DNA of 64,000 bases from Chlorokybus atmophyticus (GCA_009103225.1 RHPI01002368.1:401397-465396), one strand, 5' to 3'. Positions 1 through 64,000 are shown, counted from the stretch's first letter. The notes: generated from the letters alone by a model not told the origin. Translations and numbers: made by a program.

Positions 1-434
1 CATTCATGAGAAGTCATGACGTGGCTCGCTTCAAGTCAAGAGCATGGCTGTTAACGTAACCACGATCAAGGCCAAACAGTAAGCGTTGGCTATTATAGTT
101 AACCAAGAAGGACAAAACGCTATACGCCGACAGTTGACGACTAACGCAAGGCGACACCGCTAACTGTCGATTGTCGGCGTGCCTGTCACGTGCGAAACGG
201 ACTCATGACGAGTTTGCAACACGTTTGCGGAATTACTGGTGGCAGGGAAAGGGTCCTAATTGAGGCTCAAACGAGCGATGTGTCATGAGTGTGGGTTGGT
301 TAGTTTGGTGTGGCCTGCCAGCTGGCGGCAGCGGCGGCGGCGTCGCGTGGCGGTGCATGTCGCTGCCCCTGATGATCTTGAGGATCGCCTGAGAGCTGGA
401 CACGTCGTCTTTAGCGTTGCACATTGCTAGCCGC

Positions 435-4944
<4,510 letters not shown>

Positions 4945-6986
4945 CTGTTGGGGTTGGGGTTGCATGTTGTTGTTGATGCTTGTCATTTTGTTGTGTTGAG
5001 TTGTATCAATTTCTGGCTCGCTCGCTCGCTCGCTCGTATCAGCTCCTGCATGAGCCTGGACTCTTATCTCCTTAGTATGGTATACTCTAGTAATGTTCTA
5101 TTTCTTATGGAGTGGTAGGGTAAGTACTTGGGGCGGCGTGCGAGTGCGTGCGCGTGTACCAAAGATGCAAAGGGAAACTATGTACGTGTGCGCACATGTG
5201 TGTAGTCCCGCTCTACGGTCACACGAGTATTGTGTCCAGCCAAAGAGCTGCAGCGTGTGTTTGCACCCGGTGTGTACCACACGAGTAGATGACACGAGAT
5301 GACGTGTGGTGTGATTGCGGTAGGTAGTGCGAACATATGGGCGAGTGCACAACTGACTAGCACAGTATGAATGGTGTGGTTGTGATTGTGCCGGTGTACA
5401 AAAAGGTATATGCTGTCGTTCTGCTTACACTATCGCATGCATCGTGCATACATGCCAAATGCCGCACACACGCACCATTGAAACGACCACCAGGATAAAC
5501 CACGCTCACACTACCTACTTCTGTACCTACCCCGCCACCACTACAAGTAACCCACCCCTGGTAGTCATGCACGCAAAGAATATAGAACACAGGGGCCAAC
5601 AAGCAGCCACAGCAGCCAGTAGCAACGCAACCAGCAACCAATAAAGCGATAAGCACCACAACAAACAACAAGCAACACAGAGCCTAGCTAGCTACACTAA
5701 GGGGGCTGCTGCTACCTATGTGCAATGTGTAGGCAGTGGCAGTAAGGACGAGATCTGCCAAACTACCTGCACAAGGTAGGGAGTAGGCAAAGGCGAAGGT
5801 TAGGTAGTGCTGATGGGCAGGGGAGTGGACAGCAACAACGACAATGCCGACAAGGCTGATGACAGCGACCAGACCCCGCCGCCAGCAGCCTCGTGGCTTG
5901 CTTTTAACTGTCGCAAAACAACGGATGCAGGCTACTAGCCGTTAGAGTTAGGGTGAGACAGGCAAATTGTGCAGCATACATGTGCAAGCAGATGTGCACT
6001 CATGCATGCAATCGGCACAGTCCATCACCTGCACCGGGGCTGTGGTTAGCGATGTACAGGATATGCGAGCAACTGATAGCCACATGCATTCGCACAGCAT
6101 CAACCACATGCAACGCACATAGTTAAAGTGCCCTTGCCGCTTAATTGTCGTCTCGTGCATTGTTTGTATTGCTTCTGCTGGGCTACTGCGTGCTCAGATG
6201 CTGCGTTCTTGTACTTTGCATTTGCCATACAAGGACAGCCTATGCAAGCAACCCAATGCACGTGCATGTTGCATACACAACCACCGGGCTGACTCTACTC
6301 CCTACCCTAATGCTACGTTTACTGCCCTCCCTGTAAGTCATGCATGCATTCACGGCAGTGGTTGTTACTTACACCACGGTGATGGGTATGAACCTCACAT
6401 GTTCACAGATAATTATGTGTGCGAAAACCCCTTTGCATCTCTTGTGCACGCTAGGCGCGTGTGTGGTTGTTGGTTTCATAATAATCATCATCAATAATAA
6501 TCGGGCCTTGAAGCTTGCCATCCAGAGAATCTTGCGATGCTAAAGGTTGACATAACCCTGAGATGCACGCATCTAGTACAATGAATTTCGTGGTGCCTGC
6601 AGGTAGAACAGGTTCCCTTCTGTATTGCCGCTGCTGCTGCTTGCATGCGTATGTAAAGCCGCGCATCCTTGTAGCCTCGGTCCTTGTGAGTTAATGCATC
6701 AGTTGTGGTCGGCAAGAGGAGGCGCTATTTGCATCAGCAACCTATCAAGGTGTGGCCTTTCTTCTGCACGGGCATGTCACACAATTCTACAGACCTATGC
6801 TCTCTAATATTGCTGTTGCAACACATGATGTGCCGTGAAATAGACATGATAGCCATCAACGACCCTAAACAGCAGGTAGTAGGTATAGCAATGTGTACCA
6901 GACGTGCGGAGAGCACAACACACAGGCTGCGAGAGAACAACACGCAGCACATACTCTTTGGTTCTGTACAGACTACACGCTAACCA

Positions 6987-9900
6987 TTACCTGCTTGCAT
7001 TGTCTCCGTCCGCCAGGCGCAAACAGCTGTCTACATGTACGCTCTCGAGTACCGCGATGTCCCACAGATGTATCAACAGCTGTACAAACACACTGCAGAT
7101 ACATGTAACCAGTCAGTTGCCACGCAAACACAACACGAGCGCATAGTGTTGGACACTATGTATGCACTTCACCAATGGCGTCATGTTACAGCGACAAGGC
7201 TGTGTTCTTGACGTTGAAGCACGGACATGTGACACGCACTGTAATGTCGCAATACCTGCGGAGTTCTGGTTGCTCTGCAAACTTGCTTGTGTGTCCCCGT
7301 GCAAACAGCTCGCACACTTTAGGCATGTCGCGATCGCCGTACACGCTGCGCGACAAAACCAGCATCGTCACTTACACCCCACCACAATAGTAATGCAATG
7401 GCCTCATGCGTGCCAAGCATACGTGTAAACAGCACTTACGGTTGCTTTCGGCGAAATGTGTTCCACATGCTCATGAAGTCCTTCTCATGTGCAGCGAGGT
7501 TCTTGAATGACTCCAACATCTGCACTCAAGAGCATCGGCTGAGTTCTCGTGCATGCACGGGTTTACACTTGCGCCAAAGAACAAGATTGCACCCACACGC
7601 ATACACTCAGATCGTGTATGTCTGTATGCACGTACGAGGCAGGCGTGTACAACCTGTCCCACAAAACATACATCACATACCCTGCGATCATCTGCTTCAG
7701 CCTGTTCCTCATCCAACTCATCATCGCTATCTCTATCAGACAGCACCTCCTCCAAAGTCATCAACTGTCACAAGCCAGCGTTTAAGCAGCACAGGAAATC
7801 TGCCGGAGAACAGCAAGACTTGCTGATTGACAATGACACTAACGCGTCACAGCCGCCTTCAGCATACCTGTGCCGTTCGCGAGTGGTAGAACCTCCTTGC
7901 AGAAAGTGCTTCCTTCCTGTCATGAAGAAGTTAAGCGCCCTCGCGCACGGCAGGAATGAAATGAATATGCACGCAACACCTTAATATATGCAGCAACATT
8001 CTATGCATACATACAAAATGACGCGAATACAGGTACATGTTTAGTATCGTATCTAGATATGAGTATAAGTGTACACATGTAAGTACAGACACACCGACAG
8101 AGACAGAGCAGGGTAGCAGCAATCCAGAGTGCATACGCTTGCGCTGACAGCAAGGTCGGTTGTTTGGCTGGCCGCTTCTCGACTTTAGCCTCCACCTTGA
8201 TTTCCTCAGCCTGCACCTGCTTAACTGTTGGTTGCGTACTCGACGGTTGACTCACTGCTGCCTGGTCATCAACTGGCGCCGTCAACGGCTTGACAATCAG
8301 CTTCTTAGAAGTAACTGCTGGAGTGGTCAACGGCGACTTTGACCTGTCCTTTGCATTGGACACATCCATCGACTTGGACATATCTATCGATATGGAAATG
8401 TCCATCGGCTTGGACACGTCCGTCGACATGGACACGTCCTTTGACTTGGACACCTCCATCGACTTGGACATGTTGATCGACTTCGACACATCCTTCGGCT
8501 TTGACACATCCACCGACTTGGACATGTTGATCGACTTGGACGCATCCTTTGACTTGGACGCATCCTTTGACTTTGACACATCCATCAATTTGGACGTGTT
8601 TATTGACTTAGACATGTCTTTCAACTTGGACATGTCCCGTGATTTCGAGTTAGACTTGGTGGCTTTGAGCTTGGAGATGGACTTGGAGGGTTCTTTAGAG
8701 ATGGACTTGGACTTGGACTTGATCGATTTGGAGGAGACTTTGTCTACCTTCTCTTCTGCGCTCGCCTCACAAGGTGGTGGCGCCTCCGACTGCACCTCTG
8801 CTTTGGGAGGAGAGGTGAGTTTGCCAGCTGTCAACTCGGGCGCTTCTGCTTCTGTGATCAACACATCTCTCTCCTCCAGGTTGTTGTTGTTGGGTTGAAC
8901 AGGTGCTGAGTTGGACGACGACGGGTGTGAAGCCAACTCGGTAACTTCTGATACGTCCGCGGGCCGGCTGCTGGCTTTCCCTCCCGCCGCGCTGGCCGAA
9001 CCACCTGATGATAGCAGAGACATGTTGCAGTTGCCCCAAAGCTCAGTCAAAAGCCGCAGCCACCCTGCCCACGTCTTTGGCCTGCTCATGAAGTAGAATG
9101 ACTTCGCGACAATCGTCCACTCGAAATCAAGCGGCTTCTCGCCAATGAATTGGCCTTCTGCATCATAAAGCTCTGGTCGAGGTTGAACTGTGATCTGCAA
9201 CAGCAATTTAGTCACATGCATAAGCTAATGTACGCGTGCTGCATTGCACCTCGTGTCTCTGACATAAGAAACAACCATAAATGCCAAGACATACTTGATG
9301 TGTACAATATGCCTGCATACGAACAAGCTAATGCACCTGTATTGCACCAACACACAGCAGCATGCGAGACTACAAACAGCACAGAAGCATACAAATAATC
9401 AGGAAGCCCATACCACAAGGCAAGACCTTGCCGCATCTGATCAACTTACTTGAGGTGTACGGTTGGAGCGCGCGTCAAAGGGTGCGGAATATTGAAACAA
9501 ATCGTGCGAAGCCAACACATGTAAAGACAACCCAATCACAGAACCGCACTTCAAGCAGCAGAACGGGCATTGGTAATGATACACAACTTCTATCCGTTTC
9601 CGGCCCCCGTCAAACATGTATGTGAACAGAAGCTCGCCAGAGTCCAGTACTTGCGTCTTTGAACTGACATCCCCACTCAACACGGGAGACGGTGAGGAGA
9701 TGTCGGCATGCACCTACAACCACAGCAAGGTTGTAATCAATATATGCCACAAGATGTCACAACAGAGAGACACTGACTCAAGTGAAAGGACCTACCATGC
9801 ACTAACATGGTTATGTTGATAGGCCATGCATGCCAGCTGTAGATGCAACCAGACAAAACAACACACTTCCGGGCCGGTTATAATACCAGGGGGAGAACTA

Positions 9901-12254
9901 TTTGCAATTGTGTGATCAAAGAATACACCTACTTTCAGGAATACTGCACTCTGTCCCTGAGGAAGCGGCTCCACATACAGCTGCGCAACGCCACGGATGC
10001 TGCGTTTCCTCAGGACCCCCCTGCTGAGCTGTATCAGGCGCATAACCACAGTGTGCTTTGACACAGCTTTGGGAGGCAGCACTGATCGCAGCGGCACTGA
10101 GGCGTAGCTCACTGTGCTGTTCACGGGTATGCTGCCCAGTGCCATGGTTTCTGCGTGCCAGACAAATGTCAGCTGAGAGCAGTGAGTGTGCCAATGGTCA
10201 GCGCATTTGGCATGTGCGCACACTGAGTGCAGTGCCGCAATACGTTGTGTTCATGCACTACACCAACGTAACAAGCATGGTGCACGCACACACGTGTTTA
10301 ACCCTTAATGGATCAGGGACACTTGCCTGCACTGATTGGAGCGCCTTGCGGTCGTCTCAATAATCGGAGATCGGGATGAGCTTCTGCACAAGCCAACACA
10401 GCGCGATGTGTAAGCAATGTGTACAACAGCAAACCGATGTATGCACGACGAATACAGCTTTTCACCGCACGATACAGGTTTCAGACATATGTCAATCAGT
10501 TGTCCTACATTGGGGCCAGAATTAAACACGAAACATTCTTGCATTAAGTTGAAAAGCATGGATGCCGATATCGGAACCTGAATTGCACACCGCACGAATG
10601 CATTTACAATGATGAACGGGTTGTGCAGAATCAGGGGTGTGTCACACTGCACATGTCGCACATCCTAATACACCCTTCATGCCCAATTATGAGCGTCTTA
10701 GATGGCATGCACAACACAGACAAGCGCACTGCGCGCACTCACCCCATACAATAAATAGTAGTTCAAAGGTGCTGGCCACCTTGTCTTGAGTAATGCCAGC
10801 CCAGGGGAAAAATGCACACGGCAACTCTTTACTCTCTGTGCGTCCGGACGTGCTCGCTTCACCACAAGTGAAGGGGACAGACAGACATCGCGCACGACTA
10901 ACCTGATACACTGCTATGACTAATCATGGACATGCAGGTCTGAGCCTACCATGCCGCAAAGCTCAAGGACTCACTGGAGTTGCAGTTGGCGACGGGTCCA
11001 CCACAGCCACAAGAACAGACATCTCTTGCGGCTCTTCTGAGAGAGAAGAGTAAGTGCGTGCATTTAGCGGGACGTTTGCCTGAGCTTGCTCGTCTGTACA
11101 CCTTGCCAACGCCACTGCGACAGTTATATCCACCCTGCGAGTGTGTGCGAGCGTGTTAAGCAACGGACCCACTAGTCTTCAACATACACGTGCAAATGAA
11201 CAAGCTTACTTTGGTGCGTCGCTGCTTGCATCAGCGGTCTGTTTGTACTCTCTGCATAGACAACAAGCTATGGTCAAGCAATCCGCACATGATGCTCAGC
11301 GTGAAAAGTGCATGTGACCAACAAAAATCACATGTTCAACGCAGCAAATGCCAGCCGCGTGTGCAGAAAGGCGCTTATGCCTGAACTGACATCTTAATGC
11401 TACCAGGAACCAGGCGCAAGCATAAACAGCTGAAAGCGCACCTTGCAAGTCGTCGCGCTTGTCTGCAGTAACTCAAGTTGCGCCGCAAAAATATTGGCTG
11501 CGCACAAATTGAAAGCCACGTATGAGTCAAACACAGCGACTTGTGGAAAGCGAGTTGCGAGCACCAAACAGAAAGCATTGCCACAATCATTGAACAAATA
11601 TTTGTCACTTGATATCGCTGGACAAACATGTGCACTGTGACAGGTTGCAACGTAGACGGCAACAGTAGAACACATGCAAACAGCATGTCAGTGTCCCATC
11701 AATCTTATTAAGCACACGTACGGCATGTACAAAAAGACAGTCATGAAAAAGCAAGTCAAGAAAACGAATGCAAAGCCAGAGCGGTTTTTGGCAACACTAC
11801 TATATTGCGACAATCCTCGCAATATCCTCGCATATAAATTGTTCTTGCAATCCACATATTGACAAACCCCACTACTATATTGCGACAATCCTCGCAATAT
11901 CCTCGCATATACATTGTTCTTACAATCTAAATCGTCACTTTTAGTGCGCATACGAGCAGTAGAGTTTGGCAATGCTTTAGTATACATACGAGAGCTGAAC
12001 GCACAGCGTGTCCTCACCTTCTGCTTCCACTTGCCGTTGAGCTTGGCATACATAGAGACTGGGGGTGCATAGGCACGCACAAGGCCGGGCTCTACGCCTT
12101 CGTGAGGGCGTGGTGACGGCTCCGGCGTTGAGGCGGCGGCGTTTGCAGCGGCGGCGGTGGAGGTGGTAGCTCGCCCAGCTGAGGACCTGCTCTTCTCCCT
12201 CTCAGATCTGGGAGCTGAAAACCCTCCACTCCCACCATTGCTGCCGCCGGCCAT
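6987..12254 (-). CDS. EMF2: Polycomb PRC2 subunit, EMF2/VRN2/FIS2/Su(z)12 family (C2H2 finger + VEFS box)
   Basis: N-terminal AYAPPVSMY..K|PIFLRRNLSY (exons 12018-12254, ~11442-11497); zinc finger YQCPFCCLKCGSVIGLSLHVLASHDLF (~9480-9560); VEFS box RRFYHSRTAQ|LMTLEEVLSDRDSDDE..DRR|MLESF..EKDFMSMWNTF..|VYGDRDMPKVCELF..|LLIHLWD with consistent phases. Middle exons and exact stop (TAA 6987) less certain. Confidence 0.9.
8350..8720 (-). repeat. Coding 18-bp/6-aa tandem repeat (SKSxDV-like, ~17 units) in the EMF2 long exon
   Basis: + strand period-18 units gacttggacannnnnnnn; translation SKSKDASKSKDASKSINMSKSVDVSKPKDVSKSINMSKSMEVSKSKDV. Confidence 0.85.
11796..11927. repeat. Two ~57-bp direct repeats (period 75) in EMF2 intron 1
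   Basis: actactatattgcgacaatcctcgcaatatcctcgcatata(a/c)attgttctt(g/a)caatc at 11796 and 11871. Confidence 0.9.
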
Positions 12255-12467
12255 GCTGCTACTCCTCCATCCACGGCAACCTCCGGTTCCTCCTCCAGAA
12301 CCCCTTGGCCGCCGCCCAATCCGCCAGCAACGTCGCCGCCAACCCCACCAACACCGCCAGCAACCCCAAAACCCTAACTCGCGCACAACAGATTAGGGTT
12401 CTGCGCACTGCTTGTGCGCTATGCAAGTAGTAACAAACTAAGCCTAAACCCTGAACTGTAGCTCAAC
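12255..12467. promoter_or_regulatory. Compact bidirectional promoter/5'UTRs with telo-box-like motifs
   Basis: 213 bp between divergent ATGs; aaaccctaa (~12369), ttagggtt (~12393), aaaccctga (~12447). Confidence 0.6.
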
Positions 12468-15270
12468 ATGGCTGCGGCGATGGTGGCGGTGGGGTTGGCG
12501 ATGGAGGTGTCATGTGCCGGAGGATGTGCTGCTACAGGGTTGCAACGGTCGCAACTTGGAGCAGGCGTGTCTGTTCCTCGCCGCCGCATTGCCGCTGGAC
12601 GGTTCGCTGTCAAAGCCTCCGCGACACAGGTAGCTCGGCATTTGTTGCTTCACACTTTGGTGACTTTTTATCATTGCCATTACTTTCCTGTACCCATGCT
12701 ACAGGCTTTTATCGCAGCATTGTGTAGACATGACTCTTCATGAACAGTGCTATTGCATATGTGCATGCATGCAAGCATGCAGCCTGGTATGTTGCCACTG
12801 TATGAGCTGCTTTGAGTGGCAGTCGATGTTAATGAAGCCCAATGCCTCTCCCTGTTTGTGTTTGAGACAGACTGTATGTGTGCGTGTCACGTATTCTATC
12901 TTGCACACGACTTGGCTGTGTGCAATCAGCTCGTTGTCACTTGATGCATTCGGCTCAACTGCGAACAACTCCTTCCCACTGTAGTTGCGTCTCAGTCTGT
13001 CAGGGCCAACTTGCACAGGTGAACATGAATTTCTGATCATCATGAACCGTCTATTTGCTGCAGAGTACGCTTCCAACAGCAGTTGTGGACAGAATACAGC
13101 CCCTCCTGAACGGGCCGGCGCTAATGGTTGCAAGACCCAAAAATACACTGGAGGTTGTGGACGCTTACATCCAAGAAGGTACGATATGTATAGCATATTG
13201 ATTCCGCTGTGTCATTCAGTCGAGTTTTACTTGACATGAATCACAATGTGTGCACACTTGCGTACGTGCGCATGCATGGGCGTGTGTGTGCGTGCCGCTT
13301 CGTGCATAGGCGTGCACGCGCATGCATGTTGTTGGTACGCGCGCGTACGCGCACGCACGAAGCAGTACGCACGCACAATGTTTGTTGGTGTATGCATGCA
13401 TGCGCACATGTTTGTCTGCACGCATGCATGTGTGTGCATGTGGAGTGTACATGATGTATGCCAAGCCAGTGCTGTGTATAAGTCTTGCTTTTTCGCACAA
13501 GGTTGTTGGTTGAGTGGGTGGTTTGCTTACTCATCTCGTTGTGTTCTGGTTGCTGTAGACTGAGCACTGTCGTCATTGCGCATGTCATACCAACAAACTT
13601 AAACCCACTTCCATTTCCTCACAGGCATTGTTGACGAGGCATACAGAGGCGAGTACGGCCTTCTTCACCCGTCTATCTACTGGACCCGTCACTGGCCCAC
13701 AGCAGTGGTGAGTCCCGACACAACATCCACACAACAACACATCATACAAGTCGCTCAATGTAACATCTTGCTCAGACAACATCATCAAACAGGCCGCATC
13801 AGCAGAGTTGCTCGCGCGGCCCGAGCTTGTGAGAGATATGAGGGTGTGCGAGCTTGGCGCGGGGTTAGGCCTTGCGGGCCTCGCTGCGGCGATGGCGGGC
13901 GCAAAGAGGGTGTGAGTTTTGTAGTTGTAATTGTTGTGTCGGGGTGGTAACTGTTGGCGTGTATACTGGTGTAGCTGTGTGCATGCACACATGAGCATGC
14001 GCTCGTGCAAGTGCACATATGGAGGTGTACATGCATGCACATACACAAGTGCATTTGCATGTGTATGTGAATCGTTGGCACACACACGTACACGGCTATG
14101 TAAAGGCCGAAGCACGCATTTTATGTGCATACGCATGTATGTGTCCGACATTCATCAGCGCTTGCACAGGTGGTAATCACGGACAAGCAGCTCATGGCTC
14201 TGCAGTATGCTCAGCAGTCTGCAGCAACCAACGGCCTTCGGAACAGTGACACACAGGTGGTGTAAAAGGATGTTTCTGCTTGTTAGTGGCGTATGCTGTG
14301 TATGCAATTCTTTTTAGCCCACATATGCTCTATGTGCATAATCAACTGGTTGATTGCGTGTTGTATCAAGTGCAGGAGTTGGCATGGGGAGAAAATGAGC
14401 CTTTCAATGATGCGTTAGAGGGCGCTTTTGACACCGTGCTTATATGTGGCGTGATATACGGCGCCGTAAGTGAGTGCATGCCCAACATATCTGACAACAT
14501 CTTCATTAGCGCTTGTTGCAGTTGACAGTTGCATTGTGTGTATTGGTTGCTCATTCATGCCTACAGCGCCTATATCTGCTCTGGTGAAGAGGCTGCTAAC
14601 GAACGATGCGCCGTCGCGGCTGCTTGTATTTGACCCGGCTGAAACCTTCTCTGGAGCAAGGTTTCTGTTGTTGTGCTTCCATGTTGTGCTCTTGTGTTGT
14701 GTTGTTAATGTTGTGCATCTATGTTTTGCTGCTCCACCTGTGCCCATGCACCTTCCTTTTTGTTTCCATGCTTTGGCCTTATCGATACAATAATCTGGAC
14801 AGCAATTGCTGTGCGATATGTACAAGTTGGGCATTATACTTGCTGTGTGCTGTTGTGCATGATAGTTATTGTTTGTAGCTGATACTTGTCGGTATTTGTT
14901 GTTGAACAGAAAAAGATTCATTGACACGGTGACGCAAGAGACCGGCTTGAGAGTGTCTGAGGAGAAGCAGGTTGGAGTTTTTCCTTGTGCTGTCCATCGA
15001 TACATGATGTATATCCGTATCACTCAATCCCGTGCAGAGTAGCCCGCAAGCTTGTGTGTGCGTGTGCACTTGCGCACGTGTGTATGCGTGCGCGTGCACG
15101 CATGTGGGTCTCTCTCCATGTTTCTGTTTATCCATCTGCCTACAGTTGATGGTGTTGGTTTTCTATGACTGCAGTTGGTTGCAAACATGGCGTGCGGGCC
15201 CGCGCAAGCATTCGACTTCTCATTGGAGCCCCGCGTGCAGCTGTTGGTACTTGAGAAGGGGGCCAAGTGA
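12468..15270 (+). CDS. Family-16 (METTL21/EEF2KMT-like) SAM-dependent methyltransferase with probable transit peptide
   Basis: Exon 1 Ala/Arg/Ser-rich, ending FAVKASATQ|; VVDAYIQEG|IVDE..IYWTRHWPTAV|AASAELL..RVCELGAGLGLAGLAAAMAGAKR|VVITDK..|ELAWGE..FDTVLICGVIY..|LLVFDP..; TGA at 15268-15270. Confidence 0.85.
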
Positions 15271-15449
15271 CAGTGACAATGATGTACATGTACACATTAC
15301 TTATTTACTGATAAAGTTGGCTCGTTAGGGAGCACATGCAATAGTAGACATTATCTTTAACTTGGTAGTTGATGTACAAGTGATGCGCAAGACTGTTGCT
15401 GGACATATGAATACAATAATAATAATAACTGATGCGTCTCTTATTCCCC

Positions 15450-17260
15450 TCAGATTGCCAGCCCGAAGACAGTGGTTATGCAGTACATGGTCTTGTTCTC
15501 CCACCTGACAGTCCTGCTTCCTGCAGACACATATACAGCAATAACCTTAAGCGCACAAGGGGAGAGGGGGGGGTAAAAGGTATAGGTGTGCAGATGGGCG
15601 CATGCGTAAAGAAAGGACAACCAATACTGTACACACGTGCATGATCTGGTTTACTATTACTGACCTGCTTGCGTGCGTGCGTGCGAATGACAAAGCATGA
15701 CAGACCGCATATATAGCAACAAGGTACAAAATGCTGTCCCTGTTGAAATGGTGAGTGGTAGGATGATGGCATGACCATGGGCTCTAGTTGTATGTATGAA
15801 CATGTTGCATGGCATTGATCCTACCCTCTGTCAGTCTGCTTGTGTGCCTTGTGCATGTGTGTGCTTGTATGCATGCGTGACTGACGGAAGTCGGTGGTTA
15901 GTGTTGTAAGTTGCAGTGGTAGTAACGAAGATAGTGCTGAAGAGCCCGGTGGTCATGTGTATGAACACGGTGATGGTTAGTGTGCATGGCTGATGTTGGT
16001 ATGCGCATGCGTAGCTAGCGTATGCATGTGGCTCAACTTGCATGCACACCATGCATGTCGGATCTCTTGTATACGGTAACACATACCATCGGTGGTGTTG
16101 TCCCAGTAGCAGGAGCTTGCGGTGTGTAGTCCAGCGCCATTCTTTTGCATCAGCACGCAGGTAACTACCACAACAACAGTTGCTAAGATAAGCGGTCACA
16201 CAAACACTTGCATGCAACTACCTAGCATACCGTAGATTCAGGTACCACAAGCGATTACACGCGTGCGCACGCACGCACGCACGCACTCGCACTCACACTC
16301 ACACTCACACTCACACTCACCTGCAGTCGCTACTGACATCAATGCATGTACCAACACACATGCACGCGCACACACACGCGCGTGCGCATGCAGTAACACT
16401 CATGCATGCCCGTTCAGCATGGACACACCCAGTTATGCACACGCAGGCTGCCTTAAAAAAAGTCATTGTGCTGTTTGCATACAACAGTGCTGTGCTGCAC
16501 CACGCTCGGTGGGTGAGTAACATCACGGACACATGTATGTCGCACAGTACAACACGTGTTCAAGTTCACAGTCATAAGCAGCTTTGGGAAGACGCACGCA
16601 CGCTCGTTGCTTACCAACGTACTTGAAGGGTTTGTTAAGGGCTGTGAGGCGCTTGAGACAGGCCTCAACCACAGATGACGTCCACTGCCCAACCTGCGCA
16701 TGATATTTACATGTGAACAGCGAACCTACAAACTTCAACCTATGTAACCAAGTATAACAGCGGCATCTCCTCGTAAATACACTTCCACCTCAAGAAAGGT
16801 ATGTATGTCTGCCCTCTGTGTGCGTGCGTGGGACACAATGTGCTGCATGATTGGTGTGCAAACTGATCGACTTTGGCTGACCGCACTGTAGCGCAATTGC
16901 AGCACGACAGAGTACCAGTGATGTAGCTGAGCACAACCTGTGTGACTGAGTTATGATATGCACAAGTTGTAGTGTGGCAATGCATTGGGTAACTATGTAA
17001 CTCAATTGACAGTTGAAACACGTGTAATCAAACGCCTCATACCTTTTTGTGTGAGTAGACGGCGTTGAGAAGAATCAGGTCTATGGACTCCTTGATGATG
17101 TTGTTCACGTCCTCCGCCACAAACGCCGACTACGCAAACCAACTAATGTGAGTATGTCAAGCAGTATTGACTACCTCCGTTCAGGCAAGGCCAGGCCAGG
17201 CCAGAGCCGGCCAGACTAACCCAGGTTACTCACCTCTTCCGACGTCTGCAATTCGTCCAT
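15450..17260 (-). CDS. DYNLT1: Dynein light chain Tctex-type 1
   Basis: Five exons give MDELQTSEE|[29 protein letters not shown]|[26 protein letters not shown]|[27 protein letters not shown]|[22 protein letters not shown], a near-canonical Tctex-1. Confidence 0.97.
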
Positions 17261-18315
17261 AGTGACAGAGTTGCTGTCTTCTGGCCTGGCGTGCAGCGGC
17301 CTGGCCTGGCGCCCCGCCGCCTGGCCTGGTGCGGCCTGGCCTGGCCTGGCCTGGCTTAACTACCACGTGACAGAAACCTTCCGTTACAAGGGAGAAGCAA
17401 TGTCAGTTTGTTAGTTGCTTTAGTGAGCTTCCGTGCTTATTTCTTGGTGTCGCCGCATACTGAGTGTGACTGTACTCAACATGCGGTAGCCCTCATCTTT
17501 GCCCCTTATCTTGCCACGTCAGGCGCAGCAGTCAAAGCGGCGGTCAATAGCCGGTCAGTTTTACAGTCAGGGTCAGCGGCACATTGCGGAATCTAAGCGG
17601 GTTTACCAGCTAAAATTACGGTTAACAGACAGACAAATAGAAACTGACCGTGGTTTACTGTGCCACACCAACGCGGTTGACAACCAGGGTCAGGGTCTAT
17701 AAGTTTTTCTGACTTTAGGCTGCTGACAGTTACGATAATTCAGAGACGTCAAGGGTCCTCAAAAGCAAATTCTGAGGGTGCTGCTTGAATTCACCAATCC
17801 TGCAATCAATCCTTCGTAGTTACCTGGTTATACCCGTAAGATCCAAAGGCTGTAGCGCAACTAGCAAAACGGTTACACGGATCCGTAAAACTGTTTTGAG
17901 ATCGTCGGGCTGACAGGCCAGGCCAGGCCAAGGCAGGCTAGGCCATACCAGGCCACGCCAGACCAGGCCGAGGAGTTTGAGCGCAGCCTGCTTGGGCGTG
18001 GAGTAGAGCTGCTGTCAGGCCCAGGCTGGACGGGCGGCGGCAATTGGCTTGCTGAGGCGGCTGGCTGGTGGCAAGGCCAGGCGGAGACGGTGGTTGTGGT
18101 GGCGGTGGCACGCTCAGGCAGGTAGAGCGCCTGCTGCCTGGTCTGGTCTTTTGTGTACTTGGCTTGCGCATCCCCTCTATGTTGTAAACACAATTGGCTG
18201 CCTGTTTCCGTGCAGAGTCACTTGCGTGCTCGCTTGCTTTGCCATTGTGTCAGTGCTGGCCTGGCCGGCGTTGTTCTACCATTGCGCCACGCCAGGCCAG
18301 ATCAGGCCTGGCCAA
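17185..18315. promoter_or_regulatory. Divergent promoter/5'UTR region with (CCAGG/CCTGG)n clusters
   Basis: Clusters at ~17185-17225, 17281-17355, 17915-17970 and 18260-18315 between the Tctex-1 and MA3 starts. Confidence 0.55.
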
Positions 18316-19185
18316 GTATGCCAGTAGCAGGCAGCGATTGCTTCAGCTGTGTATGTTTGCCAAGCGACTGAGCTCTGCATGACTGCGCACGGTGCAATGC
18401 ACTTGCGCATGCTTGTCACAATGCAATGCATGCTCCATCCAGATTGCAGTTACTTAAGCTTCACCGTTGCACACCGTGGCGTTACCGTTGAGTTAAGCTA
18501 CAAAGCACAACGTGTTAAACCACAGTGCATTGACAGCTGGTTCAAGCCAATAACTCGAAGCATGTCAGCACGTCATTGTTCGCTGGGGTGCTGCTTCACA
18601 CCGCTTCCAAGCGAGCAAGCATGCAACAATGCGCTTGCTTGCTTGCTTGCCAAGAGTTGCCAAGAGTTCAACTTAGATGGATGTTGAACCCAACCGCAGC
18701 AGCAAGCAACCTTGCATGCAGCGCTTGCTTGGTTGCTTGATTACTTGGTGGCTCATCATGCGCTTATGAGTTCAACTCGTCAGCACCTGAACTCACTCGC
18801 ATGTCAGCTCACATTACCCTGAAAGTCGCGGCACACCTAGGAACTGGCCAGTCAATGTAGCATTGCTGCTTGGTTGGTCGCTTGACTGCTACTTGCTGGC
18901 GTGATTGCATGATCGCTAACTTGATCGCTCAACGGCTGGGCTGCAGTGCTTGATGGCATGCTTGATGGCTCCGTTGCTTGGCTGCACTGCATTCTTGGCT
19001 TTTTGCTTGCTTAACTTTCTGCTTGCTTGGCTGCTCGCTTGCTTCACTGTTTCGCTGCTGCATTGCTTGCTTGGTGGCTTGCTTGCTTGCTTACTGAAGT
19101 CAAGTGGTGCAAGTCAGTGTGCTAAGCTGTTCTTCATGTTTGCTCGCAGCTTGAGGCGCTCGGGGACACAGTGTAGAACACGGCA

Positions 19186-22100
19186 ATGCCTGAAGTCAAG
19201 TCGGTGCTTACCAACCCCGAATATGGCAAAGGTGTGCACACAGAGCTTGACATAATGTCACATCATTATTATGCAGTGTACGATCAGAGTTCCATCAAGA
19301 TCTCATCTGTGATTGCATTGTGCGATGCAACGCAGCGATGGAGCTGCCCGCGCACCACAAAGGCTACAACGACAAGAAGTCTATGACTGGGAAGAACTTG
19401 CGGCCGAAGAAAGGTACCGCATGGGCAGTCCTATGCTGGTTGATTTGTCATAATGCAGTACTTAGTGTTGCGGCTGTAATTGTGAAGATGGCAATGGTGG
19501 AAAGGGCACTTGGGGCAACATACTAGACACATTTGGGGAGGCCTGGTCCGACCGCAACGACCCTAATTATGACTCTGACGAGGTGCGTTTCATGGGTTCA
19601 TTGTTCCACTTGCTGCCCCGTTGACTAATCGTGCTAGTAGTCTCTTGAGCGATGCAGATTGTGAATACTTGTTGGTCATAGTTTAGTCATTAACTGATAA
19701 TTTGGCTGATTAAGCCACTCACTGCTTGATTTGTTGATTTGGTCAATAGACTGCAACCTGGTGTTAAACTCATGAGCAGCTGCATTGTAACAACTTCCTA
19801 GCTTGCTTGATCAACAAAAACCAAACAAACAAGTTATACACTGAGCCAACACTCAATGATTGTGCATTGGGTTGGTAACCGAGTTTATGCATAGTTTGTG
19901 ATCCATGGAGAACTCAATTACAACATTGACTTCAAGGTCGCTCTCTTTTTTACTGTTTACTCAGTGAATATTTATGCTAATGACATACTGACTGATGAAG
20001 AATGTTATGCTTGTCAGGAGCCATACCGTTTGGTGGAGGCTCCGGTGGCGGACGGCGCGGTGGTTGCGAATGCAGTGGACCAGTTTAAGGAGCGGGCGAA
20101 GGCCGTCCTGGAGGAGTACTACGCCTCTGAGGACGTTAAGGAGGCCGCGGATGCCGTCAGAGACATGGGGGAGCCGCAATTCCACCACCACTTCGTAAAA
20201 AAGGTGAACTATGTATATTGTTTATCTCCATACGGCTTCTAGTCCTTGTTGCAGCGTAGTGATTCTGTTTCAAGGCTTTCAGCTTTTGCACATGCTTCAG
20301 TCAAGTGTTTGCAATGACGAGCCTTAGTGTTGGTTTTGAAACTCAAAGCGTGAAGTGACAGCTCAAAGCGCATCTGCGTGGCGTGATGGTGTGCTCACAC
20401 TTACTTAGGTCAATCCACTGCAACATTGCATGGTGGCATGATTAGTCTATGTGACAATAAGAACATTCAATTGCCCAAAGTAAGAATATGGGCTTGTATA
20501 AACCTGTCCAAAGAGCACTTATAAGTTGTGGTTCTGGTCTTGGCAAAATTCTTCAGATTGCTATTCCAGCTGTAGAAGTGTTTGACATGCTCTAGCAGCA
20601 AATCTGAGTGGCTGTTCTTCAAACTTGTCCGGCAGCAGTGAGCGGATGGGTAATAGTCAAAGCAACATGTGCATTTGGTCTTGACACCTTGTTCCTATTT
20701 GTTATCACTGCTTCCCAACACTCCATGTGTGTTCCCACAGGCTGTGACCATTGCATTGGACCGCAAAGACAGGGAGAAGGAGTTGGCTTGCACGCTGCTG
20801 TCTGCACTCTACGCCGATGTTATATCACCAGAGCAGGTGAGAAGCACTAACGCTTCAACACTCAAAAGGAGCACTACTGTAGCATCTGTGCGTGCGACCG
20901 TGCGTGCGCTTGTGTAGGCATGTGCATGTGTGCTTACATGTGTGCGTGTGCGTGCGTGTGCCTGCATGCGCGTGTCGGTACGCGTGTGTGCATGTGTGTT
21001 TGGTTGGTTGGTTGGTTGGACTGCCTGTCTGTGTGACTGATGGACTTGTTGTGTCGGTTGCCAACACAGATGGCGCGAGGCTGCACGAACCTCGTGGAGA
21101 GCGTGGAGGACCTGGTGCTGGACATCCCGGATGCGGCGGACCTGCTCTCGCTCTTCCTCGCACGCTCTGTTGTTGACGACATCCTTCCACCGGCTTACCT
21201 CACCAAGCTGGAGACAAAGCTCCCCGAAGACTCTCTCCCTCGACAGGTGAAGCACACTTCACATTTGTCAACACCACGTTGTACGTACCTAGTGTGCTAC
21301 ATGCACCCTTGCGTGGTTATTGCGTGAGAAAGTGCAACCAACGACTACTCAAACACTGCCTTCATATCAGCGTACTGCTAGTACACCGTACACTGTGTCG
21401 CTGTCGTTTAGTCAATGTGGATTGCACCGAGTGGCAATGGATCGTCCGCATGGATAATATGTCATGCTGCTTTCGTGATTGTGATGCTGGTGGTTTGAGA
21501 CATTGAGAACACTGTGTTACTTGTTGTTGCATCAGGTGGTGCATCGCGCTGAAGCGCACGTCAACGCGCGCCACGGCAGTGAGCGTGTGTTGCGCTGCTG
21601 GGGCGGCGGCGGGGTGAGTCTACTTGTTGTTTACCAAACAATGTTGACAGAGTTGTGCCACATTGTCCGGCGGTTAGTGGCATGCATTGTCTTAAGCATG
21701 CATGGCATTGTGTGTGACAGGTGAGCCATGTTGACGACGCCAAGCGCAAGGTAGCCGCTCTACTAGCAGAGTACAAGACGTCTGAAGACACCACTGAAGC
21801 CTGCCGCTGCATACACAACCTGCACGTGCCGTTCTTTCATCATGAGGTATGTTTTCCTCAGCACCTCAGTGGTTGCTAATGCAATAGCAGTATGTTGGCA
21901 CTACTCGCTGGTCTCGTGTCGACTGGTTGTCACTCCTTTGCACAAGCTGCCACAGTTACCTAGTGAACAAGCAGTTGTTTGATTACACTGTCAATGACAC
22001 ACGCGCATGCACACATACTGACGCACATGCATAATCACATAGGCACCGACCAGTGCACATGTGCGTGCACACATACTCTAACCCACTTGCACACACGCAC

Positions 22101-22431
22101 TCACGTACGCGCGCGCACGCACGCACACATATGCAGTGCACAAACTGGCAACCCATGGCCGCAGGTGGTCAAGAAGGCCGTGACCATGGCGATCGAGGAG
22201 CCCCCCGCGGAGCTGGCGATGCTGCGTCTGCTGTCGGAGTGCCGGGACAGCGGCCTGATCAGCTCCTCGCAGGCGCTGAAGGGTCTGCTGCGCGTAAAGG
22301 ACGGCCTCGACGATCTCGCCCTGGACGTCCCCAACGCCAAAGAGCGCTTCGCGTCCATTGTGGAGCACCTCAGCAGCAATGCCTCAGCTGCCACTGATGC
22401 TGCCAACGATGCAGAAGACACCAAGCAGTGA
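19186..22431 (+). CDS. MA3-domain translation regulator (PDCD4/MRF-like) with two MA3 domains
   Basis: RPKK|DGNGGKGTWGNILD..DRNDPNYDSDE|EPY; MA3-1 KAVLEEYYASEDVKEAA..HHHFVKK|AVTIALDR..LVLDIPDAADLLSLFLARSVVDDILPP; MA3-2 AKRKVAALLAEY..VPFFHHE|VVKKAV..LALDVPNAKERF; TGA at 22431. Confidence 0.92.
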
Positions 22432-23959
22432 GATGTGTGTCAGCGTGCATGTGTGTATGCGCACTCAACTCAAGGATGGCGTGTGGGCGGCGGCTGTTGT
22501 GGGACAACTGTCGTGGGAGCAGCAGTTCAACACGCAAGATCCCGTGTATCATCACAAGTTGTGTACAGGTAAAAACACAGTGCTGAAAAGGTGAGTGGTT
22601 TAGGTGATCAGGACGGTGCGCCACTACCATTACCAGTTGATTGAACAGAGTTTGTGCAGCAGTTCCTTCTTTGAAGCAGTTTAGGCCGTGTGTTTTGTTG
22701 CGAGGATGATGCAGGGTGACGCACAATTGTCATGTATGCAGCATACAGCACATCTTTTCAATAGCCTGTGCAGCTTTGCCTGAGGTCTCAGTCAAGGTGT
22801 CTTGCTTCAAGCCATGGTGGGTGCATAGATGTCCCTGCCACGCCTTTCTGTGTTGACCATGCTGCTGTCTCGTCGCTGCCTGTTGTGTTGTACACAGAGT
22901 AGCACACCCCAATTGTACACAATGCGGACTGCATATGCGCATGCATTTCGCACTCATGACATCATGATGTCATAGCATGCATGACACTCACCTCAATCTA
23001 CACAACCACCGGGCTACACCATGCGCTTGCGCGCCTCCTACACTACTACTTACTCTACTTCTACCGCCCCCCTGTTAGTCATGCATGTGTGAGCCGCAAG
23101 CTTCGGTACCTGCGTATGTGGCTTGGTCAGCGGTCTTGTGGCAACATCAGCGACGACACCAACAGGACGAAGACTCCCCTTCTCTCCCTATCCCCTTGCC
23201 CACACCTCGCCGCCTCCTGCACTGTCGGCTGCTTCGCCGCTGCCAATTAGGGTTTGGGTTCTGCGCATTAGCGCGCAGCATCGCATGACGTCGCCAACTC
23301 CCTGCGGGCCAAGACGTTGCTGTTGTGTGCGCCCTGCTTGTCACACGGGCAGGTGGAACTGCTCCCCATGTAATTGTCCTTTGACGTCTTTCACTGTCAT
23401 GCATGACCGTGTGACACCTGCGTGTTGTGCGCATGTGCCTCTGCGTCTGTATGCTGCAAGCGTCTGCACAATTACAATGACGTGCCCTAAACTAACCAAT
23501 ACTATATGATGAGTTTATAGGAGCGCCGCCAAGGTGTATCCAACCTTGGCGGCACTCCTATGATCAAATCATAAAGGAGCGCCGCCCGATGGGCGCTATC
23601 TTGATTGCTGACGGAACGCTAGTTAGTGTCAAAGAGATGCACCACACACATACACACCGATGCGTAAAGAGGTTAAAGGCAAAGCGTATAGGGTAAGATA
23701 ACGCGGCATAGAATGCAAGGAAACACAACGAAATGATATATCGTGTGCTCGTTCAGTAGCTGCAATGGCACCCGCTCTCTCCATGTGTTGTCGGTGACGA
23801 CAATGTCATTGCAGACCGCTACTGTATTCGCTACAATGTCATGCATGGTATTTGACATTATGAGTGCAAGATGCATGCGCATATGCAGTCCGCATTGTGT
23901 GTACAATAGAAATAACTCAAGATGAGTTACCATAAACGAATAGGCATTTAGGTTTCTGC

Positions 23960-24930
23960 GCGTGTTGCGGTGCTTGCATCTATGCAATTCAATTGCTAAT
24001 GTTACAAGCTCATACGCTTATGATCAGCTGAGCATTCAAATTATGTCGAACCCTTGCGTTGATCGAATACCCTACCTTGCTGCAGGATATGATAGCTATC
24101 TTAATTGTGGTACCCGCCACGCTGTCTTAGCACATGCGGAGAATGTACAATGGTTGTCTTTAGCTCATGGCTCATGTGCGAGTACATAGCTATTGGCAAT
24201 GCCAACAACCAATGAACTGCTCACTACTTCTTTTATAGAAAACGTTTGCATGGCTCATGACCCTGTGTTGGGGTTGCCGCATCCACTAATGCCGCGGGAG
24301 CGTTGTGATGATGCTATGCATATGCTCTTGTCTTACGTTGCTGGCTACACGATAAGCAAAGAGCAGTAGGGCTTCTGGCCCGTTTAGCATGGTGAGACAA
24401 CATTGAGCTATTCAAGTGTTACATATGCAAAGCGCACACCTCACACAGTGACATTAAGCATAAGCAAGCATCACCGCATATATCGGCATCACAAGCTAGG
24501 CAACGAGGAATGGGATTAAGACATAGGCAAAGCTAGCTATGTAGTGTGCAAGACCTGGTGGCCACTTCTCCTGACTTTATTAGCAGCTTTTACTGGACAC
24601 CACCGTCAATTCCGCCATCATTATCACCCCTCACGCTGCTGTCCTCAGGCTTCCTGCTGAAGCACCGCAAGTATGCAAACCCTATTTACTGGTGGTCAGT
24701 TCATCCCGATGACCGTGGAAGTGCACGGCTTCATCGATAAAGCAATTGCCCACCTGCTATAGCAATGCGCAAAGACCTGAACGGCCTTTAAGTTGGGGTT
24801 GAAGTAGCTAGACTCGCAGTGCTTTAATAAGATTTGTGGCCCACCACCGTCTGCAGGTGGCCATCCGGCTACATCGCCTGCAATTCAAGGCCCTATCAAA
24901 GAAGGCCAAGTTGGCAGTTGCTACAATCTC
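23960..24930 (+). mobile_element. Decayed 3' part of an RLE-clade (CRE/NeSL-like) non-LTR retrotransposon
   Basis: With stops and frameshifts: WLSLAHGSCAST*LLAMP (typical RLxSL..A.AWLxAxP), VLGLPHP..ERC, HGETTLSY..PHTV (degenerate CCHC), DLVATSPDF/LLDTTV, KHRKYAN, QFIPMTVEVHGFIDKA. This is the motif order of a restriction-like endonuclease region (recognised from memory). Confidence 0.6.
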
Positions 24931-25749
24931 CGGACATGATTTGTCTGCTCGTGTGCAACACTCCACATTTTAGACGTGGAGGCAACAAGGTGTAGTGGCA
25001 CATAAGCAGGCTGGTAGGTGTCAAACATTATCCCCCAACTTGTGCTTATAGTTACGAACCTAAACAAATCTGTTAACATTCTGCCATCCAGCCGGCCACT
25101 TGAAACTCAGATTTGAATGCATTAAAGCAGCATTTGAGCAATCCAGTCACTGGTGTGCAGTGTCTTCACGGCGTGCAGTGTCTTCACATACAAGATCGCC
25201 TGCGCACGTGCGTGCTGATGAGAAGCAGTATCACGAGACAAGAGGCGACTGTGCATGCTAGTAGCGCATGGCCTTGTGTGTGTGCGTGCGCATGCGCGCG
25301 CTCACACATGCACACATACCGATGCACGCAATCCCTTGCGCACGCAAACACATGTGTACACAGCCCGAGAGCGTTTGCCTTTGCGCAATGGTCGTAAAGT
25401 AAAGGTGCAAATTGGTGCACTACTACTGTGATGTCATGTATGTCACTTACACGATGCATGCAGCAAGTACCATCGACGTGCTTTTATACACAAACCACAA
25501 TTTAAACCATCAATGGCAGCAACGACATTACATCTACCCATATAACCTACCATGTAACTTCTCATGCTGTTATCACCAGTAAGGCAACTCCTGCCTCCAA
25601 GCTTGTCAACGTTGTTGCGCTGCAGCTTCGGTCAGCAGCGTACCTTGTTAATAATGCCGTCTGTGATGCTGTGTCTTTCACAATGCTAATTGCAAAGTCA
25701 GCAGGGAGCAGCATGCCTCCTAGCCCATTTGCCCAGTGAGACGAGAGGA

Positions 25750-26110
25750 CGCATGATGGACTCGGTGGCCACGTCTAGACTTGGATCATCGTCACAACCG
25801 CCATCACCACCCCTCAGGCATCTGTCCATGTCCGTGCTGCTGAGGATCGAAACGCCGCAAGTATGCTGACCACTTTGCTGCGACCAGTTCATTCCTCTGC
25901 CATTGTAGGTGCATGGTTCCTTTGGCAAGGCATGCACCGACGTGCTGCAGCTGCGGCTAGCTGTGTGCGAGGACGGCCTTGCGATTGAGGCAGCTCGACT
26001 CGCAGAAGTTGTCCAAGTTTGCGGCTCGCTACCGTCAGCACTGCTGCGGCAGGTGGCAGTCCGGCTTCAACATGCACAAGCTCAGGCCTTAAGCTTGTTG
26101 GAAACGGCGC
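25750..26110 (+). mobile_element. Second decayed RLE endonuclease fragment, homologous to 24550-24930
   Basis: DNA similarity to copy 1 (cgcaagtatgc; cagttcat(c/t)cc; gtgca(c/t)gg; gactcgcag; caggtggc..tccggct). Translation MDSVATS..RRKYADH..QFIPLPL*VHGSFGKA..LLRQVAVRLQHAQAQAL. Confidence 0.55.
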
Positions 26111-27275
26111 GTTGGACAGTTGTCATCGTTATAGGGCGTGCGACATCCGCCAGTGCACCTTGTTGGAGTAGTGGTTGCGCACTAGCAGCTGCTAGCAGTT
26201 GATGATAGTGTATTTGTTGATGTAGTTGTTGACCTACACATGACCTTGTGCTTGACAGCTGTGTTGTGCGTTTTGTGCCCAGACGATTCTGAGTACATAT
26301 CAGTGTGCGCGTGTGTGTGTCAACGTAGCCGTTGTTGTGTTGGTTACGGCGAAACTTTGTGCTTATTTCGTGCAATGTACTTTGTTGGTGTGCGTGCATC
26401 TATGCCAATGCAATATTAAACAGTGTGTTACCACTATCAGACGTTATGCTACCGGCCTTGAAGTTGCCGACAGTCGCTCACTCTCTAGCTGTCCACCCTA
26501 CTCACATAGACAGACACCACCAAAGCAACCGCATGCATATGGCACCACAAACACCATGGTCTGCAAAAACCATGACACAACAAACACAAGCAACAGTGCC
26601 CACCCAACCAGCACAGATGACATACATTGAGCAGCTGCGAGGACCGCATCAGTCGCAGTCACGCATGCACACTGAATGTTGGGCACATGCACAGTTGCTC
26701 TTTTCAGAAACTTTCTAACTGAGGCGCTGCTTGCTCAGGTGAGGAGCTGCTGCTTGCTGCTTCTCTCCTGCCTTGAGCGTGCAGCTGTGGGGCCCAGCGC
26801 ACTGCTATCTTGCTTGTCTGATTCTGGCACTAACTTGTGCCACACCTCCTCCCTAGCCCGTTTGCTTGGTTGCTTATGTGTGTGTTATTGTGTAGCGCTT
26901 GCTGTAGCTGCTAGCTGCTATTGTACTGGCAGTCTTGCCATTGTCATTGCATATGCACACGTGTTTACAAGCGCGCACGCACACAAATACACACGTACAG
27001 CAGGGAAGGTAAGGCTGCATGGGCAAAAAAATCAATCTTCGTTACAAATGTTTTTGGTCCATATGTAATGCTCCGACAGCCAAACCACTTTTGGTTGCTG
27101 ACACTCCTATCACAGTCAGCCACAATCGCATTATATGAATTCCACTCTCGTCGCTTGATCTTCGTGCATCTTATGTTCAAAAACCCAACATGTTGTACAA
27201 CTCAAGCAAATGTATGGAGGTGTCAGTGGAGAAGATTGCATTTGTTCTGTTGAACAAAGGCTCTGTCTTCTCTCA

Positions 27276-30200
27276 TTACAAGTTCTGTAGATACCATGCC
27301 ACAGGGATGGCGCCTTGATCCAGCCCAAGAATCTGCCACAATGTCTGCACAAGCACACAATGGGTTACCTCATGGCAATAACCAATGGCAATGAATCCAA
27401 GGACAGGTGTCGATGACAATGGTTTTGCCCAGATACACACCTGCAACTGCACTTTGCCAATAGAGGTTGTGGGGGCAGCAATGCCGACGGAAGCGAAAGG
27501 CTCTTCAAACTCCTCATCCTGCAAGCAATCTCACAGTAAGCGCATGTAACTCTGCAATACGTCCATGCCTGTGCGTGCGTGCGCCTGAGTGCGTGAGCGT
27601 TCATGTGTATTGCCGTCACCTCTGGGATATGCTCCTCGAACTGGTTGAACACCAGCACGCCTTCATCATGCATCTTTCTCAACCTGCAACAACCATGACC
27701 AGATAAATCAGTAAGCAGTCATACAGTACACTAATTGATTTCCATAGAACAACTGAATGAAGTAACTGTGCAGATAAGAGCAGCATCTATGGGATAAAAG
27801 CAATCACTGACCATCCACTTTCAAAAGTTGACTGACCAAATAAATTACTCACCTTGCCACGCTTGCAGGGCTGCCATGCTGCAGGGCCTCCCGCTGGGTT
27901 GATGCGTACAGCATGGCGCCCACGAGGTGCGTGCGCGGCTCGGGAGTGGGCTTAATCACCGGACGCATGTCGAGCGCGATCATGAATGCTGCCTTGAGGA
28001 TGTCGACGGACCACACGCGCTGGATCCAGTCCCTGTTGACAGGATATCAATGTTGAGACGGATGTATACACGGACAGGGATGTAGTAGTAGAGTAGATGT
28101 GGACATGCACACTTACAAACATATACACAGAGACGCCCGCACATGCACATGCACATGCACATACACGCACACGCACACGCGCAGAGCACATATGCACACA
28201 CGTGCACGCGCGTGTGCATTCACATGCACACAGATGCGTGCGAACAACAGCTGACCTGATATAGAATCCGCCCATGCGAGCGTTGATCTCGAGTAGTTTG
28301 GGTCCAAAAGCCGTGAGCTTGAACTCAACATTGAACACGCCATTCTTTAGGCCGATGCCTGTGCAGCATTGCAGCGCCGCAGCCACCAACGCACCCTGCA
28401 AAGAGCGCAACAGTAAGCTTGGATCACAACCGTTTCTTACATCATTAGTTGTGTTGGGTCATTCGGGTAATGGAGCTGTGCATACTTGTTTGTCACGGTG
28501 GAGACGTGAGGGCATCGCGGCAGCAGTCTCGCAGAAAAGAGGCAAGCGGGTGGGACCGTTGTCGGTCACAAACGCCGCAAGTATCTGCACAAAGATCAAA
28601 GTCAGTACATATCACACCTCTCTATACGTCATCCATAGCACTATAGGAGAAATGTACATTTTTAATGTAATTGACTCGTATAGGGAGACACACAAAACTG
28701 CACAAAGAAGCCTAGGTACACATCCATACACAGACAGTCAATCACTTGTCTCCATACCTGACCATCGTAGACGATAATGTCAACGTCGTGTTCAGATCCC
28801 TCGACGTACTCCATGAGTACCAGTGACGATCCAAACCCGAGGCCAATGCCGCCATGGTCCTCCTCGGACGAAAGGTGAGACCTGATCTGCCGGTACTTGG
28901 CCATGCACTCCTCAGAATCCTTCACCAACACCACGCCGGCAGCGGAAGAACCATACTCCAACTTGAGCACCGCCGGCAAACTCAACTGGATACACGAAAC
29001 AACAATGAGACCTTATGAGCAAACATTACATACACCTGTCCTTCCATATATGGTCTTGTCTTTGTCATGCGTGCCAAATACAGATGGGTTGGCTGTATCA
29101 ACTGTGGTGGCCTTCTTGCGACTATGTGCTCTTGTACACACCATGATGCTTATCAATGTGTGCATGCGTGTGTGTATGGGTGCACGCAAGTGTTTACTCG
29201 TACATGCGTGTCACACGGTCACGTGTTACCTCATGGAGAGCGCTGCGGACATCATCTTCAGAGCACAGCCTGAACGACTTTGCTGAAAAGAGTGCCGTGA
29301 TAGGTTTATGCGGCCACGACGTCTTCTGTTTCATCAGCGTATCTTGAGTCCTGAACTTGCTCTTGGCGATGCACGTGGCCCCGTATGGGTTGCCGCGTGT
29401 CTTCAACAACTCTTGCAAGCGTGCTGCGAGGGGTCCACAATCTTCCCAGAAGGTGAGACAACCCTCAGGCTGGATCCCTTGCTGCTTCATGAGCTCGATG
29501 ATCTTCGTGGCGTTGGCCTCGTCACGCGTGTGGTCGTTCATCTCAGGAACGCAGATGAACTTGTGAACCACAACAGCAGCGTAGTGGTTGGGGTCCGCGT
29601 CCACAAGAACCACGCGAAGACCGAACTGATCCCGCGCAGACGTGAACACAAACCTCTTCGAGTATCCGCCGCTGAGAAAGAAAGGTCACAGTCAGTGATG
29701 CCAGTTTGCAGAATCACTACCAGTACCAGTACCCAGTGGCAGAGTTGTTGATCATATTACCAGTTAGCAGCCACAGCAACAGTAAAGCCAAGTGCCAGAA
29801 GCAAGTACAGGGATCACAAGCTGTGAACATTGATGCAATGTCACACGCAATAACAACAACGTGTTGACTTATTACACGCTTTGGAGCGTGCTTACCCGCC
29901 TACGACGAGGACGGTGCGGCCGCGCATAAGATAGTTCTCTCCTCTTGCAATCATTGTTGCAACCCATGGTCGGACCGAGTCACCTGAAGTCTCCGGTAGT
30001 ATAAATTCAAGCGTCTGCGCCTGCAGGGAGCAGTCGTGGTCGTTGACTTCTATCACGGCGGGGATGATGATCTTGTCGTTGGCGGTGAGGATGAAGTCGA
30101 GGCCGATGAGGTCCGTCTGGGCGCCGACGCCACCGCGCTGGGCGTCGTTGAGCTCGTCGCGCTCGTGGTCAAGGAGGGCACGCATCACGCTACCCGCCTC

Positions 30201-33200
30201 ATCCGCAACAGTCTGCAATGATGATGATGATGTGTTTGTGTGCGTGCGTGTTGCAGGCACCAATAGCATGGGCCCAATGTACAGCAAGCCACTATGCACT
30301 CACCTGTAACACACGTCGCTTGAAGTCGATGTCTTCAATGCCCCATTGATCCAACACTGCGTCCAGAGACATCGGGATGGTGTTGTCGCCGTTGATGGGG
30401 CTGTGGTTTGGACCCACGCCGCACAACATCTTCGTCACAACCGGCTCGCCCCACATCGAACGCACCACCATCACACGCAAACGGAAACCCAGCGACACGG
30501 AGGGGGGAGGCGCTCTACCAACAAGACGACAACGAGAATGAGATCGTATCATATTACTGCTGTTATAGAGATGTAAGCTATAAAGACCATGAAGTAAGAC
30601 ATGTACGGTATTCACCAGTTCACGCTAACACCAGACTCAAGTCACGAGAGTCACATCCAAGCATGCTGTTGTGCACACAACGAATCATTGTCTTATTGTG
30701 TACATACCGCGAGTTAGCACGCATATCCACAGGGAAGTCCGACTCCTCCTCTCCCACCTCGAGCGCAAGCGACGTGAGAATCTTGCTCGCAGCGTCTTCT
30801 TCTGCAGTTGAAACAGAGTGGTTGATGGCGGCGTGTAGGCCGACCTCGCGCGCGGGCATGACGAGATGTGAAGACATAGTTGGTAAGAACTCCTCGACAA
30901 GGATGGCGTCGCCCTCCCAAAGCTTGACGAGGAGAGACTCGACGGCGCCCACGGCGCCAGAGATGTCCTCACGCTTCCAGAATGACACGCCGTTGCTGCC
31001 CATCCACATTGGACCGGAAGGCTTCACCACGATCTGCTGAGAGTGGATGCGCTTGGTCAAACGCTTCAGGGCTGCCTCAAATAATGGCCTGCGTGGGGCG
31101 CGTGTGTAAGTGTTTATCACATCGCAGAAGTTGGAACATGCCATGCGTTGCAGGAGCACCCAACAAGCACAACCACACAGTGAATCAATGCCATTCCTTG
31201 ACGACACACAGTATAGTCCACCGCTTGACGCATGCATGGACAGCTGTACGCATCAATGCATAAACTCTCCGTCGTTCACTTCATCAACCATCATGCCAGC
31301 AGACTATCTCACTACCTCACCAGTCATATGGTAGTCTACTGATAGCATATATAGTCCTCTGATACGCATATGCACGCACGCATGCACGCACGCGCGCGCG
31401 TCAGCACTTGGACGCACAAGCAGGTGCAAGCACGCACGCACGCACATGCACCATTACACGTATGTGCAGGCGCATGACTGCAGGTACCTACTCATGAGCT
31501 CATACACGAAGGTAATGTGCACATACCTATGGCCATCAGCTTCTGCGAGGTGGTGCACCCATACGCCTGACGTGCCCGTGGCGTTGTAGCGTTCGCGCCA
31601 GGCGCACTTGTACGTGAAGGCGACACATGTGGGGTGGGCGACGCGTGCACGGGAGAGGAGCAGACGGGTGTGCAGCTTGTCGTTGGTCACGTGCTCCAGT
31701 GATGAGCTGCTCGACATGGGCGTGTTGATGCCCTCCTCCAACCACACGCCGTCGCTTCTCTCGCCCTCTGTGGCTGGCGCCGTCAAGAAGTTGGCAAAGT
31801 ATGTCACACGCCTGAAATGTAAGAGGCACACATCAACACACCACAACATAAAGCCGTTTTTGTGCCTTCAGGTTTTTTGTCTCAAAGACTCTACATTCTG
31901 ATAGGCAACTTAACCGCTCTGTATGCCACCCACTATGTGACCGCGGTATACCGAGTGCATGTGTAATGGAGACCTCAAGAGAACATGCTGTGCTCAACAT
32001 ATCACATCAAGTACTTGCCTTGGAGGTTCAAACTCTTCAAGGTAGCACTGCCCTGAGGCATCAAACCAGATGCCCTTCTTGACATAGAGTGCATGTGTGG
32101 CCTCCCCTTGCACCAGTGAAGGATCCTGCATTCACGCGTATCCACATTCACACACACGCACACATGCACACCCAACCACCCAACAGTGTACACATCAGTA
32201 TAGAAGTCTACTACTCACAAGTGGGGCTTTGTGCAGCCAGGCAGGGTTGGGCACGACAAGTACGTTGCCGGGAGACTGTCGGCCTCCCTCGAGCGCGAGA
32301 CTCATGCGATAGTCTGGTTCAGAGAGCAACACGACACATGTTGTGTTGGGCGCGACGTGTCGCGGGGGCTTGATGGCGCCATGGGTGTCGCCCGTGCCAT
32401 CGCCGGCGGTGAGGTCGATGAGAGGGCGCAGGCCCACATCGAACAACACGTTGCGCAGGTTGGTGAGGGAGATGGCCTCGCGCTCGCTTGGGGTGGGCTC
32501 CTTCACGGGAGGGGTGTCGGGGGGCAAAGGCAACCTGCAATGCAAGCATGTGGCTCTTGAGGACATTGCTCATGTGGAGGCTACTGTGTGATCATAAGGT
32601 AGTGTACGCAGGATTGTGATGAGTACCTTTGGACCCCATACCTGACCAGCCAATTGCACACACATGCGCACGGGCGTGCATGTACACGCACACACATACA
32701 AATGTATGTGTGTTGCCTACAATTACCTGAATGAGAGCTTGCGTGCTATGGGTGAGGGTTGCTCCGAGGGCCCGAACGCAGCCCCGTCGTGTGCCCCAAA
32801 GTCCGCCAACACCACGGCTAAGGCTGCCGCCACGCGCTGGGAGTAACCCGGCTCGGTGTTGGGTTTGAAGCGGTGGGTGAAGGCGGAGGCCAGTATGTTG
32901 GCCATCACGAACTCCGAGTTGGCAAAGTGGCGCTGCAACGCGCCCGTGCAGTAGATCACGGCACCGTCGCCCATCAGACACACACTGTGGCCAAACACCC
33001 CCTGCGAAGCTCTCTCCACACTGCAATCCACAACACACACCAAACACATTTCACGTTAATGACACGTGAAACGTTGTGCACTAAGTCGTTTGTAAGTAAT
33101 GCATACGGAACATGCCCGACGCACGTGCGCATGCAAATGTGCGTGTGTGCGCACGCTTGTGTATGCAAATGTGCACGCTAGCATACGCACAGGCAGGCAC

Positions 33201-35768
33201 ATGCAAGGTTCACATTAGCAATAACACACCTTTCCGCGAGCCAGTGTGGGGGCGGGTCGTTGGCCCACCCGCCCACAATGTCTTGCGGCTCGAACCTCAC
33301 GGCGCAGTTGTAGGGCGGGTCGGATTCGAGGGCTTCTGCAAAGGCAGCGCACCCTGATGCTGCGTTGATTGTGGGGGGCAGGCGCAGGTTCAGGCGCAGC
33401 GCCGTGTCGGCCACAGATGGACCCTGCAAATGGAGAGATAGCGTGTCAGCCATAGGAGGTGTGTCATCAGCTCAACATGTACCAGCACGACACTTACTGC
33501 TTTACACCTGTGCAAAGGTTAAGGTTTTGGTGGACAATGAGCACTAGTTCAGATATGAACTAGGCACAGACCGTGACTGTATCATCTGAAGTTTCAGCAA
33601 TTGCTTTGCATGTAAGGTATGCGCACATGTTTGTGAATATGCGTGCACGCACATGCACATGTACACGACAGAACATTGATGAGACCCTACTCACTTGGAT
33701 TGCGCCTGTGACGGAGAGTGTGGGTCGCCATGTGTTGTTGAGAACCAGTTCAGACAAGTCATGGTCAGCGACGGTGGTGTCATCCGGGTTCACGAAGGGG
33801 AAGCGGGCCCAGACGGCCTCCCCGAGGACCGACACCGTGGCCGAGACCTGGTTGATGGCGTCGTCGGGAATGTCGCAGTACAGCTCCTTGAGCGTCAACC
33901 TACCCGTCTGCTCCGACTCGATCCGGGAGAGTATAGCGCGAGCCACACGGAAGGAGTCGGGGACTATGCCTCCCACCTCTCCACTATGAGCTGCCTCCTC
34001 CATCACCTAAGCAAAAAGTAAACCACATTTTAGCCTGTCATGCCAAACCGGTGCAACCTCACTTGTTAATCAAGGTTCAGGTAACTGACTATGTACCTGG
34101 ACTGTAAGTATGCCGGCAATCAAACCGCGCATGCTGGATGTCAAGCAGAAGCGCTCGCTATCAGCTGGGCCACTGTGAAGAAAAAGAAGCATAGTTCAAG
34201 TTGTTGCATTGTGTTATTTGCATTGCTACATGCATGGCGATAAGCTTTAAGGGCTTACTTGTTGAGTGCAAAGACTGCTGCGGGGTCGCCAATGCGCTCC
34301 GTGAGGTAGTCCAGGCACTCTGTTGGACAATTTTAAACTTCTGAGAATCTTACCCCAGCATGTTGCGTGGTGCATGATGTGTCTTACATAAGAGGGGGTA
34401 CTTACTCTGATCGGGTGTGAAGTTGGGTGTGTCAGCGCAGTCAATGCACAGAAGAATCTCCCCGTGAGGCTTCCCGCTCGCCTTCAACGACACCACTGCG
34501 CAGTTGCAGGATCAGGACATGCGCAGACAAGGATATGCACTCACACATGTACATACATGCACAAGCACACGCACACCCAACCACATGCGTGCGTGCGTTT
34601 TGAGCATCCTACTTGTGGTGAGGAAGGTGAGGAGGCAGGCGCGCTCAAACTGACTCCACTCGGGAGTCTCAGCAGCCTTCTTCCCGTTCTCCATGGCGTG
34701 GCTGGTCCCGTTCATGCCGACTGTATCCACAACCTGGCGCGAGTACTGAGGCGTGTACATGAGGCTCGCTTTGCCATCCTCCGCAGTGGCGGGGAAGTCC
34801 ACTATCAAGAGAACTGTCTTGCCTGGCTTCACCACCTGTGAACACTTGCTTATGTACTGGTGTCACGAGCCAAAGAAACTGGATACCACTAACAATATGA
34901 CAACAACATCACACCTCCACTTTTATGGTGTTGGCATGTTTCGGCAGCTGCTTGTTGATCCATTGCTGCAAGGCATCACCAAAGGCCTTTACACCAGCCT
35001 GCATGCAACGCACCACAAACATACAGTGTGAGTCAATGCCCAGGTAACAGCACGATTCATAGGCACAATGAACTTTGATGATGATGATGAAGTTGGGTCG
35101 CAGAAGCCATGCAACTGTGTTGTTGATGCACACGCACTACTGTCCAAAGCACCAACTGTATATGACATTGAAGCTACGACCATTACAAGCTACAACCACT
35201 TCAGGGCTGAGTCTCATTGTATGCATGTACACATGTGTGTGTGCGCGCATGCGTGTGTGTGAGTGCACGTGCATGCGTGTATGTAACAAGTCCACTGCAG
35301 TCTCACCTGTGTGGTGGTGGTGGTGGGTNNNNNNNNNNNNNNNNNNNNNNNNNNNNNNNNNNNNNNNNNNNNNNNNNNNNNNNNNNNNNNNNNNNNNNNN
35401 NNNNNNNNNNNNNNNNNNNNNNNNNNNNNNNNNNNNNNNNNNNNNNNNNNNNNNNNNNNNNNNNNNNNNNNNNNNNNNNNNNNNNNNNNNNNNNNNNNNN
35501 NNNNNNNNNNNNNNNNNNNNNNNNNNNNNNNNNNNNNNNNNNNNNNNNNNNNNNNNNNNNNNNNNNNNNNNNNNNNNNNGGGGGGGGGGGTGAAAAATAC
35601 GTGTGTGCGTGTAAGTGTGCACATGTGTGTGGGGATTCCAAGTCCTCGACTGCATTTGAGTCTCACCTCACTGGTGGTGTTGAATTTTGACAGCAGGCCT
35701 TCGGAGTTAAGTGCATTCCATGCACGTGACGCCGCAGCACTCACAGCCTCCATCTCAATGCGGACCAT
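27276..35768 (-). CDS. CARNS1: Fusion protein: N-terminal degenerate M20 dipeptidase-fold domain + carnosine synthase 1-like double ATP-grasp ligase
   Basis: C-terminal ATP-grasp: TVLVVGG|GYSK.., GCLTFWEDC, PAVLKLEYGSSAAGV, LMEYVEGSEHDVD, ILAAFVTDNGPTRLPLFCETAAAMP, CCTGIGLKNGVFNVEFKLTAFGPKLLEINARMGGFYIRDW (CARNS1 motifs). N-terminal M20-like: ERIGDPAAVFALN|GPADSERFCLTSSMRG..AHSGEVGGIVPDSFRVARAILSRIE..NTWRPTLSVTGA..LRLPPT..SDPPYNCAV. Joined in frame by intron 32535-32726. The 5' exons near the N gap are uncertain. Confidence 0.85.
35329..35579. other. Assembly gap (N run) in an intron near the 5' end of the M20-CARNS1 gene
   Basis: Continuous Ns. Confidence 0.99.
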
Positions 35769-36969
35769 ATCTCTCTCTGTCTCTCAAACTGGTTCTAATT
35801 TCCGATCGATGCTAGTTTAGGTTGGCGATCTGGTTCAGGCACTGACACTGTGGGAAGGCAGGGCAAAGGGGTGAGAAAGAGTGACGGTACTGGACACTGT
35901 CCACAGTGGTTTGCTTTGTGTTTGCAGCATGTGTGTCGTGTGGATTGTCTTGTAAGTAACGTAAGCGTCATCGATTCGTTGTTACAGCATTACCAATGCC
36001 TCTGATCGCTGATCCAAGCTGGACTCAAAGCATGCTAGCATGCAACCACACTGAGGGAGTGCTGATCTGACTGTCCACCAGCTTGTGCAACACTCAAACA
36101 CACCGCTGGTACTTGTTTACTTTGCCAGATCGCTCACCTCAAAGCACAAGCAGCCTTTGATAAAACTGCAAATCCCACAACAAATGAAGTAATTAAGCAA
36201 GCACATGGGCACACTATCACCTTGGGGAGGGGGGAGGAAAGCTGTTGGGGCAGCAGTAGTGGCGTTGTGCTCAACTGTCAGGCGGCCCGCAGCGATCCAT
36301 CAACTACAATGTGACCCTGAAATCTCACCACAACGCATGCACGCAGCCCAACCCCTGGCCTCACGACAGCGCTCCCCCGGTCTGGTCTGGTCTGGTCTGG
36401 TCCTGGCCTGGTTGTTTAGCCTGTGTTCGTTAGCTACGGAAATAAACTTTGTTTGCAATACATACAACTCCAAATGAACGGAATATGTACACGGTTAAGT
36501 TTCCAGTTGATCGCCGTGTTTCCGCGTACGGAGGTAACCTTTCTTCCTTACAGACCGCCAAAGCCGTTGGATGCCAACCACAAGCATAATGGCACCGTTC
36601 GATTGCCCGCGTCGATCTAGGTCCAACACATGCGAAGAAAGTCTGGCACGCGGCGGTTATTCTTCTGTGCGGCTTGTGCCCTCTTGTGCGCAAGTAGCCT
36701 CAATAGCGATATTCTACCAAGAAGCATACAGCAAGCTTGCACTGGATGCATGATCAATAAGCAGACCTTCATCTCAATGTCGATTCAGTCACTGCCACGT
36801 CAGTGAATCAATCGTCAGAGATGAACAGTAAGATTCGGATTAGGGTTTACACTGGAAATGGTATAGGGACCTGCCAGCAAGCAGGCGGCAGCGGCGGCCG
36901 AGGAGGAGGAGGAGGTAGAGGAGGAGGTAGAGGAGGCGGAGAGTGAGGAGGTTTGGAGGTGGAGTGGCT

Positions 36970-39900
36970 ATGTCGTTTATTACATGGACTGCTGGTTTGG
37001 TGGGCGGGGTATTCGGGGGCGTGTTGACATGGGTGCTGCGAGTGCTGCTGCTGGTGGTAGGGGGGGCTGTGGGGCTGTACCTGTCGCTTCAATATGAGCA
37101 CAAGCATAAGCCGCCGCCGCCCAGCTATGAGCGCCTGGACCTCGCTGAGCCCGTTGCCCAGCTCGCCAATGGCCCCATTCGCGCTGAAGCACTGCGCAAG
37201 AAGCTCCCCTCATGGGTTCAGTACCCAGACTTCCAGCGTGTGCACTGGGTTGACAGGGTTGTGCTTGAGCTGTGGCCTTACATTGACGCCGCCGTAACCA
37301 AGATGGTCAAGGTCAGCATGCATGTCACATGCAACACTTGACAGCATTGCATTGTTTAAAGCAATGTGAGAAATGGCTCTTGCAGCCTGCGCCTGAGCAC
37401 CAAGTCGGGTCATTGTCACTTCTTGCATGTGTCTAGTTAGTTGGTTTGGAATTGATAATGAGGACGGTCACGCTCTGCTGGTAAACGCCATACAACAGAA
37501 GAAAGTTGTTGCTTACTTGGACACAAACGCACTTCAGCAGTGGGCCATTCCGGAATGATCAACAGCATGGTCATGTGTGTGCAGGACATGGTCCCAGATA
37601 TGATCAAGCAGAACATTCCCGCAGCAGCTTACAAGGTTTGAGCAACATGCACGTATAGTGTAAAACATACAGACATGTGTGAATCCCCTTTTTAGCTGTC
37701 AGTGACAGCTTGTGGCTTATCACAGGTGATAGAGGGTGTGAACCTTACTGACGTCACGTTGGGCGCTGCACCACCTTTGTTCGGTGGCATCAAGACTTAT
37801 GACACATCTGACGAAGAGGTATACAACACCAACACCAACACTAACACCGCCATTTCTTGCCTGCAGATGTGGCAGTATGCATGGCCAATTGCATACATGC
37901 AGCAAATATTCCGTCACATTGCTGATTCTTGCTTTCAACAGGTGGTGTTGGAAGTAGATATCATTTGGGTTGCAGCTGCCCGAGCAGCAGTGGGAGTGAC
38001 TTTTGTTAGGAACTATGGGGTGTTTCCTATCGAGGTAACAATTGTGCTGCATGCAATTCAACCATGATGGCGAGCTATGTGCATCTTGTTAATGGATGGA
38101 CTGTTAATGCCTTACATGTCGCAGGTTTCCGACATTGCGATTCGCTCCACTTTGCGCATCAACTTGCGCCCGCTTATACCTGTTTTGCCCTGCTTCGGCA
38201 AGATAATGGCATGCCTTGTCAAGGTAAGTGAAAGCAAACAGAGTTGTATGCTTGCTATTTGTAGGGATTACATTAGCATTGGTTGGTTACTGCACAGACA
38301 CACAGTTTGCATTGACGGCGTTGTCAATCATACTCCTTGCGAAAGTGGTCACTTGCATGCAATTGCATACAAGTGCATAACCACGAGCATGCACGACTGC
38401 AGTATGCATCATGCATTCGTGACTTGTGCACAACCCCTCAAGTTTGTGCAGTATGCGGGGTTGTCACTCATAGTAACATGATAAATATAAGGGAAGCATA
38501 AAAAGGTATAACGTATGGCAGTGTTGAAAGAGTGCACTTTTTCGCTTGTTGCAGAGGCCGTCAATAGACTTTGCGCTGAAGCTTGGCAGCATTGATTTGA
38601 TGGCGATTCCCGGTGTTCACCACTCTGTGGCGTTCCTGGCGGGTTTCTTTGCGGAGTATTTCGCTGGATGGCCCAAGTGGGCCGCGGAGGTGCCTGTTGT
38701 TGAGGGCGATTATGTTGCCATGCGGCGAGCCGTTCTGCCCAAAGGCAAACTGCTTGTGCACTTGGTGAGAGACTCTTGTTGCAGTTCGTGCACGTGTGTG
38801 CGTTGTGCGTGTGCTGAGATTTCCTTACGCATGGCCAGGCAAACTTGCGTGGCTTAGTTTGTTGACAGGTTATTCAGCAGCATGTACTGCAGGCTTTGTG
38901 TGCTGCACGATTTTATTTTCTTTCACGGTTATAAAGTCACTCAGTTATCATGCATGGCAACCATTATGTTGGTTGTGTAGATGCACTACGGTTTGATTGG
39001 GTCATCTGTGTCATGGTCAAGCTGCAGTTTGTCAGGTGTCATGCATTGTGTTCACATGTGCTATGTGTGGTGTTGCAGGTTGAGGCCAAGAGTCTGCGCA
39101 ATGTGGACACGTTTGGAAAGTCTGATCCATTTGTGGAGATGCATGTCAACAAGGGGCGCTTTGTGCGGTCTGTCAAGCGCGACAACACGCTCTCTCCAGT
39201 GTGGGGCGCCAACTACACCTTTGGCGTCAACAATCCTGGTACTGATCGCCTGCACCTGCGAGTCCTCGACTGGGACCAGGCAAGTGTTATGTGCGCATGT
39301 ACATGTACATGCACGCACGCATGCATGCGCACACATGCATATATGTGCTTGTGTGCAATTGTGTGTGTTGCGTTTGTCTCGTGTATGTTGTACTTGTCAC
39401 CCAGCACTGAGCACGTTGGTGTGTAGGTTGGCAAGCACGATAAGCTGGGGCTGGGCTATGTCACAATATCAAAGCTGAAGCCAAATGTCGCGAGTGACAT
39501 GTGGCTGGACCTGAAGAAGAATGAGGACGATGATGATGCGGCCTCCCAAGGCAAGAAGCCGCGAGGGCAGCTGCACCTTGTTGTCACCTGGCAGCCTTTC
39601 TCGGTGCGTATGTACAACAATGTTGACGCAGCTGTTTTGCATTTGTGAAAGGGGGACGCCTGCACGCATTACAGACAGTTTCGTGATAGCCAAAACGAGG
39701 TTGTACAGACGCATGGGGTTACAACATGGAGCATATCACTTTCAGCAATCATGTGCAGCCTGTGTAGCAATGATACTAACATTCAATGGAAGCCACACTG
39801 TCACAAGACACTTGCTACAGACACATGAGACATTTAATGAAAACACATTCTTGCACTGTATGTTGCAAAGTTCACAGAGATTAGTCCGCACATCTGCGCA

Positions 39901-41260
39901 CACATACCTGTCTATTTTGTTTTGAAGAGTGGGCTGTAAAAGGTCGGCTGTCTCATAAACCCGCCACTGTCGCAGGATGACACTCTGGAGGACGACGCAC
40001 GCGCACTAGCGCAGGAGCTCGAGGAGGAGGATCGCCACCTCAACCATGACGACGATCCCATTTCAGGCACTGGGCCTGGTGCAGTTGGCGAGGCTCAGGG
40101 TGGTGTTGTGCAGGTAAGGAGCAAAATCTGTTGTACCTGGTGACTGGACCTCATGAACATGTGTGTTTGTTGGTTTATGTCATATCGGGATTGTGCAATC
40201 TTGCAGGCTGTCATACCTGGACCTGTTGGGGCTATCGCCGGTGGACTTGCCTCAAAGGTGCCATTTGTTGGCGAGTTTCTGGGAGGGTCAAAGCCGCCAC
40301 CACAGGGTAATGTTGCACTCATGCTGCATTGGTGTTATGCAATGCAAGTGACAGGTGTTGGTTTATGGATTGGGACACGCTTGGCGTGTACTTACGCCTG
40401 GGGATGTATCGTGCTTGCAGCAATGGGGGCTAATGTCGGCAGTCTGAAAATACAACTGCACAAAGCAGTCAACCTCGCCAATGGCGAGAAGGGCAAGTAA
40501 GTCATTTGACCCCATAATACTACACACGCTTGGCATTGCTTGTGGCCTTGTTATTAACAGCGTTGTGGGTGAAAGTGAGAGCCTCACCTGTCCATATGCT
40601 TGGTCTGTTGTGGCAGTAATCCTTATGTCAAGATGCGGATGCGTGCGGCTATGGCTGACAGCAAGAAATCAAAGGTGGTCCGTCATTCGGCCAATCCTGT
40701 CTGGGAGGAGCCATTTGAGTTCCCAGTGGTAAGCTTGCTAGCTCAATCGGATATTACGTGGCTCACATGTACACACGTGCGCGCATGTGCACGCTCACAT
40801 CTCAACTTCACACGTGGTTGGCTCACACTCTGTCACATGCATACCTGTCTGTGAGTGTGCAAATGCGCACGAGAGGGTGTACGTCTGCGTATGCGCGTGT
40901 GCACATATGCACATACCTGCACGTGTGTATGTAGGCGTATGGTTGGTTGCATAGTGTTCACATGTGTATATCCATACTCATGCATTCGACCTACCTTGAA
41001 ACATGGTATGTGTACGCGCTCACCATGCTTGCGATGCTGTGCAGGGTGATCCGGAGAGCGACGAGCTTCTCGTGGAGGTGTTCGACAAGGACCTGATCGG
41101 CAAGAAGTTTCTCGGGCGGATGACCATCACAGTGGCGGAGGTGCAGAAGCAGAATGGTGGCACGCTCGTGGGTCCATCCTCGGGCTACCCGCTGCTCGAG
41201 ACGCCCAACTCGGGAGGCGGGTCTATCTGCATGGACCTCAGCTGGATTCCTGGGGGGTGA
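36970..41260 (+). CDS. Synaptotagmin-like protein (TM + SMP + two C2 domains)
   Basis: N-terminal TM; LPSWVQYPDFQRVHWVDRVVLELWPYID..LGAAPPLFGGIK (SMP); VEAKSLRNVDTFGKSDPFV..DNTLSPVW..LRVLDWD (C2A); KIQLHKAVNL..NPYVK..NPVWEEPFEF..VEVFDKD..FLGR (C2B); TGA at 41260. Confidence 0.93.
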
Positions 41261-42279
41261 GGACTTTGTACCAGTGCAGATGAAGGTGTTGCTATGAGAG
41301 AGAGAGAGAGAGAGGAAAAGATCATGCAATACGCACCTTGCACCTATGCAAGCTGTACATACGAGCACTGTTTGGACGCAATTGTAGCTCATTGAGTTGA
41401 TCGCTTGGTTGGTTGGATGGCTGGGTGGTTCATTATGTTCATTTTGTACATATGGTTGGTGGGCACTGCTGTCGAGTGCTTGCACTGCGGCTGCTGGAGT
41501 AACCAGACCAAACCACTGTGTAATGTGTGCGGGGTGCTGTATCACACCTGTTCAAGGCATGCTTTCGTGTGCCCTTTATTGCTGGACACGCATACATGTG
41601 TGTGGTTAAGGGGTGTTGTAGTGCCAAGATGTTACCTCAGCACTGCCCTCATCTATGGCAACATTTATGAGGTCAACACGCGATGCAGCATTCATGAAGA
41701 ACAGAGTGCAGTGAGTTCTTTCTATGTGCAATGCGCTTGTAAATGATGGTTGAAGCAGAAATATGGTTGAAGGAGGGGCTTTACGCCAGCCACTACTCAT
41801 CATGACCCGAGCATAGCGGCTTGTCACAATAGCAATCAGGACAGTATCTCGTGTTCAAAATGCAAATTTTTTGGGCAAGGGAAATGCAACACACTTTTTG
41901 TGAGCGGGTTGGACTACTATTGACTGCAGTAAGAAACAGTATGAAAATGAACCCTTGTATGACATTACCATACCTGAATGGATGCTACTTCTGACCTCGA
42001 ACTCTCATAATCAGATGCTGTATGAGGTAATGCTGACATACCAAATCAATTTTATTGCATATCACAATCACCGCAACCATTCGTACACGGCACACGCATC
42101 TCAAAAACCAACAATCCAATTGTACAGGTCACACAAAGGGGAGGCAATTCATTGCTATGTACAACACCCCAGCTAAAAAAGAAACAAATAACAAAGCTAT
42201 CTTACCAACTGCGCGACAATGAGTCGCAGCGACAAATACAAAGCGCGAATCAAGTGTCAATAACCGATCGATCAACTCT

Positions 42280-44597
42280 TTATGCCAGCAGCGGTGTACG
42301 CTCGTTCATAATTGGCGAGCTCGTGGAAGACCGATATCGCCTCGCCTGACCAAATATTGTCAAGTCCAGCAAGACGGTGCCGAGACTGCCCAACAGCCAA
42401 GGCAGCTTGTTCCAGATATCAAGCCTGGAGCGGATATAGCGGGTCAGTGTTGCAACAATTACGGCTAGAAAATATGGATGTGTGCTGTGATGTACGCACA
42501 AGCGCGCGTGTGCGTGTGTATGTGTGAGTATGTGCATGCGTGCTCGTGCATATCCACGTACCAGCCTTGGATGCGAATCAGCACAGCGCTGCCATACGCC
42601 AAGTTGGCAAATATAGCACATCCAAACATCACCAGGCTCAGTCCCTCAACCGACCTGCGCTTCCTGTTCTGCGCGATCTGCAGATACAACAGTCGTACAG
42701 TCAGCACAACGTACAACACACACCTTCTGTTGTGTACAGCTACTCATGATGCAACGCACACAACTTGCATAGACTCAGAGATGTGTCTGTGTAATGGCAG
42801 AGTTGAACTGTCAAACTCTGGCGCTTCGACGCGTGCATCAAGCGCATGCATGCTGTGACATGCACACCCGCGCGTACGCGTGTGTCTGTGCATGCCTGCG
42901 CAAGCATGTCTATACACGTGGGTGCGCGCGAATGTGCATGTGTGTATGCGTGCCTGTGTGCACACGCGAGCAACCAACACAAAGTACGAGTGCGCAAGCT
43001 TGTGCTTACCTGTACGAATGTGTGCCGTAGCAAGCATGTGTGCGTGTGTACATGCCTCTGTGCTTGTGTACGTGCACAGGCGCGCGTGTGTGTATGACAT
43101 ATGCGTCTGCGTGCATGCCTGTGTGTAAGTGCAGAATGTAGGGGAAAACACATGAAGCTTACCTGTGACACGCGGGAGTACAAGTAGAGACAACATGAGC
43201 TCCACCCGAGCACATCCCCCAAGTCATGTTTCCAACTTGCGGGCAAACTGACCCTGTAATCCTCTGTTCCTAAACTACCTGTAAGTCCCAAACCCATCCC
43301 AAGCAGCCTGCGTCCCATTTTTAATCCCGAACCCAAACCCTTCCCACCTACAGGTCCCACCCCCAGTTTGGGACCCAATTGCACGAGCAGCAAACAGGAC
43401 ACGCAGAGCAGAGCCGCAGCAGGTCCTGCTCTGGGCCTGGCCTTTGTCCCGGACCTGGCCTGAGTCTGAGTCCCCTTTTCGGGCCGGGTCTGGGACGCGC
43501 GTAGTTTTTCGTCATCAAATGTGGCGTAATTGCTGGCCCAAACGCCGCTATTGAGCCTAACCCCGCCTTTACAAGAATAGTATAAGTATTGTCCTATCAA
43601 CGATAAATCCATGCAGATAAAGTAAAACGCTGTGTATGTCTCGGATGGCAGCTGGTCGCCTGCTAATAAACAGCCCAGAAGGTTGAATGTGTCACCCTGC
43701 ACAAGGGGAGAAAGGACAGACTCGATATAGGCATAAGGATGGAATGCTTGATGTTGAAATGCTGATTATTACGTTGTGTGATGGTGACTTACCAGCAGCC
43801 AGGAAGCAAGAAACCATGGAGAGAGCGCCTCGCAGTTGCCTACTTTGATGTTTTCTATCACTTGAGGAAGCTGCAAGCAAGAACGAAGACATTACAATGT
43901 GTAGATACAGAGCAAGCGGCCAAGCAATTGGCCAACATCCGGCTAGTATCAATACAGTTGGAAGTTTCCTCGACAATCTACTTGAATGGCAATCAAACAC
44001 AACTCTGTGGTACTTGGGGTTGTGTACAAAGTGTACATCCATACAATATGCCCAAGACTGTGTGAATTACACTGATCTTGACGCTAACAACAAATTTGGA
44101 AGAATGAACTTCAGCACTATACCAAGAAGGCAAATAGTAAAAGTTGCACTTAGAAGTATGTGAACTGCGCTCATATAAACCTCAGCACCATACAAAGAAA
44201 AAGGAAAATAGTATGAGTTGCACTCAGAAGTATGTGAATTGCACTCAAAGACTGCGCGATTATACTTCCCACCCACGTACAGTAAAGCTCCACAACCAAC
44301 AGTACACAACACACACCTCAGTAACTCTACACGCTTTGCTGCTAGTGAATCACATATATAGAATTGAGCAGATTGTCATGACCACAACTAAAAGATATAA
44401 CCCCCCCCACAAACAATTACCTTAACAACATCTCACACATCACATTTTCTCAGCTCATTCCTCACCTGTGCGACCAGCCACAACAGTATGGACGCCATCC
44501 CCATCGCCAGTCCCACACCGTCCCGCCACCCGTACACGCAGTCGGACAACCACTCCCGGGCCCACACGGATGCGCCCGCACCACACTCCGGCGCCAT
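42280..44597 (-). CDS. PQ-loop repeat transporter (PQLC2/Ypq-like)
   Basis: MAPEC..DCVYGWRD..LLWLVAQ|LPQVIENIKVGNCEALSPWFLASWLLG|DTFNLLGCLLAGDQLPSETYTAFYF..GDVLGWSSCCLYLYSRVSQ|IAQNRKRRSVEGLS..FANLAYG..LPWLLGSLGTVLLDLTIFGQ. The second loop reads SQ rather than PQ. Confidence 0.92.
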
Positions 44598-45272
44598 GGG
44601 GGCCTGGTGTGGCCTGGGCTGGCCTGGCCTGGCCTGGTGTGATGAAGTCTAATTGTCCCTGGACTGGACTGGGCCTGGTATGTTGACTAGTGGTCGAACT
44701 GTCTATGCCTTAGGCCAGGCCGGGCCAGGGTGAAAGGGGAGGATTGGTGTACAGGGGACGCGTGGCCTGGTACGGGCGGCCTGGCGGAGATTGACCAGCC
44801 TGGCGCAGCCTGGCGGAACAAAGATGAACAAAAGTAATTGGGTTTTTTGCGTCACACCATTGCTCCAAAAGCCGAGCGCGCCTCTAACCGACTCAGTTGC
44901 CTTAAAGGCGCTGACTGAGCGTTGAAGCGGGAGACTCCGCAGTTTACGTAGTCAGCATATCTGGGTTTGGTTAGATTATGGCGCGAGATTTTTAACCAAG
45001 TCGTCAACTGCACTTTTGTCCCATTTCACGTCACGCTTGTGTGGCCACTGTGACGCTGTAACACACACGTGACGCGCGTTACGCTTGGGCGCCCCTGAAT
45101 CTCAGTTACCGTGTCGAGCGTTACAAACGGGCCTCTTGTCAGGATGAACCGACAACCTCCTGCTGAAGGTAGGAACTTGCCAGTTTAAGTCTAACGGAGA
45201 ACAGATCAGCCCCAAATTGGGCCCAAAACCAGGCCAGACCAGGCCATCAGGCCAGGCCACCAGGCCAGGGGT

Positions 45273-48200
45273 ATGGCGATGATGACGTGGCAAATGCGGC
45301 GTAATAGGAGGAGACCGCCGCCGCTTGTGGTAGTGGCGGCGTTGGCCGTGGTGGTGGGGCTGCTGATGGCGCTGCCACGTGGCTGCCAAGCAGGTACTCT
45401 ACGCACAACAGCAACACTCATATACAAAATAACGACAAAAAACTGGACACAAAGACAACATGAGACGTATATCACACATCACGGTTGACAACAAAATATC
45501 GCATTGCTTCTGTTTCATGGTTGGATGTAATATAGTAAGTACACGCAATTGTTTTGAAGCTACTCGTATTCTCATTCTGTGTTGTTTATTGCCATGCACG
45601 TATGTGGTGTATGAAAAGCACATCACATTGTAAGTTATGAGTAGTGGCAGGCAAATCAGTACCTTGCTGCTGACACTACTGTGACTGAATGTAGATTTCA
45701 CTGTAGTAGAATACGATGGGTACACGATTGGAATGTTATGTTGGCATTGTGAACGTGTGTGTATCAACTTGGCGCGCACGCACACACACACACAATAGCA
45801 AGCACACAAGGCCGCATGCGCGGACCTGTACACGTACATTCCCTCCTCCCCCCACCCCACCCCCCACCCCACCCCCCACACACAATGCAATCTCAACTAC
45901 ACTGCGTACACACACCACCACCACCACACACCCCGTTCGCACTCACCACCACATGCATCTCTACAACAGACTCAGCGTTCGGAGCTGCCGAGACCACAGC
46001 CGACCCCGAAGACGAGAGCATGTTTGCTTACTGGGGTGAGCGAATTGTCGTTGCTGTTGTTGGTGTTGAAGCACGTGTGTCACGCAATGGTTCATGAATG
46101 GCTCATGGAGTCCAACATGTCGCGTGTGTTGTGGTTGTTGCGTAGACAGCAGCTTCTACGGCTACATACCACTGAATGCCATCGATGATGAGACTCCCCC
46201 TCCCCCTCCTCCACCACCTCCACCTGCTCCTCCTCCCCCTCAACCACCTCCACCACCACCACCACCACCTCCTCCTTCCCCTTCTCCTCCTTACCCTTCC
46301 CCTCCTCCTCCTCCTTCCCCTTCTCCTCCTCCACCGCCTTCTCCTCCTCCTCCCTCTCCTCCGCCACCAGAAGAGATAGATACAGATGCTCCACCATCTT
46401 CACCTTCACCTCCTCCACCTCCCCCGCCACCTCCACCTTCTCCCCCAGCCCATCCTCCTTCACCTTCTCCCCCTCCCCCTTCCCCACCTCCTCCTCCTCC
46501 TTCACCATCAGCCCCTCCCCCTCCTCCTTCTCCCCCTCCTTCACCACTTCCACCTCCCCCTCCACACTCACCACCTCCTTTACCACCTCCTTCACCTCCT
46601 CCTTTACCATCTCCTTCACCACCTCCTCCATCTCCTCCATCCCACTCACCTCCACCACACCAACAAACACCACCCCCTCCTCCACCCCCTCCTCCACCAC
46701 CACCACCACCACCTCATCCACCACCTCCTCCTCCTCCCCCAGACCTCAATCCTCTACCAGAAGCAAGTCCCCCTCCTCCCCCTCCTCCCCCTCCGTCACC
46801 ACCATCACCACCACCATCACCATCTCCTCCTCCTTCTTCTCCTCCCCCACCCGTGATCCCCGCCGGTCTCGCTCTTGTGTCCGGCGGTCTGGCGCTCCAG
46901 GGGGACGCCGACGCGCTGCTGCCGTTCGATGAGGGAAGGAGGGACGCAGTCAGGGGGGCCATGGCGAGCGTCGCGAATACAACGTGAGGCGTGCGTGCGT
47001 GCGTGCGTGGGTGCATGCGTGGATGTGGGTGTGGGTGTGGGTGCGGGTGTGGGTATGGGTATGGGTATGGGCCTTATATACAGATAGTACTTACGTGTGC
47101 ATGCATGCACGTGTGTGTATCTGCGCGTGCACGTGTATCTGTTGTAAGTTTGTATCTTTCCCAACAGGATCGACCACGTTGCCCTCACCGGCATTCAAGT
47201 CTCCCAAACCGACGTTCCCGAACCCGCTCCAGGTCCCTCTCCAGGTCTCTCTCTCACACCTGCTTCGGGACCTTCATATTGGGACCCATCCCCAGGTCTT
47301 GTACCCAGTCTGGGACCTACCTTGGGTCCCGAACCCGGTCTGGCCCCCACTCCGGGACCCTTTAGCTGGGTCCCAGCTTCTGGTCCCGGTTCCTCCCCGG
47401 GTCCAGGGCTGGGTCCAGTCCCCACTCCTGGGCCGGGTTCAGGACCTTCACGTAGGAGGTTGTTGTCGAGCACCGCGACGGTGTCGTTCACGTATGCGAT
47501 ATCGGTGCTGCAGGCGGCCGCGGGGTCGACGGCGCTGAGGGTGGCGGGGGCGGCGGGGGGGGGACTCGCACAGGCACTCGCGGACGCTGGTACTACCACG
47601 CACCGAGTGTGTGTATCTGTGTATTCGTGCATGCGTGCGTGCGTGCGTGCGTGTGTGTATGCATGTGGTTGCAGTTGTGCGTGCGCATGTGTGTATGTGT
47701 TGTGCAAACAACTCCACACATGTGCCTGTGTGGAGTTGTTTGCATATGTGCGTGTGCGTGTCCGCGTGTACACATACGAACGTGCGCGTGTGACCTATGT
47801 TGTGTACACACACACAAACACACACACAACCACGCTTGATTCCTTTTTCCTTGACCAGGCCTACCAGTGCAGCCTATAATGACAACCTCCGTCCGCGTCA
47901 TCCCTTCCTCCCTCTCTTTCCCTCCTCCTCCTCCCTCTCCTCCCTCCCCTCACCCCCCTTCCTCCCCCCCTCCCCCTCTCCCAACATGGCCTCCTCCTCC
48001 CCCTCCAACCCAACTCCAGGCAGGAGCCAACACCAAACCCAACACTTCAAACAATAGCAAAGTGGCCGTGGGCGTGGCGGTCCCGTTGGGGATAGTGAGT
48101 GTGTTGGCGGCTGTATCGGTGCTGTTGTATCGGAGGAGGAAGAAAAGGAGGCAAAGCGCGGGACAGATGGAGTTTGCTACTTGGGGTGTGCATAACCCGG

Positions 48201-49140
48201 TGGCAAGTGAGTTTGTTCATGGAGGGGAGGAGGAGGACGCGTCGACGCCAGCTGGCAACGGCGGCACGCAGGTGTGTGCGTGTGTGTGCGCACGCGTGCG
48301 CGCGCATGTGTGTCTCTGTGCGTGTTTCTCTGTGTGTTGTAATGGCTATGCGTGTGTGCGCACGTGCTTGTGTCCGTGCGTGTGCGTGCACAGGCGTAGG
48401 TGCGTTCCTGTAATGCGCTGTGCGCACTCAATTGCGTGCAGACACGAGCGTGTTCAGGACTGTGCGTGCGTGTTGGTGTGCACGTCTGTGTGCATGCCCC
48501 TCGAGTGTGTGCGTGCCTTTGCTCTGCGCGGACACACAAAAGCATACACAAGCATGTTTAGAGTTATAGACTTGTGAGTTAATGCAGGGGTCAAGGAGTC
48601 AGCCTGGAGGAGCGCCTGAGCAATCTTTACGGGCGAGACACAGTCCGCGCAGCCCACAGGACAGGTTGGCGTGCGTGTGTGCGTGCACGTATGTGGGTCT
48701 ATGCCAACACGAGGTTAGCATTATGCCTTAGCAGTCACTCAACTCAGTCAATGTTCTTTACAGGCCTTCATGGGAGAATCCACTTTACAATGCGCAAACA
48801 GACACGCAGGCTTCAGCTGCTGCTACACGGCAATCAGCAGTAAGATATAACCACATACCCACCTTGCAACACATAATCACATACCCACGCACGCGCGCAG
48901 ATGGACATTCTAATGGACAAGCATGTAGAATGACAAGGGTATGTTCTGCAGGTTCTATACAACAGCAGTCCGGGTGTGTCACCGCAAGCATCACCTACGT
49001 GAGTTGTGTGGTTACTGCATTGCAAGTTCCACACTGCTTGTGTTGCAAGTACTGACTTGTGTGGGCTCAACAGACGGCAGGTATCGCTACCTGTTCAAAG
49101 ACATTTTCACCAACAACCCTCAATAGGCACTGCCATGTAG
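45273..49140 (+). CDS. Proline-rich (HRGP/extensin-like) type I transmembrane protein
   Basis: Signal peptide (VVVAALAVVVGLLMALPRGCQA), ~200-aa SPn/PPP block (46190-46850), RRRLL..VSFT SEA-like segment, second Pro block, TM VAVGVAVPLGIVSVLAAVSVLLY followed by RRRKKRR, tail ending TAG 49140. The last three exons are less certain. Confidence 0.8.
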
Positions 49141-49870
49141 CTTAGCCCATAGCAATAGAAGTAGAAGAGAAGTAGTGTAATGCGTGTGCGCTTGAACTAG
49201 TTGCATGTGTTAGGGAGCTAACAATGAGGATAAAAGTAGTGTGGGGCCAGATGAGTGGTTGCCATAACACCTATGTATATTCAATCTAAATACTCAAAGA
49301 TGTGCGGTGAATTGCATATTAGATTGTCAAACATTGTGTACAAGTAGTGCCCGTCAGGCATAGCTATCAGCGTGTGCGGTGGTTTTCATGTATATATTGA
49401 GGGCACGTAGTTTCCGATCGGTGTCGATGACATGCAATCAACAAGCAGAGCACCAGTGCCACATACACAAGTCCCATGATTGTTAATATTACATGCGAAT
49501 GTACAAGTGTCATTACGTGGCTCATTTGTTATCACAACATGACACGATCCGACACACCATGATAAAGTAGCATATCCTATCATAATGATTTCGAAGAACA
49601 CAATCGTGATAATTCCTGTGTAGGCAACACCCAGCCTTGTAGTTGTCAAGCATCTGCATCGTGACTGTGGGTCATGCGCATCATGCACATGAGGCTAGCT
49701 ACAAGGATGGGGCTACCGAACCTTCAAGTCATGGGCGAGACGGGAGACCCCATCAATATCGTCTCTCATGAAATGAAGTCAAATCTGGTTTTTTTTCAAT
49801 CAATGGGAGGTGCTGTTAAAAGCAACAATAACCACTTTTAAAGACTTGTGTGGTTTGGATATTATTAGAT

Positions 49871-50581
49871 TTGATGCAACGACGAGGGTATTTGTGACTT
49901 GCAAAAACTACTTATACATGGGAGTGGCGGTTGGGGGCCATGTAATGGTGTCAACTATTAATATGAGGTTGTCCTGCCGTGACAAACGATAACTCATTGC
50001 CATGTAAGGCAGCTGCAAGCTGTCATCCCAATGCCGATGGTAATGCGTCTCACAACATCAACTTAATGAGCATATAACCGTTTGCACTACGCATATGTGC
50101 AGCAACCGTCCGCCTCAAGGTGATCGCGGCTGGCACGTGCAATGATAGTCGCATCCAGCTCGTTTGAGCTATCAAGCTCTTAAGACACTATGTGATTGAT
50201 AATGAGTACAGATACTTGTACGTGGCGTACAAGTACAGTGTATGCAATTGCAGCATTGTGACATTTCAAGCTTGTAACGTTTACAAGCTGTAAAATCTGA
50301 ACGTCCATCTTCAAGTCTAAGTTGGGAGAAGCCAACTAGCTAGCGTAGGATCCGTTCCTCTATGAGTAGAGATGTAGTCATTAAGTTGTCATTCTGTACA
50401 AATGCATTGACTACTTGGGCTGCACTTACGGCCTGGGTTGAGCGGTTGTGATCGAAAAGGCAACGAGCACGCGTGTCCTTGAGCTTAATGGTTGCGATGT
50501 CGCCAAGCGACTAGCGCGGTGCGTAATTGTATCATGACGATGTATGGATCATGTCGTACATGTTGCGTAACGCGGTGGAAC
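49871..50581. repeat. Copy A of a ~720-bp diverged direct duplication
   Basis: Colinear with 50929-51658; long identical blocks such as gtgacatttcaagcttgtaacgtttacaagctgtaaaatctgaacgtccatcttcaagtctaagttgggagaagccaactagctagcgt. Confidence 0.93.
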
Positions 50582-50928
50582 GCGGGTGCCTATCATATAA
50601 CCCATGAGGCCCAAGATGACCACCAGCCCGAGCCCCATGCCTAGCGCTGCTCAGTTGAGCCGTTTGCGCTTCGTGTCGTCCTTGACGTAATGGGACGCGA
50701 CCACGACAGCCACCCATGCAAATAGCACGATGACCAGGACACCAGCCGTCACCCATAGCGTTGTTTGGCTGCCTTCCATATCTTTCAAGTTGCGCAGAAA
50801 ATTTTTCATTTCTGTCCAATGTGTGGTCACTGTTTAAGTAACTGTTGCGACTGCACGAAGCTGGGCGTGCCCATCCCGACACATGAATAACGCAGGACGA
50901 TCGGGAAGTCGTTTGAATAACTTTATAT

Positions 50929-51658
50929 TTAATGCAACGAGGAGGGTATTTTTGAATTGCAAGAACTACTTATACGTGGGAGTGGCGGTTGGGGGCCATG
51001 TAATGGTGTCAATTATTGATTTAAGGTTGTCCTGCCGTGACAAACGATAAGTCAAATTTTATTGCCACATAAGGCAGCTGCAAGCTGTCATCCCAATGCC
51101 GATGGTAATGCGTCTCACAACAGCAACTTAATGAGCATATAATCGTTTGCACTACGCATATGTGCAGCAAGACCGTCCGCCTCAGAGTGATCGCGGCTGG
51201 CACGTGCAATGGGAATCGAATCCAGCTCATTTAAGCTATTAAGCTCTTAAAACACTTCATGATTGAAAATGCGTACAGATACTTGTACGCCGCGTACAAG
51301 CACAATGTATGAATGCAGTTGCAATTGCAGCATTGTGACATTTCAAGCTTGTAACGTTTACAAGCTGTAAAATCTGAACGTCCATCTTCAAGTCTAAGTT
51401 GGGAGAAGCCAACTAGCTAGCGTTGGATCTGTTCCTTTATGAGTAGAGATGTAATCATTAGATTGTCATTCTTTACAAATGCATTGACTACTTGGGCTGT
51501 ACTTACGGCCTGAGCTGAGCGGATGTCATTGAAAAAGCAACGAGCACGCGTGTCCTTTAGCTCAACGTTTGCGATGTCGCCAAGCGACTAGCGTGGTTCA
51601 TAATTGTATCATGACAATGTATGGTCCATGTCGTACATGTTGTGCAACGCGCTGGAAC
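50929..51658. repeat. Copy B of a ~720-bp diverged direct duplication
   Basis: Colinear with 49871-50581, with scattered substitutions and small indels. Confidence 0.93.
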
Positions 51659-53721
51659 TGTGCGTAATGTCGATATGAGTTAGCTGATGAGTAGACACGG
51701 GCTGTCTTCAACAAGTGGCTAAGATTGGCAATTGCGGCGTTAAGGCTCGAGAGGGCGGGTGAGTAATGCCGCCGCCGCTAGCAAAGACAACAAGAACTAC
51801 TACACAGCTGCTCTGCGTCAAGTAAGCGGTAAGCTTGGCTTTATGCCCGCTGACGGGCGCTACGAACGTCAGCAGTGCTGACGCTCGCAGCGGCCCGTTT
51901 ATTTCATTCAAATGTCCTCCGTCAAGCGGCAGAGGACATTGGAGCGGTTAGCTAATCAGCTGACCACTTGAGTATCTGTCAAAACGCATGTAAAAGTGGG
52001 TGGGAACGTTGCTCTGAAGTGCTTGCGGTGTTGTGGGAAGCTTTATTGCAGAATTATCATTAACCCCACCCGCTTAAAGAAGTGCTCGGCGACATACATA
52101 GGAAACCATTTGCGAAATCGAGATGCGCATCTCATAGTTGGTATCTACAAGAATGAATATCCGATCAAATAAATGCGTTGTGATTTGAACATCTAGCAAC
52201 ATGCAATGCAGCTGATCTTAATCTAATTGCAGTTGCGATATTGTCGCACCATGTCTATCAGTTAACAGTGGCTATTGCTAACATTGCCTGAAAATGAAGT
52301 TCGGAATATATTGTTAACCGGTGTTTAACAGTGCGCATGCATTAACATAATCTCATGTAAAGGCTCTTATTGTAGCATTTATATTTAGCACCATATACCG
52401 TTGAAATTGTTCTTTTGCATCAATCTTGCATACGTTTTATATGTTACAGCAAGTGGCATAAGCTTAACTGCCTTTGCTTACTTGTGACACTCAAGCTCAA
52501 TGCAAGAATTTGTGCACGTGATCATGTGGCACATATGCCATACGTGGTAGGCGGCATGTTTGTAACACGGGTTTTTATTTATCAAGAGTACACAAAGAGA
52601 GGGAGAGAGTCAATACTTTCATGATCAGCACCCCGCACAATTACACACCAGATAGTCACAATTTAGAGATAACGTCACTCGCAAGCGCGGCCATACCTTC
52701 CATCAAAGTTGTTGCAACTGTAATATATGGACTTCAAGTGCGCGCAAGCGCTGACTAACAGGGAGAGACGCGCTGCAGCCATGGCAACCATGCCGGGATG
52801 GGGACTAGTGCCGATTATGGAAGCGGATGCTGCGCTGGCAATGGCGTTAGGGAGGACGGGACGCATCGGAGTGAAGGGGACGTGTTGACATGCAGTGCAC
52901 TCGTGTGTTTCAGTGTGGTGTGATGTGGTGGTAGTGAGCTGAACACACAATGGCAACACTTGTACCTTTGCACATGTCCTTTGATATGTGCAGCCTACCG
53001 CAAGTTTGAGTAGCCAATGCTCGCAGTTCCGCGCGAAAATCGCAATTCATGTGCAAATGGCTCTTTGAATCAACTGTATGCTTTCATTGTCTACAGCATA
53101 TAAATGTCACCAGGGCAGTCATCCGCATAGTTCCACCTCTCATCCCTATTGACTGCACATGCTTTGCACTTGGAGCATGAGGTGTTGTATGCTTGTGCGT
53201 GTGTGCATAAATGTGTGTGAGTGCGTGCACACGCGCATGTGCCACACTCTGTGTGCACTTCATTTACAGACGCATTAGCTTTTGCCAATACCTTTCTACC
53301 CTCCTGCACTCCAAGTTGCGTGATCAAGGAATAGGCACAACACGCAAACATGTGTTTGCGTGGGAGCCAATGTAGGGCAGGGTGTTTTGTTGTAACAGCT
53401 GCAATGCAACTTGCTGAGCAACCACACATCACACACAGAACTACCGACATTTGCCATTAACATGAATATAAGCTAGGTAGCAAGGGACTACAGCTGGTGT
53501 AAGTGTAATGATATAACCCAAGGGATAAACCCCGCTGAAGCGTTTGTAGACCTCCTTTTTCCTCTGGATGCAGGGTCACTGCATGCAGAGGAAAACCCAA
53601 GAGAACCAATGTACACAAGCCTCACACAAAACCCATCCTTACATGCTGCTTGGTAAAGATCAGACAGTTGTAACTAGACAATATGTGCCCTGGGTAAAGA
53701 GTGGGAGAATGGAGTATATAA

Positions 53722-56700
53722 TTAGCGAAGCACCGGGCGGCTGAAGTGCAGAGCCAGCGGCTTCACGACAAACATCATGAACGTGGCGAAAGACGCCAGG
53801 ATGGCAATGGAGCGGCCAAGATGGTCCCATGACCACGAGAAGAAGCCGAGCACCTGTTGACATTGAGGCACCAGTGAGGCACAGACTCAACCACACGAGG
53901 GATTGACAGTCATAACAGTTTGCTAACACTCACCTGATCACCAGTGGCGAACTCGTTGAGGAGAGGGTTGCAGCGTGTAGGCCAGTCAGTGTTGTCGGCG
54001 CATGAGAAGCTGAGGCCATGGAGTTCATTGGAGCTTGCAGCCTGCACATGATGGCGAATCAGACTGTGAGCCTTCTATTCGCTTCACCCGCATGACATGC
54101 AATATGTGTATGAAGTGCACTTTACCTCCATGAAGTAGTGCGTGGGGCTGATCCAGTACAGCCAGCTCCTCCAGAAGCGAGGCATGGCTCGGTATGTGAT
54201 GAGGAAGCCGCCGGTCAATGCAAGCAGCGCACCCGCTGGTGGACCAATAACAGCAGCTTCCACCTTCATGAGTCACAATACATCAGCGACAAACATGACT
54301 AGAAACAATTTGATTTGAGCTTTGCTTTCATATTTTGTGGACAAGCGTGCATGGTCATACCTTGTCCTGAGCAACAATGCCCACAATCTGCCCAATGAGG
54401 ATAAGCATCCAGGAGAACACTCCCTGGATGCCAAACTGCGTCCACATGCGTCCTGGCAGAGGGTTGAGCCCTCCAATGTAGTAGTACATGAAGAAGAAGC
54501 AGCAGTGCTGTACGAAGAACCATGGCAGCTCGGTCACCAGGGTGGCAATGTTGAACGCCCACAGCCCGTATCTGCAAGACAAGAGTATTGTTAGACTCAA
54601 TAACTGTTAATATGAGCTTGTTAGGGCTGCTGCTATGCAAGAGATGATTCTGTTTGGCATGCGCACGACACTTACGTCCGGGAGCGGTGCTCCTTGAAGT
54701 ACAGAACACGCGTGTCAATAATAGGGTTCATGGCAAGCAGCTCGGTGGCCACCTGCAATGACCAATTGTCAAGTCGAGAAACAGGACAAACGACTTCAAG
54801 GAACCCAACATACAGAAGTGTGCATGTAGTCCAAAAAATCTTTACCTGCATGGCAGCCAGGTTGAAGAAGAAACCGCAGCGGCCAATTGTGCCATTCTGG
54901 TTGAGCGGCAGCCGGAAGAACAATGTACCCATCACAAAGCCCTGGAAATGCCAGTTGGTCAGCGATGATACATGCATTGCATATGAGTTAAGCGCCAATT
55001 GCATGCAAGGCTATTTAAGCACCTGGACTGCATTGGCAGCCAGACGCGAGTACTGATAGTAAGGGTCACGCCACATGGCCAAGCTGTGTCTCTTGATGAG
55101 AGCGCCAGTTTGAGTGGCGAAGCTGGTGGTAAAGTTTGTCTTCAGCTGTGGCACATCTGCAGGCACCAGCGGGATGGAGTTCGCGGTCCGCGGTCCGGTT
55201 TCCGACTCAGACTGAGGTTCATGCAAAGGGTCAGATGGCAGCCAGGCAAAGTGCAGCAAGCTGTAGCAAACCGCAGCATGCGTGCCGCACCTTGCCAACA
55301 AGGTGGCGAGTCTCCTTCATCAGAGGAGAGTGACGGTAGGACTCAGCGAGTTCCACCTGTGTTGCGCGATCGCCACCACTTGCAACCTCCAACAGATACT
55401 CTGCCGGGTTCTTCTCCATAGGGCAGGAGTAACCAACCGCGCCTGTAAAGCAGAGAGGTTGATAAATGACAGAGTCCACATCCCACCATAGCCAGTGACC
55501 AAGTTCAGCCAGCTGGCATTACCTGCCAGATAGCCAAGAACGGCAGATGCGTCCTGGCCAGTTGGGCCAAAGTAGATCATCTGGCCCAGGTTATTGAGGA
55601 GCAGAACTGAGTCAAACAAAGAGAATAGTTCTGCGGATGGCTGGTGCACAACTGCAGGAAACAAAAGATGATAGTCAGTAAGGGGGCTTTGCACTTAGAA
55701 GCTTGCAGCGTGCCAAAAGCAGGGCTTACCAGCAAGCACAGTGCGGTTGCCAGTGTCTGCAAGTGTGCGGATGGCCTTCATGACTGTCAGCGCGCCAATG
55801 GCATCGAATCCAGATGTTGGCTCATCCATGAAAAGCAAAGAGGGGTTCGACATCAACTCAACGGCAATTGTCAGGCGCTTGCGAGCATCTGCTGCCAAGC
55901 CACTCTGCGCAAAAAAGTACAATTGAAACTTGCGCCAAACACCACAATCGCACATATTTGTCAGTCAGCCAACTCTCCTCATTGAGGAAAAACCCCTACC
56001 TCCCCAGGAACGCCGATAATATGGTTCTCCACTGGCCCCAGGCCCATCAAGGCAATTGCAACTTCAACCATCTCCAACTTTTCGGGCATAGACACAGCGC
56101 CTGGCAGCCGAAGAGTGGCGGCGAAGACCAGTGCTTCGCGCACTGTGGACTGCTTCAAGTGCACGTCACTCTTTTCAACGTAGCTGCAAACAACACTTCT
56201 CAGCATACGGCGTATCAGTCAGTAGCACAACCAGTGCAACCACCACTCGTATGCCAGCTGTCCACTGTACTCGAGCACTAGCAATAATCATGGTAATGTG
56301 GGTAACATGCCACTGCATCCTACCCTGTCTGCTCCCTGAAGTTGGGTGCACGAGGAGCTCCATTGATGAGGATCTGACAACAACAATGAGTCAAATAACA
56401 GTCCAAGACGAGCACAATTGTACATCCAACAACCTCAAACCATGCTGCTTACCTCGCCTTCACTTGTGCCCTGATTCTTTACGCCAGCAAGAATGTCAAG
56501 CAGCGTGGTTTTGCCTGCACCTGATGGTCCCATGACCGCCGTAACTGTGCCAGGGACGGCATACCTATGGCCAAACCACATGTGAGACGCCCTGTATTTC
56601 CAACCGCCATGTATGAAGTGACAAGGCAGAGTGCCTGCAGAGTTGCACTTGTCCCATTGCATGACTAGAGTTACCCTGTAACGCCAGAGATGAGAAGGCG

Positions 56701-59700
56701 CTTGCGCTTGGTCTTGCTGCCCAGTGCCTCCTTGGTGGCTGTCTCAATGGAATAGCAGACATCTGAGAAGGAGAAGTACGCGGGAACAAAGTACTGCTGG
56801 ACAAACGCTGGGGGAGCTGGATTGGTTTCCTCCTTAGCCGCATTGACAGGCTCGAGCTTCTCAACCTGAACTGCCGGCCTGTGGCGAGCGATGCTGTTGG
56901 TTAACAAAAACGACGAGTGGAAGGCAGTACAATGATGCATGTATGCTAGCATGGATACCTTGTGCGCCAGTTGAAGTCATACAGGCCCCATGGCAAGCAC
57001 AGCCAGATGGTGGAGACAGCTGTGAAGAAGAAATAGAACAGGTAGACGGCCAACAAGTCAACCCACATGCGCCACCTCTCCACACCGCGGATGTCATAAA
57101 GGTTTTGAAGGTAAGCCTGGACAGCAGGCATGATGATGCATCAGTGGCTGGCTACAACCGAAGGAGAACGTCCAACAGTCAGTTTGCAAGACAGTGTCTA
57201 TGTGCTGCACCTCAGCAGGCACCACTCGTGGAACCGGGAATACGCCAGGGGGTGCAAGGATAGGGGGTGGCTCGAAGACCTCACCCTTGAACTCATTGAT
57301 AAACCTGCGTGGACAGGTGTTGGGAGGATTGCATAACACCTTACACAACCGTAAAGCACTGAATATGCTTGATAAGCTCACCATCCCTCGATGACATAGC
57401 GCATAGGGTTGATCCAGTAGAACCACTTCCAGCCATTGGGAATAGCATCCTTTGTGACGACGAAGCCCGCAAAGAACAGTGTCATGACAGCCAGTGTAGG
57501 ACCTATGGCCTGCGGTGGCGCATACCATCAGTAAGCTGCGCATCACAACAACATGGCAGCAGCCTGCATTTGGGTCCAGTCAACTCAGCGTGCCTGCGCA
57601 ATCTCAATGCGGGGAGAAAGGACTCCCAGCATGCGGTGCATGCCTGACGACTGCAGGTCGCACGCCAAGAACATAAACATGTAGAAGAAGAAGTTGCCTG
57701 CAAGCGAATGCATGATGTCAACACATACAACAACTTGACATTGATTGGGCTTTGTTTCGCTAAGTACTTGTTGCATCGCTTCACTGACCAGCTCTCTGGT
57801 TGAAGCCACCAAACCAGTATGTGATGCAGCAGAAGACAATGGTGGTGATTATGGTCCACAAGATGTCTTCAACCGTGAGCGCCAGGAAGAAAGCAGGAGA
57901 CGAGAACAACTTTGCACGTCGCTGCTTGTAAAACAACTCGCGCTGCCAACAAAAGGGCCAACTAAGGATATGGTGGTGTGATCTTTGAACCGTACATGCT
58001 TAGCATTTGGTCTCTGTACCTGAATGAAGAACTGGCTCATCTGCACATATGAGGTGTTCACAACGTAGGTGATAATATAGAACAAATACCCTGCCCTTGT
58101 GATAAAGCCAAGGAAGCTGTAGTCCACCTGTTATCATCATCAAGCATGTTAAGCATGTTAACAATGATCTCAACAAGGCAAATTGCATAGTACAAGTTGG
58201 CCACAAAGCGAGGACACAAGTAACTTTATTCAAGTACCTGCCACCACATGGTGCCACTGACGATACCGACCAGAACATAGTTCATCAAGCGTTGCACTAA
58301 AATCGACGGCTTGCGAGTATTGGCCAAGAATTGGCGCCACAGACATGCCTACCAACACGGAGACTGGTTTGTAACAGGCATAAGTACTGGCAGCAATGCA
58401 AGTGGTAGTTTGCAAAATACAACTCACCCAGAACTGTGCAACAAAGCCAACAGCATAGGTGGAGCCCATCGGGTGAGCCGATGAGCGTGGCACGCTTTGC
58501 TGCAGCTTGGTATTGAGCATCTTTGCGAGGTTGGACTGCGAAAATGTCGCAGCGAAGACCTCACCACCGGTTGGTACTCGCGTTGCATTTGGCGCCAACA
58601 ACCTACCAGTGTGGCAGTCAGCAACACACAACACAGGGGCGACTCAACACATGCGCATCAAGCACTTACTGCTGTCCATTAGGCACCATGACGTTTTCCA
58701 CGAAGTCACCCACTGACATGCGGGGAGGCTTGACAAAACCAAGAGATCCAAAATAGTTCAACACGAGGTTGCTTGGACCAAAGTATGCAAGGTAGCCCTC
58801 ATGGAGAATGCACACTGTATCAAACTCGTTGTAGATGTCGTCCGAGGCCTGTAGCCCAAGACAGCAGTCAGTCCATTTCCCCAAGAAGTGCTTTGTGTGC
58901 AGCGTGATGCTGGCAGTGAGCAGACGATCCAGACACAGTTTACTGCTTACTACTTACTTGCTTCATTGTCGCAACAACGCTGAAGTTGAGCTCATCAGCA
59001 AAGACGCGCAACATCTTTGTCAAGTTGAGCGCAACCACGGAGTCAAGCCCATTATTTGGCTCATCAAGGCACAAAACAGGGGCTCCTGTATTAGCACGGA
59101 TAGTGAGTACATGCACACATAAACCTATATGGCACCTGCATGCGGGTTCTGAGGCTGACCTGAGGCGCCCATTTCACCGATTGACACTCGGCGCTTCTCA
59201 CCACTGGACACACCGCGATAGTAATCATCTCCAACCCATGTTTCCGAAACATGGGTCAGACCTGTTGGCACACACGGCAGCATGCTGTAAGTGTGACACA
59301 TGGTTTGCAGTTACGCCTCACATGCTGTGCAACTTACCAAGCAGCCGCAAGGCAACATCAGCACGAGTGCCACTGAGCACGTCTTCAGATTCAGCAGACA
59401 GAACGACCTGTCGGGGCAGGTCAGTACGGAGTACAGCGGCAAAATGCCAGGCAGCATTTGGCATATCCTGTGCACACCTTGTTGACTGGCGCAGCAGCGT
59501 TGGCCTTAGGCACCATCAGGTATGACGCAAAATCAAAGGTTTCGCGAACCTGGGCAAGGGAGTTGAGGGTGAAGCACATGATGTGGGTACTTGTCACCCT
59601 TAGCAACAAGATACCAAGACTGACCGTCAGGACAGGTTGGTGCAGATCATTTGAATCCACAAAGGCCACAAGTCTGTTCAGGTCGGGGCCTGCTTCAGCT

Positions 59701-61612
59701 CCCCGATACAGAATCTTTCCCCAGGTATCACCGACACCAGCCTGCCACAGACAACATCAAGATAATGCAATTGCCATCCTGCCTGCCATGCTTGAGCCAT
59801 TTAACTCTATGATGCTATCAAAACTGTTGCTGCGCACAAGGCATTACAATAAGATGACAACATGCATGACAGTCATGCTGGACAGCAAAACATTGGACAG
59901 ACAAGCACCTGTTGCAGGCGCTGTGTGAGCAAGTTGATCAAAAGCGTCTTGCCAGCCCCAGGAGGACCCAGCACCAGGACCATAGACCCTGGATCCGCGA
60001 ACCCTGACACTCCATGCAGCAGCTTCTTGTAGACTTTCCTTGTAGGCGTAAGCACTGTTCCCAATGCTGAGACCACAGTTGGGACCTGCACATCCGTGTG
60101 AGAGCTGTCGGCTGGAAGCCTTGCATGCAAGGTCATATCCATAACCCATGACGACAGTCACCTCCTGTTCGGGATCCACCGTCACTGAGTACATCACGTT
60201 CTCCCAAGAAATGGGGCATGGCGGAGGTGCAACCTGCCAATCAGTGTTAATCAGCAGCGCATTATGCAGTGCTGGCATGGAAACAGGAACAGGGGAACTA
60301 ACTGGCGCTGACCCTAAGCTGACTGGTCCATTGCTGTGATGCGCATGCATGCACTCTTAAAGCAACACAAACATGCTTACGTCCAGCTCGCGCATCTTGT
60401 GGGCAAACGCGCGGACATCTGCGAGGCGAGCGGCAGCTGCGGCATGTGTGATTGTTGCGACTGCAACACACAAACCTGGTGAGTACACAGCTCGCCAACA
60501 CAGGTGGCAAGTGTGACCGCAACATGCAGCGAATGTGCTGCCAGGCAATGTAGGCCCTACAGGCTGCTTACTTTTGGAGCCCTGCTCGCCAGTCTGGGCC
60601 CAGGCATCCGTGCGTGGCTTTGATGGTGGCCTGATTGGGGCCAACTTCACCTCAAAGGTCTCCCCGCCGCTGAATGGCGAGCGTGCAAGGTCCATGGCCT
60701 CCTCCTGAAAACGAGATTCACTGATGAGGAACTGCATTGTGTGTATGCATAACAGGACACTAGGCTTCAAGCTTAACGCTCAAGTACCGCGCAAGCACAC
60801 ACTGACTGCAACGACATTGGTTAGCGTCTAGTCCACAGGTGGACTAGACGCTGACCAGTCAACGTACATGCCTTGGCGCACACACTGACAAACCATCTTT
60901 ATTGACACCTGGTTTTCATGTGGCTTGCCTTGGCTTGGGAACTAGTCAGCAAGTTCCAAAGCCCAGGCAAGCCACATGACCAGCAGCACAGAGTCTGTCG
61001 AACACAATCTGCTCCACCGTCACATCACACAACCACCATCACGTCACCACACGACATTGTCCTCCATCTAGGCGGTGCGAGATTGGCCGCTTGACAACAC
61101 AATGCCAGAAGACAGCCATGTAAGGTCAGCATCACGCTTGCAGTGGGGGATACTGATTGAACCATCCTACAAGGTCTGGCTAACAACCTGTCGCACTGAA
61201 CAGCTAAGGCGCAGTAAGAACACAGCACACTGGAAGCCCAGGAATGCCGATGCTACTGGGCAACAACCAAACAAGCAGGCAAGGCCGAATTCTGAGAGAC
61301 AATGTCAGTGGCCTCGACAAAGTGGCAACCATTGTCAACGCACATAGAATGCACAGTACAGCTAAGCGCTGATTGCTGGCAAGTCGAGAAACATCAACTG
61401 GACAGTCACAAAGCCAGGTTCCAAGAAAGTGGCACCAGGCTGTCAAGCAGCATGAAACTGTGTAAGGAAAGCACTTGGTGAAGCAACGCCGTCCCCACCT
61501 TTAGGTCACCGTTGGGGCTGGTCATGATGGGATGGCTGCGCAAGTTGCCGGAGTTTTGCCGGCCGACCGGCGACGTCCCAGAGGCAGCAGAAAAGCTGGA
61601 GCGCCGCTCCAT
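53722..61612 (-). CDS. Full-size ABCG/PDR-type ABC transporter (NBD-TMD)x2
   Basis: NBD1 [50 protein letters not shown]; TMD1 GFSSFAGFVV..HWLEVVL; NBD2 [63 protein letters not shown]; TMD2 RVLYFKE..TELPW..LTGGFLI..WLYWISP; TAA at 53722. Confidence 0.93.
60818..60857. repeat. Near-perfect inverted repeat (19-bp arms) in ABCG intron 1
   Basis: tggttagcgtctagtccac-ag-gtggactagacgctgacca, 18/19 complementary. Confidence 0.85.
60917..60978. repeat. Inverted repeat (27-bp arms, 8-nt loop) in ABCG intron 1
   Basis: catgtggcttgccttggcttgggaact-agtcagca-agttccaaagcccaggcaagccacatg, 25/27 complementary. Confidence 0.88.
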
Positions 61613-62725
61613 CAGTAAATGTAGCTAGGCCAGCAAGGCCTGGTTATCCTCGAACCCGGGATTACAGCCTTGGAGCCCACGACGACAACGACGTCGTCGC
61701 CGCCGCCATGCCCCCGCCGCCCCAGGCTGAGCTAACTGAGCAGCAAGGTAGTGAGCTACATTGTCCAGCTAAAGCAGCTGCAAAGCTGAACGCCCCGCTC
61801 AGAGCGACGTCGCGCAAAAATAAACTAACCCGTTTGCAGCAACCGTCAAACCTGACTGCCGTTCGTACACTGCATCGACAGTTTTACAACATCCTGACCC
61901 TAACAAGGACTCCATACAGAGGTGTTCTCCTTCCCGCCGTAATTGCACATTGGTTAAAGGGACTTTGGTAGGCTACGGGCTGTTTGCTTGCATGAACTTG
62001 TTGCTGCTCCTAGGACACGACCTTTGCTGCCTGCAAACGGGACGGCGAGACATGCGTCTCGGATGCTGGGCAGGTGCTGCCGTTCTGTTGTAAAGGTGAA
62101 GCGCTGTCTCATGCCGGGCAGGCCCGCGGCAGCAATGGATTGCACTGCGGTAGGTACAACAAAAGAGACGCATTTTCCCGGTTGCGTGCCTCGGCGGCCT
62201 TGGTATCTTGCTACACCTAAATTGGTCACCTGTAACCACTGCTTTTAGTTTGTCGGTGGTTCGGTTGACTGCTAGCTTAACTGCTTCTGCGCTGACATGT
62301 TGGTTATGTCACAACTCACTGGCTATGGTCCTGCAAGTTGGTTGAGCTTAACCGGACATGCATGACCTGCGAGGATATTTAGCAGCGGGTGACGTAACCG
62401 GGGACGCGTATCTGCTGCGCGCTACACACGTCGCAGTGTCGCTTGCATTACGCCTGCAGACGCCGCCAATGATGGATCTAAGCATACAGACCGATTTTTG
62501 CAAAGGAGAGAAATTCTTGGTTGTGCCCAAGGCGTGCACTAACTCGACATTATGTGATCACCGCAATGACGTCACGCAGTCACGTGCCTTTCGACATCCG
62601 TTTGGCGTTGATATCAGCATGTGTGACATACGGCTCGCTCTGATGTAGCGCCGACCAGGCCAGGTGTTGTCGGGGCAGGCTGTAGAGGCCAGGCCGGAGG
62701 CTGCGGTGGCAACGGCGACGGCGGC

Positions 62726-63145
62726 ATGCGCAGCGGGGTGATTCTGATTGTTGTGCTATTGGCCGCCGTCTGTGTCCAGGAAGTGGCGGCTGCCAGCAAG
62801 AAGGCGAGACTGAGGGTAAGCATGCCGCAACACCAGGCCAGTTCAGGCCAGACCAGGCCAGAGCAGGCCAGCAGCGTTGTAGACTCAACTACACACTGTC
62901 TGGCAGGAAAAGGATCTGGTGGCGCTGCGGACTGCATGTGAAGAAAGAGTTTCTGGGTAAGTGCTGGAGTTGTTGTCTCCATGAATTGGTGATGTGCTGA
63001 TGAAGTCGTCTTGTTGCTGAGCAGTGTCGAAGCGTGCTTAGAGTCGGCCGCAGCCAGAGAAAACTGTGTTTTGAAGTGCGCATCACCATCATGCTATGAC
63101 AAAGTGTACGCTTCAGACCCGGTAACGACTTGCGCACAAGCTAGA

Positions 63146-63243
<98 letters not shown>

Positions 63244-63620
63244 TCCTTCATGTGCATGTGCGTGCGTGTGCGTCTGCGTGTGCACTCATACGTTGTTCAC
63301 TTTGCTAGTAGTATGTGTGATTTGCATGGTTGTGGTCTGGCAGATGTCTGACGTCATTCAACATGAGTGCTGCAGTTGGAGGATGGGGAAATAGATTCCG
63401 AACGTGGACGGGCATTCCGTGCATGTGCCCGCATGTGAGTGTACATGTTGTTGACAATCGGTGTGACCTGTCACGTTGTCCATGTGCAACAAGTGTGTAT
63501 CAATCAACACACCCGTCTTGTTGCTGCAGTGATGATGCTCGTTGTCTATGCTCATGTGGCTAACTCTGATCATGCAGGGAACTGCGCACGCGGATGGTTG
63601 AGTTGGAGCGCACCACTTGA
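62726..63620 (+). CDS. Small secreted Cys-containing protein, DUF4787-like
   Basis: Signal peptide MRSGVILIVVLLAAVCVQEVAA; EKDLVALRTACEERVSG|VEAC..ENCVLKCASPSCYDKVYASDP|LEDGEIDSERGRAFRACARM|ELRTRMVELERTT*; splice phases consistent. Confidence 0.8.
63149..63232. repeat. (TC)n microsatellite, ~42 units, in a DUF4787 intron
   Basis: Pure tc run. Confidence 0.97.
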
Positions 63621-64000
63621 GACAGGTTATGGTTGCAGCACAAGTAACTATAATCAAGTTGATCATGAGGTAATTGCAGTTGGGATTCAAGCGCATCGCT
63701 GAAGCAAGCCAACAATAATGCGAGTACATTGTGGGCAGTCTCGAAGAGACAATGAGCTCGTTGTAAAGCTACTTCTGTTCACTTTGTACATGCGAGTAAT
63801 GCAAGTCTCACATGCTTATATTTTTTCAAGTGCGGATACATTACTACGAAATAATGCTAGCATGTATGGCATAGTGTCTTAGACTTATGTACACATACAT
63901 CTATTGCACGCATGCCATATGGTCACATGCGAGATAGTGTTGCTAGCAAGCAAGGCGACATCCTTGATGAGAATGATGCGGTGGCAAACAAACCCACATA

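What the first reader, a model, noticed from the sequence alone, without database searches (positions are those of the whole stretch)
32727..35768. Catalytically dead M20 dipeptidase domain fused in frame to a carnosine-synthase-type ligase
Seen: the M20-like exons end ..ARKLSF-AG|gt (32727) and intron 32535-32726 (GT-AG, phase 2) joins them without a stop to G-LPLPPD.., which leads into the CARNS1-like ATP-grasp domains. The structural motifs of M20A dipeptidases are recognisable (HSG..GGIVP.SFR..LSRIE, WRPTLSVTG, LRLPP, DPPY). The active-site positions appear replaced: GHLDKQP reads YTPQYSRQ, GADD is absent, the catalytic/metal EE reads IDCADTP, GEGGSIP reads GDGAVIY and SNAHGPNE reads THRFKPNTE. 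Established: the M20A family includes the carnosinases CNDP1/2 and yeast Dug1p, and CARNS1 makes beta-Ala-His. Inference: a dipeptide hydrolase fold has become a pseudoenzyme attached to the ligase that makes that class of dipeptide. It could act as a product sensor for feedback, a dimerisation module or a substrate channel. I know of no description of this architecture.
Basis: partly seen in the sequence, partly recalled or inferred. Interest (0 to 1): 0.88.

Follow-up and report, generated by a model that had tools for sequence, protein, structure and literature searches.

The report
Dead dipeptidase fused to carnosine-synthase-like ligase
In the streptophyte alga Chlorokybus, one expressed 1450-residue protein joins a peptide-cutting enzyme fold that has lost its metal site to an apparently intact carnosine-synthase-type peptide-making enzyme; I found this combination in no other organism and in no paper I could search.

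Summary
On the minus strand, nine GT-AG exons (35768-32727) encode a 478-residue M20A-type domain. It matches a profile of bacterial lpg0809/3pfe-like peptidases at 252 bits, and its AlphaFold model matches 3pfe at TM 0.77, then carnosinases CN2/CNDP1 and Dug1p.

Four of the five metal ligands and the catalytic glutamate are replaced; only the C-terminal His remains. The lid (dimerisation) domain keeps 29 of 35 family-conserved positions, against 24 of 84 in the catalytic domain.

RNA contigs from two studies show the 192-nt junction intron (32535-32726) spliced out, joining the domain in frame to a CARNS1-like ATP-grasp ligase that keeps 44 of 46 family-invariant positions. One 4.9-kb contig carries the whole 23-exon, 1450-codon frame. 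The assembly gap lies inside intron 1, and no gap sequence is in the mRNA.

The window is Chlorokybus atmophyticus. The JGI gene model (1422 aa) already contains the fusion, but Pfam recognises only the ATP-grasp part. No other fused protein was found, and the closest CARNS relatives are unfused.

A diverged Chlorokybus sample shows nine differences here, all synonymous, and the same splice.

The likely role is non-catalytic (dimerisation or ligand binding); this is inferred, not shown.

The parts
36223..36459 (-). Upstream 5'UTR exon. The upper end is approximate (237 loose letters in the X1 contig).
   Evidence: Loose ends of the X1 and X2 contigs at 35849 match the window exactly from 36223.
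35848..36222 (-). Intron within the 5'UTR (GT..AG).
   Evidence: An in-frame TGA lies 15 nt upstream of the ATG (sequence).
35667..35768 (-). Coding exon 1 (ATG at 35768-35766; residues 1-34), N-terminus of the M20-like domain.
   Evidence: joint 34998|35667; identical in P0153.
35329..35579 (.). Assembly gap (N), wholly inside intron 1 (34999-35666). The sequence just below the gap weakly repeats the exon 1 end and intron start.
   Evidence: gap; the mRNA skips 668 nt across it; flank similarity.
34915..34998 (-). Exon 2 (residues 35-62).
34613..34835 (-). Exon 3 (residues 63-137). It holds the degenerate HxD motif (Q92, S94) and the lost bridging-Asp loop.
   Evidence: pLDDT is below 50 at residues 96-111.
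34406..34495 (-). Exon 4 (residues 137-167). The EE motif is replaced by D158-T159.
34259..34319 (-). Exon 5 (residues 167-187). Ligand Asp is replaced by N186.
34097..34172 (-). Exon 6 (residues 187-212).
33695..34006 (-). Exon 7 (residues 213-316): the conserved lid/dimerisation domain, with H219 in the HSG motif and the TWRP motif.
   Evidence: phmmer against 3pfe residues 219-317, E 4e-28; 29 of 35 conserved columns kept across the lid.
33230..33423 (-). Exon 8 (residues 317-381): end of the lid (R330 in LRLPP) and the return to the catalytic domain. An 8-residue lid loop is deleted.
   Evidence: 3pfe residues 334-391, E 2e-5.
32727..33020 (-). Exon 9 (residues 381-479): degenerate GGSIP and NAHGPNE motifs, H430 retained, then the Pro/Ser-rich linker.
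   Evidence: Nine differences, all synonymous, in the diverged X4 contig.
32535..32726 (-). Junction intron (192 nt, GT..AG, phase 2). If unspliced it reads ..SFR-TAA, and it contains an ATG at about 32565 in frame with the ligase.
   Evidence: Spliced out in X1 and X2, and no contig covers it (depth bins fit exon-only cover).
27276..32534 (-). Exons 10-23: linker plus the complete CARNS1-like protein with its C-terminal ATP-grasp domain (residues 479-1450; stop TAA at 27278-27276). The intron at 31812-32018 is GC-AG.
   Evidence: 44 of 46 family-invariant columns kept. PF13535 hit. End-to-end alignment with unfused homologs. Exons below 30304 rest on homology and on P0153, not on reads laid here.

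Best explanation
This is one real, expressed gene of Chlorokybus encoding a 1450-residue protein. Its N-terminal 460-478 residues are a pseudoenzyme derived from a bacterial-type M20A metallopeptidase (the lpg0809/3pfe family, whose next solved relatives are the carnosinases and Dug1p). The di-metal centre and the general base are gone, and the active-site loops have diverged. The lid (dimerisation) domain, with its His (CNDP2 H228 equivalent) and Arg (R343 equivalent), is kept almost intact. A proline-rich linker of about 35 residues joins this domain to a full-length, apparently active CARNS1-type ATP-grasp ligase. Shown here: the fold, the ligand losses, the splice, the single reading frame, the intact ligase motifs, and synonymous-only divergence over 71 codons. 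Inferred: the domain no longer hydrolyses peptides and is kept for a non-catalytic role. The role I favour is lid-mediated homodimerisation that fixes the quaternary arrangement of the attached ligase. Binding of an amino-acid or dipeptide carboxylate by the retained lid Arg/His is a possible second role. The gene probably arose when an upstream M20 gene and a downstream CARNS-like gene merged, with the roughly 160-nt spacer becoming the junction intron. A TAA directly after the donor and an in-frame ATG inside the intron may be the former stop and start; this is speculative.
For: Homology and fold: profile of 64 bacterial homologs, 252 bits, E 5e-79, over residues 42-457. AF2 model pLDDT 85, pTM 0.85. 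Foldseek top hits are 3pfe (E 5e-37, TM 0.77), then CN2, Dug1p and CNDP1.
Loss of catalysis: H99->Q, D132 lost, E166->D, E167->T, D195->N, with only H445 kept. Low-pLDDT segments coincide with active-site loops. Pfam PF01546 no longer detects the domain.
Lid kept: 29 of 35 conserved columns, against 12 of 56 and 12 of 28 in the two catalytic halves. The bacterial homologs are equally conserved in all three parts, 57-63%. H219 and R330 are invariant columns.
Fusion: splice joints in X1 and X2, and a 4925-nt contig spanning the whole ORF. The 1450-codon frame has no stop. The independent JGI model P0153 is 98% identical.
Ligase intact: 44 of 46 invariant columns.
Selection: all 9 listed differences in a 95%-identical contig are synonymous, and that contig is also spliced to exon 10.
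Unfused relatives begin about 17 residues after the junction.
Against: No biochemical data exist. Dimerisation is inferred only from conservation of the lid and from what lids do in other M20 enzymes. Asp158, Asn186, His430 and Gln92 could in principle still hold one metal ion. The selection test covers only 71 codons in one contig of a sample whose species I cannot name. Contigs do not report rare isoforms, so a minor ligase-only or M20-only transcript is not excluded. Exons below 30304 were not checked with reads here. The substrates of the algal ligase are unknown.
Confidence: 0.45

Rival explanations
1. Ligand sensor: the dead dipeptidase fold still binds the ligase's dipeptide product or one of its amino-acid substrates through the retained lid Arg/His and pocket. 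It passes this on to the ligase as feedback or activation.
For: The lid residues that in CNDP2 contact the substrate (H228, R343) are kept as H219 and R330. The nearest characterised relatives are Xaa-His and Cys-Gly dipeptidases, which is chemistry related to a CARNS-type product. The domain is under purifying selection.
Against: The metal ions that hold the scissile carbonyl and the substrate amino group are gone. The GGSIP substrate loop is changed, and an 8-residue lid loop (the CNDP2 T330 region) is deleted, so the pocket is heavily remodelled. No binding data exist, and the ligase's product in this alga is unknown.
Confidence: 0.25
2. Neutral relic: a lineage-specific gene fusion whose peptidase half is simply decaying and does nothing beyond being tolerated.
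For: The fusion was seen in only one genus. The catalytic half diverged strongly (22-26% identity). Pfam no longer recognises it.
Against: Nine exons remain open with canonical splice sites. The lid keeps 29 of 35 conserved positions despite about 34% overall identity to the nearest homologs. The model folds confidently. All 9 differences in the diverged sample are synonymous, and they lie in the degenerate catalytic half.
Confidence: 0.15
3. Still a hydrolase: a bifunctional synthetase/hydrolase like trypanothione or glutathionylspermidine synthetase-amidase, using a non-canonical (mononuclear or metal-free) site to trim or recycle the ligase's product.
For: A precedent exists for ATP-grasp synthetases fused to an amidase that hydrolyses their own product (PMC2427367, abstract). 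H430, D158 and N186 remain as possible ligands.
Against: Neither canonical metal site keeps more than one ligand, the bridging Asp is lost, and the base Glu is shortened to Asp. The active-site loops are low-confidence and diverged.
Confidence: 0.08
4. Two genes or an artefact: a separate M20 gene ending at TAA 32726-32724 and a ligase gene starting at ATG ~32565, joined only by a mistaken model or by the assembly gap.
For: If unspliced, the reading frame stops right after the donor, and an in-frame ATG lies in the intron. Unfused homologs have N-termini of matching length.
Against: Spliced junction reads occur in two runs of two studies and in a diverged sample. No contig covers the intron, and one contig spans both halves. 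The gap is intronic.
Confidence: 0.03

Closest known systems
Bacterial M20A peptidases of the lpg0809 / PDB 3pfe type (NCBIfam PRK07907 subfamily; deposited as 'succinyl-diaminopimelate desuccinylase', function untested)
   Same: Nearest sequence and structure relatives: same length and domain order, about 34% identity overall and up to 54% in the lid, Foldseek TM 0.77.
   Different: They are stand-alone bacterial enzymes with all ligands intact and no ATP-grasp neighbour within 2.5 kb in 80 loci. The algal copy is intron-containing, fused, and lacks the metal centre.
Carnosinases CNDP1/CNDP2 and yeast Dug1p (M20A dipeptidases)
   Same: Same fold and lid architecture. The lid His and Arg (CNDP2 H228, R343) are conserved in the algal domain.
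   Different: Only 12-14% identity in the structural alignment. These are active di-metal enzymes and are not fused to a ligase. The algal domain is not their ortholog.
CARNS1 / ATPGD1 carnosine synthase family (vertebrates, molluscs, Klebsormidium 'carnosine synthase')
   Same: Residues 496-1450 align end to end at 36-48% identity. 44 of 46 invariant columns are kept, and the C-terminal motif and ATP-grasp domain are present.
   Different: None of the homologs I retrieved at full length (about 90, plus the longer hits) is 800-1300 aa with an N-terminal M20 domain. The substrates of the algal enzyme are unknown.
Trypanothione synthetase-amidase and glutathionylspermidine synthetase/amidase
   Same: An ATP-grasp-type synthetase joined in one chain to a hydrolase fold that acts on the same kind of amide bond (PMC2427367).
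   Different: There the hydrolase is a CHAP cysteine amidase and is active. Here it is an M20 metallopeptidase fold with its catalytic centre destroyed.
S. aureus hmrA (M20D peptidase) - ldmS (ATP-grasp L-amino acid ligase) operon
   Same: A genomic pairing of an M20 peptidase with an ATP-grasp dipeptide ligase (PMC9486568).
   Different: Two separate, active proteins of other subfamilies in a bacterium; not a fusion and not a pseudoenzyme.
Pseudopeptidases in general; yeast Dug2p (WD40 + M20 domain) as an M20 domain inside a larger protein
   Same: A peptidase fold used inside a multidomain protein. The Atlas search lists Dug2-type WD40+M20 clusters.
   Different: The pseudopeptidase review I searched (PMC11266112) has no M20 example in its main text. 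What the Dug2p M20 domain does is my recollection only, because the paper was not available.

Membership tests
Peptidase family M20, subfamily A (Pfam PF01546 + PF07687) | Two-domain fold: an alpha/beta catalytic domain with an inserted lid/dimerisation domain | tested here: met
   AF2 model pLDDT 85. Foldseek: 3pfe E 5e-37, TM 0.77; CN2, Dug1p and CNDP1 E 1e-19 to 1e-22.
Peptidase family M20, subfamily A (Pfam PF01546 + PF07687) | Significant sequence similarity to family members | tested here: met
   Custom profile of 64 homologs: 252 bits, E 5e-79. phmmer on the lid exon against 3pfe: E 4e-28. The curated Pfam models themselves give no hit at E<=1.
Peptidase family M20, subfamily A (Pfam PF01546 + PF07687) | Five metal ligands (CNDP2 H99, D132, E167, D195, H445) | tested here: not met
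   Q92 (or P91), lost, T159, N186, H430: only one of five kept.
Peptidase family M20, subfamily A (Pfam PF01546 + PF07687) | General-base glutamate (CNDP2 E166) | tested here: not met
   Asp158 at that column.
Peptidase family M20, subfamily A (Pfam PF01546 + PF07687) | Lid residues that complete the partner's active site (CNDP2 H228, R343) | tested here: met
   H219 and R330 are invariant columns of alignment A1. The neighbouring T330-region loop is deleted.
Peptidase family M20, subfamily A (Pfam PF01546 + PF07687) | Peptide or amide hydrolase activity | not testable with these tools
   Needs an enzyme assay and metal analysis.
CARNS1 / ATPGD1-type ATP-grasp ligase | End-to-end homology with CARNS1 proteins, including the N-terminal non-grasp half | tested here: met
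   BLASTP 36-48% identity over about 900-970 residues to vertebrate, mollusc and algal members; tblastn.
CARNS1 / ATPGD1-type ATP-grasp ligase | ATP-grasp domain with the family-invariant residues | tested here: met
   PF13535, 31.7 bits against a cut-off of 27. 44 of 46 columns conserved at >=95% in 36 homologs are kept.
CARNS1 / ATPGD1-type ATP-grasp ligase | Synthesis of beta-alanyl-histidine (carnosine) | not testable with these tools
Bifunctional synthetase-hydrolase (trypanothione synthetase-amidase type) | Both halves catalytically competent | tested here: not met
   The hydrolase half lacks its metal centre.

The most novel reading that the evidence does not exclude
A bacterial-type dipeptidase gene came to lie beside a CARNS-like gene in the Chlorokybus lineage, fused to it, and was converted into a metal-free ligand-binding or dimerising regulator of the dipeptide ligase. 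This would be the first described M20 pseudopeptidase, and a case where a hydrolase of a metabolite class became the sensor of the enzyme that makes that class. The former stop and start codons may still be visible in the junction intron.
Probability: 0.2. Interest if true: 0.7.

Novelty: new variant of a known kind. Interest (0 to 1): 0.55.

Why it matters
Pseudoenzyme domains attached to active enzymes are a known way of building regulation or scaffolding. However, I found no M20-family pseudopeptidase in the review I searched, and no M20-CARNS architecture anywhere else in about 5.8 billion protein clusters. The gene is a clean natural experiment. The same fold is known as an active dipeptidase, the partner is a dipeptide ligase, and unfused relatives of both halves exist for comparison. 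It could show how a hydrolase fold is re-used once catalysis is lost. It could also give a handle on the still poorly understood structure, oligomerisation and regulation of carnosine synthases, and on what CARNS-like enzymes make in algae. Its reach is limited, because it has been seen in only one genus and its function is untested.

Tried and rejected
- Pfam on single exons and on the whole domain finds no M20 match. A custom profile was needed.
- phmmer of the catalytic-half exons against PDB found nothing.
- The representative search with a ligase exon found 140 relatives, none with an N-terminal extension of about 480 residues. Two long Elusimicrobia proteins carry MFS or other domains, not M20.
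- The look-up of sequencing runs was busy three times before answering.
- No ATP-grasp gene lies within 2.5 kb of 80 bacterial M20 homologs, and there is no second M20 copy in the window.
- The Atlas search gave only ordinary M20 clusters.
- Neighbouring ORFs gave no related metabolism, only an MA3-domain exon near 22 kb.
- Literature searches for the fusion, for carnosine in Chlorokybus, and for M20 pseudoenzymes found nothing relevant. The Dug2p paper was not held.
- The two-gene reading was considered seriously, because of the TAA after the donor and the in-frame ATG in the intron. It was rejected on the RNA evidence.
- I could not fold or search my own spliced model directly, so I used the nearly identical database protein P0153 for residues 1-478, which are identical to my model.
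- A second X1 contig that leaves the locus at 32404 remains unexplained.


Full report
**Where and what.** The feature lies on the minus strand. Reading 36000-32300 and translating all minus-strand frames gave nine exons: 35768-35667, 34998-34915, 34835-34613, 34495-34406, 34319-34259, 34172-34097, 34006-33695, 33423-33230 and 33020-32727. All have AG/GT borders and compatible phases, and together they encode 478 residues. The last exon ends in phase 2 at 32727. A 192-nt GT..AG intron (32726-32535) leads into an exon that opens the CARNS1-like reading frame.

**The assembly gap (tested first, as asked).** The N run at 35329-35579 lies between exon 1 and exon 2. Contigs of RNA-derived runs laid on 30100-35950 show a joint that skips 668 nt, from 35667 to 34998. 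The mRNA therefore joins exon 1 directly to exon 2, both in phase 0. Model residue 214 aligns with residue 219 of the 472-residue homolog 3pfe, so no coding exon is missing. The sequence just below the gap weakly repeats the exon 1 end and intron start. That fits a redundant scaffold join. It does not affect the protein.

**Is the fusion real?** If the intron stayed in, the frame would stop at once (..SFR-TAA). An in-frame ATG near 32565 could then start a separate ligase whose N-terminus would be as long as those of unfused homologs. I therefore treated the two-gene reading as open. The RNA evidence closes it:
- Run X1 (study P1, 2021) has one 4925-nt contig that carries the ligase exons, the spliced junction, all M20 exons and a 5'UTR.
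- Run X2 (study P2, 2013) has a 976-nt contig across the junction, with 252 nt on the ligase side.
- Depth in the bins around the intron equals exon-only cover.
- All other predicted introns appear as joints, including one GC-AG intron (31812-32018).
- The 5' loose end of both runs maps to 36223 onward. This defines a 5'UTR intron, and an in-frame TGA lies 15 nt before the ATG.

With the remaining exons placed by homology, the gene has 23 exons, 4353 coding nt and 1450 codons without a stop.

**Organism and existing annotation.** A search with the closest unfused relative returned P0153, named jgi/Chlat1/375/Chrsp10S00051 in EukProt. It is 1422 aa and 98% identical to my model over its whole length. 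The window is therefore Chlorokybus atmophyticus, an early-branching streptophyte alga. The fusion is already in the JGI gene model, but only ATP-grasp_4 is recorded for it. P0153 differs from my model by two short omissions (see 'noticed in passing').

**The N-terminal domain.**
- Sequence homology. The lid exon alone matches PDB 3pfe (Legionella lpg0809, titled 'M20A metallo peptidase') at E 4e-28, and the next exon matches at E 2e-5. The exons of the catalytic half match nothing on their own. I fetched 80 bacterial loci with this family and built a profile from 64 full-length ORFs. It aligns residues 42-457 at 252 bits, E 5e-79.
- Family identity. These bacterial proteins carry Peptidase_M20 and M20_dimer. 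After 3pfe, their nearest solved relatives are CNDP2, CNDP1 and Dug1p.
- Structure. An AlphaFold model of residues 1-478 (pLDDT 85, pTM 0.85) is poorly defined only at 96-111, 427-435 and the linker. Foldseek ranks 3pfe first (E 5e-37, TM 0.77), then mouse CN2, Dug1p, human CN2 and CNDP1.

**Loss of the catalytic centre.** The phmmer alignment of a bacterial member to human CNDP2 reproduces the known ligand numbering (H99, D132, E166/E167, D195, H445). Carried through the profile alignments, the algal residues are:

| CNDP2 position | Role | Algal residue |
|---|---|---|
| H99 | metal ligand | Q92 (P91 in the MAFFT version) |
| D132 | bridging metal ligand | no Asp in a diverged, gapped loop |
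| E166 | general base | D158 |
| E167 | metal ligand | T159 |
| D195 | metal ligand | N186 |
| H445 | metal ligand | H430 (retained) |

The GGSIP loop reads GAVIY, NAHGPNE reads FTHRFKP, and an 8-residue lid loop is deleted.

**An uneven pattern of divergence.** I counted how many columns conserved at 90% or more in 58 homologs the alga keeps:

| Region | Conserved columns kept | Mean identity to homologs | Identity among homologs |
|---|---|---|---|
| N-terminal catalytic part | 12 of 56 | 22% | 57-63% |
| Lid | 29 of 35 | 44% (max 54%) | 57-63% |
| C-terminal catalytic part | 12 of 28 | 26% | 57-63% |

The homologs are equally conserved in all three parts, so the difference is specific to the alga. 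The lid His and Arg, equivalent to CNDP2 H228 and R343, are retained as H219 and R330. The catalytic machinery was let go, while the lid, which forms the dimer interface in M20 enzymes (established knowledge of the family), was kept.

**Selection.** Run X4 has the same organism code but a different sample of the 2021 study. It holds a contig 95% identical over 32725-32937. Its ten loose letters are the start of exon 10, so that copy is spliced the same way. All nine listed differences fall on third codon positions and are synonymous. They lie in the degenerate C-terminal catalytic part, which argues against free decay. The taxonomy lists five Chlorokybus species, and I suspect X4 is one of the cryptic ones, but I cannot verify that.

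**The ligase half.** Residues 496-1450 align end to end with unfused CARNS1-type proteins. Identity is 46-48% to three unnamed transcript or metagenome proteins, 40% to Klebsormidium 'carnosine synthase', and 36-38% to vertebrate CARNS1. The alga keeps 44 of 46 columns conserved in at least 95% of 36 homologs. The homologs' N-termini map about 17 residues after the junction, and one of them sits on a 2951-nt transcript contig with only 56 nt of leader. The algal protein is thus a complete M20 protein, a proline/serine-rich linker and a complete CARNS-like protein.

**How widespread is it?**
- An exhaustive HMMER search of 1.84 billion representatives with a ligase exon found 140 relatives, none with an M20-sized N-terminal extension.
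- Among proteins of 782-2488 aa, only P0153 matches the M20 part.
- Stand-alone relatives of the domain are bacterial M20 hydrolases at 28-40% identity. The best one sits in a bacterial operon.
- In 80 bacterial loci, no ATP-grasp gene lies within 2.5 kb.
- I found no paper on this architecture.

These searches have limits. Word-index candidates were capped at 8000, and there is no eukaryotic genome collection to scan. Absence elsewhere is therefore likely but not proven.

**Mechanism.** Shown here: an expressed single polypeptide, a well-folded M20A-like domain without its metal centre, a conserved lid, and an intact ligase. Inferred: the domain is not a hydrolase, and it is kept for what the lid does.
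- I favour homodimerisation or scaffolding of the ligase (0.45).
- Second is ligand sensing through the retained Arg/His pocket (0.25).
- A neutral relic (0.15) is weakened by the open frame, the lid conservation and the synonymous-only differences.
- A non-canonical hydrolase, by analogy with trypanothione synthetase-amidase (PMC2427367), is unlikely (0.08).
- Two separate genes is essentially refuted (0.03).

The TAA right after the donor and the in-frame ATG in the intron suggest that the junction intron is the former intergenic spacer. This is a hypothesis.

**Verdict.** It is a new variant of a known kind (a pseudoenzyme domain fused to an active enzyme). It is so far confined to Chlorokybus, it is present but unrecognised in the existing annotation, and its function is untested.

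Noticed in passing
window 32019-32033 and 28256-28324 (minus strand), compared with P0153: The JGI model P0153 omits five residues (FEPPR, model residues 615-619). RNA shows an exon ending at a GC donor there (GC-AG intron 31812-32018). P0153 also omits 23 residues of the ATP-grasp domain (model 1299-1321), which include family-invariant E1310, N1312 and R1314. The published gene model seems slightly wrong at both places.
   Followed up: partly
window 35848-36459: The mRNA has a spliced leader of about 316 nt (5'UTR intron 35848-36222) with three upstream ATGs opening short ORFs of 12, 9 and 17 codons.
   Followed up: partly
window 35250-35328 versus 35600-35685: The sequence just below the assembly gap weakly repeats the exon 1 end and the start of intron 1 (..CACCACCA..GGTGAGAC..GCAGT..GGACTTG..). 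This may be a redundant scaffold join or a small local duplication.
   Followed up: partly
window 32404 (run X1): A second X1 contig (95-99% identical) follows the locus from higher coordinates down to 32404, inside exon 10. It then continues for 255 letters that occur nowhere in the window. It could be a paralog, an allele or an assembly chimera.
   Followed up: partly
window 32725-32937 (run X4): A 95%-identical copy differs only at synonymous sites and has the same exon 9-exon 10 splice. It is probably from a cryptic sister species filed under the same organism name.
   Followed up: partly
window 46001-48000: A 2-kb stretch has unusual composition (GC 0.61, GC skew -0.31, AT skew -0.23) and many overlapping long ORFs on both strands.
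   Followed up: no
window 21979-22428 (+): An ORF matches the MA3 domain (PF02847, E 7e-14). This is a neighbouring gene on the other strand, of the eIF4G/PDCD4 type.
   Followed up: no
introns throughout 27000-36000: Introns of this gene are rich in imperfect TG/CA-type motifs (GTGTGCGTGCACATGC-like). This made the junction intron look like the other introns even before RNA evidence was available.
   Followed up: no
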